A stretch of 64,000 nucleotides of DNA from an uncultured Planctomycetota bacterium (GTDB taxonomy: Bacteria > Planctomycetota > Planctomycetia > Gemmatales > Gemmataceae), in the NCBI GenBank assembly GCA_963849325.1, contig CAWKHF010000007.1, positions 96,001 to 160,000 of the forward strand. Direction: 5' to 3'. Positions 1 to 64,000 of this stretch are shown here, in pieces. The position numbers and the translations under genes are program-made. Under the pieces are notes generated by a model that searched no databases, was not told the origin of the DNA, and was given only the letters and a program-made list of their open reading frames with translations. Numbering within the stretch: position 1 is the first letter of the stretch; each line of letters begins with the position of its first letter.

Positions 1-30
1 AGCGGCTCTGGAGTTGCCTTGATTCGTGGG

Positions 31-243
31 CTACGGCGGGCGAGTGAAGGTTTCGTCGTCAATGGAGCCAAAGGTTTTCTCAAAATATCCCGGCGGCCAG
101 CCGCGCTCTTCCGGCGTGGTTGCGACGGTCTTGGGTTGCAAGACGACCACCACCTCGTATTCCGCTTCCGGCTGGCCTAGTGGGATGCGCAAGAATAGCG
201 TCCCATCTTTTCCCGTCTTTTCCAGCACACGAATCGTTTGCAT
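31..243 (-). CDS. small hypothetical protein, antitoxin-like (type often found upstream of PIN/VapC toxins)
   Basis: 70 aa; AGGAGG RBS; 'GKDGTLFLRIP...EVVVVLQP...GWPPGYFEKTFGS' pattern recalled from small TA antitoxins; no toxin visible before the window edge. Confidence 0.5.
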   Translation of the reverse strand: MQTIRVLEKTGKDGTLFLRIPLGQPEAEYEVVVVLQPKTVATTPEERGWPPGYFEKTFGSIDDETFTRPP

Positions 244-272
244 GGCACCACCTCCTTTTTCGGCTTCCTCAA

Positions 273-1017
273 CTAAACGCGAAAATCGCGCCAGACCCCG
301 TCCTCCCCGCGCAGCTGGTTGGGCACGAAGCGCGGCTTGTACGACATGGAGCCGCAGCCCTCGACGTAGTAGCCGAGATAGACGTGGGGCAGCCGCCGCC
401 GCGCCGCTTCCTCAATGAGGCAGAGCACGTTCCAGGTGCCCAGCGCAGCGCTGTCGCTGCCGCGGGTCGTAAAAGAAATAGATGGCCGACAACCCCCCCA
501 GCGGCTCCTCGAACCCGGCCGGCGGGCCGGGCAGTACATCGACGTAGCCGACGCCGACCAGTTGGCCGTTGACGTAGTAGCACCACTCCTCGACGGGGAA
601 GGGATGATGGACGAACGAATCGGCGTAGCTGGAGGCGTCGCGCCGGGCGTGAGGCGGCCAACCCTTGTGGTCGGACTGAAAGGCGTGATAGCGGTCGTAC
701 AGGGCGAGCTTGGCGCGGTTGACGGACGGTTCGCCGATGTGCAGCTCGACGACGCCTTCGTTGGTCTGTCGGCAGCGGCGCTGGCTGCGGTCGGGGCGAA
801 AATGCGGCACGACAACGCGCAGCGAGCGGCAGGCGCGGCACGTCTGACAGACCGGACGGAACAGCATGTGGCCGAAGCGGCGCCAGTTGTCGAGCATGCG
901 GCCGAGGTACTCGGCCGGCGTCATGTCGGCGACGTAGTCGTACTCCAGGCGCCACCTCTGTTCGGGCAGATAGCCGCACCGCGTCGGCGTGGCCACATAA
1001 TGAAACAGCGATTCCAT
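273..1017 (-). CDS. arginyl-tRNA--protein transferase family (ATE/Bpt), frameshifted near 450
   Basis: N-part 'CGYLP...WRRFG..LFRPVCQTCRACRSLRV...SQRR' (412..1017 frame) continues in the 273..815 frame as 'LGTWNVL...HVYLGYYVEGCGSMSYK'. Confidence 0.85.
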
Positions 1018-1024
1018 GAACGGC

Positions 1025-1797
1025 TCACTTCTTCATCTTGCGCGCCGACTCGGCGCGTCAGCCAATCGCTGACCGGCTGCGGCGTGTGCCGCAGCAAGCG
1101 CAGCTTCCAGGCGGTGCGGGCCGGGAACGCCAGGAACGGCTTGCGAGCGCGGAGGCCGCGCACGATGAGGCGGACAGCCTCCCTCACGTCCATCATATCC
1201 GAGGCGGGCACGTCGAGGGGAGCGGTCAAGGGCGTGCGCACCCAGCCGGGGCAGATCGTCGTCACGGCGATGCCCAGCGGCGCGCAGCTCGACGCGCAGA
1301 GAGTCGAGCAGGCTGTTGAGTCCGGCCTTACTGGCGCAGTAGCCGGCCATGCGCGGCAGGCCGCGATACGAGGCCATGCTCGACAGAGCGGCCAGGTGTC
1401 CCCGGCGGCGCTGGCACATGCCGGGCAGGACGGCGTCGATGGTGTTGGCGACGCCGATGAGGTTGACCTGGACCTGGGCCGCGAAGTCCTCGCCGCGGAA
1501 GGCGTCGGCCGGCGTCTCGATGCCGATGCCGGCGCTGGCCACGAGCAAGTCCGTCGGCCCGAGCTGCCCTTCCAGCTGGGCCACGGCCGCGCGCACCGCC
1601 GACAGGTCCGTGACGTCGGCAACGGCGCAGGCGATGGTCTGTCCTTTCAACTCGGCGGCGAGGCTGTCGAGGGCTTCGGTCTGCCGATCCAGGGCGGCGA
1701 TGCGTGCGCCCGCGGAGGCCAACGTAACGGCAAGTTCTCGACCGATGCCGCTGGCCGCTCCGGTGATGAGTGCGACGCGATTGCGAAAGGAGTCCAT
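1025..1797 (-). CDS. SDR family oxidoreductase, frameshifted
   Basis: 'ALITGAASGIG' Rossmann motif, 'YCASK' catalytic motif; C-terminus 'TTICPGWVRT' in an alternate frame; exact stop uncertain. Confidence 0.85.
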
Positions 1798-1806
1798 GCT
1801 TTCTCG

Positions 1807-1925
1807 TAGGGTTTCGGGTTTCGGGTAAAGAACAGCCGACTGCCTCCACCCGTCGTCCTCGTCTCCCGGCCCCTCTTACCCTAACCTCTAAACCCGAAAC
1901 CCTAAACCCTAAAACCTAAAACCTT
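1807..1925. repeat. inverted pair of short heptamer arrays (GGGTTTC / AAACCCT-like)
   Basis: agggtttcgggtttcgggt at ~1808-1826 faces aaacccgaaaccctaaaccctaaaacctaaaacc at ~1889-1923, in the divergent intergenic region. Confidence 0.7.
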
Positions 1926-2019
1926 GACCCGTTTACCCTCCCCATACAAGAATAAGATGGAGCCTGCCACGACGCCGGCGAGCGTTCCTCGTTGCGGCAG
2001 GCGCGATCGAGGAGCGACG

Positions 2020-3268
2020 ATGTCCGCACGGGAGCGTCCACAGTTACGTCCGCATCTGGCGGCGACGCCGGAAGGACGAGGGGGGTACGTCATCTGGGAC
2101 CAGTTACGCCTCGCGGATCGCCGCATCCGCGTGTCGCCCCTGGAAATGACCTGGCTGCGTCTGTTCGATGGCCGGCACACGCTCCGCGACATCCAGGCCG
2201 AGGCCATGCGGCACATCGATGGCCAGCTGGTCCCGCTGGAAGTTTTCACTCGTCTCGTCCAGGAACTCGACGACGCCTTTTTCCTCGAAGGTCCGCGTTT
2301 CCGCAACCTCCTCCGCGAGTACGCCAACCACCCCATCCGGCCACCCTCGTGTACCGCCAGTTATGGGCAGGATCCCGTACACATCCGCCGACTGTTCGAT
2401 GCCCTGTTCACCGGACCCGGCGGGCCGGGGCGTCCGGCACCGCGCCAGCCGGACGAGCGTTTTCGCGCCGCCCTCATCCCGCACATCGATTATCCGCGCG
2501 GCGGACGCACCTACGCCTGGGCCTTCAAGGAACTCTTCGAGCACACGCCGGCGCGGCTGTTCGTCATCGTCGGCACCTCGCACTACAGCTATCACCGTTT
2601 CACGCTCACGCGCAAGCACTTCCAGACACCGCTCGGCATCGCTCGGACGGACCAGTCGTACATCGACCGCCTGGCCGCTCGCTACGGCGATGGCCTTTTC
2701 GACGATGAATTGGCGGCCCATTTGCCGGAGCACTCGATTGAGCTGGAGGTGGTATTCTTGCAGTATCTCTATCCGGAAACGCCCTTTCGCATCGTGCCGC
2801 TGGTGGTCGGCTCCTTCCACGACTGCATCGCGCTGGGCCGCGAGCCGGTCGGACAGGACGACATCGGCCGCATGATCGAGGCACTGCGGGCCGTCGAGCG
2901 GGAAACGCCGGAGCCGATCTGCTACATCATCAGCGGCGACCTGGCCCACGTCGGCCCGAAGTTCGGCGATCCGCGGCCGGTCGGCCCGACCCTTCTGACG
3001 CACAGCCGCCGTCAGGACCACGCTCTCTTACACGAACTCGGCGAGGCGGCGCGGAAGACGTCCCCCACCGCACCGCCGGACACGGCAGCGTATTTCCGCG
3101 TCATCGCCGAGGAAGGCGACGCGCCGCCGCATCTGTGGGCTGCCGCCCACCTACACGGTCCTCGAAGCCATCCGTCCCGGCAGCGGCAAGCTGCTGCACT
3201 ACGATCAATATGTCCATCCCGACGGTTACGAGAGTGTCAGCTTCGCCAGCATGGTGTTTTACCAATGA
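2020..3268 (+). CDS. amrB: MEMO1 family / AmmeMemoRadiSam system protein B, frameshifted near 3120
   Basis: 'LIPHIDY', 'IVGTSH', 'EHSIELE', 'ISGDLAHVG' motifs; C-terminus 'RRICGLPPTY...SVSFASMVFYQ*' in the shifted frame ends at TGA 3266-3268. Confidence 0.85.
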
Positions 3269-4251
3269 AGGACAAGCTATCCCTGGAGTGCGCCGACTCG
3301 GCCCCTCGACCTGACCCTGTACGGGAGAACTGCCCCGGCGGCAGCGCCCACGACTGTGCCCTGTCCTGCGCCGACGTGTGTGCCCTGCATCCGGGCGAGA
3401 AGGTTGAGCCGATTGTCTTGTCCGAGGCGCTGGAGCGCTTCGCGCGCGAGGCGGTGCAAGGCACCTGCGACACGAGCCGCTATCGTCTGCCGTACTACAC
3501 CTGGGGCGAAGGACCGCCCTTGTTGTTCGTGCATGGCGTCGGCGACAGCAGCCGCTCGTTCCTCCAGCCGATTTCGCGTCTGTCGGCCCATTTCCGCTGC
3601 ATCGCCTACGACCTGCCGAGCGGCCGCCGCGACGGCGCCCGCCTGCGCCGCTATTCCCACGACCATCTCGTCGCGGACGTCTGGGCGCTGCTCGATCACC
3701 TGGGACTGCGGCAGAGTTACATCCTCGGCTCGTCGTTCGGCGCGACGATCGTCTTGAAGGCGATGCACGACCAGCCGGAGCGTCTGCCGCGCGGCATCCT
3801 GCAAGGCGGGTTGGCGTATCGGCCGCTGCGGCGCGCCGAGCGGTTCCTGGCGTACTGGGGACGTTTCCTGCCCGGCTCGATGGCTGGTCTGCCGCTGCGC
3901 GAGAAGGTGCTGCTCAAGACCACCGGCAGCGCCTTCAAGGAGTTGTTCCCCGAGGTGTGGAATCATTTCCTCGACACATCCGGCCGGGCGCGGCTGGCGG
4001 CCTTCGCCTGCCAGGCGCACATGCTGCACCAGCTCGACCTGCGGCCGATCCTGCCCGGTGTTCGTCAGCCGGTGCTCCTCATCTGCGGCGATCAGGACCG
4101 CGTGGTGCCGCGGCCCTACGAAGAGGTGCTTCTACAAGGGCTGCCCAACGCCGGCCGCGTGGTGATCCAGGGCTGCGGCCACGTCCCCAGCTATACCCAT
4201 CCCGAGGTGTACGCCGAAGTGATCCGGCAGTTTTTGACGCCGTCTCCATGA
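3265..4251 (+). CDS. alpha/beta fold hydrolase
   Basis: ATGA overlap with the upstream stop; 'LLFVHG', GxSxG nucleophile 'GSSFG', 'GDQD', 'GCGH'. Confidence 0.85.
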   Translation: MKDKLSLECADSAPRPDPVRENCPGGSAHDCALSCADVCALHPGEKVEPIVLSEALERFAREAVQGTCDTSRYRLPYYTWGEGPPLLFVHGVGDSSRSFLQPISRLSAHFRCIAYDLPSGRRDGARLRRYSHDHLVADVWALLDHLGLRQSYILGSSFGATIVLKAMHDQPERLPRGILQGGLAYRPLRRAERFLAYWGRFLPGSMAGLPLREKVLLKTTGSAFKELFPEVWNHFLDTSGRARLAAFACQAHMLHQLDLRPILPGVRQPVLLICGDQDRVVPRPYEEVLLQGLPNAGRVVIQGCGHVPSYTHPEVYAEVIRQFLTPSP

Positions 4252-4384
4252 CAACGGTACGGTCGTTGGTTAGCGATGGCTCTCCGAACCGCCGTTAAAC
4301 GTTGTCGTCTCGGCGGACATCCTGCTGCGCGCATCGTATACCATCCTCCACAAGGGACACCTCGCCGGCCCACAGGATCGAACC

Positions 4385-5644
4385 GTGAACACCCCTGAAC
4401 CGCGCATCCACATCATCGGTATCGGCAGCGACGGCCTCGCCGGACTGACCAGCCGCGCCCGCGATCTGCTGCTGTCGGCCGACGTCGTCTTCGGCTCCGA
4501 GCACACGCTGAAATTGCTGCCGGAAATCAAGGCCGAGCGCCGACCGCTGGGGTCCGACATGCAGGAAGCCGTCAGCACCCTCACCAGTCTTCTCGGCCGC
4601 AAGCGGCTAGCGATCGTGGCCAGTGGCGATCCGCTCTTTTACGGCGTGGCTCGCTACCTGTGCGATCGGCTGGGCAAGGAGCGTTTCGAGGTGCTACCGC
4701 ACGTCAGCAGCATGCAGTTGGCCTTCGCGCGGATCAAGGAGACGTGGGAGGAAGCCTACCTGACCAATCTGCAAACGCATCCTCTGGAGAGCGTGCTCGA
4801 TCGCATCCGCACGGCCGAGACGGTCGGCCTGTTCCCCTCCGAGAAGGAGGGACCGGCGGAGATCGCTCGCACGCTGCTGGCTCGCGGACTCGACTACTTC
4901 CGCGCCTACGTCTGCGAGAACCTCGGAGGGCCGGACGAGCGCGTCACCCAGGGCGAGCTGCGCGACATCCAGGACATGGAGTTCGCCCCGCTCAACGTGG
5001 TCGTCCTCAAACGCAAGCCAGGCCGGCCGGATCGTCCGGCGACGGCGGCGCGCTTCCGGCCGTTCGGCAACCCCGACGACGTGTTCGCCCAGAGTCGGCC
5101 CAAGAGCGGACTCATCACCCAGGCCGAGGTACGCTCGATCGCCCTGGCGGAACTGGCCATTCAGCCGGCCGCCGTCGTCTGGGACATCGGCGCCGGCTCC
5201 GGCTCGGTCGCCATTGAGGCGGCCCGGCTGAGCGATCCCGGCCCCGTCTACGCCATCGAGCAGGACGCCGCCGACTATCACCTGATTCTGGCCAATGCTT
5301 CGGCGTTCGGCGCCACCAACCTGCACGCGATCCACGGCATCGCCCCGGACGTTTTCGCCGACCTGCCGGCGCCGGACGCCGTCTTCGTCGGCGGCACCGG
5401 CCATGAGGTCGCGCGGTTGCTCGAATCGGCCTGGGACGCGCTGCGGCCAGGCGGACAGATGGTTGTCAACGTGGCCACACTGGAGAGCCTCAGCGCAACG
5501 CATGCCGTGCTGAAACGCTTGGCTGGGAGTGTGCGCGTGCTGCTGGTGAACATCGTGCGCGGCAATGAGCAGCTGGAGACGCTGCGCTTTGAGGCGGTCA
5601 ATCCGACGTTTTTGCTTGCCATCGGCAAACCGGCCGCAAGGTAA
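4385..5644 (+). CDS. cobL: bifunctional precorrin-6Y C5,15-methyltransferase (CbiE/CbiT)
   Basis: 'IIGIG', 'ASGDPLFYG' CbiE half; 'ITQAEVR', 'WDIGAGSGSVAIE', 'PDAVFVGG' CbiT half. Confidence 0.92.
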   Translation: MNTPEPRIHIIGIGSDGLAGLTSRARDLLLSADVVFGSEHTLKLLPEIKAERRPLGSDMQEAVSTLTSLLGRKRLAIVASGDPLFYGVARYLCDRLGKERFEVLPHVSSMQLAFARIKETWEEAYLTNLQTHPLESVLDRIRTAETVGLFPSEKEGPAEIARTLLARGLDYFRAYVCENLGGPDERVTQGELRDIQDMEFAPLNVVVLKRKPGRPDRPATAARFRPFGNPDDVFAQSRPKSGLITQAEVRSIALAELAIQPAAVVWDIGAGSGSVAIEAARLSDPGPVYAIEQDAADYHLILANASAFGATNLHAIHGIAPDVFADLPAPDAVFVGGTGHEVARLLESAWDALRPGGQMVVNVATLESLSATHAVLKRLAGSVRVLLVNIVRGNEQLETLRFEAVNPTFLLAIGKPAAR

Positions 5645-5684
5645 GCACCATCAGTTAAGTTCATGTCCATGACAGGCTGGACGC

Positions 5685-5912
5685 TCATGGGCCGACCAAA
5701 GTTTCTTCCCGTTCTTCCAGCCGCCAAGCCGCGTAAGTCAGCGCAGCATCAATGTCTTCGGATTCCAAGTAGGGATACGCTTGCAGAATCCGTTCGCGGG
5801 AATGGCCGGGAGCAAGGAGGCCGAGGATTGTGCCCACCGTGACACGAAGTCCGCGAATACAAGGCTTACCCCCCATTACAGCGGGATTGTGAGTAATTCG
5901 AGAGATCTGCAT
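5685..5912 (-). CDS. DUF433 domain antitoxin-like protein
   Basis: 'RITHNPAVMGGKPCIRGLRVTV...YPYLESEDIDAAL.YAA' is the canonical DUF433 pattern. Confidence 0.9.
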   Translation of the reverse strand: MQISRITHNPAVMGGKPCIRGLRVTVGTILGLLAPGHSRERILQAYPYLESEDIDAALTYAAWRLEEREETLVGP

Positions 5913-5945
5913 GGGAAGACTCCTCCTTATCTAATTCTTTGCTGC

Positions 5946-8454
5946 TCACACCATACCCCAGCGCCGGCGCAGCAGCCATTCGACCGACAGCAACGTCACA
6001 AACAGCACAAAGAAGAGCGGGAAAAACGCCGATCGCCCCGTCGTTCGCCAGTCCGGCCGCAGGGACAGCTTCGGTTTGTTGCGCGCCAGGTTCTCCGTCT
6101 GCATGCGTCGCAGGAACGCCGGCAATTCCTCGACGCGGTGAAAGTCGCCGCCGCCGGCCGCGGCCAACTTCTTGAGGAAATCGTGATCGGCGGCGCGACG
6201 GCTCATCTCGACGTCCTCGTCGTAGACGATGAAATGGGCCGACGCCTCGCCCTTGACCACCTCGTCCGCGACGGGGTCTTTCGCCTCGCCATGCACGGTG
6301 ATGCAGTATTCGCCGGGAACGTCGGTGCTGACGAAGGTGCCGCGGTCGTCGGTCGCCGTCCGCGCCGTCGGCACCGGCGTCTTGACGCCGCCGGGTCCGA
6401 CGACCTCGACAGTGTACTTGCCGTCCGGCAGCTCGACGCCGCCGCGACTGCGGACGCCGACGCTGAAGCCGAGGTCGTTGCGAACCGGCAGCCGCCGCGT
6501 GTCCGGCTTGATCCACACGCTGCCCTCGGCGTTCTCCTGCTTCGCCAGCCACAGGACCACCTGTCGCCAGAACCGCGCGTGCATCTGCTGCTTGGCGCGG
6601 TTGACGATCCAGCGGTGCGTCGTGTCGCCGGCGAAGGCCAGTACCCGTCCCGTGCCGTAAATCTGGGAGATCAGGATCGGCTCGCCCTTGTCCGACTCGG
6701 CCAGCACGGTCTCCTGCAATCCCTTCTTCGACTTGTGCAAACGGGCGATGCCTTCCAGCTCGGGCAAGTCCTCCCAGACCTTTTTCGGGTCTTTTTCGTC
6801 GTTCAAGCGCAGAATGTAACCGAACTTGCGCAGCCCGGCCTGCGTCGGCAGCATCTTGCGGTCCTCCTCGATCTGACCCCGCGAACGTCTCCATGTCGAT
6901 CGGCAGCATCTTCTCGATCGGCGTGCCCTGCCAGTCGCTGTTGCCGAACGAGGAATAACCGCCAAGCATGAGGAAGCCGGCCCCCTGTTCGACCAGGTGC
7001 TCGATGGCCGGCAGCGCCTGCGGGCTGACGGCCCGCATCTGGGCGGCGGTCACGTCGCCAAGAATGATGACGTCGTAGGGCTGTTTGTCGAAGCGAAACA
7101 GGTCGCCGCTGTTGGCGTCGAGCGTCTGTCCGCCGCGCAGCCAGACCGGCGTGACGCGGATACGCGGATCGGTACACAGCGCGTCGCAAATGAGCTGCGG
7201 CTCCCAGGGCCGTTGTTTGTCCACCAGCAGGACGCTGACGCCCTCCTTGGTGACGGTGACGAACGTCTCGATCTTGTTGTTGAGCGGGAACAGGTCGCCG
7301 GCCGGCGCCTGGTCTTTGCGGTGCGGATCGTCCGCCTGCACGCGCAACTTGACCTCGCCGGGCCGGGCCGGAGCGTTGCATTCGAGCTTGACCGCGTTGC
7401 CGTTCGTCAGCGGCAACACCTCATCGCGAGCCAGCACTTCCTTCTCGTCGAGGAAGAGACGGAGACGCACGGTGCTGTTCTCGAAGCCGGGCGCGTCCAG
7501 GAGCAGCTTGACGGTCAGCCGGCCCTTGCTCGGCACCAGGGCCGGCTCGGTGGCGATGGAGGTAATGGCGACGTCGCTCTGGCGGTCGGCCGTGGTCGAA
7601 TTGCCGCTAGCGAAGGCGTGAATCGGAGAGGGCAGGTTGCGCCAGCGGGCGGCCTCGGATAGCGCCGGCGTGCGGGGGCTGCCGTTATCGGCGCCGTCGC
7701 TGAGCAGCAGGAGATAACGCGGAGGCCGACCGCCCTCGCGCTGGTCGTACAGGGCGCGGAGCATGGCGCCGGTGTCGGTGCGCTGGCCGTCCGCAGCGCC
7801 GGGGTCATCGGGCTGGAACTCGACCACGTCGCCGGCGAACTTGTAAAAGCGCACGTCCACTTGCTGCTCTTCGCGCAGCCGATCCAGTTCCGGGCCGCTC
7901 TCGCGCAGCGTTTGCAGAAGCAATTCCCAGCGCGACAAGTGGTTGGACTCGTCCTGGATGGTCATGCTCCCGGAGTGATCGCAGACGATGAGGAGTAGGC
8001 CGCGGAGTTGGTTGCGTTCGGCGAAGGCCAGGGCCGGCCGGACGATCGCCAACCCGGTCAGCAGGAAGGCGAGCAGGCGCAGGGCGAGCACGACCGCGAT
8101 TCGTCGGCGGCTCGCTCCCGGACTGCCGAGATACGTCGAGATGGTCAGGCCGATCAGTCCGAGGGGCACAACGACCAGGAAGGCCATCGCCAGGCCGTGC
8201 CAGCGGCCGGCCGGCGCGCTGCTGACGTGTCCGGTGTGAAGGACCACCCAGCCGAACAGCAGGACCAGCAGGATGCCTCCGCCGCGCACCAGCTGACGCG
8301 GGCTCACGCCATAGGGCCGCCTCCGCCACAGGATCGGCAGGGCGAAGGCCGTCAGACCGGACAGCACGAGGGCGAGGACGACGTCGGAACTCGCCGACGA
8401 CAGGAATGGTCCCAGGTAAGACCACGGCCACAAGGGGTCCAGATGTACGGTCAT
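5946..8454 (-). CDS. membrane protein with VWA-like and glutamine amidotransferase-like domains (MoxR operon), frameshifted near 6880
   Basis: N-terminal TM helices, 'DHSGSM' MIDAS-like, 'LLSDGADN', 'YDVIILGD', 'GFLMLGGYSSFG'; C-terminus 'GTGRVLAFAGDTTHRW...EWLLRRRWGMV' in the 5946..6965 frame. Confidence 0.8.
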
Positions 8455-10699
8455 GATTGGGCTTGCCCCCCGACGGCCGTCTCTCCCGCTGCGGGGACGG
8501 CATGGCGATAGAAGCGGTTGGCCAGCAGGCTTTCGACTGTCAGCACGATCAGCACGGCCATCATGAGCCAGGGGAGCAACTCCAGAGGCGGCGGCCGCGT
8601 CGCCAGCAGCGCGTCCTTGAGACTAACCGTGCGTCCGACCTGGAGTAGCGTGTCTTTGCCCAGCACCGATTCGATCTCCTCCGCCGGCACCCGCTCCAGG
8701 ACGCTCTCTTGCGGGCGGACGTTCAGACTGCAGCCGGCGACGAGGTGTTTGTTGGCATCGCGCACGGCGTAATTGCCGGGCGCCGCCGCCTGCGGCAGCG
8801 ACAAGCGCGTCTCGCCCTCGACGGCCTTGAGGTTCGTCTCGGCGACGGCCAGGCCCGGACCATCCAGTGTGTACGGCGGTGCCGTCGGCTGGGACGGGAG
8901 CATGGCCTGCGGCACCTGGCCGCAGAAGTAGTTCAGCTCCGGCATCGCCGAGTCGCCGGCCAGGAAGCGGCACACCTGGTCTTCGAGCACCAGGCCAAAC
9001 GAGGAAGGACCCCAGTAATTGTGCCAGTAGCGATGGCCGCTCAGCTCCCGTGCATCCAGCGGCGTCGTGAAGAGGATGACGTGGCCGCCTCCGACGGCGC
9101 GGTCGAGCAGGGCTGGACTGCTTTTGCCATCGTCATAGTTCGCCAACACGATCGTGTCCTTCTCGGCCGGACCCACGGTCCAGTAGGCGTTGACACCCGG
9201 CCGTGACTGCTTCTTGGCGAAGTCGATGTCACCGCTGAGGATTACTTTGCGGAAATAGGCCGGGATGGGGTGTTTCACCTCGAAGCCGGACCAGCGAATG
9301 AGCGGCCGATCCGGGGCGTTTTCCTCGATCTTGTTCAGCGCGGCCGGCAAGAGTCCCGACTTTTTCCCTTCGTCGTTGTACGCCTGCAACCGCGGCCGCA
9401 TCTCCTCGCCGCTGGGCACCAGGACCACGCCGCCGCCGGCCTGGACGTAGCGCCCCAGCTTCGTCCACAGCTCCGCGTCCGGCACGCACTGAAACACACA
9501 GACAACGGCGTAGTCGCGCAGCTGCCGATCCTCCAGCTTGCCGGCCTCGGCCACGGGACGCACCTCGCACTGGAACATCTCGACCGCTTCCATCGCCCCC
9601 TTCCACGCCTTCCAAGGTTCCGGCCCCCTCGCGGGAGGATTGTCGGTCACGATGGTCAGCACCTTGCGCGGCGGCGCACCAGAAACGTGGCGAACGAGGT
9701 GTTGTTGAACGGCAGCGCGTCCGGCGTCTGGTGCTTGACCGTCACTTGATACGTCATCTCGCCGAGTCCGCCCGTCGGCCGCGGCGGCGCCTCGCGCTCG
9801 AAGACGAAGACACGCCTCTGCCCGGCGGAGAGCTGGATCGCCTGTTTCTTGTCGCTGTCCGGTTCGCTGTCGAGCTGGCACAGCAGTTCCGTGTCGAAGT
9901 CGGCGCCGGTGGCGGCGACGGTGACGTGAATCTGAATGCGGCCGCCGGGCGCAACGACCGCCGGCACCACTTCCACTTTCTCGATGGCCAGATCCTTCGG
10001 CTTGTCCGCGCCGACATCGACGAACAGAGCGTGGAGGCTGTCGGGTATCGACTTCGGGCCGGCCTGCGCATCCCAGCAGGCGCGCGTGCGATCGGAGAAC
10101 ACGTACAGGAAGCGCGGCGGCGGATCGTCGCCCTCGCCGACCTTCTCCAGCATCCGCACCGCCCGGTCGAGTTGCCGGTTCAGGACCGCGTTGGCGGGAC
10201 GAATGCGCAAGCTCTCGATGCGCGTCTGCGCCAGGGCTGGCGACACCCATTCCGCGCCGACATCGCCGGCGTCGTCGCCGCTGTCGAGCAGGGCGATCTG
10301 GCTGCCGGCGTCCATCTCGTCGAGCAGTTCGCGGGCGCGCTGCTTGGCCTCATCGAGACGGCTGCGGCCGGCGGCGCTGTACTCCATGCTGGCGCTGGTA
10401 TCGAAGACGAGCACGGCGGCGACGGGACGTTCGCCGCTGAACAGCGCGGCCACGCGCTGGGCAGCGATGCGCGGCCGGGCCAGGGCCAGGCACAGGGCCG
10501 CGATCACTCCCATACGCAGCAGCAACAACAGCAGGTGTTGCAGGCGCAGCTTGCGGCGGTTGATGAGGTGGCGCTGCGCAGGAAGCGGAAAGCGGGGAAC
10601 GGCAAATGCCGCGGCTTCTGCCGCATGAATGAGATGCAGCAGCACCGGCACGCCGACGAGCACCAGGCCGGCCAGAAGGTATCCGTGGATGAAGGTCAT
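8451..10699 (-). CDS. BatA N-terminal + VWA domain protein, frameshifted
   Basis: 'PVLLHL...LRLQHLLLLLLRM..LALARP' BatA double-TM, 'DTSASM' MIDAS; continues in the 8451..10250 frame to a C-terminal TM 'ESLLANRFY'. Confidence 0.8.
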
Positions 10700-10813
10700 G
10701 CCTCGCTCACTCCCTCTTTCGCCTCGACGGACAGGGGGATTTGACGGCCATCCTTACTTTACCGGATCGACGGACGGGCAACGCCACGGTTCGCCCCGCA
10801 AGCGGCTTACGCA

Positions 10814-11711
10814 TCAAAAGCGCCGCTGCCGCTGCACCAGATATTCCATCAGCGCCTTGTCGAAACTGACGCTCGTGTCGATCGGCACATAGTCGATGTT
10901 GGCCTTGGCGCATTCGCGCCGATAGAGCTCCTGAAATTCGCGGATCGCCTGCAGGTAGTCGCCGCGCATGCCCTTGGCGTCGAGCGTCAGCCGATCCGGC
11001 GACTCCACGTCCTCGAACTCGATCAGGCCCTCGAACGGGAAGTGGACCTCGGCCTCGTCGAGGATGTGAAACAGGATGATCTCGTTGCCGCGGTGGCGCA
11101 GATGGTGCAGGCTCTGCAGCACCGGCTCGGGATCGGTCAGCAGGTCGCTGAAGATCATGACCAGGCTCTTGCCGCGGATCATGCTCGCCAGCTGGTGCAG
11201 CGCACGCGGCGACGTCGGTCTCGCCGGCCGGCTTGAGGTTGGCGAGCACCGACAGGATGGTGCCCAGGTGCGTTCGCTTGCTGCGCGGCGGCAGGCTGGT
11301 CTGGATGCGCGTGTCGAACGTGACCAGGCCGACGGGGTCTTGCTGGTGGATCATCAGGTAGCCCAGGGCCGCCGCCAGGCAGATGGCGTACTCGAACTTG
11401 GTCAGCTCCTGGCGATAGGTGTAGGCCATCGACGCGCTGAGGTCCATGACCAGGTAGCCGGTCACGTTCGTCTCGGCCTGGAATTTTTTGAGATAATACT
11501 TGTCCGTCTTGGCGTAGACGTTCCAGTCGAGGTCTTTGAGGTCGTCGCCGGGGACGTATTTGCGGTGCTCGGAGAACTCGACGCTGAAGCCCTGGAAGGG
11601 GCTGGCGTGCAGGCCGGCGAGGAAGCCCTCGACGATGAACTTGGCCCGCAGGTCGAGCCGGGCGACCTGGCGGATCACTTTGGGCTGCAGGTATTTCTCG
11701 GCGGCGCTCAT
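10814..11711 (-). CDS. DUF58 domain protein, frameshifted near 11205
   Basis: 'GLHASPFQGFSVEFSEHRKYVPGDDLKDLDWNVYAKTDKYYLK', 'DLSASM'; C-half in the 10814..11182 frame. Confidence 0.9.
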
Positions 11712-11751
11712 GAAGACATTCTATCGGCCGAAGGAGGTGCTTTCCCAGCGA

Positions 11752-12194
11752 TCATTCCGGGACCAGCAATGTCCCGTCAGCGGCGAAGAAGCCGCGCTCG
11801 TCGATCTGGTAGACGCCGGCGGTGCTGGCGGCGAGGAAGCGGCACAGGCCGAGGCACACGGTTTCGGCCGGCGTCGAGGCCTCGACGCGGTGCAGGGTGA
11901 AGAGCTGCGTCGTCTGGATCATGCGCTCCATCAGGCGGACTGTGTTCGGCATCGCCGTCGCGCGTCTCCAGCCAGGCGGCCCAGCTATTCAGCTCGGCGC
12001 GGATGCCTTCCTCTTCGGCGAGATAGCGTTCCAGCTGCAAAGCCACGCCGTCCACGACGAGGTCGGCCTGATACCAGCCGGAGGCGTCCGCCGCGAATTC
12101 GCCGGAGACGGACGCGCCCTGGCCGGAGACAGAATCAAGGACCGCCGCGGACGCCGGCATCTCGGAGGTGGCTGCCGAAGACGCGATACCACAC
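11752..12194 (-). CDS. hypothetical protein inside the MoxR operon, frameshifted
   Basis: GTG start reading MWYRVFG; coding-like segments '[24 protein letters not shown]' and '[14 protein letters not shown]...[21 protein letters not shown]' across frames. Confidence 0.55.
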
Positions 12195-12219
12195 GGCCGT
12201 CCTCCTTCCGGGAGGTTCG

Positions 12220-13244
<1,025 letters not shown>

Positions 13245-13338
13245 CGTGCGGTTCCTCGGCAGGCAGGGACGAAGGCAGACCACGATGGATGTATTGTAAA
13301 GAAGGAGGACGGGGAAAGGCAAAGGGCCATAACGGAAT

Positions 13339-13382
13339 GCCGCTTGCGGCTTAGCGTTGACACACGCGAAGCCGCAAGCGGC
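13339..13382. repeat. REP-like palindrome (GCCGCTTGCGGC family)
   Basis: gccgcttgcggcttagcgt...acgcgaagccgcaagcggc; related copy at 17405-17451 and a half copy at ~10790-10806. Confidence 0.75.
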
Positions 13383-13430
13383 TCCTTTCGTTGGTGACTC
13401 TCTAGTTGCGAGGCAACGGACTCCCACGGT

Positions 13431-16400
13431 ATGATGACGGGCATGTCTACTCCATCATCCAATCCTTCGCGTCCCGCGCTGGAGTATCGTATCCTCGGCG
13501 CGATGGTGGGAGTGCTGGGGGCCGCCTTGCTGCTGGCGCTGGGGAGCCGAGGCGCCGAGACGCCCAGCAAACTCACCGCCGAGAAAGTACGGCAACTCCA
13601 GGCGAAATACCAGGAAGAACGCGCCGCCGCCGACAAGGAAGGGCTGACGACAAAGTTCTCTCCCGAGTGGTACGAGAACGCCGCCAAACTGGCGAAGCAG
13701 GGCGACGAGGCGCTGACGGCCGGCCGGCTCGTCGAGGCGTCCGAGAGCTTTCACCGAGCCGCGTTGGAGTCTGCCGGGTCTGCCGCCGCACCTGCCGGAG
13801 CACGTCGGCCGTATCTTCGGCGACGGCCGGCTGCGCTTTACCGGCCCGGTGCTGGCCCTGGCCTACAGCCCGGATGGCCGGCGCCTGGTCACCGCCGCCG
13901 GCGATGCCGTCGTCCGCGTCTGGGACACCGACAACGGCCGCGAGGTCTGCCAGTATAACGGCCACAACGACGAGGTCTATGCCGTCGCCTTCCACCCGGA
14001 CGGCAAGTTGATCGCCTCGGCCGACAAGAGCAACGCCGAGATCAAACTGTGGAACGCCGACACCGGCAAGCCCGTCAAGGGCTTGCAGGGGTACAAGGAG
14101 TTCGTGACCAGTATCGCCTTCAGTCCCGACAGGCAATTGCTGGCCGCCGGCGGCGACAAGGACGTGCGCGTCTACGACATGGCCACGGGAGCCACCAAGC
14201 ATGTTCTGCGCGGCCACACTCAGCTGGTCCGCAGCGTGGCCTTCAGCCCGGACGGCAAATCGCTCGTATCGGCCGGCGCCGACAAGATCGTCCGTTGCTG
14301 GGACACGACGACGTGGACGGATCGCTTCGCCACGCCGCCTTTCCGCGGCGATCTCTTCGGCATCGCCTTCCATCCGGACAGCCAGACGTTTGCCGTCGCC
14401 ACCACCGACCCCAATGGGGCCAAGCTGCTGTCGGCGGTGGACGGCAGTGAACGGCAGAGCTTCGAGGGCCACAGCAAAGAAGTCATTTCCCTGGCCTTCA
14501 GCAAGGATGGCAAGCGCCTGGCCACCGGCAGCAACGACCAGGGCATTCGTCTGTGGGACGTCGCTACCGGCCAGACCCTGCGCACGCTCCAGGGCGGACA
14601 CAGCGCGGGCGTGACGTGCCTGGCCTTCAGCCCGGACGGCCGAACGCTGGCCTCCGGCAGCACGGACCAGACGGTGCGGCTGTGGGAGGTCGGCAGTGAC
14701 GAGCAGGCGCGCGAGCTGGCCGGCCACCAGGGCGCGGTCTGGTCCGCCCTGTTCAGCCCGGATGGCCGGCACATCGTCTCGGCGGGGGCCGATAAGCTGG
14801 TCCGCATCTGGGAGACGCTCACCGGCAAGGAAGAGCGCGTCCTCAAGGGCCATCATTCGCCGGTAACGGCGGCGGTGTACAGCCCGGATGGCAAATTCAT
14901 TGTCTCGTGCAGCGGCGACAAGCTGCTCAAACTGTGGGACGCCGCGACCGGCCAGGAAGTGCGCACCTTCACCGGCCACACCGCTGCCGTCACCAGCGCC
15001 GCCTTCAGCCCCGACGGCAAACAACTCGTCTCCGGGGCGGCGGATCGTCTCGTCAAGGTTTGGGAGGTCGAGACCGGCAAGGAGCTGCACTCGCTGCCGG
15101 GCCACGCCTCGGTCATCAGCGCCGTGGCCTGGGGCCGCGACGGCAAGCGCCTCGCCTCGGCCGGCGGCGACAACACAATCCGGCTATGGGACGCCGGCAC
15201 GATGAAGGAGGAGCGCACGCTGCTGGGCCACGGCGGCGCCGTCAGCTCGATCGCCTTCAGCCCGGACGGGCGGCAGCTGGCCTCGTGCGGCGGCGATCAG
15301 CGCATCCTGCTGTGGAACGTGGACGGCTCCGGTTCGCCGCGGGCCTTCCTCGGCCACAGCAGCGTCATCAGCTCGGTGGCCTTCAGCCCCAACGGCAAGC
15401 TGCTGGCCTCCGGCGGCGGCGATCAGGTCGTCAAGCTGTGGGACGTGCAGGCCGGCATCGAGCTGCACTCCTACCAGGGCCACAAAAACTGGATCAGCTC
15501 GGTCGCTTTTAGCCCGGACGGCCACTACCTCGTCTCGGGCAGCGTCGATCGGACGATCAAGCTGTGGGAGTTGGCCGGCCAGGCCGGCGGCGCCGCCTTC
15601 GGCCACACCAAGGAGGTCCGTGCCCTCGCGGTCAGTCCCGACGGCAAGCTGCTCGCCTCGGGCGGTGCCGACCAGAGCGTGCGCTTGTGGGAGCTGGCGA
15701 CCGGCCGCGAGCTGTTCGTGCTGGAAGGACGAATAGCGGGACAAGTCAAGGAGATCACGGCCCTGGCCTTCACGCCGGACAGCAAAATGCTGGTGTCCGC
15801 CGACGAGGACAACACACTCAAGTTCTGGAACACGGCAACAGGTAACGAAGTCCGCGCCCTCCGCAACGAGAGTCCGTCGCCCCTGGGCATCCCCGTCCTG
15901 ACGGTGACGCCCGACGGCAAACACCTGATTGCCTGGGTCGCCACCACGGAGGTCAGCACCTACACGCTGGCCGACGGCAAGCAGACCGCCGCCTTCGCCG
16001 TCGGCGACAGCAGCTCGAAGATCAACAGTCTGTCGTTCAGCGCCGACGGCACCATCGCCGCCCTGGGCGGAACCGACGGCGTTGTTCGCCTCTGGGACGT
16101 CGTCAAGAAGCAGCGCCTCGGCGATGACCTGAAAGCCCACGACAAGGAGGTCATGGACCTGTCGCTGACGCCGGACAAGAAGATGCTCGTGACGGCCGAC
16201 CGCGCCGGCGAGGTGAAGGTGTGGGACCTGGGCAAGCGGCAGGTCGTGCGCACGATCGCCGCGCATAAACAGAAAATCATCGCCGTGGCCATGAGCCCGG
16301 ACGGCTCGCGCTTCGCCACGGCGGCGGCGGACAACGTCGTCAAGCTGTGGGACCGAGCGACCGGCAAGGAGCTGCGGCAATGGGACTTGCACGTCCCGGT

Positions 16401-16515
16401 GCTGACCAACAGCGACAAGGCCCCGTTCGTCCGCGCCTTGCTGTTCGCACCCGATGGCAAGCACCTGGCGACCGGCAACGCCGATACGACGCTGTATTTG
16501 CTCGATTGTCCGTAG
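13431..16515 (+). CDS. exported WD40-repeat protein (~21 repeats), frameshifted near 13770
   Basis: signal-like hydrophobic N-terminus in 13431..13958; repeated 'GH...V..VAFSPDG..LASG..D.TVRLWD' units in 13849..16515. Confidence 0.92.
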
Positions 16516-16588
16516 TCGGGAACAAAACCTCCGACAACGGCGTCTCATGTTTCGCGCTCCCTTCCGTTCTCCTTGAAAGCGAGGCTCT

Positions 16589-17311
16589 ATGAAACGACTT
16601 CTGGCATTGGGGTTCCTGCTCGGTCTGATTGGTCTGGTCGTGCCGGCGCCGGCCGCCGACTCGACCGACAAGGCGGCGTCCAAGGAAGCCCTCCAAGAAC
16701 TTCAGGATTTCATCGGCGGCTGGAAGGGCAACGGTGGCCCCGACAAGCCGCGTCCCAGTCCCCGCGATCCCGTCTGGAGCGAAAACGTCAGCTGGAGCTG
16801 GCGCTTCAAGGGCGACGACGCCTGGCTGACCATGACCGTCAAGGACGGCAAGATCTTCAAGTCCGGCGAGATGCGCTACCTGCCGGACAAGAAGCTGTAC
16901 CAGTTGACCACCACCGACAAGGACGGCAAGAAGGCCGTCTTCGAGGGCCAGATCAAGAGCGAGACCCTGACGCTCACCCACGTCGATCCCGCTACGAAAG
17001 TGACACGGCAGATCCAGATGAACACCGCCGCCGAGGGCGTGCGCTTCATCTACCGCGTCGCCCACAAGGACAAGGGTTCGACCATCTGGAAGAAGGATTA
17101 CGTGGTCGCCTGCACCAAGGAAGGCGAGAGCCTGGGCAAAGCGGAGAAGAAAAACATCTGCGTCGTCTCCGGCGGCGTCGGTACCATGCCGATCAGTTAC
17201 AAGGGCGAGACGTATTACGTCTGCTGCTCCGGTTGCGCCGAGGCGTTCAAGGAAACGCCGGAGAAGTACATCGCCGAGTACAAGGCCAAGAAAGCGGGCA
17301 AGAAGAAATAA
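16589..17311 (+). CDS. secreted protein with C-terminal YHS/TRASH-like domain
   Basis: signal peptide; 'CVVSGG...YKGETYYVCCSGCAEAFKETPEKY'. Confidence 0.8.
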   Translation: MKRLLALGFLLGLIGLVVPAPAADSTDKAASKEALQELQDFIGGWKGNGGPDKPRPSPRDPVWSENVSWSWRFKGDDAWLTMTVKDGKIFKSGEMRYLPDKKLYQLTTTDKDGKKAVFEGQIKSETLTLTHVDPATKVTRQIQMNTAAEGVRFIYRVAHKDKGSTIWKKDYVVACTKEGESLGKAEKKNICVVSGGVGTMPISYKGETYYVCCSGCAEAFKETPEKYIAEYKAKKAGKKK

Positions 17312-17325
17312 AGGCAAATTTCCTT

Positions 17326-17392
17326 CGTTTAGCCGCGACGCGCAGCGGAGCGCGGGAGTATCCCGCGCTCCGCTGCGCGTCGCGGCTAAACG
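17326..17392. repeat. perfect REP-like palindrome, 32-bp arms
   Basis: cgtttagccgcgacgcgcagcggagcgcggga-gta-tcccgcgctccgctgcgcgtcgcggctaaacg; near-identical copy at 63594-63652. Confidence 0.9.
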
Positions 17393-17537
17393 GGGACCTT
17401 TCCGAGCCGCTTGCGGCGTAGTGTCCCGACAACGCTACGCCGCGAGCGGTTTCGCTTTTCCGGAAAAAAGTAAAAGCACTCCTCGCCCTCAGGGCAGTGA
17501 TAAATAGAGACACGGATTCGCTGGGAGGGTTGGATAC

Positions 17538-19515
17538 GTGGCCCCCGCGCGCTGGCGTCCGGTGATTGACTATCTGCGCATGATCGCGCGACGTCCGCAG
17601 CCGGAGGAGCGCGGCGACGCCTGGCTGCTGGCTCGCTTCGTCGCCGACCGCGACGAGTCGGCGTTCGCCGCCCTGGTGCATCGGCACGGCCCGATGGTAT
17701 TCGCCACCTGTCGCTGTATCCTGGGCGACGTTCACGATGCCGAGGACTGCTTGCAAGCCGTCTTCCTCGTTCTGGCGCAAGGCCGCCTCGCTCCGCAATC
17801 CCGATCGTCTGGCCAACTGGTTGTACGGCGTCGCCCGCCGCACTGCTGCCAAGGCGCGCGTGCGCAGCGTCCGGCGGCGAAGGCACGAAATGCCTCTCGT
17901 GGATGTTCCCGGCCAAGGGAGCGACGATCTCATCTGGCGTGAGTTGCGGCCGGTCCTCGACGAGGAAATCGCGCGTCTACCCGCTCGCTATCGGCCGGCA
18001 GTGGTCCTGTGCTATCTCGAAGGAGCGAGCAACGCCGAGGCGGCGCGGCGGCTCGGCTGGCCGCGCGGCACGGTAGCGACGCGCCTGGCCTGGGCGCGGC
18101 AGCGGCTGCGCTCCCGACTGGAGTGGCGCGGCATCACCCTGCCGGCCGGCGCCCTGACGGCGCTTCTGGCACAGGAGACGGCCGAGGCCGCTATCTCGGG
18201 GAGACTGGCGAAAACGACCGTCGAGGCGTCTCTGCGCTTCGCCGTGGGACAGGGAATGACCGCCGCCACGACGTCGGCGGTGATGCTGGCGAAAGGAGTG
18301 CTCACGAGCATGACCATGACCAAGGTGCAGTTCGCCGTCCTGATGGTGCTGACCGCCAGCGTGGTCGGCGTCGGTACGGGCTGGCTGGTGCGCTCTCTGT
18401 CGAGCGGCGAGCGACCGCAGGCTGTCGCCCCGCCCTCCGTCGCACGAGCCGAACCCGACCGCAACGAGATCCTGAAAGAGGAGATCGCGGTCCTGCAACG
18501 TGAGCTGCGAGAGCTGAAGAAGTCGCCGGCCGCGAAACCGACGCCGCCGGAAGCGAAAGAGACAGCGGCCGCCGACTCGCTGCCTCTCCTGTATCAAGGA
18601 AAGCCTGCCAGCGCCTGGTTGGTGACGCTCCGCGACCGCGATCCGGATTACCGCGTCAAGGGCATTAAGGCGCTCGATTCTCTCGCGCAGGTGGACCCGT
18701 CGTTGATCCCGGCAATTATGGGATCTTTGAAAGATAACGACCCAGAAGTCCGCACGGCGGCGGTCAATGCCCTCGGCGACATCGGTTCGCCGGCCGGTGA
18801 AGCCGTGCCCCTCATCCTGCGGAGCGGCTGTTCCATCCAGAACATCCTGAATGCCCTGGACGAGATCGATCCCAAGGGTCAGCGGGCCATGCCAGCCGCG
18901 TTGGCTGTCTTGAAGGAGACGGAAGCGCGACCACGACAGACAGCCGCTTTCGTCCTGCTGCACTTCGACAAGTCCAAGATGCGTCTTGGCATGACCGGCT
19001 TTGTCGATGCCTTCCAAGCGGAGGACGAGAATTTCTTCTGGTATGATCGAACGACGAAGGCAAGCGAGAGTGTCACGGTGCATCTCATCGCCGCGTGGGC
19101 GCTGGAGCAGATTGGGTCCCAGGCGCGCGAAGCCGTGCCGGCCTTGGTGCGAGCGCTCCATTCTCCCCTGCATAACTCGGATGCCGTCAGAGCGTGTAGT
19201 TCCGCTTTGACAAGCGTGGACCCGGAAGGCAAGGAAGCGATTCCGTTGTTGATAAAAGAATTGGCTTCCATGAAACAACCTCTCGATGATTCCGATAGAG
19301 GAGAGCGGACTTGTGTGATCCGCGCTCTGGCCTTGTATGGTCCAAAGGCCAAGGCGGCGATTCCGACTCTGCGAGAAATCGTCAAGAAAATCGAATCCTC
19401 GAAACACCCCAATTTCGCAGAAGGACTGCATTTTGTCGCTATCGACGCCCTTAACAAGATCGATCCCAAGAAGCCGCCAACTAGCAAATCGAACAAGGCG
19501 GCGAAAGAGAATTAG
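17538..19515 (+). CDS. ECF sigma-70 factor with TM helix and C-terminal HEAT repeats, frameshifted near 17780
   Basis: 'LLARFVADRDESAFAALVHRHGPMV...DAEDCLQAVFLVL', 'LANWLYGVARR', region 4 'EAARRLGWPRGTVATRL'; HEAT-like 'DPEVRTAAVNALGDIG..A.EAVP'. Confidence 0.88.
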
Positions 19516-19533
19516 ATGTCTCGGAGCAAATTC

Positions 19534-19650
19534 CCTGAGCGGGGGGCGTTAGCCCCCTGAGTCTTGCGAAACTCAGGGGGCTGACGCCCCCCGCTCAGGT
19601 GGAACTGCGTCAGCGCCCCGAGTATCCCACGATCTCGGGGCGCTGACGCA
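19534..19650. repeat. two adjacent REP-like palindromes
   Basis: cctgagcggggggcgttagccccctgagt...actcagggggctgacgccccccgctcagg (19534-19599) and tgcgtcagcgccccgag...ctcggggcgctgacgca (19606-19650). Confidence 0.85.
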
Positions 19651-19777
19651 ACCCTGCTCGCCAGGCATACCCCATCTCTTTTCCCTTTCCTCTCCCCGTA
19701 CCGACCGATATGATCGCTGGCAGATACCCCCCCTGCCTTGGGGCCTTCCCTCGCCTCCTTCCTTGCGAGAATGCACC

Positions 19778-21813
19778 ATGAACGTCTCGTCTCTTTCTTC
19801 CTTGTGCTTGCGTATACTGCTGGGTGCCGCCGTCATGCTGGCGTGGGCCGGCCACGGACAGGCGCAGAAACCGGCCCCGCTGCCGGTCAACCCGCAGGCG
19901 CCGGTGCTGAAGCCGGCCGTGCCGCTGGGCATGCAGCGCGGCACCACACTGGAGCTAAACCTTACCGGGACCAATCTCGCCGAGCCGACCGGCCTGTGGA
20001 CCAGCTTTCCCGCCAAGGTCGCCATCCCCACCGAGGGCAACAACGGCAAGGACAATACGAAACTGCTCGTCCGTCTCGACGTACCCAAGGACGCCCCGGT
20101 CGGCTTCCATGCGATCCGGCTGGCGACGCGGCGCGGCATGTCGAACCTGCGCCTGTTCTGCATCGACGATCTGCCGCAGGTGCTGGAGACGAGCACGAAC
20201 CACGCGCCGGCCACGGCCCAGGCCGTGCCGGTGCCGTGCGTCGTCGCGGCCAAGGCCGACGCCGAGACGACCGATTACTTCAAGTTCCGCGTCACCGCCG
20301 GTCAGCGCGTCAGCTTCGAGGTCCTGGGCCGGCGGCTGGGCAGCCTGTTCGATCCGCAGTTGCAACTCCTCGACGCCGCCACCGGACGCGAATTGCCGGG
20401 CGCCTACAGCAACGATGCGCCGGGCTTGCAGACCGACGCCCGCATGACTTACACCTTCAAGAATGCCGGCGAGTATCTCGTGGCCGTGCGCGACGTCAGC
20501 TATCGCGGCGGCGACGACTTCCATTACCGCCTGCGCATCGGCGATTTTCCCTGCGCCACCACAACGCTGCCGCTGGCCGCCAAGCGCGGCAGCAAGGTGT
20601 CCGTGCGCTTCGCTGGTCCCACCGTGGACGGCGTTGCTCCCGTCGAGGTGACGGTGCCGGCCGACCCGGCGGTCGAATCACTGGTACTGGCGCCGCGCGG
20701 GGCCAACGGCTTGCACGGCTGGCCGGTCAGCCTGGCGGTCTCCGACCTGGACGAGACGCTGGAGCAGGAGCCGAACAACGAACCGGCGAAGGCCAACCGT
20801 ATTGCCGGTGCCCGGTGCCGTCACCGCTCGCTTCGAGCAGAAGGGCGACATCGATTCCTTCGTCTTCGCACTGAAGAAGGGCGTGCGTTACACCATCGAG
20901 GTACAGACGCACGAACTCGGTTCGCCGACCGAGGTGTACATGACCCTGCGCGATGCCAAGGGGGCACAGCTGCAAGCGAGCAATCCGACGACGGCGCCGC
21001 GGCTGGACTTCACGCCGCCGGCCGACGGCGATTACACGCTGCAAGTGGAACACCTGCACCTGTGGGGCGGGCCGGACGAGGTCTACCGCGTCCGCGTCGC
21101 GCCCTCCGAACCGGGCTTCGATCTGACCGTGGCGCTGGACCGCTACGATGTCGGCCAGGGCGGCAAGCTGTCGATCCCCGTCCTGGCGCCGCGGCGCGAC
21201 TTCGGCGGTCCCATCGAAATCAGCGTCCTGGGACCGAAGGGCATCAGCGGTCATCTTGCCGTCGCCGCCGGCAAGGCGCCGCCGGCCAATCAGCCGATCG
21301 GCACGTTGACCGTCAACGTGGCCGACGACGTGCCGCTGGGTGCGTATGCCTTCCGCATCCAGGGCAAGGCGACAATCGACGGCAAGGTGGTGACGAGGTT
21401 GGCCAGCGCTCGCACGGCCGTCAGCCAGGGGTTGGCCAACCTGCCGCTGCCGCCGAGGGAGATGCTGACCACGATAGGCCTGGCCGTCACGCCGAAACCG
21501 CCGTTCACCCTGGCCGCGAAGCTCGACGCCCCGTCGTACATGCCCGGCAAGCCGGCGACGCTGACGGTCACGGCCACGCGCTCGGCCGGCTTCACGGCCG
21601 AGATCGTCCTGAGCGCCGCCGGCCTTCCGCCCGGCGTCACGGCGGCGTCTGAAAAACATCCCGGCCAATCAGAACGAGGTCAAGGTGCAGCTGACTCTGA
21701 CGCCGCAGACCAAGGTCGGCCAAACCTCCCTCGTCCTCACGGGCAAAGCCAATCACCAGGGCCGCGATGTGACGGCTACTGCGCCGCCGGTCGCCCTCGT
21801 GGTCAAGAAATAA
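19778..21813 (+). CDS. secreted PPC (pre-peptidase C-terminal) domain protein, frameshifted
   Basis: signal peptide; 'PLGMQRGTTLEL.LTG', 'DYFKF...GQRVSFEV..RRLGS..DP', 'EQEPNNEP..AN', typical planctomycete PPC architecture over three frames. Confidence 0.8.
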
Positions 21814-21827
21814 AAACGCCATCCATC

Positions 21828-22253
21828 CTACGGCCCTTGTCTGTATTTCCGGGCGATTGCTAATATCACATGGATGATGATGAGGAGGAGAGTGCCGCCC
21901 GCGAACGACCACAGACCGGCCTGTATCGTCCTACGGGTTCCGGTGAGAAAGCCAGCGATAAAACATGCGGCCCCGATGGCCTGTAGTAGGCAGGCAATGT
22001 AGAATCCGAATTCAGAGGCAAGCGGCTTCTGTTTATGTCTCCATTTGATTACTAAGATCATGGAGCTGAGAATCATGAGAAGAACGGCGCCGGTGAATAA
22101 GGGAACGCACAACCATACCCCAACAATAACGAGCTGTCTAAGGCCAGCGAAAAAGCCAATGATCTCACACAGCAATCCTAGAAGTCCCAGTATTGCTGCA
22201 ACCCGGACGCAAAAATCGATAGAAAGCAGCTTGCCTGACATTCGGACAATCAC
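21828..22253 (-). CDS. small 4-TM membrane protein, candidate orphan immunity protein
   Basis: 141 aa with four hydrophobic stretches, low GC, distal end of the toxin locus. Confidence 0.55.
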   Translation of the reverse strand: MIVRMSGKLLSIDFCVRVAAILGLLGLLCEIIGFFAGLRQLVIVGVWLCVPLFTGAVLLMILSSMILVIKWRHKQKPLASEFGFYIACLLQAIGAACFIAGFLTGTRRTIQAGLWSFAGGTLLLIIIHVILAIARKYRQGP

Positions 22254-22283
22254 TGCCTATGGCTGTGACGCAGCCCAATATCT

Positions 22284-22442
22284 CTATGTTCGCTCATCCT
22301 GGTGTAGTTCACCATCACTGGTATCAGGAGAGGGTGCATCATATAGCTCGTATCGCACGCCTTCTACTTCACCGGAGGCGATTGGCTTCGCACTGGTTGG
22401 TTGATACTCTGCGAGGATCTGCGAAACAGTGCGGTTATTCAT
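22284..22442 (-). CDS. small acidic ORF (MNNRTVSQILAEYQP..., 52 aa), candidate immunity gene or fragment
   Basis: own translation; ATG overlaps the TGA of the upstream 22439..22627 ORF (ATGA coupling). Confidence 0.35.
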   Translation of the reverse strand: MNNRTVSQILAEYQPTSAKPIASGEVEGVRYELYDAPSPDTSDGELHQDERT

Positions 22443-22748
22443 TCTCTCGTAGCGCCTTCAATTCCATACCATCCAACATAGTTCCGTAGGATGGTACGAA
22501 GTTGCTTACTCAATACTGGCGGCAATGCCTGAATGGCTTTCGTCAAAGAGATGGACACTTCCTGAAGGCTTGAGCCTGAAATCAATCTTCCCCCATGATC
22601 TGTCACGGCATTTCTCCGCAATAACACGTTATGGCTTCACGAGAAGCACTCCATTCCTCCATGCCCATTGGCTTCCAGCGCTATCAATATACCATATATC
22701 CATTTGGAATTGCTGAGATGCCCACTGCATAAGACTTTGGCAATCTCT

Positions 22749-24280
22749 CTGTACTTTCCGTGATTTTCTCATAGTTCGCCATAAGCGACAACTTCGGGAG
22801 ATAATTCTTGGTGAGGTCGAGCAACATGGCAGCGACGGGCGGGTGGACGATAACCGGCTCCCCGGACACGATGAGGGGTGACTACCGTCCCTCGTCTCGC
22901 CAAGGAGCCGGCCATGCCATTGTCGCAACTGCCCACCTCGTTGTCCGCCTGGCTGTCCGACATCACCGCTGCCCTCGATCGCCGCTCCGCCCCGCGACTG
23001 CTCCTGCTGCTGGTCGGGGCCCTGTTCGCCAAAGGACGCCGTACCGTCATCTCCTGGTTCCACGCCGCCGGCATCACCACCGACTTCCGGCCCGCCTACA
23101 ACGCCTTGGGGGCTGCTGGCCGCCGCGTCGATGCCCTGAGCTACCGCCTGCTTGGCATCGCCCTCAAGCCGCTGATGCGTCGCATCCCCGGCGACCGTCT
23201 GCTGTTCGCCATCGACGATACGCCGACGGCGCGCTACGGACCCTGCGTGCAGGGCGCCGGCATCCACCACAACCCCAGCCCCGGCCCCGCCGGCGAAAAG
23301 TTCGTCTACGGTCACGTCTGGGTCAGCCTCGCCTGGTTGGCCCATCACCCGGCCTGGCACACGCTGGCCCTGCCGTTGCGTGCCCTGTTGTACGTCCGCG
23401 CCAAGGACGTGCCGGCGTTGGCCGAGAACTACCCCTGGCCGTTCCGCACCAAGCTGGAACTGGCTGCGGAGTTGGTCCGCTGGTTGACGGTCTGGGTGGG
23501 CGGTCTGGGCCGGACCTTGTGGCTGGCGGTCGATGGGGCCTACGCCAAGCGACCGTTTTTGCAGCCGGTGATGGCGTTGGGAGTGGTGGTCGTCAGCCGG
23601 CTGCGCAAGGACGCTCACCTGATGACCCTGCCACCGACCCGACGTCGGCACGGACAGCGTGGACCGTTGCCGACCTACGGCAAGGAGCGGATCGACCTGG
23701 CCAAGCGTGCCGGACAGCAGCGGGGCTGGCGGCGGCTGGAGTGCGTGCAGTACGGAGAGCGGGTGGTCAAGCAGATCAAGACGTTCCAGGCGACCTGGCG
23801 GCCGGCGGGCGGCTGCATCTGCGTGGTGCTCGTGCGTGAGGACGACGGCTGGCTGGCCTACTTCTGCACGGACCCGGAGGCGACGGCGACGCAGGTGCTG
23901 GAAGCGATGGCCGACCGAGGTGCGATCGAGCAGATGTTCAAGGATGTCAAGGAGGTCTGGGGTGCCGGCCAGCAGCAGGTGCGGAACGTGTACGCCAGCA
24001 TCGGAGCCTGGGCGGTGAACCTGGTGATGTACAGCGTGGTGGAGGCGTGGGCTTGGACGCATGAGGAGGAGGAGTTGGTGGACCGCCGTCGGTCGCCGTG
24101 GGACACCAAGGATCGTCGGCCGTCGCACGCGGACAAGCGGAAGGCGTTGCAACGGCTGATCCTCCGAGAAGAAATCCGCGCGGCTGTCGAGGGTCGGCCC
24201 GAGTCGGAAGGGTTTCGGAACGTGGCTATCCGCCTGCTCGATTTAGCCGCCTGACTGTAAGACTCTCACGGAAAGTACAG
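22749..24280 (+). mobile_element. insertion sequence, IS701-like, 1532 bp
   Basis: 15-bp terminal inverted repeats CTGTACTTTCCGTGA (22749-22763) / TCACGGAAAGTACAG (24266-24280); direct repeat AATCTCT at 22742-22748 and 24281-24287. Confidence 0.92.
22914..24254 (+). CDS. DDE transposase (IS701-like)
   Basis: AAGGAG RBS; 'FAIDDT', 'AVDGAYA', 'RGAIEQMFKDVKE' DDE triad; intact 446 aa. Confidence 0.9.
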   Translation: MPLSQLPTSLSAWLSDITAALDRRSAPRLLLLLVGALFAKGRRTVISWFHAAGITTDFRPAYNALGAAGRRVDALSYRLLGIALKPLMRRIPGDRLLFAIDDTPTARYGPCVQGAGIHHNPSPGPAGEKFVYGHVWVSLAWLAHHPAWHTLALPLRALLYVRAKDVPALAENYPWPFRTKLELAAELVRWLTVWVGGLGRTLWLAVDGAYAKRPFLQPVMALGVVVVSRLRKDAHLMTLPPTRRRHGQRGPLPTYGKERIDLAKRAGQQRGWRRLECVQYGERVVKQIKTFQATWRPAGGCICVVLVREDDGWLAYFCTDPEATATQVLEAMADRGAIEQMFKDVKEVWGAGQQQVRNVYASIGAWAVNLVMYSVVEAWAWTHEEEELVDRRRSPWDTKDRRPSHADKRKALQRLILREEIRAAVEGRPESEGFRNVAIRLLDLAA

Positions 24281-24524
24281 AATCTCTGCAAGCTGGGAGG
24301 ATTCCATCGAAAGTCAGCCTCATTCCCGGCCCCAACTTCCCTGCTTCGGCCAACTCGGCGATAACTTTTCCTTCAGTATGAGTGTACCAGGCTTGTTCAG
24401 GAAATGTCAACTTGGTTCCCTTGGGGAAGGTAACTTCGGCACCACTTATCGCAGTTCCGCCTGCGATTCTCCCACCTCTTGGACCTGTAAATTCCCAATC
24501 AGCCACATGTGGAGTATTCGACGC

Positions 24525-24737
24525 TCGTCCGAACCAGCCTCCCAGCCCGGCGAAGGCCATCGTCAGTACTGCGGGCGTGAAGTCGCCAATGGTCTTCGCC
24601 GTTCCCTCACTCGCTCCCAGGCCACTTGCAGCCGAATAACCCAGATACGCAATCACCGAGGAGTTGGACTGTCCCGAACCCCAGTCGGCCACTCCCGCGA
24701 TGATCTGATCTACCCCCACCGACATCAAGCCCACACC
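24525..24737 (-). repeat. direct repeat of the pre-toxin segment (copy 2; copy 1 at 26265-26477)
   Basis: GVGLMSVGVDQIIAGVA...FAGLG.WFGR, 60/71 aa identical by manual alignment. Confidence 0.92.
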
Positions 24738-24751
24738 CGACACTACCGCAT

Positions 24752-25198
24752 TTATGTGGGCGAACTCGCAAAATACATGTCCTCTTCAAACGTGAACGAG
24801 AAGCACCAGCCACCGTCCTTGGCAATCACATATAGCGATTGAGGTTCTGTCAACAATCTTGAGAATACATCAAGAAGTACGCCAAAAGTCATCTCCAAAG
24901 CGACTGAAGTTGTATTGTCTCCAACTACCACACATCTGTCGCTCGAATTAAGCCCAGCGGCCAATTCAAATTGTTCTAGAAATTCTCGGATTTCGCTTTC
25001 CTTATCGGCTATCGGAACGCGAGGGAACCTTGCTGGGCGGAATTGTGTACTCGGAAGTTGTTCCCAGCAGATTCCACTCGCACGCACAGGGAAACGCTGA
25101 CTGAGGAGATTGAACCACGGTTTATCGCTTTCATGGACAGTGATCAGTCCCGCAGCGACTTCACTTGCGAGGCATTCCAGCCAATCTTGCTGGTTCAT
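24752..25198 (-). CDS. orphan immunity-like protein
   Basis: 148 aa, AGGAG RBS, low GC; C-terminal 'PQSLYVIAKDGGWCFSFTFEEDMYF' resembles CDI/Rhs immunity proteins (from recall, not searched). Confidence 0.65.
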   Translation of the reverse strand: MNQQDWLECLASEVAAGLITVHESDKPWFNLLSQRFPVRASGICWEQLPSTQFRPARFPRVPIADKESEIREFLEQFELAAGLNSSDRCVVVGDNTTSVALEMTFGVLLDVFSRLLTEPQSLYVIAKDGGWCFSFTFEEDMYFASSPT

Positions 25199-25254
25199 GA
25201 TGCAACTCTCCTAGGGCTATTGGCCACCAAACAGTTGTCGAAGGACTGCGAGGT

Positions 25255-25505
25255 AGAAGGCGAAAAATAGACAAAAAATGCATAAGATACTTTTAGAGTC
25301 TGTCCCAAAAGCCCCTCTCCCCCGAATCGGGGGAGAGGGGCTTTTGGGACAGACTCTTAATGCATTAGAGGCACTAACAAAAAGGCGAACGGCCGGCGTG
25401 AGCCGGCTGGTTTTGGCCCCCACCAGCCGGCTCACGCCGGCCGTTCGCCCAAAAAGTTAGTGGCTCTTAAAACCATCTTATGCGTTTTCTGCTTTTTACA
25501 CCTTT
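25255..25505. mobile_element. nested MITE/REP-like palindromic element
   Basis: perfect 30-bp-arm hairpin 25295-25357 and 28-bp-arm hairpin 25384-25449, enclosed by imperfect AT-rich outer inverted repeats (gcataagat / atcttatgc cores). Confidence 0.7.
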
Positions 25506-25521
25506 TCTCCTTTCATTGGGA

Positions 25522-25977
25522 CTATTCTTTTTGCATTCGCTTAGTTAGCTCGCCAAGGATTTCTGCGACAAAGTTTGAGTTGGTCGCTAGGCATGTCCTT
25601 TCCCCGGTGTCCGGCTTAGTGAAGAACACGCTTCTTATAGGCACTCTCCGCACAGAATCAATGAGGTCTTGCGTGACATTCGCATCCGGAAGTCTGCCCA
25701 ATAGGTGAAACGCCGTACAGCAGACTGACGCTTCTTCGTGCGCGAGAAAGTGCGGCAAATGTGGACCGAAAATCTGCGGGGAATGAACCATCCCTAGCTC
25801 AAGAGCATATACGAGGTGGTACTTATCGTAATTAGGCAAGTCCGATAACATGCGCCCAAGTGATTCTTCGGAAACCCTTGTCGCTGGATCGTTGAGCAAG
25901 GGCTCCATGTAAGCAGCTAGGGCCGAGTTGGCAAGGGCGACAAACGTATCGTACTCGAAAACAGGTGTTGTGGCCAT
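25522..25977 (-). CDS. putative cognate immunity protein (MATTPVFEYD..., 151 aa)
   Basis: ATG overlaps the toxin's TAA stop (TAATG at 25975-25979); low GC; helical, weak HEAT-like segment. Confidence 0.7.
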   Translation of the reverse strand: MATTPVFEYDTFVALANSALAAYMEPLLNDPATRVSEESLGRMLSDLPNYDKYHLVYALELGMVHSPQIFGPHLPHFLAHEEASVCCTAFHLLGRLPDANVTQDLIDSVRRVPIRSVFFTKPDTGERTCLATNSNFVAEILGELTKRMQKE

Positions 25978-28900
25978 TAGAATCCCCATCGGATAACTTT
26001 TCCGGTCGAGTCGATTACCACAGCTCCATACGCTTGAACGAAGCCACGACCTGATGCCTGCCAGGCCAGATCGTGAAAACGGGCAACGAACACTCGCCCA
26101 TTTACAACGAGAGCAGGCCAAGGTCCTGCGCCAAGACCTGGAGCAACTATGGCCTGACTTCCCACAATTGCACCGCGAGCACCTAGCGAAGGTGGCGGCG
26201 ACGTTGCGGTCCCCGGTCCCCTCGCCAGTCCTGGGACGTTCGGTGCCGCCGGGGATTGAGGCCCTCTTCCAAACCAATTCCCCAGCCCCGCGAACGCCAT
26301 CGCCAGCACTGCGGGCGTGAAGTCGCCGATGGTCTGCGCCGTACTCTCACTCGCGCCCAGCCCGCTCGCAGCCGAATAGCCCAGGTATTGGTATAACGAA
26401 GGGTTGGGCTGCGATGAACCCCAGTTGGCCACCCCCGCAATTATCTGATCCACCCCCACCGACATCAAGCCCACGCCCAGCGGCACCACCACGCCGCCAC
26501 CGTTGCCCAGCGTCATCACCGCCCCGCCAATCACGTCGGCGATGCCCACGCCGATCTGCAACACGCTGCCGCCATTTGCCAGCAACCATTGCACCCCCGC
26601 ATCACGCAGGAAGTCCGCTTTCAATTGGTCCCACGTCGTCGTACCCGACGCGCCCGGCCACGACAAGTCCTCTTCCGTGTCGATCGATGGCGACGGCTTG
26701 GCGTCACCCCACGGCGATACCGCACCCGACTTCCGATCCGTCGTCGCACCCCAACTCGCCGACCACAAGTACGTCTTGCGACCACCATCCCCCGACGAAG
26801 AATCACCCTTCGCCCAAGAACGATACACACCGATCTGCCAGCTATTGTTCGTGTTGGTGCTCGCGGGCGACACGAACACCCGACTCGTCCAGTTCTCGCT
26901 GCCGGCCCGCTCATCGATGTCGCGCAGGCTCAACTGACGCTGACCGCCCACTGATGTGCCGGCGATGTTCTTGTGATACGACTGGAAACCGTCGGCATAA
27001 TTACGAATGGTAAAGCCGTCGGCCGTGTCCAGGTTGAACACCTTCTGCCGCGACCATTCCGTCTTCTGCTGGTCGCCCTTGCGGTTGAAACTGAAAGTGT
27101 AATTGTCCGGCGTGCCCTTCTCGACCGTGGTTTCGCTGGTGGAGTTGCTCATGTCCAACTTGTGCCGCCACGACGACTCGACTGCCGGATTGCCGTTGTC
27201 GTACTCGTCGCCTTCGTCGTCCTCCGCATCAGCGGCCGGATGGTACGACTGGTCCTTCTCGTGGAACTCGCTGCTGTTGCTGTCGCTGTGATCGATAGAG
27301 AACTGCCGGCCCGTCTCGCTCCAGCCCGAGTCAGTGCTCTTCTGGTTGACGGTCAGTGTATCGTCTACCGAGGACGATGCCTGGGCTTTGTATCTCCAGT
27401 CGCCGGTGCGGCCCTGACCGTCATCGAGCTTGCCGTTGGCGGCCATCGAGCTATTGCCGCTGCTCTGCTGCGTGAAGCCGGTGGTGCGCGTCGCTTCCGC
27501 ATTACCGTCGCTCAACGTGATGGTCACCGTGTCGGTGCTGCTGACCTTGCCGCTGCCGCCGGCGTTGATCTGGGCATGCAAGACATCGTTATCGCGGTCG
27601 ATCTTGCGATTGATTCCATAGTCGGCGGCGGCGCTGTTGTCGGTCCCCATCGTGATGGTGCCGCTGGCTTGATCGCCGCACAACGTCAAGTCCAGGCCCA
27701 GCGAGTCGCCGCTGTGGCTGTGGTTGTGATTGGTATCGTTGACTTGGCCGGTGCCGTCGGACAGCGGCACGCTGCCCTTGACGGTGTTGACTACGTCGGT
27801 ATCGCTGGCGTCGCTGCCACTGGCGGTCAGCGTGCCGTTGGCCGTGCCCGCGTCGTCGTAGGTCAGGTCGGCTGTGGCGTTGCCGCTGGAACTGCTGCTG
27901 GCCGTGGACAGCGACGTTTGCGTGGGCTGGTTGGTCCCCGCTTGCTTCGACCACACAAAGCCGCCGCCGGACTGGTTGCTCTGCGCCTGGTCGTAGCTGC
28001 TGCCGTCGGTCAGCTGGCCGTCGCTATTGACATTGCCCTTGGCCTTGGACGTGCCCGAGGTACTCGCCGTGTTGCTGGCGAAGACGATGGCGCTCCCTTG
28101 CAGCGAGCCATCGGCAGCGGTGAAGTCGGCCTTGTTGAAGCCCGAGGCGGCGCTCTTGCTCTGGTAGCTGCCGCTGTCGTCGATGCTGTTGACCTTGGCC
28201 ACCTGGTCGGACGCGCCGGAGACGACGCCGTCGCTGTGACTACTGCTGTTGGCCTGGGATGAGTACGTGCCCACCGTCTGACCGGCGGGGGCACCACTGC
28301 TGGAGTCGGCACCGACGGCGATGGTGGAGCCGCCGCTGTCGCTCTGCGACATCTTGGCGTCACTGCTGAGCTGCGAACGGTAGGTCTGCTGGTCCTGGGT
28401 GGCCGAACCGTCGGCGTAGGTCTGGTCCAACGTCTGATCGTCGCTGTAGCTGCCGCTGCTGTCGCTCTGGTAGCGGGAGGTGCCGTCGCTGGCGGCATCG
28501 CCGCCGCGGTGGTAGGCATCGGTGACGGCGTAATGGTTGGTCTGGTTGCCGCTATCGTGGTCCTCGCGGCCCTGCGTGCCCGACTGCGACAAGCCGCCGG
28601 CATCGGTTAGGTTGGTGTCCTGGTTACCGTCGTCTTCATCGAAGCTCTGGTTGTCGATGTCCCAACGGAACTGATCGCGGTCGCCACTGGTGGGATCGCT
28701 GGCGCTAGTGCTGTTCTGGAAGTAATAGCGTGAGGCGACCTGATCGTGGTAATCGTTGTGGGCGTTGATGGCCTGCTGGGTGAGGATGCCGAAGGAGCCG
28801 TAGGTGTTCGTGATCGTGCTGTTACTGTTGAGGAAACCACTGGCGGAAGAGAGTTGTAGGTAATGTGTGCCGTCGGCCGGCGCGGCGGACGGGTCGGGAG

Positions 28901-30479
28901 CGGGGCTGTTATCGTCGGTGGGGAAGTTGGCGGCGTTGTCGCTTTGGATCAACTCGCTGTTGTAAGTGCTTCCTTGCCGGGAGGTCGAGACCGCCGTGCC
29001 CGAGCCGTCGGACTCGCTTTCCTCGGACGTGCCATCATCCGGCGTGCTATCAGCATTCGAGGAGGCCGCGTCGGTCCAGGTGGACGACTGGTTGGACCAG
29101 TCGGTGCGACTGGAGTGGTTGACGAACTGATAGCGGCCGCCGTTGTCGGCGGTGTAGCTGCCGGAGGCCTCGAAGGTGATCGACCCGTTCCAGCTGGTGT
29201 GGTCCCACGTCATGTAGCCGAAGCCATAAGTCGGCACGTAGCCGCCGAGCGGCATGCCTTGCATGGCGATGCTGGGATCGATGGGCGTGCTGAAGGGCGT
29301 CACCTCGTTCTCCACATCGAAGTTCCAGCCATAATCGGTGTGCAAGGAGGCGGTGGCGGTGGTAGTTCCGGTCAGCACCCAGGAGGCGCCGGCCGCGGCC
29401 TGATCGCCGGTAGCCGGCGCGATGGCGGCGTCGAGGGTGACGTCGAGGGAGAAGGAACCATCCTTGCTGCCGCCGCTGTAAGTGTAGTGCTGCACATAAT
29501 GGCTGGAGTCGATCTGGATGGCAGGCGTGGCCGTGGCACTGGTGGTGCTATCGTCCGAGGTGGCGGCACTGGTATCGTCGGCCGTGGTATCGGTGGCGTC
29601 GGTGGTGTCTGCCGTCAGGTCCGCCGGCAGGTCGGGGGCGGTGGTGATGTCGGGTGGCGTGTAGTCGGAGTTATCCACGGCGGGGCCGGCGGAGGTATCC
29701 GGTGCATCGCTGGTGTCGGTGCTGCTGCTATCGGGCCCCCAATCATCGTCCGTGCTGGAGTCATCCGGCGGGGTGGTGTCATCGCTGCTGACATCCGTCG
29801 GCAGGATCAGCCCCGGTTGCGGCGACGTGGCGTCGGCGGTGGAGTCGGTCGGGGCGGGATCATTGTTGGGGCTGGCCGATAGGGAGCTGGTCCACCACGA
29901 ACCGTTGGCAAGCAGCGTCTGAGGATCGAGAGGAGCGGCACTGTCATCGGCGGGGGTGGTGCTGGTGTCGCCCGCGGATGGTCCTATGGCTTGCGCCGCG
30001 AGTGCGCCGCTGGCCGGGTCGATCGGGGACGCCAGGTTGGGATCATCGCCCGCGTTATCGGCAGAGGAATCGGACGGCTGTGCGAGTGTATCGGCAGCGG
30101 TCGCGGTCGCGGTCGCTGTCGCCGGCATGGCAGCCATGTACTGGGCGTAAGCGGTGTAGGACGAGAAGGGCAGGTCCGGGGTGGAGGATGCGGCGGCGTC
30201 GGCATTCGGAGTCCCATCCGTGCCGGTGTTATCGGCAGCGGGGGAAGTCGCGGTCGCGGCCGTTGGCGTGGCGGCGTAGAGGTCCGCATAAGTCGTGGTG
30301 CCGGCTGAGGAAGTCGGGTCCGGGGGCAGCCATGCGGCCGACAGCAAGACGCGCTCCTCCAAGCTTTCCAGGCGGAGGTCCACGTACCGAGGTTTGCTCG
30401 ACCGTGGTCTCCGGCTGCGGAGGTGGGAGGTGGAAATATGAGGCAGAAGATGGCTTTTCAGCCAGGAGAAAAAGGTCAT
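25977..30479 (-). CDS. large exported polymorphic toxin-like protein with LEPR-XLL (planctomycete extracellular) N-terminal motif
   Basis: 'MTFFSWLK...RSRRPRSSKPR..LRLESLEERVLLS'; D/T/S/P/A linker; S/T/D/N/G-rich stalk; hydrophobic Gly-rich pre-toxin segment duplicated downstream; ~95-aa variable tip. Confidence 0.85.
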   Translation of the reverse strand: MTFFSWLKSHLLPHISTSHLRSRRPRSSKPRYVDLRLESLEERVLLSAAWLPPDPTSSAGTTTYADLYAATPTAATATSPAADNTGTDGTPNADAAASSTPDLPFSSYTAYAQYMAAMPATATATATAADTLAQPSDSSADNAGDDPNLASPIDPASGALAAQAIGPSAGDTSTTPADDSAAPLDPQTLLANGSWWTSSLSASPNNDPAPTDSTADATSPQPGLILPTDVSSDDTTPPDDSSTDDDWGPDSSSTDTSDAPDTSAGPAVDNSDYTPPDITTAPDLPADLTADTTDATDTTADDTSAATSDDSTTSATATPAIQIDSSHYVQHYTYSGGSKDGSFSLDVTLDAAIAPATGDQAAAGASWVLTGTTTATASLHTDYGWNFDVENEVTPFSTPIDPSIAMQGMPLGGYVPTYGFGYMTWDHTSWNGSITFEASGSYTADNGGRYQFVNHSSRTDWSNQSSTWTDAASSNADSTPDDGTSEESESDGSGTAVSTSRQGSTYNSELIQSDNAANFPTDDNSPAPDPSAAPADGTHYLQLSSASGFLNSNSTITNTYGSFGILTQQAINAHNDYHDQVASRYYFQNSTSASDPTSGDRDQFRWDIDNQSFDEDDGNQDTNLTDAGGLSQSGTQGREDHDSGNQTNHYAVTDAYHRGGDAASDGTSRYQSDSSGSYSDDQTLDQTYADGSATQDQQTYRSQLSSDAKMSQSDSGGSTIAVGADSSSGAPAGQTVGTYSSQANSSSHSDGVVSGASDQVAKVNSIDDSGSYQSKSAASGFNKADFTAADGSLQGSAIVFASNTASTSGTSKAKGNVNSDGQLTDGSSYDQAQSNQSGGGFVWSKQAGTNQPTQTSLSTASSSSSGNATADLTYDDAGTANGTLTASGSDASDTDVVNTVKGSVPLSDGTGQVNDTNHNHSHSGDSLGLDLTLCGDQASGTITMGTDNSAAADYGINRKIDRDNDVLHAQINAGGSGKVSSTDTVTITLSDGNAEATRTTGFTQQSSGNSSMAANGKLDDGQGRTGDWRYKAQASSSVDDTLTVNQKSTDSGWSETGRQFSIDHSDSNSSEFHEKDQSYHPAADAEDDEGDEYDNGNPAVESSWRHKLDMSNSTSETTVEKGTPDNYTFSFNRKGDQQKTEWSRQKVFNLDTADGFTIRNYADGFQSYHKNIAGTSVGGQRQLSLRDIDERAGSENWTSRVFVSPASTNTNNSWQIGVYRSWAKGDSSSGDGGRKTYLWSASWGATTDRKSGAVSPWGDAKPSPSIDTEEDLSWPGASGTTTWDQLKADFLRDAGVQWLLANGGSVLQIGVGIADVIGGAVMTLGNGGGVVVPLGVGLMSVGVDQIIAGVANWGSSQPNPSLYQYLGYSAASGLGASESTAQTIGDFTPAVLAMAFAGLGNWFGRGPQSPAAPNVPGLARGPGTATSPPPSLGARGAIVGSQAIVAPGLGAGPWPALVVNGRVFVARFHDLAWQASGRGFVQAYGAVVIDSTGKVIRWGF

Positions 30480-30672
30480 GGGCGTCCCCGCTCGTCCCAA
30501 GGAAACCTAAAGAAACCGTAATGAAAGTCTTTGGGGAAGAGTCATGTCGAAACCGCATTTGTCAAGGAAGTGAATACGTTTTTAATCTTTAGCCGTTGGT
30601 ATGGTAATTGCGGTGAAACATCGAAAGGGCGCCGGACGTTCGCGCCTTTGTAGGTTCCCTAAGGAGGAATTT

Positions 30673-31522
30673 ATGGCTTCTAATCCTCCCCCTGGCTCGT
30701 ATCCGGTTCCCCCTAGTCAACCTGTCGCCATCCCACCGGGGACTCCGGTGGCGACTCCCGTGACGTATCAAACCGTCCCTGTGGCCCCCGCACCCCAATC
30801 CGTCCCCGCTCCCCAGCATGAGCACAAGGACCATCGTGAGGAAGTGCGGGTTTACAGCCACTCGACCTTCTTTTACTGGTGGCCGGTGTGGTTGACGGGT
30901 TACATCATGGCCCTGGTCACGCGCTTCGACGGGCAACTCATCGACATCGGCGGCTCGGCAAGTCTGGGTCCACCGCAGCAAGAACCTCGGCGTACTGTTC
31001 ACGCTGATGTTCTTCCTGGTCATCCTCATCACCAACGTGACGCTGCGCGGCCTGGCCTCGGTGGTGGCCATCCTCGCCGTCGCGTTTGGCGCCCTGCTGC
31101 TGGCCTACTACGGCTTGTGGGAAGACGTGCTCAACTGGATGGGCAAGGTGTCGATCTACATGAACATGGGTTTCTACGTCTTCTTCTCGACGCTGGTGCT
31201 CTTCGTCTGGGCCTTCTCGGTGTTCGTCTACGACCGCTTCAGCTACTGGCGGGTGACGCCCGGCCAGCTCACGTACGACGCGGTCATCGGCGGCGCCCAG
31301 AAGAGTTACGACACGCGCGGCATGGTCTTCGAGAAGCACCGGCAAGACCTGTTCCGCCACTGGGTGCTGGGTCTCGGCTCGGGCGACATCCAGATTTCGA
31401 CGACCGGCGCCCGCCGCGAGACATTGAACATCCCCAATGTCCTGTTCGTGGACGCCAAGGTCAGCGAGATCCAGAAGATGATCGCCATGCAGCCGGACCA
31501 GTTCCAAACGCCGGTCGCTTGA
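30673..31522 (+). CDS. conserved-looking membrane protein, frameshifted near 30960
   Basis: AAGGAGG RBS; Pro-rich N-terminus, 'YSHSTFFYWWPVW', several TM helices, C-terminal 'DLFRHWVLGLGSGD'. Confidence 0.7.
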
Positions 31523-31545
31523 GATGTCCTCGAAAAAAGACGTAA

Positions 31546-31636
31546 AAACCACGAATCACACGAATAACACGAATAAAAAAAGAGCGATATTTCTCGGGAT
31601 TTCTTTTTATTCGTGTTTTCGTGTGATTCGTGGTTT
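31546..31636. repeat. inverted repeat built of 9-mer tandem units (CACGAATAA), between convergent genes
   Basis: accacgaatcacacgaataacacgaataaaaa...tttttattcgtgttttcgtgtgattcgtggt. Confidence 0.85.
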
Positions 31637-31669
31637 CCCTCTTACTTCCCGTGGTTCTGAGAGAGGAAA

Positions 31670-32947
31670 TCATTGCTCGGCGGGCAGGATGCAAGCGCTC
31701 ACCGTGCCGAAGCCGACGCGATAGCCGTCGCCCTGGCACCAACCCGTCAACATGACGCGGTCGCCATCGTGCAGGAAGGTCCGGGTCTCACTCCCCACGT
31801 TCAGCGGCCGTGTTCCGCGCCAGGCGAGTTCGAGCAAACTGCCGTAGGAGTCCGGCGTCGGCCCGCTGATCGTACCGGAGGCCAGCAGATCGCCCGGCCG
31901 TAAGTTGCAGCCGTTGACCGTGTGATGGGCCAGTTGCTGGGCGAGCGTCCAGTACAGGTACTTGAAGTTGGACGCGCAAATACGCTGCGGTTCGGCCATC
32001 TTCTCGCCTTGCAGATACACCTCCAGGTGAATGTCATAGGTCGTGCGGGGATCGTCGCGCAGGTAGGGCAAGGGCGGCGGCTCCTGCGGCGGCGCGGCGG
32101 TGCGAAACGGTCCCAGCGCTTCCATCGTCACCACCCACGGCGAAATCGACGTGGCGAAGTTCTTGCCGAGAAACGGTCCCAGCGGTACGTACTCCCAGGA
32201 CTGAATGTCACGTGCGCTCCAATCGTTGAGAAGCACCATGCCGAACAGGTGGTCCTCGGCCGACGCAATGGGAATGGGCCGACCTCGTTCGTTGCCCGGA
32301 CCCACGAAGACGGCCATCTCCAACTCGAAGTCGAGCGAGCGGCTCGGTCCAAACGATGGCGCGGCGGCGTTGTCGGCCTTGCTCTGGCCGCACGGCCGCC
32401 GCACCGGGATGCCGCTGACGATAACGGAGCTGGCGCGTCCGTGATAGGCGACGGGCAGATGCAGCCAGTTGGGCATCAGTGCCTTGTCCGGGCCGCGGAA
32501 CATGCTGCCGACGTTGCTGGCGTGCTCGCGCGACGAATAGAAATCGGTGTAATCGCCGATGTCGGCCGGCAGCAACATTTCGACCTCATCGCTGGGAACG
32601 AGGACGCGGGCCAGCAGTTCGGCATCGTCGCGCAGCGTCGGCTCGTCGGCGCGGAGCAATCGGCTGAGGGCGGCGCGGACCTCGCGCCAGGCCGTTCGGC
32701 CCAGCGCCATGAAGGCGTTGAGCGTCCCGGTGTCGAACACGTGCCGGCCCTGGGCGGCCGGCACATCGAGCAGCCCCAGCGCTTCCAGCACCGTCACGTC
32801 GAGGACGTGCCCGCCGATGGCGACGACGATAACGCGCTCGCCGCCGCGCCGCCGGCCGACACCGAAAGGCAGGTTCTGGATGGGAAAGTGCGATTGGGGC
32901 GGCACCGGCACGAAGGAGCGCAGCCCTGGGTCGGTCGTCGGATTCAT
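31670..32947 (-). CDS. fahA: fumarylacetoacetase
   Basis: 'HFPIQNLPFG', 'GDYTDFYSSREHA', 'PVAYHGRASS', 'LDFELE', 'NDWSARDIQ.WEYVPLGPF', 'SGTISG'. Confidence 0.96.
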   Translation of the reverse strand: MNPTTDPGLRSFVPVPPQSHFPIQNLPFGVGRRRGGERVIVVAIGGHVLDVTVLEALGLLDVPAAQGRHVFDTGTLNAFMALGRTAWREVRAALSRLLRADEPTLRDDAELLARVLVPSDEVEMLLPADIGDYTDFYSSREHASNVGSMFRGPDKALMPNWLHLPVAYHGRASSVIVSGIPVRRPCGQSKADNAAAPSFGPSRSLDFELEMAVFVGPGNERGRPIPIASAEDHLFGMVLLNDWSARDIQSWEYVPLGPFLGKNFATSISPWVVTMEALGPFRTAAPPQEPPPLPYLRDDPRTTYDIHLEVYLQGEKMAEPQRICASNFKYLYWTLAQQLAHHTVNGCNLRPGDLLASGTISGPTPDSYGSLLELAWRGTRPLNVGSETRTFLHDGDRVMLTGWCQGDGYRVGFGTVSACILPAEQ

Positions 32948-33150
32948 GGACACGCCTCCGGGCGACTGGAACGCTAGAAGACAATAAACCGCCAAGGCGT
33001 CAAGGGCGCCAAGAGAAGAAAGCGAGAACGAACCGATTCCTCTCTTCTCCCGGTCTTTTCCTGGTGCCTTGGCAGTTCCTTCGGATGCGGATACACTCGT
33101 TGGATGACGGGCCTGGGGTATCATCGGGAACTTTCTTCGGTGGAGATGCC

Positions 33151-34363
33151 GTGAACGCCATCCGCATTTGCTGTCCGGGACTTCGGATCGTGCTGCTTCT
33201 CACCGCCATCTCGGGCTGTGCTCCTCGGCCCGTCGCCGATACGGCCTCGACCGGCGAGACGCCGGTCCCACCGAGTAGCGACTTCGCCATTCGCCTGCAC
33301 GGCGAGGAGCAACCGACCGTCGAAGTGACCGGCCTGCTCCCCGAACAGTTGCGGGCCTTGGCACGTCTCGAACAGACGCCGGAGCAGTGGCAGACGCTGT
33401 TCGCCGTCTACGTCGAGCGCAGTGGCGACCGTTCCGGGCAGCCGGCCATGCTCGGCTCTTATCGCGTCGAGAAGGACGTCCTCCGCTTCGAGCCGCGTTT
33501 CCCCCTCATGCGCGGCGTCGCCTACCGAGCCGTCTTCCGTCCCGCGCGCCTGCCGGGCCATGACGGCTCGTCGGAGCCGGCGGTGGAGACAGTCGTGCGG
33601 CTGCCCAAACCGGCGCCGGCGGCGCCGACGGTCGTGTCCCACGTCTATCCCAGCAAGGACGAGCTGCCCGAGAACCAGTTGAAGTTTTACCTGCACTTCT
33701 CCGCGCCCATGACCCAGGGGGATTCCTATAAGCATATCCACCTGCTTCGCTCCGACGGCAAGGAAGACGAGCGGGCCTTCCTCGAACTGCCGCAGGAGTT
33801 GTGGGACCGCGACGGCAAACGCTTGACGCTGCTGCTCGATCCTGGCCGAATCAAACGCGGCCTGAAGCCGCGCGAGGATCTCGGGCCGGCCTTGGAGGCC
33901 GGGCGACGTTACACGCTGGTCATCGACCGCGAATGGAAGGACGCCGAGGACAATGCGCTGAAAGAGAGCTATCGCAAAACTTTCCGCGTCCTGCCGGCCG
34001 ACGAGACCCAGCCCGATCCGAAGACGTGGAAGATGGGACCGCCCGCGGCGGGGACGACGACGCCGCTCGTCATGACGTCGCCGAAGGCGCTCGATCACGC
34101 TCTGCTGCGGCGCATGCTGTGGATTACCGACGCGATGGGCCGAAAAGTCCCCGGCGATGTGGAAGTGACGCAGCAGGAGACATGCTGGCGTTTCACGCCG
34201 ACGACGGCCTGGAAGGCCGGACGCTATCATCTCGTGGCCGACACGCCGCCTGGAAGACCTCGCCGGCAACAGCATCGCTCGGCCGTTCGAGGTCGATGTT
34301 CTCCATCCGGTCGAGCGTGCGATCAAGACGGAGACCGTGCAGGTCCCGTTCGAGGTGCGTTGA
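33151..34363 (+). CDS. putative lipoprotein with Ig-like domains, frameshifted near 34245
   Basis: lipobox 'ISGC'; 'VYPSKDELPENQLKFYLHFSAPM', 'RLTLLLDPGRIKRGL'; shifted tail 'LEDLAGNSI.RPFEVD'. Confidence 0.7.
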
Positions 34364-34382
34364 GCCGCAGGAGGCGACAACG

Positions 34383-35990
34383 TCACGTCCGGATGCCGCC
34401 GGGGCCTTTGAAGGCGTCGGAGCCGCCGTGTGAGGCCGACCCCATCGTGCCGTCCACACCGATCTTGCCCTCCGTGATGTGGACGGCCTTGTAGCCGCCG
34501 CGCAGCCGATCCGTCAGAGCAATGATCCCGAAGACGACGACGAGCACGCACGGCAGCACGGCCACCCAGCGGAAGGCCCAGGCGGCGCCGTTCTTCTCGG
34601 CGTTCTCGATGACGCCCTTCTCTCGCTGTGCCGTCGCATCTCCCGTCTGGGCCTTTTCCGCGACGACGTTGACCGCATCCGGGTTGAGCTTGCGACTGCC
34701 CGACGGATAGAGGTGCTGCGCGATGACCGCCGGCATCCAGCTCTTTTCTCCCTCCTTCACGAGCGGGATGTCGACGCCGTCCTTGGCCTGGACCGTGGCG
34801 TCCTGCAAGTCGGCGGGGATCGCCTGGACCGTATAGGAATCGTAAATGGCCCCCATCTGCGGCAGCGCCTGCGAGATGGCGAGATTGCCGATCGAACCCA
34901 TCAGGCCCAGAAGCAGGGCGCCGCCCTTGGGGAAGCGCTCGGCCGTGACGCCGAGCATGGTCGGCCAGAAGTAGGCGATGCCGATGCCGAACACGGTGGC
35001 GGCCATGAAGGCGAGTACGGCGTTATCGACAAAGCTGAGCCAGTACAGGCCGAGGCCGGCCAGGATCGCCGAGCACGTCAACATGCCGACCGGCGACAGC
35101 TTGTGCGACAGAGGGCCGGCGAAGAAGCGCATGACGAACATCAGGCCGCTGGTGTAGACGAAAACGAGCGTACCGGAGACGTGGGCCGTGCGCTTGAGCA
35201 CCGATTCCTGCCACTGGTTCGGCCCCAGCTCGGCCGAGGCGGTCAGCAACATGCAGAAGGCCCACAGCAGGAACATCGGCCGCAACGCTTGCAGGAACAT
35301 TTCGCCGGTCGAGACGTTGTGCTGCACGCGCTCCGTCTGGGGGAACGACTGGCCCAGGCACATGACGCCGTAGACGACCAGCGGCAGGAGCAACAGGCCC
35401 ATCTTGACCTGCCACAACTTGAACCCGTGCAGGTCCACGTTGCCCAGCACGTCCGGAGTGACGACGAACGTGGCCAGCAGACCGCTCAGGATGAGTCCTC
35501 CCGGCCACCAGGCATGAAGGACGTTCAGCTTATGCGTTTTCTCGCGCGGAAATAGCGTGGCGGCCAGGGGGTTGATGGCGATCTCGACGAGGCCGTTGCC
35601 GGCGCCGACGATGAACGTCGAGACCCACAATACCCAGTAACTGGTGTTCGCTCCCTGCCCTCCCAGGCTTTTGATCGTGCTGTCCACGAAGGCGGCGTGC
35701 GACACCTCGGCGGCGAAGATGGTGCCGAGGATGCCGACCAGGTGGCACAGCCAGGCGCACAGCAGCACCTTGCCCATGCCGAGAAAATCGCACAACGGCG
35801 CGAACACGAGCATGGCGACGGCCATGCCCAGGAAGGCCGCTCCCATGATCTCGCCGACCGTCTGCTTGGTGAAGGCGAAGTCCGCCCCCAGCGGATCGGC
35901 GATGTCTTGCCGGATCATGAACGAGAACGCCGACGTAATGAGCGCGATGCAGCTCGCCACAAAGAGGCGCCGCGGATTCATGGAGGACAC
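34383..35990 (-). CDS. MFS transporter
   Basis: about 12 TM helices, 'GAGNGLVEIAINPL', 'LHAWWPGG', 'FWPTMLG...ERFPKGG'. Confidence 0.9.
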   Translation of the reverse strand: MSSMNPRRLFVASCIALITSAFSFMIRQDIADPLGADFAFTKQTVGEIMGAAFLGMAVAMLVFAPLCDFLGMGKVLLCAWLCHLVGILGTIFAAEVSHAAFVDSTIKSLGGQGANTSYWVLWVSTFIVGAGNGLVEIAINPLAATLFPREKTHKLNVLHAWWPGGLILSGLLATFVVTPDVLGNVDLHGFKLWQVKMGLLLLPLVVYGVMCLGQSFPQTERVQHNVSTGEMFLQALRPMFLLWAFCMLLTASAELGPNQWQESVLKRTAHVSGTLVFVYTSGLMFVMRFFAGPLSHKLSPVGMLTCSAILAGLGLYWLSFVDNAVLAFMAATVFGIGIAYFWPTMLGVTAERFPKGGALLLGLMGSIGNLAISQALPQMGAIYDSYTVQAIPADLQDATVQAKDGVDIPLVKEGEKSWMPAVIAQHLYPSGSRKLNPDAVNVVAEKAQTGDATAQREKGVIENAEKNGAAWAFRWVAVLPCVLVVVFGIIALTDRLRGGYKAVHITEGKIGVDGTMGSASHGGSDAFKGPGGIRT

Positions 35991-36078
35991 TCCTGATACT
36001 CTGCTCCCAAACCCACGGGAGCGAGATGGTGTTTGGTATCATCTGCCGGACGCGATGTCAAATGGATTGGCCCATCCT

Positions 36079-38111
36079 TTAGCGAAGGGGATCGAAGTCC
36101 TGACCGAGCCGAGTGTACCACGTTTTCAGGTCCGCCAACTCCGACTTGGCACGCGGGCTGGCGTCGGGCAGCGTCACCGGCCGCGGCGCGACGAGGGCCG
36201 TCAACTGCTTGACGTCCAGCGCTTCGAGCAGACCGAAGCAGAACATCTCCGGCATCTGGTCCACCGACCGATTCTGCTCCAGCACTTCCTTGAGACTGCC
36301 CCACGCCCCATGCAGCTCCAGTCGGCCGATGGCTTTCTCCTCCAGTCCCGCCGCGACCAGAGCGATGAGACTCATGCGTGGGCCGACGGTGACGACGTGG
36401 AGGGGACCGTTCTTGTATTCGGTCTGCGACCATCGGGCCACCGCCGCCAGCTCGCTGGCCTGCACGCCGAGCGGCCGATCGCCCACCGCGGCCAACAGCA
36501 GCGCGAACAGAAAATCCTTCGCCGCCAACCGTGCCTCGCCGAAATAGAACAGATCGACCGCCAGGACGCGATGGCCCGCTTTCAGCAGGCGCTCGGCGTT
36601 GATCGGGTCGGCGCGGCGGCCGGCGTCGTTGACCAGGATGGTCGTCGCCTTCGGCTCGCCGCGCAGTCAGCTCGACGACCGGGACGGTCCACGCCTCGCC
36701 GAGACGGAGCTTCCAGAAGGTCGCTTTCAGACCGTCCTTCTCGGTGCCGTCCATGCGCGTCGCCTGCACGGTGAAATCGCGGGCGTGGACCACGGCGTGC
36801 AGCTTGTCGCGCTGCGTCTTCTGCCATTTTTCGGCCGCCGGCCGATCCGCAGGCAGGTCCGGAGCGAGCGGTAGTTTCCTGGCCAACTCCAGGGCGAGCG
36901 TGTTGAAGTCGGCGTTGTCAGTCGGGCAAATCCACGGCCAGGTCTTCCGCCGTCTTCACCTCCTTGTCCGACGGAATTTCGTCGCCCGAGTACGTCTTGT
37001 CACCCGGATAGAAGAAATCGCCGATCATGCGATAAAACGCCTGCCGATTGTCCTTTTCGTAGTTGTGCGTGCCGGGGTCGTCGTTGACGTGCGAACGCAG
37101 GGCCTTCTCCTGTCCGTACAGCTTGAAAATGGGGCGGGCGGCGTCGAGCAGCGGCGGCAGGGCGTAGCCGGCCTCGAAACAGCAATTGTCCTTCGCGTTG
37201 TAGGTCAGCAGCGTCGGCCGGGGAGCGCGCAGGGCGGTCAGGTGCGTGTAATCGGCGAAAGTGGCGAGATCGCAGGGCGTTTGCTCGGAGTCGCCGAGGT
37301 CCTTGAAATGATCGCGGACCTTGACGCGGAAGCTGGAATAACCGGCGACAGGGTTGGCCAGCTTGACACGCGGATCGAGCGAGCTGACGAAGATGGTCTG
37401 CCAACCACCGCCGGACAGACCGCTGACCGCGACACGCTCGGCATCGGCATAGGGCAGCGACAGCAGCACGTCGAGACCGCGCGTCATCGCCAGGTAAAAG
37501 GGAGCCACGCCGCTCGTGCCGCACAGATCGAGCTGGTTCATGCGATAGTGCTGAAGACTGGGTTTGCGCAGCTGCCCCATGCCGAACCACTCGACGTTGA
37601 GCACGGCCAGGCCGCGCTTGGCGAGGTTGATACAGCGGATTTGTTTGTAGCCGGCCGCCTTGCCCTTGCCGTCGTGGCCGTTGACGGCGAGCACGACCGG
37701 CATCTTCCCGGACAATTTCTCGGGTTCGTACAGCAGAGCGGGTATCCACAGGCCGGGCAGCGCCTCATAGCGCAGTTTCTTGATGCGATAACCGGGGCCG
37801 CCGGCGAGTGTATCGAACCATTTCACCTGCCCCTTGGCGTCGCGCCAGACGGCGGCCCGACCGCGGAAGACGACGCGGTCGAGGATGTCGCGGCGGAGGC
37901 GCTGAGCATACTTCTCCCACTCGTCCACCGTTTTCACCGCCGGCAGACGCGGGATGCGCAGCTCGATGCGGTCTTGCACGTCGAGCAGAGATTGGCGCGG
38001 CCCGATGATTTCGCGGGATAGCGCCTGCTCCAGGGGTGAGGGTTCGGCGGCGCGGACCAGGGAGGACATTGCGGACAACAACAGCAACAGGCACGAGGTT
38101 CGCTGGAACAT
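36079..38111 (-). CDS. secreted acetylxylan esterase-like alpha/beta hydrolase, frameshifted
   Basis: signal peptide, 'VNGH', GxSxG 'GLSGGG', 'HNYE'; C-half in two further frames. Confidence 0.78.
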
Positions 38112-38335
38112 GGAAGGTCTCCGGGCGAGTCCGCGGCAGGCCAAGCGGCGAGGAGCGATTCGGCAGCGATCATACCCGCGCGCCGTGCAAGTCGCAACTT
38201 TTCACCGACTGTCCGCCGCGCCGGAGTTCGTATTGATTCACTTGGCGGGGCCATCCAGAATAAGCAACGCTCCGCGAACGAGCGGCCGCACGGTAGCGGC
38301 CGTGTTGCTTTTTCCCGACTTATCGAGGCGAACCG

Positions 38336-39454
38336 ATGCCGTCAGGCGCGAAGTATGTCGTCGGCGTTCCCAACGAAATCAAGACCCACGAATCGCGCGT
38401 CGCCCTGATCCCCGTCGGCGTCGAGGAGCTGACGCGAGCGGGGCATCGGGTGCTCATCCAGGCCGGCGCCGGCCAGGGCAGCGGCATCAGCGACGAGCAG
38501 TATCGCCGCCACGGCGCCGAGATCGTGCCCGGCGCCGCCGACGTCTGGCGGCACGCCGACCTCATCGTCAAGGTCAAGGAGCCGCTGCCGGTCGAATGGC
38601 CGCTGATGCGTCCGGGCCAGATCGTCTTCACCTACTTCCACTTCGCCGCCGACGAATCGCTGACGCGCGCCGTCATGCAGTCGGGCATCACCGCCATCGC
38701 CTACGAGACCATCCGGGACGCCCAAGGCCGGCTGCCGCTGCTGACGCCGATGAGCGAGGTGGCCGGCCGCATGAGCATCCAGGAGGGGGCGAAGTTCCTG
38801 GAACGGCCGTTCGAGGGCCGCGGCATCCTGCTCGGCGGCGTGCCGGGCGTGCTGCCGGCCAACGTGGTCATCCTCGGCGGCGGCGTCGTCGGCGCCAACG
38901 CCGCCAAGGTCGCCGCCGGCCTGGGCGCCAACGTCACCATCCTCGACATCAACCTCGACCGCCTGCGCTACCTCGACGACGTGATGCCGCGCAACGTGAC
39001 CACGCTGTACAGCGACCGGCACAACATCCTCGACAGCCTGGCTCGCACCGACCTGCTGATCGGCGCCGTGCTCATCCCCGGTGCGCGAGCGCCGCACCTG
39101 GTCCGCCGCGAAGACCTCAAGCGCATGCCGCCGCGCGCCGTCATCATCGACGTGGCCATCGACCAGGGCGGCTGCGTCGAAACGTCCCGGCCGACCACGC
39201 ACAGCCATCCGACGTTCATCGTCGATGACGTGGTGCATTACTGCGTCACCAACATGCCGGGCGCCGTCGGCCGCACCAGCACCTACGCCCTGACCAACGT
39301 GACGCTGCCCTACGTGCTGCAGCTGGCGCGCAAGGGATTCGACCGAGCCATCGGCGAGAACGCGGCGCTGCGACAGGGCGTCAACATTCACGGCGGCAAA
39401 GTGACTAATCCTGCCGTGGCCGCCACCTTCGGCTTGGAGTGCGCCACGCTCTGA
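38336..39454 (+). CDS. ald: alanine dehydrogenase
   Basis: 'GVPNEIKTHESRVA', 'KVKEP', 'PMSEVAGR', 'GGGVVG', 'DVAIDQGGC', 'NMPGAV'. Confidence 0.97.
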   Translation: MPSGAKYVVGVPNEIKTHESRVALIPVGVEELTRAGHRVLIQAGAGQGSGISDEQYRRHGAEIVPGAADVWRHADLIVKVKEPLPVEWPLMRPGQIVFTYFHFAADESLTRAVMQSGITAIAYETIRDAQGRLPLLTPMSEVAGRMSIQEGAKFLERPFEGRGILLGGVPGVLPANVVILGGGVVGANAAKVAAGLGANVTILDINLDRLRYLDDVMPRNVTTLYSDRHNILDSLARTDLLIGAVLIPGARAPHLVRREDLKRMPPRAVIIDVAIDQGGCVETSRPTTHSHPTFIVDDVVHYCVTNMPGAVGRTSTYALTNVTLPYVLQLARKGFDRAIGENAALRQGVNIHGGKVTNPAVAATFGLECATL

Positions 39455-39856
39455 GGAAAGCCAGTAACCCCCCGAAGAATAGAGGAGGGTGGGGGAAAAT
39501 GGCACCGATTGAGGTTTTTCGCTTGACAGCGGGATGCCGTAGATTTGGACTATCTGTATTCGAACGTGCGCCCGAAGCAGGGGATGAGGGCGCGCTCGAA
39601 GAACAAGTTCGGCTTGGGTTTGCCAAGCCACGGGAATACGGCCAATCACTTTTGAGCGACGAGGACGAAAGGGTTACAAGGTGGTGGGAAGATCGGCGAT
39701 TGTGTCTACTCACACGATCCGTCACATCCTGCTTTCTTCGGTAAGTCCTTTCCTGGTCTTGTGATCGATTTCTTCCTCGAAGTCCGATGGGCGAATTCCA
39801 GCCCATTGACCCTTCGAGGATTGCATCCAAAGGCGATATTTTTAGGAGGGAATACC

Positions 39857-41005
39857 ATGAAGGGTAAAGGCAAGATCAACCGTCCGAAGCCTGCCGCGCC
39901 AATGACAGGGGACCAGATACTTCGGCGGGAAAATGTGGTGAAACGGCAGCCCCTGCCCAAGGAGTTGCAAAACCTCAAGTCCGCGAATAGTTTCGCCAGT
40001 GCGAGTCAGGTCAGCCTGGAAAAGATCGAGATCCCTTCCGGAGATGGTTTGCAGACCTACCGCATCGGTGGCGGACAGAAGGTGATGCGCGGCCTGCCGA
40101 CGACGGAATTCGTTCGTCTAAAAAGGGACGAGGTCAAGGCCGCCTCGCCAACCCTGCCTTTACCGCCGCCCCGCATCCCCGACTGGGCCGACGTGATTTA
40201 TCACCCGAAGATGGCGCCGCCCATCGCCCGCCGCCCCATGCGGCGCGCCAACGGCAAGCGGGTACAGCCGCTGTACATCTTCAACGGCGGCCGGCAGGCA
40301 TTCTTCCCCTCCGGCTATCCGTGGCAGTGCATCGGAAAAATCTTCGTCTGGAATGATCCCTACAGCGCCAACTGGTCCTGGACCGGGAGCGGCGTGCTGG
40401 TAGGCCGTAACGTCGTGCTGACGGCGTTGCACGTCGTGCCCTGGGCCGCCAACCCCGCGATGATGCAGTTCATACCGGCTTACTACAACGGCGCCTCTAC
40501 CCTGGGCCCTGACGTGTACTCCTACGTCAGCGCCACGTCGGCGTACTACCAAGAGCCGAGTCCAAACCCGGATAAGGCCGCGTGGGACTTTGCGGTACTG
40601 CGGCTGATCGACCCCCTCGGCGACAGTCTGAGCTGGTTCGGCAGCAAGACCTATGACGATCACTGGAACGACGGCAACTACTGGACGCTCGTGGGCTACC
40701 CCGACCTCGTTGCCGGCGGCGCACAGCCGTCGTGGCAAAATGGGATCAGCTTTCACGACGTTGACGACGACGGCGATGCACGGGAGCTGGAAACCGATAA
40801 TGGCGACGCCTCACCGGGCGACTCCGGTGGCCCCTTCTTCGGCTGGTGGGACGGGGAGAGCGGACCCTCCGTGGTCGGCGTGGCTTCGGCACAGGAGGAA
40901 GAATGGGTCATCTCCTTGATCCCCTACCCCGAGGACAATAATGTTGCTGCCGCCGGTTCACCGATGGTCGATCTGATCAAATGGGCGCAGACCAACTGGA
41001 CATAA
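39857..41005 (+). CDS. trypsin-like serine protease (V8/glutamyl-endopeptidase-like)
   Basis: AGGAGG RBS; catalytic triad 'LTALH', 'WDFAV', 'GDSGGP'. Confidence 0.85.
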   Translation: MKGKGKINRPKPAAPMTGDQILRRENVVKRQPLPKELQNLKSANSFASASQVSLEKIEIPSGDGLQTYRIGGGQKVMRGLPTTEFVRLKRDEVKAASPTLPLPPPRIPDWADVIYHPKMAPPIARRPMRRANGKRVQPLYIFNGGRQAFFPSGYPWQCIGKIFVWNDPYSANWSWTGSGVLVGRNVVLTALHVVPWAANPAMMQFIPAYYNGASTLGPDVYSYVSATSAYYQEPSPNPDKAAWDFAVLRLIDPLGDSLSWFGSKTYDDHWNDGNYWTLVGYPDLVAGGAQPSWQNGISFHDVDDDGDARELETDNGDASPGDSGGPFFGWWDGESGPSVVGVASAQEEEWVISLIPYPEDNNVAAAGSPMVDLIKWAQTNWT

Positions 41006-41098
41006 AAACGGGAAAAGAGACATCGTAGAAATTCACGCCGAACAATTGCAGAGCTTGGGATTCAGGAAAACCCGGAAACGAGTTGAACGGCGTGCGGC

Positions 41099-43201
41099 TC
41101 AGCGCGGCGCCTTCTGAGGGGCGGGGACCGCCGGTGCCGGAGCGACGATGTCAGCGCCGACGCCTGCCGGAGCGTCTCGACGCATCTGCCAGCGGCCGAC
41201 TGCTTCCGCAGCGTCCTCGTCGAGCATCCACGTCAACGCGATGTCTACGACCGTCGCCGACGCCGCCGGCAGTTCCCGTTGACGAAACTCGACGCGCACG
41301 CCATCGGATAGGCGTTTGACCGCGAACATCGTCGGCGGCATCGTCGCCATCGGTGTGCCCATTTCGCGGAGATAGCGCAGGGCACGAAGATGTCCGGCCG
41401 TTTGTTCGTCGCTGTCGGAACCGATGCGGGTGACGTGGGCCAGCAGTTGCCGACAAGACAGCAATCCCAGGGCACTGACCGGGCCTTCGGCGTGTACCGC
41501 AGCCAGGCCGCGCGGCAGATTGAGCAGGTCTTTCGGCCGAGCGCTGTCACGCAGTGTCGCGGCCACGCGGCCGCGATGCCAGCCCAGCACGATGATCTTA
41601 CCTCGCCGACCGTAGTGAGCCGGCAAGCCCTGGAGATCCGGGTCGGCTGTCTCCGCCGTGAAGGAATGAACGATCTGTCCGGCGATCGTGTGCCGATGGG
41701 GTTCGGCGACCTTCGCACCCATGCCGTAGAGACGAGGCAGCACCGATTCGAGATCCCTGGCGGCATCCTCGTGGACAGCCTCAATCACGAGGACCGGATA
41801 GACGCCGGCTTCCTTGTCGGGCCGGCCGACCAGATGCACCGCCACGGCGGCCGACTGGATTTTCGCCAATACGTCTCGCCCCAGGCGCAGTTGCAGGCTT
41901 TTTTCCAATTCACCAAGCGCCTTGCTCGGCGGAGGTGTCTTCTCGTCCGCTTCTGCGGCGAGGGCGTCGGCCAGTTTGAGGACACGGGCCAGAGTGACGG
42001 GTCCGTCCGGCAGCGGCACAGCGAACAGAGCGAAGGCGTCGGCGGGCACGGCACGCAGCAGATTGGGACTGATCTTTTCGTTCGGCAGCAGTTCAAGGAG
42101 AGGACTGGTCTGTTTCTCTTTCATGCGCGCCTCGAAGCGGCAGACGAATTCGCCCTCGTGCAGCGACCAACCGGCCGCGGCGTAACGCATACCGGCGGGA
42201 TTGACTAACTCCTGGAAGACCGTCCATTCGTAGGTGTCGCGGCGGTGCTGGGCCTCGACATCGCGGAGGGCTGCTCGCAGCTTGGCGGGATCGCGCTTCT
42301 CTCCCTTGGCCAGGGGCCGCAGCCGAATCTCGTCCTGAAGGCGGATCAACTCACGGCGCAGAAGATCGTTAAGACAGCGCGTCAACCGTGGTGGATCGAT
42401 CCAGGTGAACAGGCCGGGACGATTTCGCATCTCGGCGGCGGCGCGAAACGCCGGCACGGTCGCCAGCGATGGATCGGACGGCTTGCCCTTGAGGCGGCGG
42501 ACCATGTCGCTGACGGACTCGGGCGTGGAACCGGCCGCGATGACACCGGGCATCAGCGCCAAAAAGCATCCGTATTCCGGCTTTTCTTCTGCCTCCCCTA
42601 CCGGCATGTCTTCGAGCCGGGCGACGGCGTAGGTAGCGCGAGGCCGTGGACCGCGGAGGAGACGCACGAGCGTGGCGGCAGGCTCCCAAGCTCGCCGGGC
42701 GATTTCCGGCCGCTTGCGCTTCTCGGCGTCACCGATCTGGAGGATCGGCACGCCCTCGACACGGGCGATGCAGCGGACTTCACCGCTTTCCATCAGGGCA
42801 ATGCCCAGAGCGAGAGGAAGCATGCGACTCTTGCCGGTTCGCATCGCGCCGACGATCTCGGGGTTGCCGTCCTTGGTGAAGCCGGTCAGGGCCATGCAAC
42901 CGCCCTGCCAATCGCCCAACTCGTCGATGAACTCCGGACTGGCGAGCCAGGCGAAGAGGAAAACCTCCTCCATGTTCCTCTTCTTCGCCTGGTGAGCATA
43001 GAAGGAGACGGGATTCTGGAGGTAGGAACCCTTGACGAGCGCGTGCAGCTCGCGGGCCAGGCGCGATGGGTCGTGCAATTCCAGGTAAGCCAGGGTGCGG
43101 GCGGGAACAAGGTTGGCCAGGTCGTGGACCTCGGCGGAGGCCGGCCCGGCCAGGACGAACAGCAGACACGTCGAGCCGGCGAAGCGGAGGCGACGATTCA
43201 T
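41099..43201 (-). CDS. secreted hypothetical protein (DUF3352-like N-terminus)
   Basis: signal peptide; 'LANLVPARTLAYLEL' and 'LLRAVPADAFAL' repeated pattern; long ORF. Confidence 0.6.
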   Translation of the reverse strand: MNRRLRFAGSTCLLFVLAGPASAEVHDLANLVPARTLAYLELHDPSRLARELHALVKGSYLQNPVSFYAHQAKKRNMEEVFLFAWLASPEFIDELGDWQGGCMALTGFTKDGNPEIVGAMRTGKSRMLPLALGIALMESGEVRCIARVEGVPILQIGDAEKRKRPEIARRAWEPAATLVRLLRGPRPRATYAVARLEDMPVGEAEEKPEYGCFLALMPGVIAAGSTPESVSDMVRRLKGKPSDPSLATVPAFRAAAEMRNRPGLFTWIDPPRLTRCLNDLLRRELIRLQDEIRLRPLAKGEKRDPAKLRAALRDVEAQHRRDTYEWTVFQELVNPAGMRYAAAGWSLHEGEFVCRFEARMKEKQTSPLLELLPNEKISPNLLRAVPADAFALFAVPLPDGPVTLARVLKLADALAAEADEKTPPPSKALGELEKSLQLRLGRDVLAKIQSAAVAVHLVGRPDKEAGVYPVLVIEAVHEDAARDLESVLPRLYGMGAKVAEPHRHTIAGQIVHSFTAETADPDLQGLPAHYGRRGKIIVLGWHRGRVAATLRDSARPKDLLNLPRGLAAVHAEGPVSALGLLSCRQLLAHVTRIGSDSDEQTAGHLRALRYLREMGTPMATMPPTMFAVKRLSDGVRVEFRQRELPAASATVVDIALTWMLDEDAAEAVGRWQMRRDAPAGVGADIVAPAPAVPAPQKAPR

Positions 43202-43371
43202 GTGCATCTTCCTTGAGCGTGAGGGGCAAACGGTTGCGTGTACCCTGCCTCTGTCCGTTGCCCGAATTGTAACAGACCCCTCAGTTTGAAACGAGTGCGG
43301 ATACGTTTCGCCGACGCGACATCGCAAGCGGTCTTGACGTTGGCCGGCGCGCGATTTATACCCGACGCGCT

Positions 43372-44469
43372 ATGAAAACCCTCGTCTCCTTCCTGGTGTT
43401 GGCAAGCTCCCTGACGCTGGCGGGTGCAGGCCGGCTGTCCGCCGGGGAACCGCCGAAGTCGCTGGAGAAGGGCAAGGTGCTCCTTCTCACCAACGAGCAC
43501 ACGATGGAAGGCGACATCGCCCGCGTCGGCGATGGCTACCGCGTGCGCCGGCTCATCGGCGAGACGTTGGTGCCGGCCGATCGCGTCCTGTGTCTGTCGG
43601 CGTCGCTGACGGACGCTTATGCTTTTCTGCGTTCACGGGCCAACCTGGGCGACGCGGACGAACGGCTGCGCCTGGCCAACTGGTGCCGGCTCAACGGTCT
43701 GCACTCGCAGGCGCTGGCCGAGATTCGAGCGGCGGTCGAATTGCGACCCGACCACGCCGAGACGCGCCTCATCCTGCAACACCTGGAACAGTCGGCGCCG
43801 ACGGCCGCTCCATCCGGGCCGGCGAAGACGGCGGCCCCGCTCGACACCGAGCCAGCGCCGCCGGTCGAGTTGACCACGGAGTCGCTCAGCCTGTTCGCCA
43901 CGCGCGTACAGCCGATCTTGATGAACACCTGCGCCAGCTGCCACGCCACGGGGAAGGGCGGCAAGTTTCGGCTGACACAGGCTTTCGAGAGCGGCCTCGG
44001 CAATCGGCGGACGCTGGAGCGAAACCTGTCGGCGGTGCTCGGCGAGATCAACGTCGGCCAGCCGGAATTGAGCCGGCTGCTGACCAAGGCGGTCAGCGAT
44101 CACGCCCACATGGGGCAACCTCCGCTCAAGGACCGCAAACAGACGCCGTATCGCACACTGGAGAGCTGGGTGAAACTGACCGTGGCCAACAATCCACACC
44201 TGCGCGATTCGCTGCCGGCAGCGGCCGCCGCGCCGGCAGCGCCGCCCTCGGCGTTCACGCCGGCTAACGGAACGCAATGGGGGGCGGACGCACGATCGCC
44301 CGTCTCCTCTGCTCCGCTGCCGCCTGCCGCGCCCTCGGCTCCCGTTCCGGTTTCCAACTCCGTACCCGCTGCGCCGCCCCCTGCCCCGATCGCCGGCCCG
44401 GCCGATCCGTATGACCCCGAACCGTTCAACCGCCAGATGCATCCCGAGACGAACAAGCCCAGCAGATGA
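43372..44469 (+). CDS. secreted hypothetical protein with a single heme-c CxxCH motif and Pro/Ala-rich tail
   Basis: signal peptide; 'FATRVQPILMNTCASCH'. Confidence 0.72.
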   Translation: MKTLVSFLVLASSLTLAGAGRLSAGEPPKSLEKGKVLLLTNEHTMEGDIARVGDGYRVRRLIGETLVPADRVLCLSASLTDAYAFLRSRANLGDADERLRLANWCRLNGLHSQALAEIRAAVELRPDHAETRLILQHLEQSAPTAAPSGPAKTAAPLDTEPAPPVELTTESLSLFATRVQPILMNTCASCHATGKGGKFRLTQAFESGLGNRRTLERNLSAVLGEINVGQPELSRLLTKAVSDHAHMGQPPLKDRKQTPYRTLESWVKLTVANNPHLRDSLPAAAAAPAAPPSAFTPANGTQWGADARSPVSSAPLPPAAPSAPVPVSNSVPAAPPPAPIAGPADPYDPEPFNRQMHPETNKPSR

Positions 44470-44471
44470 AA

Positions 44472-44571
44472 TAGGGACTAGGGAATAGGGACTAGGGGCT
44501 AGGGGCGAGAGAAGAATTCTTATTCAATGTCTTTTCTCGCCCTATTCCCTAGTCCCTATTCCCTAGTCCCT
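44472..44571. repeat. inverted pair of heptamer arrays (TAGGGAC/TAGGGAA) around an AT-rich loop
   Basis: atagggactagggaataggggactaggggctaggggcgaga...tctcgccctattccctagtccctattccctagtccct. Confidence 0.85.
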
Positions 44572-44591
44572 GTTCCGAAGGAGACGAACGC

Positions 44592-45996
44592 ATGACCGAC
44601 CGTCCGCTCTCGCCTCCGAGCGCTTCCGAGCTGTATCGCCTCTGGCGCCTGCGGGGAGAAAGACAAAGGAATCGTTCGGGAGGCAGCAGCCTGGGCCTGG
44701 CCCTGGGATTGTGGCTGGTGCTGGCCGCGGCGGTCGGCGCGCGGACGCTGGCGCGGCCGGCGAGTCACACGGTCTTCCCCATTTTCGCGGCCAGCACGGA
44801 ACACTGGTGGAGCGATCAACCGCTGTACCATGACGATCCGGACCTGGACACCTTCCGCTATCCGCCGGTCTTCCCGTTGTTCGCGACGCCGTTCACGGCC
44901 CTGGGACTGTCCGTGGGAGGCATCCTCTGGACGTGGGCCGGCATGGCCGTTTACGTCGCCGGCCTGTGGGGATTCGTGCGCGATGTGATTCCGTCGGCGT
45001 GGACGCGACAGCGGACGGCCTTGTTTCTGATGCTGGGCGCCCTCGGAGGCGCTGCGCGGCGTGTGGAACGCACAGAGCAACGCCCTGATGGTGGGACTGC
45101 TCCTGCTGGGGGCGGCGGCCCTGGTGCGCGCCGTTAAGGGCGACCGTCGGGCCGACGCCGGGTCGCGCTGGTGGCTGGCGGCCTTCCTGCTAGCCGCGCC
45201 GGCGTGTCTGAAACTGACTCCGCTCCCCGCCGTGCTGCTCCTGTGCGCACTCTGGCCGCGTCGTCTGGCGTGGCGCTTGAGCGTCACGATGGCCGTCTTC
45301 TTCGCCCTACCGTTTTTGACTCGGCCGCCCGAGGTCGTGCTGGAACATTACCGCGATTGGATGGAACATTTGCTGGAGTCGGGCAGCGCCCGCTGGCTCG
45401 GATTTCGGGACGGCTGGACGGTCTGCCTGGTACTGCGGCACGTGTTCGGTGGCGAACCCGGCCCGTTGGCGTTGCGCGAGCCGATCGATTCCTCATGCTA
45501 TCGCCTGGTGCAGTTGGTAACGGCCGCCGGCGCCCTGGTCTGGTGCCTGGGACAGCAGCGCCGCGCCGCCCGGCTCGGCCTGGGCTGTCGCTGGCTGGTC
45601 CACGTCACCTTGAGCATGGGCCTGGCCTGGATGATGTTGTTCGGGCCGGCCGTCGAGCACGCCACCTACGTCTTCCTCACGCCGCCCCTGGCCTGGGCGC
45701 TTCTGGAGCGACGGACCTGGCCGCACGGTCAGGGACTGATCCTGGCGGCATTCGGGCTGGTCATGATTCTCGGCTGGGGAGCGGTCACGCGCCTGCTTCC
45801 GAGTTGGCCGGTATTGTTGACGACACTACCGGCCGGCACCGCCCTGTTCGCGTTCTGGCTGATCGGCTACGCTCGGGTGGCCCAGCCCTGCGGCGTTCTC
45901 GGTCGATCCGGCTTCGCGCCGAGCGAAGAGGAGCGAGACCCACGGCACGGACCCTTCCGGCGCTCCGGCGCTCGCCGCGCCGGCTTCCAGTCCTGA
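44592..45996 (+). CDS. GT87-like (DUF2029) membrane glycosyltransferase, frameshifted near 45050
   Basis: 'LY...FRYPPVFPLFATPF', 'NAQSNAL', 'LKLTP', multiple TM helices. Confidence 0.75.
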
Positions 45997-46358
45997 ACCT
46001 CCTCCTCGACCGCGGAGGATCGCCGGCCGCTCAACGGTATCCTTTCACGAAAGAGGAAGGCGTGGACATGGCTCAGTTCCTGGTGCGGGAAGACAGGGGG
46101 TAATTTCCACCGCGCTCCAGCCGACCACGCCGACATGCCGATTTCCCACCCAAGTAACAGCTGCACACCCGGGACACGCCGGCAGTCATTATAGCGAGAG
46201 GCTGTGTCGGCCTTGGCCTGATAGAATAGACACGACGCCAGCGGCGAATGGGCAGTCCGGGAGGCTTCGCTGCTCCCTGTCCTCCTTGATCCGCATGGGG
46301 CGATGTTCTATCTTCAATCATCATCCGTCCGTGTCATGCCCCTGCTTTCTCCGAGGAT

Positions 46359-49300
46359 ATGATGCGCTCCGTCACTCTCTGTGCCGCCGCCTTGTTGCTC
46401 ACCGTTCTCGCCGCCGCTGGCCGTTCCCAGAACAAGCGGGATCCCAACGTCGCTTCGACGCCGCACCGCACGCCGGATGAGGAGCGCAAGCTGTTTCGTC
46501 TGCCGCCGGGCTTCGAGGTCCAGCTCGTCGCCGCCGAGCCGGACATCCACAAGCCGCTCAATCTCGCCTTCGACGACCGCGGCCGACTGTGGGTCACGGA
46601 AACGGTCGATTATCCCTTCCCCGTCCCACCCGGTACGATGCCGCACGACGGCGTGAAAGTCCTCGAAGACTTCGGACCCGACGGCCGGGCACGCAAGATC
46701 ACCACCTTTGTCGATCGCCTATCTATTCCCATTGGCGTCCTACCGTTGTCGGACCCGGGCCGCGCGAAGCTCTCGTCTTCAGCATCCCCTCGATTTATCG
46801 CATGCGCGACAACCACGGCAGCGGCTACGCCGACAGCCGCGAGGTACTTTACTCCGAGTACGGCCGACGCGATACGCACGGCCTGACCGGCTCGCTCACC
46901 TGGGGCTTCGATGGCTGGGTCTACGCCTGCCACGGCTTCTCCAACGATTCAACCGTGCGGGCACGGGACGGCAGCTCGATCCACATGCAATCGGGCAACA
47001 CCTACCGCATCCGGCCCGACGGCGGCCACATCGAGCCGTTCACACACGGTCAGGTCAATCCGTTCGGTCTGTCGTTCGACGCCCTGGGCAACCTGTACTC
47101 GGCGGACTGTCACACGCAGCCGATTTATCAGCTCCTGCGGGGCGCCTGGTATCCGAGCTTCGGCAAGCCGCACGACGGACTCGGTTTCGGCCCGGAGACG
47201 TACAAGGGCTACACCGAATCGACCGCCGTGGCCGGCATCGCCGTTTATGCCGCCGATAATTATCCGCCGGCCTGGCAGGGCAGCGCCTTCGTCGGCAACG
47301 TCATCAGCCATCGCCTCAATCAGTTCGCCATCGAATGGCACGGCTCCAGTCCCAAGGGCGTGCTGAAGCGTTTCCTCGAATCGGACGACCCGTGGTTCCG
47401 GCCGGTCCACGTGCAACTCGGACCCGACGGAGCGCTGTATGTCGCCGACTTTTACAACCGCATCATCGGCCATTACGAGGTGCCGCTGACGCACCCTGGC
47501 CGCGATCGCACCAGCGGCCGCATCTGGCGCATCGTCTACCGCGGCGATGACCACGGCGGCACCCCCGCCCCGCGCGGCGACTGGACCACGGCGGCGGTCG
47601 AGGATCTGGTCAAGGACATGGGACATCCGAATTTGAGCGTGCGGATGAAGGCAATGAACCAGCTCGTCGCGCGCGGCGGCAAGGAGGGACAGCAGATGGT
47701 GCGCGACCTGTTGGCGTCCGACGCGGCGAACGCCTGGCAGTGGATTCATGGCTTGTGGACGCTGGAGCGCGCCGGCACGCTGGAGAACGCGCTGCTGGAG
47801 AAGGGAGCCAAGCACAAGGACCGCGGCGTGCGCGTGCATGCTCAGCGTGTCCTGAGCGAGCGAACCAGGCTGACATCGGAGCAGCACGCGCTGGCCCTGG
47901 CCGGTCTGAAGGATCGTGACGCGAACGTCCGTCGTGCGGCTGCCGACGCCCTCGGTCGCCACCCCGACGCGGCGAACATCCGACCGCTGCTTGACCTGCG
48001 CCAGGAGGTGCCCTCTGACGACACGCACCTACTGCACGTCGTCCGCATGGCCCTGCGCGATCAGCTCCGGCCCTCCGCCAACTGGGCGAAGCTGCCGGCG
48101 GAGAACTGGACCGAGCGCGACGCCCGCGCCATCGCCGACGTATCGCTGGGCGTGTCCAGCGCCGAGGCGGCCGCGCACCTGCTGGGGTATCTGCGCCGGT
48201 ACGGCGAACACGGCGACATGCTGCCGCGCTGTGTGCAGCACGTCGCCCGTTACGGCGCCGAGCCGGTAACCAAGCAACTGCTGGAGTTCGTCCGCGCCGA
48301 CCAGCCGCAGGACCTTGGCCGACAGGCGGCCCTCTTCCGCGCCATCGAACGTGGCACCCAGGAGCGCGGCGGCAAACTCGTGGGGCCGGTGCGCGCCTGG
48401 GCCGTGGACTTGACTGACCGTCTGCTCGCCTCGAAGCATGGCCCGGACCTGCAAGCCGGCATCGAGCTGGTGGGCGTGCTGAAGTTGAAGGACCAGCAAG
48501 GGCGGCTGGCGGAGATCGCCGTCCAGCGCGAGACGCCGGAGGGACAGCGTAAGGCCGCCCTCGACGCTCTGGCGAACCTCGACGCTCGCCGCCACGCCGC
48601 CGTACTTGGCGGCGTGCTCTCCGACGCCGAATCGCCGTTCGCCCTACGCGAGCAGAGCGCCAACCTGCTGGCGCGATCGAACCAGCCTCAGACGCAGGCG
48701 GAATTACTCAAGGTCCTACCCACGGTGCCGGCTCGCTTGCAGACCGTCATTGCCACGGGACTGGCAGGTAGTCCCACCGGGGCCGAGAAGCTGCTCGAAG
48801 CCGTCAAGGCCGGCAAGGCGTCGGCGCGGCTGTTGCTAGATCCCGCCGTTGCACTGCGTCTGAAGACAGCGAAAATCCCCAAGCTGAAGGAACGCCTCGC
48901 GGAGCTGACCGCGGGTCTGCCGCCGGCCGGCAAGGACATGCAAGACCTGCTCAAACATCGGCGCGACGGTTTCCTCAAGGCGAAGCCGGACGCCTCCGTC
49001 GGCGCTCAGGTCTTCGTCAAGAACTGCGCCAACTGCCACCAGGTCGGTGGGCAGGGCGCCAAGATCGGGCCGCAGCTCGACGGCGTCGGCGTCCGCGGAC
49101 TCGACCGCCTACTCGAAGACGTCCTCGATCCCAATCGCAACGTCGATCAGGCATTCCGTCTGACGACGCTCAACCTCAAGAAGGGACAGGTCGTCTCCGG
49201 GTTGCTGCTCAAAGAGGAAGGAGCGGTGCTGGTGCTGGCTGACGCGCAGGGCAAAGAGGTGCGCGTGACCAAGGACGCGGTTGAGGAGCGCGGCACGTCG

Positions 49301-49417
49301 CAAATCTCGCCGATGCCAGCCAACTTCGCCGAGCAAGTCCCCGAGGCGGACTTCTACAACATGCTGGCCTATCTGCTGAGCTTGCAGAGCAAACCCGATA
49401 AACCAGCCGGCAAATAA
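46359..49417 (+). CDS. PVC-type membrane-bound dehydrogenase with HEAT repeats and heme-binding CxxCH domain, frameshifted near 46765
   Basis: 'FRLPPGFEVQLVAAEP', 'FDDRGRLWV', 'GPDGALYVADFYN', 'CANCH...IGPQL'. Confidence 0.9.
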
Positions 49418-49560
49418 TCCGCTGGAGCGCCGCTGGATCCTTCCATTCCGCACCATCGTTCTTTTCGTGATAGGATTGTGCAACTTGGACGACCAATCCG
49501 GGCGGCCGGAACAGAGAAGAGGCCTTGTTTCCGGCCGCCTCGGACGTCCTTAGCCGCACA

Positions 49561-50700
49561 TCAGCCCGCGTCGTAAAGCAGGCCGGTGGCGTCGCGGAGG
49601 GTAAAAGCGATCTCCTTCATCTGCATTTCATCCCACCCCGAATAGACGACGTAGGCCGGGAAACCGTGATCGCGGCTCAGCGATACGTGGAACGTGACCT
49701 TGTGAATCGCAAGGTAGTACCAGATCAATCCCGGAATGATGCCGGAGATGAAGAGAACAAGCAGAATGATGTAATCCATGTTGCTGACGTCGCGGTGCTG
49801 GCCGCTAGCGATGCCTTCGTAGCCGCGCACTTCGGTCGTCTGCGGCATCAGGGGAACAAAGCAGACACGCCAGGTCTTGATTAACTCGACCCGACCGCGC
49901 GGGTCGCGTATCAGGCGAATGCGGGCGTAGGTGCCGAGCAGGAACCCCATCATCAGCGTGAACAGGAGGAAGGAGCCGACGAAGACGCCGAGTTCCGCGC
50001 CGCCGACGAAAACGCCGATTAGCCCCAGCGTCAGCGACACGGCCTCACAGGCGCCGAAGAGGGCCAACCGCGTTGACAGGGAGTAGTTCGTCTCCCATTC
50101 GCGTTCGATCGGCTGGTAAGTCTTGACGACCTTCTTGCGTTTGCGGAAGTGGAAGCCGCAGCGCACGCACAGCACGGAACCAGGCGGCAGCACATAGGTG
50201 CAGTCAGGGCAGCGGACTTCGTCGCCCCCCTCGACGCCGTAGGGCGTCGAACCTTCCTCCTCGTCGCCCTTGTCGTCTGGATCATCCACGGAGGGCCACC
50301 AGACCGGCTCCTGCTGGCCGGCCGGCACCTTGTCGGGGTTACAGTGGGGACACTCGCCCTGGCGGCGGATGAGACGTCGGCAGCGGCGGCAGGGGAAGCG
50401 CGGCTCGGCAACGGCCGGCTTCGGCTCGGGCCGTTCCTCCGGCTCGGGAGCGCGGAAACGCGGCGATTCGTCCGCCTCCGCGCGGTTTGGCGGGTCATCG
50501 GGCAGCCAGCGGACTTCTTCTTCCTCGACCTCGGCCGACCTGGCTGTCGGGTTGGGGCGTGCCCGGCTGGGGGAGTCCGCTTCCTGACGGGCGGACTCCG
50601 GCACCGAGCAAATGACGCCGCAGGGGCACTGGATTTTGTTGCGCCGGTAGCCGTCGGGGATCGGCACCGGCTGCCCGCAGCCCTCGCAAATGAGCCTCAT
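49561..50700 (-). CDS. membrane protein with three zinc-ribbon-like Cys clusters
   Basis: CEGC..CPC, CRRC..CPHC, CPDC..CVRC followed by hydrophobic helices. Confidence 0.7.
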   Translation of the reverse strand: MRLICEGCGQPVPIPDGYRRNKIQCPCGVICSVPESARQEADSPSRARPNPTARSAEVEEEEVRWLPDDPPNRAEADESPRFRAPEPEERPEPKPAVAEPRFPCRRCRRLIRRQGECPHCNPDKVPAGQQEPVWWPSVDDPDDKGDEEEGSTPYGVEGGDEVRCPDCTYVLPPGSVLCVRCGFHFRKRKKVVKTYQPIEREWETNYSLSTRLALFGACEAVSLTLGLIGVFVGGAELGVFVGSFLLFTLMMGFLLGTYARIRLIRDPRGRVELIKTWRVCFVPLMPQTTEVRGYEGIASGQHRDVSNMDYIILLVLFISGIIPGLIWYYLAIHKVTFHVSLSRDHGFPAYVVYSGWDEMQMKEIAFTLRDATGLLYDAG

Positions 50701-50846
50701 CCGCAGGTCTCCCCTCGGCCAATGTCGAAACGACTGAAACCGTCTCCATCGTATCCCGCGTGGAGCACGGACGCCACAGCGACGCGACAACGGGCCATAG
50801 AATGACAGCAAGGAAGACCTCAGAGGCACGAACCCAATGCCTTTTG

Positions 50847-50929
50847 ACCACGGATAACACGGATAACACGGATAAAACCCAAGAAGCGTTCTGGTTTTCT
50901 TTATCCGTGTCATCCGTGTTATCCGTGGT
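50847..50929. repeat. inverted repeat built of 9-mer tandem units (CACGGATAA)
   Basis: accacggataacacggataacacggataaa...tttatccgtgtcatccgtgttatccgtggt; same design as 31546-31636. Confidence 0.85.
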
Positions 50930-50970
50930 TAAATGTGCCTTTTGTTAGTGGCCTTCACGGAGATCGAGCG

Positions 50971-51793
50971 ATGCGCGTGGCGGCGGTTCAGCTCACCTCG
51001 ACGGCGGACAAGTCGCGCAACCTGGAGGCGGCCGGGGCATTCCTCGCCGCCGCGGCGCGAGAGGGGGTCGGCTCGTGGTCCTGCCGGAGATGTTCAACGT
51101 CCTGGGCGATCCCGAGGTGCTGCGTGCGGGCGCCGAAGCGCTGGATGGCCCGACCCTGCGCTGGCGCAAGAGCAGGCGCGGACGAACGGCGTCTGGCTCC
51201 TGGCCGGCAGCATCATGGAGCGCGTCGCCGATCAAGATCGGCTGTTCAATACCTCCTGTCTGATCGACCCCCAGGGCGAACGGCGGGCGACGTACCGCAA
51301 GATTCATCTGTTCGATTGCGACGTACCGGGGGCGAGCCTGCACGAGTCGGTCACGGTGATGCCGGGCCGCGACATCGTCGGCGCCGAGGCGGACGGCGTT
51401 TCGCTGGGCCTGTCGATCTGCTTTGACCTGCGTTTCCCGGAGTTGTTCCGCATCCTCGCCCTGGGCGGCGCCCGGTTGATCGTGCTTGCGTCGGCGTTCA
51501 CCGAGCGAACCGGCCGCGATCACTGGGAAGTGCTGGTGCGGGCGCGGGCGATCGAGAATCAGGTGTTCGTGGTCGCCGCGAATCAGGTGGGCGCGAGTAC
51601 GCCGAAGCTGCGCTGGTTCGGACGGTCCATGATCGTCGATCCGTGGGGCATCGTGCTGGCGCAGGCGCCGGACCACGAGGGACACATTGTCGCCGATCTG
51701 GATTTCGCGGCGCAAGACCGGATGCGGACGCAACTGCCGAACCTGGCGAATCGCCGACCGGAAGCCTATGGCTGGCCGACGAGAAGCGGATGA
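50971..51793 (+). CDS. carbon-nitrogen hydrolase (nitrilase superfamily, Nit1-like), frameshifted
   Basis: 'VAAVQL', 'LPE', 'YRKIHLFD', 'ICFDLRFPE', 'RARAIENQ'. Confidence 0.9.
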
Positions 51794-51982
51794 GCTATCC
51801 CGATGAATGCGTTGGGATGCCGACTATCCCTCCCTAAAGATACTCAAGCCTTTACTTCCCACTGAAGAAAGGTTGGCGCGGCTGGAAGCCGCTGCCCGTG
51901 ATGCGACAAGACAAAAAGCGACCGCAGCTTGAAGCAGGCGGACCGTGAGGCATTTCCTGTGTTGGGTTCTTAAAGAGAACAA

Positions 51983-53434
51983 TCACTTCGGGGACTTGCC
52001 GAAAAGTTTCTCCATCGACCGTTGGTGTTGTTCGAGGATCTCTTTCAAGCGGGCGGGGTCTTCCGGAAAACGGCCCTGGTCATCGGTATCCGTGATCCAC
52101 TTTTCCAGCACCGTCCGAAAGCGTTTCAGGGTCTTTTCGTGTTCAGGCAAGGCAGCCAGGTTGGTCAGTTCCCACGGATCGGTCTTCAGGTCGTACAGCT
52201 CCTCCGTCGGCCGGCGCTCGGCCATGAACTTCGCCTGGGCCGCGTTCAGCTTGCCCTCGGCAAACAGCTGGCGCATGAGAGGAACGTTCGGATTCGTGTG
52301 CTCCGCGTAGACCATGCGCTGGAGATAAGGGCGCTCGGGATAGAAATTGCGCAGGTATCGATAGCGGTCATCGCGCACGACGCGCACCCGGTCGACGGCT
52401 TCATCGCAGCGGTCGGCGGCGCAAAAGACATACGCGCGGCGCTTCGCTCCCTTGCCTAGAAACGGTTGGCCGTGCATCTGGTCCGGCAGCGGCACACCTG
52501 CCAAAGCCAGCGAAGTGGCCGTCACATCGATCAGGCTGACCAGATCGTCGCTGGCGGAGCCGGCGGGGATCTGGCCGGGCCAGCGCACCAGCAAAGGCAC
52601 GCGAAAGCCCTGCTCATAGGCGAAATACTTGCCGCGAAAACACTCCCGCCCGTGATCGCCGAAGAAGAACACGATGGTGTTGCCGTCCAGACCCTCCTCT
52701 TTGAGCAGGTCCAGCACCTTGCCGATTTTTTCGTCCAATGTTTGGATCGAATCGTGATACAAGGCCCAGTCTGCCCGCGTGACGGGATGATCGGGCAGAT
52801 AAGGGGGCAGCTTCACTTTGTTGGGGTCGGTCGGATTCCGCTTGGCTTTTTCGTAAGGGCGGTGTGTTTGGTGGAAATTCACCTGAGCATAAAACGGCTG
52901 GTGCCCTTTGAGGTCCTTCCACTTTTGAGAATCAAAAGGCTTACGCTCGGGTTTGAAATTCCAGTCTGTCTTGCCCGTGCCTGAGAAACCGATGGCCGTG
53001 GGAAACTCCTTGATGTTGGCCGCGAAATAACCGGCCTCGTGCAGGCGGTCGGTGATCAAGCGCACGCCATCCGGAAGGCGATAACCGTCGTTGCGATGGC
53101 TCCTATGATTATGGGCGCCTATCGAGGTCTGATACATACCCGTGCAAAATGCCGAGCGCGACGGCGAACAGACGCTCCCCGTGGAAAAGGCGCGGCGATA
53201 CTTCCGCCCTTGTGAGGCGAGCTTGTCTAGTTGAGGCGTGCGGGCGTCCGGATCACCGTAACAACCGAGATCGCGCCCGAGGTCTTCGCCGATGAGCCAA
53301 AGAATGTTTGGCTTTGGGAGCAGCTTGTCTGCGGGGAATGCTGCTGCCGGGCGGAGGAGAAGAGCCAGCGGAGCCAGCGCCGCGAACGACACAAGCCACG
53401 ACAACGACCCTCCGCGAGAGTCAAGGACACGCAT
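51983..53434 (-). CDS. sulfatase (formylglycine-dependent)
   Basis: 'PNILWLIGED', CxPxR 'CSPSR', 'GDHG', 'ELYDL..DP.E..NLA'. Confidence 0.93.
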   Translation of the reverse strand: MRVLDSRGGSLSWLVSFAALAPLALLLRPAAAFPADKLLPKPNILWLIGEDLGRDLGCYGDPDARTPQLDKLASQGRKYRRAFSTGSVCSPSRSAFCTGMYQTSIGAHNHRSHRNDGYRLPDGVRLITDRLHEAGYFAANIKEFPTAIGFSGTGKTDWNFKPERKPFDSQKWKDLKGHQPFYAQVNFHQTHRPYEKAKRNPTDPNKVKLPPYLPDHPVTRADWALYHDSIQTLDEKIGKVLDLLKEEGLDGNTIVFFFGDHGRECFRGKYFAYEQGFRVPLLVRWPGQIPAGSASDDLVSLIDVTATSLALAGVPLPDQMHGQPFLGKGAKRRAYVFCAADRCDEAVDRVRVVRDDRYRYLRNFYPERPYLQRMVYAEHTNPNVPLMRQLFAEGKLNAAQAKFMAERRPTEELYDLKTDPWELTNLAALPEHEKTLKRFRTVLEKWITDTDDQGRFPEDPARLKEILEQHQRSMEKLFGKSPK

Positions 53435-53566
53435 GAGGAATAGCTCCTGTGCGGCCGGGAGGAATCCGGGAAATAGTCTCTCGGAAGTCCCACGCCTGGA
53501 TGACTTCACCGATCTTTCCCAGATGGCCCTCTCCCGGGGTCCGGCTACGACGCCAACGGTTGATCC

Positions 53567-53861
53567 TACCATGGAGCCAACTTCCCAACGACGTGTGTTT
53601 GCGGATGGAGGCGGCGCGGAGGGCCAGCACGAGAAAGACGGCCTGGCAAGCGTCCTCGGTATCCTGATCGTGTTGGAGCACTCTCCGGCAGACGCCCAGG
53701 ACCAGGGGACCGTAGCGCTCCACGAGGGCAGTGAAGGCTGCCTCGTCGTGAGAAGCGAGGAAGCGCTGGAGTAGTTGATGGTCGGGGAGCGCGGCCAAGG
53801 TCTGCCCAGCCGCCAGCAGGCGCAATTGCTGCAAGACGTGTCTCATCTGCCCGTTGGCCAT
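53567..53861 (-). pseudogene. truncated ECF sigma factor (region 2 only)
   Basis: 'DHQLLQRFL..HDEAAFTALVERYGPLVLGVCRRVL..DTEDACQAVFLVL...SLGSWLHG', after which homology to the intact ECF at 17538 stops; no region 4 seen. Confidence 0.8.
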
Positions 53862-53944
53862 GTTCGCTCTCCCTCCCAACTCTCGACCTCTATCTCCATG
53901 GTGTCCGGGAGAGCCGTTCTCGACATGGTATTTTTCGTCGCGGG

Positions 53945-54502
53945 TTATTTATCTCCGCGAGCCAGCAATTCCACTGCGGCGCGGAGGCCGCGATGGCTCT
54001 CGAAGAAGCGCTGGGCCAGGCTGTCCATCAAGGTGAGGAACGAAAGCAGATCGTTGACGCGGCGGCGCCGGTCGGCGGCTTGCGGCTCTTCCGCCGCCGC
54101 GCCTAGCGTCTCTACCGACAGGCGTTCGCGGCACTGCCGCAGCGTGTTAAGGATAGGATCGATTTCGCGCCGCTTGCGCTGGGCGGCGACCAGGGTGAAC
54201 ATCTCCCACACGTCGCTGAGCGATTCGTAGTAATCGCGACGGTCGCCGCGCTTGTGGACGCGGCGAATCAGGCCCCACTCGGCCAGCTTGCTCAGGCTCA
54301 TGCTGACGTTGCCGCGCGAAATGCCCAGGCGGTCCATGATGTCGTCCATCGAAAGAGCGGCGCCCGTGACAAAGAGGAGACCGTGAATCTCGGCCATCGT
54401 CGGACTGATGCCCCACAGCGAACTCATGCTCCGCCACAGCCCGACGAACTCCTCCTCAACTTCGTCGAGGGTCCGCGCCAACTCCGCCCGGCGAGTTTTC
54501 AT
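53945..54502 (-). CDS. GbsR/MarR family transcriptional regulator
   Basis: 'WGISPTMAEIHGLL...MDDIMDRLGISRGNVSMSL..L.EWGLI......GDRRDYY'. Confidence 0.88.
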   Translation of the reverse strand: MKTRRAELARTLDEVEEEFVGLWRSMSSLWGISPTMAEIHGLLFVTGAALSMDDIMDRLGISRGNVSMSLSKLAEWGLIRRVHKRGDRRDYYESLSDVWEMFTLVAAQRKRREIDPILNTLRQCRERLSVETLGAAAEEPQAADRRRRVNDLLSFLTLMDSLAQRFFESHRGLRAAVELLARGDK

Positions 54503-54587
54503 TGCTTTTAGCCCCTTCAAGAAAGCATGAAAACATCGTAACCTGAACAGAAGGGCCAATCAAGTTCCCGCCCCTTCGTAACGATCT

Positions 54588-54650
54588 CCGACCAGCCCGG
54601 AGCGCCAGCGACGGGTATTTAACCCGTCGCTGGCGCTCCGGGCTGGTCGG
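54588..54650. repeat. perfect REP-like palindrome, 29-bp arms
   Basis: ccgaccagcccggagcgccagcgacgggt-attta-acccgtcgctggcgctccgggctggtcgg. Confidence 0.88.
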
Positions 54651-54691
54651 GAGACGACATCGACTTGCAACGAGTGGAAGCCGAACTTGCC

Positions 54692-55355
54692 ATGTCGTAT
54701 CACCTGCGCGTCAAAATTTGCGGAGTCACCACGGCGGCCGACGCGCGGTTGGCGGCCGAGCTAGGTGCCGACGCGATTGGGCTGAACTTCTATCCGCGTT
54801 CGCCGCGCTGTCTCGGACCCGGCGCGGCAGGCCATCCTGGAGACGCTGCCGCCCTTCGTCGCGGCGGTCGGCGTCTTCGTCGATTGGCCGATGCGTCAAG
54901 TGTTCGAGCAGGTGCAGGCACTGAGGCGCATCCACGTCATCCAGTGGCACGGCCAGGACCGCGAGCTGAGCGATTGTTCCCCCTATCACTACATCGCCGC
55001 CTTTCCGGTGCGCGACGCCGCCAGCCTGGAGGAAATCGAGCGCTATCTGGAGGCGTGCCGAAGGATGGGCTGGCTGCCGTCGGCCTTGCTGTTGGACGGC
55101 CACGCGCCGGGCCAGCACGGCGGTACGGGACAGACGGCGCCGTGGCGATTGCTCGAATCGTTCCGCCCCGGCGTGCCGATCTTCCTGGCCGGCGGTCTGA
55201 CGCCGGACAACGTCGCCGAGGCGGTGCGCCTCGTGCGGCCCTACGGCGTCGATGTCGCCAGCGGCGTCGAGCACGGCCCGGGGCGCAAGGACGCCGACAA
55301 GATGCGCCGCTTCCTCGCCAACGCCCGCGAAGCGGCGGCCCGACTGGAAACGTAG
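54692..55355 (+). CDS. trpF: phosphoribosylanthranilate isomerase, frameshifted near 54820
   Basis: 'VKICGVT', 'GADAIGLNF', 'GGTG', 'LAGGLTPDNV', 'GVDVASGVE'. Confidence 0.93.
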
Positions 55356-55555
55356 TTCTCCCTCTCGCGCCTCGACCCAACTTCTCCAATCTACCTCGCG
55401 TTTTCTTCCTTTCTCCCTGACTTCTCGGCACAGCCGTTCCGGCCGGCATTTCCGGTTTTTTTCCTTCATTTTTCCGATAACGGCGAACGATAAGAACAGT
55501 GTCAAGCCTTGTTGTCCAGGCGGTGTATCGGTGTCCTTGCAGGAGTATCGCGGCG

Positions 55556-57045
55556 ATGAGCCTCCGTGATCCTCAGCCCACGACCGGGCCGTCCCAGCGA
55601 GAGCGCCGGTCGCGCCGGGCCGTCATTCTGACTTCCTACAAGACCGGCGCCACGCGCGGCAAAAACCTCGGCGTCCCCGGCTACTCCTACGACATCGTCG
55701 CCCAGTTGTTCGTTCCGCTGCTGTCGCGCTGGGGAGAAGTCCTCCAGGTGGCGCGCGAGGCGGGTCCGCTGGAGGAGGCCGTGCGCGAGGCCCGGCGGCG
55801 CGGACTCGATCCGGTCCACGTCAGCTTCCTGCCCTTCCAGGACGTTCGCTTAACGCCGTCGGCGCCGAACGTGATCGTGCCCGCCTGGGAGTTTCCCGAC
55901 GTGCCCGACCACGTCTTCGACGGCAACCCGCGCAACAACTGGGTCGCCACCGCCCACCAGTGCGACCTGGTAATCGTCGGCGGACAGTTCACCGTCGATT
56001 CGTTCCAGCGGGCCGGTATCCGCACGCCCATCCGTGTCGTGCCGGTGCCGACGCCCGACGAATACTTCCGCATCTCGGCCTGGAAAGCCGACCAGCACGT
56101 CCGCATTCCGTGCTCCGCTTACGTCTTCCCCCATCCCGAGGTAGCCCGACAGCGCCCTGTGGGACGCCCCGGAGCTGATCGGACCGGCGACGCCGCGGCC
56201 TCCGGTGCGTCGCTGCGAGGCCGGCTGCGCGATAAGGCGCGGCTGGCGTACCGCGATTATTTTAAGCCGCTCGTGCCGCCGGCCATGCACGGCCTGCTCA
56301 AGGTCGCGGCGCGGCGTGCCGGCCGCGATTCGTGGGACCGCTACGTCGAGAGCTGCCGCCGGCCGCACCTGGATCTGTCGGGCGTCGTCTACACGAGCAT
56401 CTTCAACCCCGGCGACGGCCGCAAGAACTGGGAAGACCTGCTCACCGGCTTTCTCTGGGGCCTGCGCGACTGCGCCGACGCCACGCTGGTCGTCAAGCTC
56501 GTCACCAAGGACCGCACGTGGATCGATCGCATCCTGACCTACTACCGCGGCCTGGGCCTGGCGCACCGCTGCAAGGTCGTGTTCATCACGGACTATCTGA
56601 AGCACGGAGCACATGCTCGATCTGGTGCGGGCGAGCACCTACTACCTGACGGCCACTCGCGCCGAGGGCAATTGCTTGCCGGTCATGAACTACCTGGCCG
56701 CCGGTCGGCCGTGCGTCTCGCCCTGCCACACGGCCATCAGCGATTATTTCACCGAAGAGATGGGTTTTGTCGTCGATACGCACCCGGAGCCGGCCATCTG
56801 GCCGCACGACAATCGACTGCGCTTCCAGCACCACCTGGGGCCGCATCGTTTGGCCGTCGCTGGTCGAGCAGATGCGCCAGAGCTACCACGTGGCCCGCCA
56901 CGATCGGCCGGCTTACGACGCCCGGAGCGAGGGCGGTCGGCGCAAGATGTCGCAGTGGGCCAGCGCCGAAAGCATCTGGCCGCGTCTGCGGGCGGCCCTG
57001 GACTTGATCGACACTCTGCGGCCAGCCAAGGGGGAGGCCGCATAG
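55556..57045 (+). CDS. GT-B (GT4-like) glycosyltransferase, frameshifted
   Basis: 'GYSY', 'PAWEFPD', 'DGRKNWEDLL', 'RAEGNCLPVMNYLAAG.P'. Confidence 0.78.
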
Positions 57046-57164
57046 ACGGGGCCCTTTCTTCATTCGTTAGGCGATTCGAGAGGAGCGTCTGGCGCGAGCC
57101 GGCGGCGAGGTCATCCCCGCCGCCCCGGTCCTCCGTGCGCGTCGCGCTGCCCCAAGGGGACTAC

Positions 57165-58633
57165 ATGAACGGCGAACCGCTGCTTCTCGTCACCTCGATG
57201 TACACCGAGGGCGACCTGGCCCGTCGCCTGGGGCGCGATGCCTACTCCTATCGCTACGTCTATCGCGCCTTCGCGCCGCTGCTGGACCGCTGGGGCCATC
57301 ACCGCGAGGCATCCGGCCCACGCGGCCGACATCGAACAGGCCGTGGCGCGAGGCGAGCCAACACGAGCACGCGCCGATCCACCTCAGCTTCTTGCCGCTG
57401 CACCTGATGGACGTGGTGCCGGGTGTGCCGAACATCGCCGTGCCCGCCTGGGAGTTTCCCGACATCCCGGCCATCGACCTGGAGAACGATCCGCAGCAGA
57501 ACTGGGCGCGCGTGGCCGAGCAGGTGGACCTGATTATCACGCACACGCAGTTCTCGCGCGCCGCCTTCCTGCGGGCCGGCGTGCGGACGCCGGTACACGT
57601 CGTCCCGGTGCCGATCCGGCCGGACTATTTCGCAGGTGCCGGACTGGCGGCCGGGCCAGCGCGTCGTCCTCGATTGTCCGTGCTACGTCTTCCCGCAGCC
57701 CGCCACGCTGCCCGGCCGCCGCGTCCGTGGGTCAGCACGGAGACCGGCCATTTGCCCGCGCGCCCCAGTCTCCGCCAGCTGTACAAGAAGTGCGTCAAGG
57801 CCATGCCGGAGCGGTTCGGCAAGGCGATGCACCGTTCGGCCCGTGCCGTCCGCGCCGCCGTGTGGTCGGCCCGGCAAGTCCTCCAGGAGACCGACATCCG
57901 CCGTCTTTATCCGCCGCGGCCCAGACCTGGAACTGTCCGGCGTCGTTTACACCGCCATCCTCAATCCGTTCGACGCCCGCAAGAACTGGCAGGATTTGCT
58001 GTCGGGCTACCTGCTGGCCCTCCAGGATCGCGACGACGCCACGCTGGTCGTCAAGCTGGTCGTGTCGGCGGAGTGGGAGGCGGAGGCGCTGGCGGAGATT
58101 TTCGCCTTCTATCGCAGCACCGGCCTGAGCCATCGCTGCCGCCTGGCCTTCGTGACGGCGTATCTTTCCGAGGAGCAACTCGTGGAGCTGACGCGGGCCA
58201 GCACTTATTACCTGAACACGTCACGGGCGGAGGGGTCGTGTCTGCCGCTGCAAAACTTCATGGCCGCGGGCCGGCCGGCGCTGGCCCCGCCGCATACCGG
58301 CATGGCCGACTCCCTCGACGAACAGTGCGGCTTCACGCTGGAGTCGCACCCGGAGCCGGCCGGCTGGCCGCAGGAGATCGGCGGCGGCTATCGCACCACC
58401 TGGCACCGCCTGGTTTGGCAATCGCTGCACGATCAACTGCGGGCCAGCTACGAGATCGCCCAGTCACGGCCAGCCACGCTATCCGGTCCTGGCGATCGCG
58501 GTCGCGGGAGCGGATGCGGCAACTGGTCAGCGCCGACAGCGTGTGGCCACGGCTGGCCGCCGCCCTCGATGAGGGTGCGGCGATCCACCGCCGGACGGAC
58601 ATGCGGAGCCGGCCCTGCGTCAAGGCGGTCTGA
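57165..58633 (+). CDS. GT-B (GT4-like) glycosyltransferase, paralog of the upstream gene, frameshifted
   Basis: 'AYSY', 'PAWEFPD', 'DARKNWQDLL', 'RAEGSCLPLQNFMAAG.P'. Confidence 0.78.
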
Positions 58634-58656
58634 GGCGGCGTCCACAGGGGCAATTC

Positions 58657-60001
58657 ATGGGCCGAGCGTCGATCCTTCTGCTCGCGGGACTGGCGATCCT
58701 GACCGGCACGGCCGGCTGCTCGCTGTGCGGCCATCGCCAGCGACAACGACTGCGACGACCGAGACGGCCGAGCCGGTCCTGCCGGAAGTCGCGCGGACGC
58801 CCCTGGAGCCGGACCTGCTCGCGCTGGCCGCGCTCGGTTCGGCCGGCCGAGCCGCCCGCCGATCCGCAACCTCCACTCTGCCTACCGCGCTCTCACTCCG
58901 CAGCAATGCCAATGCCTGGCGGCGCAGCACGCGCCGACCGCCGACGCGCTCGACCGCCAGCGGCAAAAACTCCAGGAGCAGGACGAGAAAGCCTCCGTCT
59001 GTGCGGCGGTCACCAAGTCCGAGAAACAGCGTGCCTTTCAGGAATCGATGCTGCTTTACAGCGCCCTGGAGGTCCGCGACGACTTCGCCGGCCAGACGCT
59101 GGAGTGGTACTACCAGCTCGCCGGCGCCGAGGCCAAGGCCGACCTGCTCGAACAGCCAGCCTCGACCGCGGCCGCGATACGCTGGAACGCATGGAACGCC
59201 TGAAAAAGCAGGGCATCCGCCTGCCGGCGCCGATCGAGGAGTATCAGCGCCAGATCGTCGACGCTGCAATTACAGCAAGCGCAAAACCAGCTGACCATCG
59301 AGCAGCTCAACAGCAAGCTACGCCAGGCCCTGGGGTTCGATCCCGGCTCCGCCTGGCGACTTCTGGCCGGACCCGGGCGTGCCGCTGGGCACGGAAACAG
59401 TCCCCGACGTGGAGGCGGCCGTGCATCTGGGCCTGGCCCAGCGGCCGCAGCTTCTGTTGCTGCGCGGCATGATCGCCAACCTCAACAAGGACACGCTGGA
59501 TGCCGCCCGCCAATTTCTCAGCACGATCAGCCCTCTGCTCGGCCATGGCCAGCTCCCGACCCCGCTGCAAGGTGACGACCAAGGCGGCGAAGGTGTTCCA
59601 CATCCAGCCGGGCCGAAACGCTCGAGGTCGAGTCCGTCCGCGCCCAGCTGACCGAATATCTCCGCGAGCGCGAACGGGTCGTGGCGGCTGAGGTCCGCGA
59701 GGCGGTCTACGAAGTGAACTTACGGCGCGAGTCGATCCTGCTGGCCCGGCAAGTCGCCGACCGCTGGCACGAGCGCATCCAGGACCGCGAGAAACAGCAG
59801 GCGCAGGGCATGCCGGTCTTCGCCGACCTGACCACGGCGTACATGGAGTGGTACAAGGCGCGCGGCGAGGTGGTCAAGGAGTTCCTCGGCTGGAAGATCG
59901 CCGCCGTCAAGGTGAAGCAGGCCCAAGGCGTTCTGCCGGCCGAATGCGGCTACAGCGGCGAAGAATGCTGCGTCGCCGGCGGTCGGCATCATTCCGGCTA
60001 G
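58657..60001 (+). CDS. TolC-like outer-membrane efflux lipoprotein, multiply frameshifted
   Basis: lipobox 'TAGC'; helical segments 'AVHLGLAQRP', 'AAEVREAVYEV...ARQ', 'VKVKQAQG' resembling OEP repeats; faces the DevBCA operon. Confidence 0.55.
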
Positions 60002-60006
60002 AATCC

Positions 60007-60073
60007 GAGCCTGAAGCGTAAGCGAAGAAACGACAACCTTCGGTTGTCGTTTCTTCGCTTACGCTTCAGGCTC
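60007..60073. repeat. perfect palindrome (32-bp arms) between convergent operons; REP-like, possible bidirectional terminator
   Basis: gagcctgaagcgtaagcgaagaaacgacaacc-ttc-ggttgtcgtttcttcgcttacgcttcaggctc. Confidence 0.88.
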
Positions 60074-60088
60074 CGAAAGATTGTCGCG

Positions 60089-61224
<1,136 letters not shown>

Positions 61225-61228
<4 letters not shown>

Positions 61229-62406
61229 CCAAACACCTCCGCCGGGTCGGCTGTCTTCACCTTGCGCAGGGCGAGCAGGCCGGACAGCACGCACATGAGG
61301 GACGTCAAACTGAAGATTAACAGGATGCGTAAAGGCGTCAAGTGCATGGGCAGCCCGACCAGCAAGTCCAGGCCGCGATAGAGCAGCGCGCTCAGCGCCA
61401 GCCCCGGCAGGAAGCCGAGTACGGCCAGCCACAGCGCCTCGCGCAGGACCGTGCCGTTGAGGTAGCCGCCGGCGTAGCCGATGGCCTTGAGCGTGGCGTA
61501 CTCGGCCAGGTGCTCGGCCACGTCCGTCGAGATGATCTGGTAGCAGATGACGGCGCCGACGATGAAGCCCATGCACAGACCGAACTGGAAGATGAAGCCG
61601 ACGGGCGTGGCCGTCTGCCAGTAATGCTTCTCGGCGGCGATGAATTCGCCCTTGGTGAACACGTTGACGTCGTCGGGCAACAACTCGCGGACATGCCGTC
61701 GAGCCGCCTCGACGTTGGTCCCCGGCTCCAGCTGGACGACGCCGACGTCGGTCAGGTGGAGCGTGGCGTTGGGCGACAGCTCGTTGGGAAACAGCCGGGA
61801 GTAAGTCAGGTCGCTCATGACGACGCTGCCGTCGCTGGCGAAGTCGGTGCCCAGCGTGAAGGTGTCGGTCACGTGGACGGTATGCTGGGCCAACTCGCGG
61901 TCCATGCCCGCATGGATGTGGCCATACTCGCGCTTCGATTTGAGGTCCATGAGTACGTTGAAGGGAATTTTCAGGTCGGCGCGGTGGGCATTGATGGCCG
62001 GGTTGGTCAGCACGGGCTGTTCGGGGTCGAAGGCGATGACGCGGATGGGGTGAGTGCTGTGCCGCTGGGCCTCGGCGACGCCCGTGTCCTTCCAAAAGGA
62101 CGAGACGTATTCGAGATAGACCGGAAACGCCCGACGCACGCCGGGGACCATGCGCGCCTGTTCGAGACGCTGGCGCGTGAACTGTTCCTTGATGGCCAGG
62201 GCGTAGCGGGCCTTGCTGACGAGGACCAACTCGCCGTTGAACTGCTCGATCAGCTCGACCGAGGCGTCCAACAGCGCGTTCCAGAAGCCCAACTCAACGA
62301 ACATGAGGAAGACGGCGAAAGCGACGGCGAGGACGCGGACGAGCAGGCGGCGCTTGTCGTGCGTCAGGTTGAGCCAGGCCAGCGGCACGCGGGAGAAGAT
62401 CGACAT
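61225..62406 (-). CDS. devC: DevC-type ABC permease (FtsX-like)
   Basis: 'PLAWLNL', 'FAVFLMFVELGF', 'YQIISTDV.EHL.EYATLKAIGY', 'ADPAEVF'. Confidence 0.88.
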
Positions 62407-62407
62407 A

Positions 62408-63580
62408 TCAGAATAGCTCCGCGGGATCGGCGGCCTTGACCTTGCGCAGCGCCAGCAGGCCGGACAGCGAGCACATGACGATCGACAACAGCAGTACGCC
62501 GCCGGCCCGTCCCCAGGTCATCGACAACAGCAGGCTGGTCATTTCCCGGCCCAGGGCGTACAGGGCCAGCGCCACCACGAAGCCCGGCAGATAGCCGAGC
62601 ACCGCCAACGCCAGCGCCTGCCGCAGCACGACGCCGGACAAATAGCGCGGGCCGTAGCCGATGGCCTTGAGCGTGGCGTACTCGGCGAAGTGATCGGTGA
62701 TGTCCGTGGCGATGACCTGGTAGACGAAAATCACGCCGACGATGAGGGCCACGACCACGCCCAGGAGGAAGATGATGCCGACTGAGGTGCGGTACATCCA
62801 ATACTCCCGTTCGCGCTGCTCGACCTCGCCGCGCGTGAAGACGCGGACCTCGTCGCGCGGGCTGGTGGTGTACAGGGAGCGGGCTAGGTCCGCCTTGACC
62901 GCGTCGGCCCGAGCGCGCGCTTCCGGCTTGAGCTTGATTAACCCAAGGGCGGGCTGTTGCAGCGCCTTGGCGGCGTTGAGGCGGGCGTAGGTGCGGTCGC
63001 TGGTCAGGACCATGCCGTCGGAGCCGTAGCCGGTGCCGATGGTGAACTGGCCGACGACCTCGACGGTGGTTTGGTTCAACTCGGTCTCGACGCCGCGATG
63101 GCGCGGCCCGAAGTAATTGCGAGTGCCGGTGTCCATCAGCACGGTGTCCGGCGTGCGCAGCCGGCGCAGGCACTTATCGGCCGACTCGGTACGGAAGACG
63201 CGCTCGCGCCGCCACACAGGGTCGTCGAGGTTGCAGGCGAGGACAAGGATGGCGCGGCGCTGCTTGCTGCGGTCCTGGATGCGCCAGGTGGACCAGTCGA
63301 TGTACAGCGGCGAGACGTTGGCGACATCGCCGTGCTCCAGTGCCTGGTAGACGCGGTAGAGAGGAAAGCTGCGAGGCCGCGTCGTGTTGAGATAATTACT
63401 CGACAGCAGGACCAGGTCGAAATCGAGGGCGTCATACAGCGTCGTCGAGGCCAGCTCGGCGGAGCCGTAAAAACCCAGCTGCATGAACACGAGCAGAATG
63501 GCGAAGGACACACCGAGGACGGCCACGAGGGTCCGCACCGGCTGATGCAGCAGGTTCCGCAATACCAGGGGCGTTTTCAT
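62408..63580 (-). CDS. devC: second DevC-type ABC permease
   Basis: 'FAILLVFMQLGF', 'YQVIATDITDHFAEYATLKAIGY', 'ADPAELF'. Confidence 0.88.
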   Translation of the reverse strand: MKTPLVLRNLLHQPVRTLVAVLGVSFAILLVFMQLGFYGSAELASTTLYDALDFDLVLLSSNYLNTTRPRSFPLYRVYQALEHGDVANVSPLYIDWSTWRIQDRSKQRRAILVLACNLDDPVWRRERVFRTESADKCLRRLRTPDTVLMDTGTRNYFGPRHRGVETELNQTTVEVVGQFTIGTGYGSDGMVLTSDRTYARLNAAKALQQPALGLIKLKPEARARADAVKADLARSLYTTSPRDEVRVFTRGEVEQREREYWMYRTSVGIIFLLGVVVALIVGVIFVYQVIATDITDHFAEYATLKAIGYGPRYLSGVVLRQALALAVLGYLPGFVVALALYALGREMTSLLLSMTWGRAGGVLLLSIVMCSLSGLLALRKVKAADPAELF

Positions 63581-63593
63581 CGGCACCCCTTTC

Positions 63594-63652
63594 GTTTAGC
63601 CGCGACGCGCAGCGGAGCGCGGCTCGCGCTCCGCTGCGCGTCGCGGCTAAAC
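63594..63652. repeat. REP-like palindrome, second copy of the 17326-17392 family
   Basis: gtttagccgcgacgcgcagcggagcgcg-gct-cgcgctccgctgcgcgtcgcggctaaac. Confidence 0.9.
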
Positions 63653-63680
63653 AAGGATTTCGACGGAGTAGAACCGTGTT

Positions 63681-64000
63681 TTAGCGTGTACCATCGGCCC
63701 GCCCCGTCTCAATCTCGACCCGGACTTGATGCCCGATCAGGTCGGCGACGCGCTGGGGCTGGTCCAGTTCGACCTTCACGTCCACGACGCGATTATCCAC
63801 GGCGGCGCGCGGGTCCAGATCGACCACCCGCTCGGCCAATACTCGATCCCTTCCATACGACCCGGCCGGTCAGCGACTCGTCCGGCTTGAAAATGTGGCT
63901 GGTCACGGTCGCCTTCTGGCCGACCTGGACGCGCTCGATGTCGGTCTCGTAAACTTCGGTTAGAACGATCATTTTCGCGGTGTTGGCCAGCTGCAAGATG
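63681..64000 (-). CDS. devB: DevB/HlyD-family membrane fusion protein, C-terminal part (runs off the window, frameshifted)
   Basis: 'EVYETDIERVQVGQKATVTS' and shifted 'DPRAAVDNRVVDVKVEL...LIGHQVRVEI'. Confidence 0.8.

Follow-up and report, generated by a model that had tools for sequence, protein, structure and literature searches.

A probable BaDTF3-type deaminase toxin tip broken by an IS701-family insertion in an orphan planctomycete cassette

In a 64,000-nucleotide stretch of DNA from an uncultured planctomycete (the window), we found an IS701-family insertion sequence (IS) that sits between the codons of the two zinc-binding cysteines of a deaminase toxin tip. Taken together, our data make it very probable that the locus is a displaced (orphan) toxin–immunity cassette in a high-GC planctomycete, which once encoded a BaDTF3-type deaminase and was then broken by the IS.

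In the reading that we favour, the intact tip would have been a zinc-dependent cytosine deaminase of the Pput_2613-like, or BaDTF3, family, with the histidine of an HTE motif and the two cysteines of PAC-x-x-C as zinc ligands, the glutamate of HTE as the proton shuttle, and a histidine near the start of the domain and a tyrosine in the C-terminal hairpin lining the cytosine pocket. By analogy with the characterized toxin tip DddB, it would have been delivered to a neighbouring cell as the C terminus of a large toxin and would have converted C to U in the DNA there, and a protein of about 100 amino acids encoded 22 nt downstream would have blocked it in the producer. Of the delivery gene, the cassette has retained no more than some 215 nt of constant region, so it would have been a silent spare that had to recombine into the main gene to be used. 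Later, an IS701-family element that is native to the bacterial family would have inserted between the zinc-cysteine codons; with one zinc ligand lost, together with helix 3 and the C-terminal hairpin, the product would be catalytically dead.

An insertion sequence between two zinc-cysteine codons

The element, its target-site duplication and the two pieces of the tip have the following positions in the window.

22749..24280, plus strand: 1532-bp insertion sequence of the IS701 family; terminal inverted repeats imperfect
22878..24254, plus strand: transposase gene of the IS, 458 aa, uninterrupted
22742..22748, unstranded: target-site duplication copy AATCTCT
24281..24287, unstranded: target-site duplication copy AATCTCT
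24282..24524, minus strand: N-terminal 81 aa of the deaminase tip, with the PHVADWE histidine, the TFP hairpin, HTE and the first zinc cysteine (PAC-RD)
22629..22742, minus strand: C-terminal 37 aa of the deaminase tip and its stop codon, with the second zinc cysteine, helix 3 and the C-terminal β-hairpin carrying the conserved tyrosine

The gene that hosts the IS lies on the minus strand, and both flanks of the element carry a perfect 7-bp duplication. The element starts with CTGTACTTTCCGTGA and ends with an inverted copy of the same bases; an exact inverted match extends over the terminal 15 nt, and the 28-nt arms are 82% complementary. Its transposase matched the NCBIfam model NF049999 (IS701 family transposase) with 289.8 bits (cut-off, 170), as well as the Pfam families DDE_5 and DDE_Tnp_1, and the element is like the IS701 family in its DDE transposase, terminal inverted repeats and short target duplication. 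The duplication is 7 bp here versus 6 exact bases at two diverged copies elsewhere in the genome. No second identical copy was found in the assembly, in which the other copies were 83% and 78% identical, and the transposase lineage was present in 4 of 25 relatives searched. The GC content of the element is 0.666, versus 0.50–0.53 in the cassette on both flanks: the composition of the cassette is foreign, and that of the IS is host-like.

The minus-strand open reading frame at 24243–24743 (166 aa) contains HTEGK; its native part stops at ...ILPACRD (codon 24282–24284), past which it reads 12 foreign codons and then a stop. The first codon after the IS is TGC, for cysteine, followed by 36 codons and a TAA at 22629–22631. 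The first-pass annotation, made from the raw sequence, had proposed that the IS splits a deaminase inside its CxxC motif and that excising 22749–24280 with one copy of AATCTCT restores the frame. The second proposal holds, as the IS plus one repeat amounts to 1539 bases, or 3 × 513, so that the reading frame is kept. The first is borne out by the duplication, by the kept frame and by the contiguity of the two pieces in relatives. Specifically, the pieces (24282–24524 and 22632–22742) abut in relatives without gap or overlap, between the cysteines of C-x-x-C, falling on adjoining residues 113–192 and 193–229 of the intact relative P0003, in which residue 229 is the C terminus, and on residues 162–239 and 240–276 of a second intact relative, P0004. 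They also meet in the family alignment A1, and a profile search of the organism's own genome placed them at model positions 68–149 and 148–183. Scored against a hidden Markov model (HMM) of 33 intact relatives, the upstream piece reached 106.5 bits, the downstream piece 44.1 and the read-through 164.0, whereas controls that joined the upstream piece to a shuffled downstream piece (n = 20) averaged 107.5 bits and never exceeded 111.9. An IS can conceal a toxin gene from annotation based on open reading frames, and here reconstruction from the raw sequence proved right.

Family membership and fold of the tip

The assignment of the tip to the Pput_2613-like (BaDTF3) zinc deaminases, the family of DddB, is supported by homologue searches, profile matches and a structural model. 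DddB is a solved double-stranded DNA (dsDNA) cytosine deaminase that is already used as a base editor; it is the BaDTF3 tip of a YD-repeat toxin of Taylorella equigenitalis (PDB 9k3e and 9pw0–9pw2), and its biochemistry and structure are described in PMC13346905.

An exhaustive protein search returned 48 matches at E ≤ 1e-3, the best of which were 77% and 73% identical, and both of these relatives extend 36 residues beyond the break point. Six of the 48 (P0026, P0030, P0036, P0039, P0041 and P0042) were rejected as repeat proteins with 0 to 8 short matching stretches and without the motifs. Among the 42 non-repeat-protein matches, HxE is kept in 41 and the cysteine pair in all 42, with a longer spacer (C-x6-C) in three. 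The Pfam family PF14427 (Pput2613-deam; gathering cut-off, 25 bits) was matched above its cut-off by 14 of the 18 intact homologues scanned (25.1–42.7 bits; two more fell below it and two had no match) and by four of five locus-encoded toxins. The N-terminal fragment from the window, scored alone, reached 15.0 bits (E 0.022), below that cut-off.

When searched against PDB sequences, the family profile built on A1 matched chain 9k3e_B at E 6.9e-12 and the BaDTF3 entries 9pw0, 9pw1 and 9pw2 at E 3.1e-10 to 7e-9. The window fragment alone found no deaminase among PDB sequences, and P0003 alone reached DddB at only E 0.016; together with the 15-bit Pfam score, these results mark the tip as part of a divergent branch. 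For structural comparison we used a predicted model of P0003, which shares 77% identity with the window tip in its N part and 51% in its C part and stands in for it as the closest intact relative. The model has a pLDDT of 84–98 over residues 121–229. DddB was its top Foldseek match (E 4.3e-7; target TM 0.78), and VIA-align superposed the two with a Z of 14.8 and an rmsd of 2.1 Å over 102 of 108 residues, the next match having a Z of 9.9. As modelled, therefore, the closest intact relative has a deaminase fold nearest to that of DddB. The first-pass annotation, which had named a zinc deaminase of the Pput_2613-like clade, is borne out by PF14427, by the profile match to the DddB chains and by the P0003 fold. 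It had also named two outcomes as fatal to it, the lack of a predicted deaminase fold and loss of the H/E/C/C residues among homologues; neither was found, given the conserved residues and the deaminase fold of the closest homologue.

The tip resembles the Pput_2613 clade, as described by Iyer et al. 2011 (PMC3239186), in having HTE in helix 2 and PCxxC in helix 3, in its inserts before strand 1 and helix 2 and in its toxin context; that clade already included Planctomyces maris in 2011 (PMC3239186). It differs from PF14427 in that the scores of its intact relatives lie near the cut-off, at 25–43 bits, and in the zinc-cysteine motif, in which the window has an alanine between the proline and the cysteine (P-A-C) and glutamine replaces lysine after the second cysteine. 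DddA (BaDTF1) and SsdA (BaDTF2) are likewise deaminase-fold tips with a cognate immunity protein but represent different clades, and they match the P0003 model less well (Z of about 8 for DddA and 7.3–7.7 for SsdA). According to the bioRxiv version of de Moraes et al., target cells suffer C-to-U damage and mutagenesis from DddA and SsdA, and BaDTF3 causes toxicity and C-to-T mutagenesis in E. coli.

About 40 intact relatives from the subclade of the tip exist in public protein collections, and 9 of the 18 relatives scanned sit behind PT-HINT domains. A word-indexed protein search with the 81-aa piece returned nothing at E ≤ 0.01 at near lengths and, at longer lengths, only P0003, P0004 and P0006. 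Scanning the organism's own genome with PF14427 revealed no further copy above the cut-off.

The orphan cassette and its partner gene

Beyond the tip, the cassette includes a remnant of a constant region and a downstream gene in two frames, and a full-length toxin gene lies near it.

25977..30500, minus strand: full-length polymorphic toxin gene, 1507 aa, with a pre-tip constant region in common with the orphan
24524..24738, minus strand: remnant of the constant (pre-toxin) region that opens the orphan cassette at its 5′ end; last residues ...GLGGWFGR
22442..22606, minus strand: putative immunity gene, N-terminal half; likely GTG start at 22606; frame ends with TGA at 22439–22441
22284..22457, minus strand: putative immunity gene, C-terminal half, in another frame and including the stop; frame change near 22450

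The tip is an orphan cassette behind the full-length toxin gene, of whose constant region a mere 215 nt or so remains in it. Positions 24524–24738 of the orphan are identical to 26264–26478 of the main gene at 177 of 214 nt (83%), corresponding to 77% amino acid identity over 79 residues, and homology ends on both sides of this stretch; in the orphan it begins at 24738, next to an unrelated 148-aa open reading frame that ends at 24752. The last 95 or so residues of the main toxin (25980–26264) form a different tip, which matched nothing among PDB sequences. Searches with the main toxin itself were negative in Pfam (E ≤ 1) and in NCBIfam (E ≤ 0.1), and no secretion genes were seen adjoining it. 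When the main toxin tip and the neighbouring open reading frames of 148, 251 and 141 aa were compared with the related loci, there was no real match. Because the orphan lies behind a full-length toxin gene, its tip was probably not deployed even before the IS came.

Orphan cdiA-CT/cdiI modules and orphan Rhs tips are orphan toxin–immunity cassettes. As in the cassettes of this kind described by Zhang et al. 2012 (PMC3482391), a tip and a putative immunity gene here follow a full gene, and a short constant stretch is kept that could serve recombination; unlike them, the tip here is also destroyed by an IS and the putative immunity gene lies in two frames. The locus is a clear case of a spare toxin cassette decaying through a resident IS.

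At all 16 related loci examined, which cluster into 12 groups at 95% identity, the toxin is directly followed, in one frame, by a member of a family of proteins of about 100 aa. In the window, the likely GTG start of the counterpart lies 22 nt after the toxin stop. The N-terminal half covers positions 10–56 of the immunity HMM and is identical at 41 of 52 residues to residues 1–52 of P0054, an intact homologue of the putative immunity protein, and the C-terminal half covers HMM positions 53–96 (39.6 bits) and is identical at 36 of 47 residues to P0054 residues 53–99. These comparisons indicate that a putative cognate immunity gene follows the tip, split over two frames by one frameshift. The first-pass annotation had seen no clear full-length immunity gene downstream; this has to be corrected, as the gene lies at 22287–22606, belongs to a family linked to the toxin at every related locus and is split by a single frameshift.

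The small partner likely represents a new, unannotated immunity family, to judge from its sequence. Searches against Pfam (6 locus proteins at E ≤ 1 and 9 members at E ≤ 10) and against NCBIfam and PADLOC gave only noise, no match among PDB sequences was better than E 0.06 and none was to an immunity protein, and a profile search with the immunity alignment recovered seven proteins, all named ‘hypothetical protein’ at most. In the ESM Atlas, P0054 has no entry, and P0052 has a best feature score of 0.76, below lead level. No match to Imm10 or to DddBI was found in Pfam or among PDB sequences. Imm10, which Zhang et al. 2012 (PMC3482391) paired with Pput_2613 deaminases, is likewise small and encoded immediately behind the toxin, but the family here has no Pfam match to it, and the taxonomic range listed for Imm10 is without planctomycetes. 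The strict linkage of the tips to an unannotated small partner is worth carrying forward.

Whether the immunity gene is really broken is close to evenly balanced. The gene may well be intact in the organism, at odds that we put a little short of even; the frameshift would then be an assembly error, and the cassette would be a working orphan guard against a deaminase of neighbours, with its toxin half dead. As essential genes (rpoB, rpoC and a gyrA-like gene on contig C14) are fragmented over several frames in the assembly, the frameshift may be an error of the same kind. In the window itself, a sigma-factor gene is broken inside region 2, its region 4 lying in the other frame, and a PPC-domain gene is also broken across frames. 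Although the assembly comprises 14 contigs, its marker completeness is just 84.7%, and the two halves of the immunity gene lose no residue relative to P0054, with 77–79% identity kept. Errors are not everywhere, however, as the 4.5-kb open reading frame of the main toxin and the 1.4-kb one of the transposase are unbroken. Moreover, a cassette with a dead toxin needs immunity little unless competitors carry the toxin, and the tip was found in none of 40 relatives searched and, by profile search, in just two of the 400 genomes sampled from the phylum. The locus also cautions against taking frameshifts in this assembly as signs of pseudogenes, and a displaced cassette whose deaminase the IS has broken remains our preferred reading of the locus.

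Substrate engagement and the identity of the tip

To place the tip relative to DddB, we compared the two in architecture and residue by residue. Both are C-terminal toxin tips with HTE and a P-C-x-x-C zinc site, a (here putative) immunity gene directly downstream, a pocket histidine before strand 1, a tyrosine in the C-terminal hairpin and a hairpin with an aromatic residue and proline before helix 2. They are only about 20–25% identical, and they differ in pre-toxin context, no YD/Rhs repeats having been detected in the main toxin of the window, and in the partner gene, which here matches no solved chain by sequence; the copy in the window is, in addition, cut by the IS and orphaned. Through the family profile, HTEGK of the window aligns with DddB His1993-Thr1994-Glu1995, the histidine being the zinc ligand and the glutamate the catalytic residue, and the threonine is kept in 32 of 33 tips. 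The position of DddB His1952 is histidine in 30 of the 33 tips and in the window (PHVADWE), and that of Tyr2039, in the C-terminal hairpin, is tyrosine in all 33 and in the window (IWYID); the Discussion of PMC13346905 describes His1952 and Tyr2039 as perfectly conserved among BaDTF3 orthologues. The Phe1985 position is phenylalanine or tryptophan in 32 of 33 tips (phenylalanine in the window), and the hairpin proline is kept in 28 of 33.

Other DddB residues are replaced. The glycine of the GFP hairpin is serine or threonine in 31 of 33 tips and glycine in none, the window having T-F-P; the Tyr2016 position is leucine in 24 of 33 tips and in the window, and tyrosine in none; and Arg2021 is arginine in none of the 33, with aspartate in the window and its two closest relatives. 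The R2021D or R2021E substitution abolished DddB activity (PMC13346905). RRPP is also missing here, a motif that, according to the same source, is not conserved among BaDTF3 orthologues (PMC13346905). Thus, the G-F-P hairpin, Tyr2016 and a non-acidic residue at 2021, which are features of dsDNA engagement in DddB, are absent from the window tip. Because the glycine, tyrosine and arginine-type contacts are lacking, the tip is a member of the broad PF14427 family and not a DddB orthologue. The loss of several DNA-contact residues, as judged from the alignment, counts against the favoured reading, as do the non-basic tips and the lack of visible secretion genes next to the main toxin.

It is accordingly possible, although we think it doubtful, that the tip had the fold and chemistry of DddB with another substrate or mode of engagement, such as single-stranded DNA (ssDNA), RNA or other base-flipping residues. 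The clade-wide replacement of the glycine of GFP, Tyr2016, Arg2021 and RRPP, with the aspartate of the window at 2021, fits such a difference, as does the fact that the tips are not basic (median pI 5.85). Furthermore, in an NEB screen, as far as its reported results go, in each of four of the five DNA-active deaminase families one or more members exceeded APOBEC3A in RNA activity, and ssDNA and dsDNA were both substrates for many bacterial deaminases. Set against this are the retained aromatic-proline hairpin and pocket histidine and tyrosine, the position of DddB as by far the nearest structure and the variability of RRPP among BaDTF3 orthologues themselves. We offer equally tentatively, and as a less probable than probable generalization, that the subclade, whose named genome records are all planctomycete, keeps the catalytic core, has replaced the residues with which DddB grips dsDNA, leaving no basic residue at position 2021, and pairs with a new immunity family of about 100 aa. 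If so, the clade would engage its substrate differently (in another sequence context, or as ssDNA or RNA), and the partner would be a new type of inhibitor; intact members of the subclade are reasonable candidates in screens for deaminases with other context or strand preferences.

It is improbable that the IS insertion is polymorphic or artefactual, so that part of the population, or the true genome, has an uninterrupted tip. The assembly is a consensus of uncertain quality, and the element is intact, with a perfect duplication, and looks recent; even so, a 7-bp duplication at exact ends and matching terminal repeats point to real transposition and not misassembly, and protein collections hold no intact allele closer than about 76–77% identity. 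Finally, although H-x-E and P-C-x-x-C occur in all cytidine-deaminase-like enzymes and CDA and APOBEC chains also appeared in the fold search, we consider it barely conceivable that the tip is a fragment of a housekeeping nucleotide or tRNA deaminase, as it is joined to constant-region sequence of a 1507-aa polymorphic toxin, half of the relatives scanned sit behind PT-HINT domains, its relatives are always followed by the small partner gene, its best matches are toxin deaminases and the GC content of the cassette is foreign.

As a BaDTF3-type tip in a broken orphan cassette, the sequence is a real but ordinary addition of modest value to a known and exploited toxin family, for which solved structures, a mechanism and derived base editors are available through BaDTF3/DddB. 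The promise as a tool that the first-pass annotation saw in it was overstated for a family already characterized, and with about 40 intact relatives public there is no need to draw on the broken copy. A consensus scan of 21500–26600, which carries no weight in these readings, counted five promoter-like sites versus 2.1 expected and five terminator-like sites versus 4.3 expected.

The split reading frame and the inserted element

Re-reading the sequence confirmed the coordinates, the repeat and the translation given for this locus in the first-pass annotation. A minus-strand open reading frame (ORF) of 166 amino acids (24243-24743) passes through the motif HTEGK, and its native part stops at ...ILPACRD, after which 12 unrelated codons, contributed by the end of a 1,532-bp element (22749-24280), lead to a stop codon. 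The element begins with CTGTACTTTCCGTGA and ends with the same 15 bases inverted, and its 28-nt terminal arms match at 82%. It is flanked on each side by a copy of a short repeat:

22742-22748, AATCTCT, one flank of the element
24281-24287, AATCTCT, the other flank

The element plus one repeat copy comes to 1,539 bases, which is divisible by three, and the frame resumes straight after it with TGC (Cys), followed by 36 more codons and TAA (22629-22631). Because the duplication and terminal repeats are the mark of real transposition, we judge this insertion to be genuine; the frameshift described below is less certain.

The element encodes an uninterrupted 458-aa transposase that scored 289.8 bits against NF049999 (IS701-family equivalog; cut-off 170) and also matched Pfam DDE_5. 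Besides fragments, the assembly contains two more copies of full length, one 83% and the other 78% identical, and both have six exact duplicated bases at their ends. The transposase of the 83% copy (L002; C2:191686-193221) lies over three frames and that of the 78% copy (L003) in one. Related transposases were present in 4 of 25 relatives searched (same genus, 2 of 10; other genera of the same family, 2 of 5; sister family, 0 of 10). Given these copies in the genome and its relatives, we conclude that a resident IS struck a foreign cassette.

An exhaustive HMMER protein search with the 81-aa upstream piece (E ≤ 1e-3) matched 48 proteins, the top two at 77% and 73% identity. Six matches were repeat proteins without the motifs and were set aside. 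HxE followed by CxxC was found in 38 of the remaining 42, so that the H/E/C/C residues on which the first deaminase reading relied are conserved among homologues; HTERK with a C-x6-C spacer was found in three matches, and HTK in one, a truncated record. Another 28-38 residues follow the second cysteine in 36 of the 38 HxE..CxxC proteins, the other two being cut short. An HMM derived from 33 intact tips gave the read-through 164.0 bits, the upstream piece 106.5 bits and the downstream piece by itself 44.1 bits. When shuffled versions of the downstream piece were attached to the upstream piece instead (n = 20), scores averaged 107.5 and did not exceed 111.9. The two pieces correspond to residues 113-192 and 193-229 (the C terminus) of the related protein P0003 and to residues 162-239 and 240-276 of P0004, and they also adjoin in the tip-family alignment and when the genome itself is searched with a profile. 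On these sequence comparisons, the frame across the join is not open by chance. Because the insertion parts the first zinc cysteine from the second and removes helix 3 and the hairpin with the essential tyrosine, the present product is predicted to be inactive.

Family, fold and differences from DddB

Iyer et al. 2011 define the Pput_2613-like clade by two motifs, HTE (helix 2) and PCxxCK (helix 3) (PMC3239186), and a planctomycete is already among the members in their Table 1. The bioRxiv version of de Moraes et al. renames these deaminases BaDTF3 and describes a Taylorella member that is toxic in E. coli and causes C:G-to-T:A changes. DddB, the Taylorella BaDTF3 enzyme, is described as a dsDNA-selective cytosine deaminase; its complexes with DNA and with its immunity protein have been solved and base editors derived from it (PMC13346905).

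Against Pfam PF14427 (Pput2613-deam), whose cut-off is 25 bits, the window fragment by itself scored 15. Among 18 intact homologues scanned, 14 passed this cut-off, two fell below it and two had no match; a PT-HINT pre-toxin domain was present as well in nine of the 18. A family profile matched solved BaDTF3 chains (9k3e_B, E = 6.9e-12; 9pw0, 9pw1 and 9pw2, 3e-10 to 7e-9), which single sequences as queries barely reached. The Pput_2613-like assignment of the first-pass annotation therefore holds.

We modelled P0003, the closest intact homologue, from a 43-row alignment, rather than the broken window product. The model had a mean pLDDT of 80.1 (84-98 across residues 121-229), and its secondary structure elements come in deaminase order, with a hairpin at the C terminus. 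Foldseek placed DddB at the top (E = 4.3e-7, target TM 0.78), with DYW, DddA, cytidine deaminases and APOBECs below, and VIA-align gave DddB a Z of 14.8 (rmsd 2.1 Å, 102/108 residues; next entry 9.9). A deaminase fold, as proposed from the motif, is thus predicted for this homologue, with DddB nearest.

DddB residues were placed via a profile alignment and tallied in the 33 tips, in which the HxE..CxxC residues are invariant by construction, as the tips were selected for them.

DddB residues in the 33 tips and in the window tip
His1952 (pocket): H in 30; window H
Tyr2039: Y in 33; window Y
Thr1994: T in 32; window T
Phe1985: F or W in 32; window F
Pro1986: P in 28; window P
Gly1984: S or T in 31, never G; window T
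Tyr2016: L in 24, never Y; window L
Arg2021: never R; window D

The difference at Arg2021 matters because R2021D and R2021E each abolish DddB activity (PMC13346905). The tips are also non-basic (median pI 5.85), and a tree grouped the window tip with P0003 and P0004 (support 99/94) and next with P0005 (95/92), another related protein. We therefore regard the window tip as a member of the broad family and not as a DddB orthologue. Its substrate preference is something that we infer: the ancestral tip would most likely have deaminated cytosine in target-cell DNA, and the partner protein would most likely have blocked it in the producer cell. The locus was read correctly and the finding is genuine, but it is an ordinary one: a broken representative of a toxin family that is already known and well studied. 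Only mildly new are the residue differences of this subclade from DddB and its unannotated partner family.

The probable immunity gene and the quality of the assembly

The first-pass annotation saw no clear full-length immunity gene after the toxin; we found one downstream, split over two frames. Six genome loci, all from Planctomycetota MAGs, encode a related toxin, and in each of them an ORF of 89-143 amino acids begins a few bases at most from the toxin's stop codon. An immunity HMM, which has these six loci among its sources, was applied to 16 loci, the 6 from genomes and 10 from metagenomes, which form 12 groups at 95% identity; in all 16 it located the partner behind the toxin, encoded in one frame. 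In the window, its matches are as follows:

22442-22606, minus strand, immunity HMM positions 10-56, in one frame
22287-22457, minus strand, immunity HMM positions 53-96, in another frame

When P0054, an intact homologue, is aligned to the two halves, its residues 1-52 match the first with 41 identities in 52 positions and its residues 53-99 match the second with 36 in 47. This pattern agrees with one single-base shift of frame near 22450 that costs no residue. Searches of Pfam, NCBIfam, PADLOC and PDB sequences returned no match to the immunity family. Zhang et al. 2012 pair Imm10 with Pput_2613 toxins (PMC3482391), but the partner here is not Imm10, whose listed range is without planctomycetes. 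Ten of 12 family members have a net negative charge, which would suit a DNA-mimicking inhibitor.

Frame breaks also affect essential genes in this assembly. rpoB and rpoC (C1:334967-343005) each lie over at least three frames, and a gyrA-like gene on contig 14 (C14:48379-50982) is in about ten pieces. In the window, a plus-strand gene (17538-19515) encodes an ECF-type sigma factor with fused HEAT repeats, and it is broken so that Sigma70_r4 is read in a different frame from the first half of region 2 (Sigma70_r2). A plus-strand PPC-domain protein gene (19763-21863) occupies two overlapping frames; both breaks are probably assembly indels. The genome has 14 contigs and a marker completeness of only 84.7%. 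Because the assembly breaks essential genes, single-base frameshifts here are weak evidence of decay, and without reads they give no basis for calling pseudogenes. In our estimate, the odds that the immunity gene is in truth intact are slightly below even.

The orphan cassette and its surroundings

The 166-aa ORF opens with ~72 residues that lie outside the deaminase and are 77% identical to the constant-region end of a larger toxin. The features concerned are as follows:

25977-30500, minus strand, 1,507-aa polymorphic toxin ORF, upstream of the orphan tip
25980-26264, minus strand, the main toxin's own 95-aa tip, following ...WFGR
25522-26277, minus strand, ORF of about 155 aa from an internal start, between main toxin and orphan
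24752-25198, minus strand, ORF of 148 aa, between main toxin and orphan

The shared region matches at 177 of 214 nt in DNA (24524-24738 versus 26264-26478); similarity stops at ...WFGR in both ORFs, and the tips differ beyond. From this constant-region remnant, the deaminase is a displaced orphan tip that lacks its own delivery part, an arrangement described in polymorphic toxin loci (PMC3482391). Loss of the tip probably cost nothing, since the cassette is an orphan. GC content is about 50-53% across the 21.8-26.3 kb stretch, compared with 64.6% for the window and 66.6% for the IS. The tip was found in none of 40 relatives searched; 2 of 400 sampled phylum genomes matched through the deaminase part (E ≤ 1e-10), and four more matched the HINT part of the query only. 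The protein collections searched held no tip allele above 76-77% identity.

The presumably active 1,507-aa toxin had no Pfam or NCBIfam family, and its 95-aa tip had no match in family collections or PDB sequences. The ~155-aa and 148-aa ORFs, which had no family match and no counterpart in related loci, probably encode immunity proteins, one for the main tip and the other as a further orphan. Between them, at 25217-25460, ORFs on both strands give the same short peptide stretch (..SRLTPAVR..), which points to an inverted repeat. The neighbours upstream of the main toxin have metabolic roles (FAA hydrolase, MFS) rather than roles in secretion. Past the immunity gene, a strongly hydrophobic 141-aa ORF of low GC and no family (21828-22253, minus strand) ends the foreign island. 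In a related locus from a Planctomycetaceae MAG (L016:2077-5184), two tandem HINT toxins have similar N termini and different tips: the first has a deaminase tip followed by the partner gene, and the second a tip without an assigned family.
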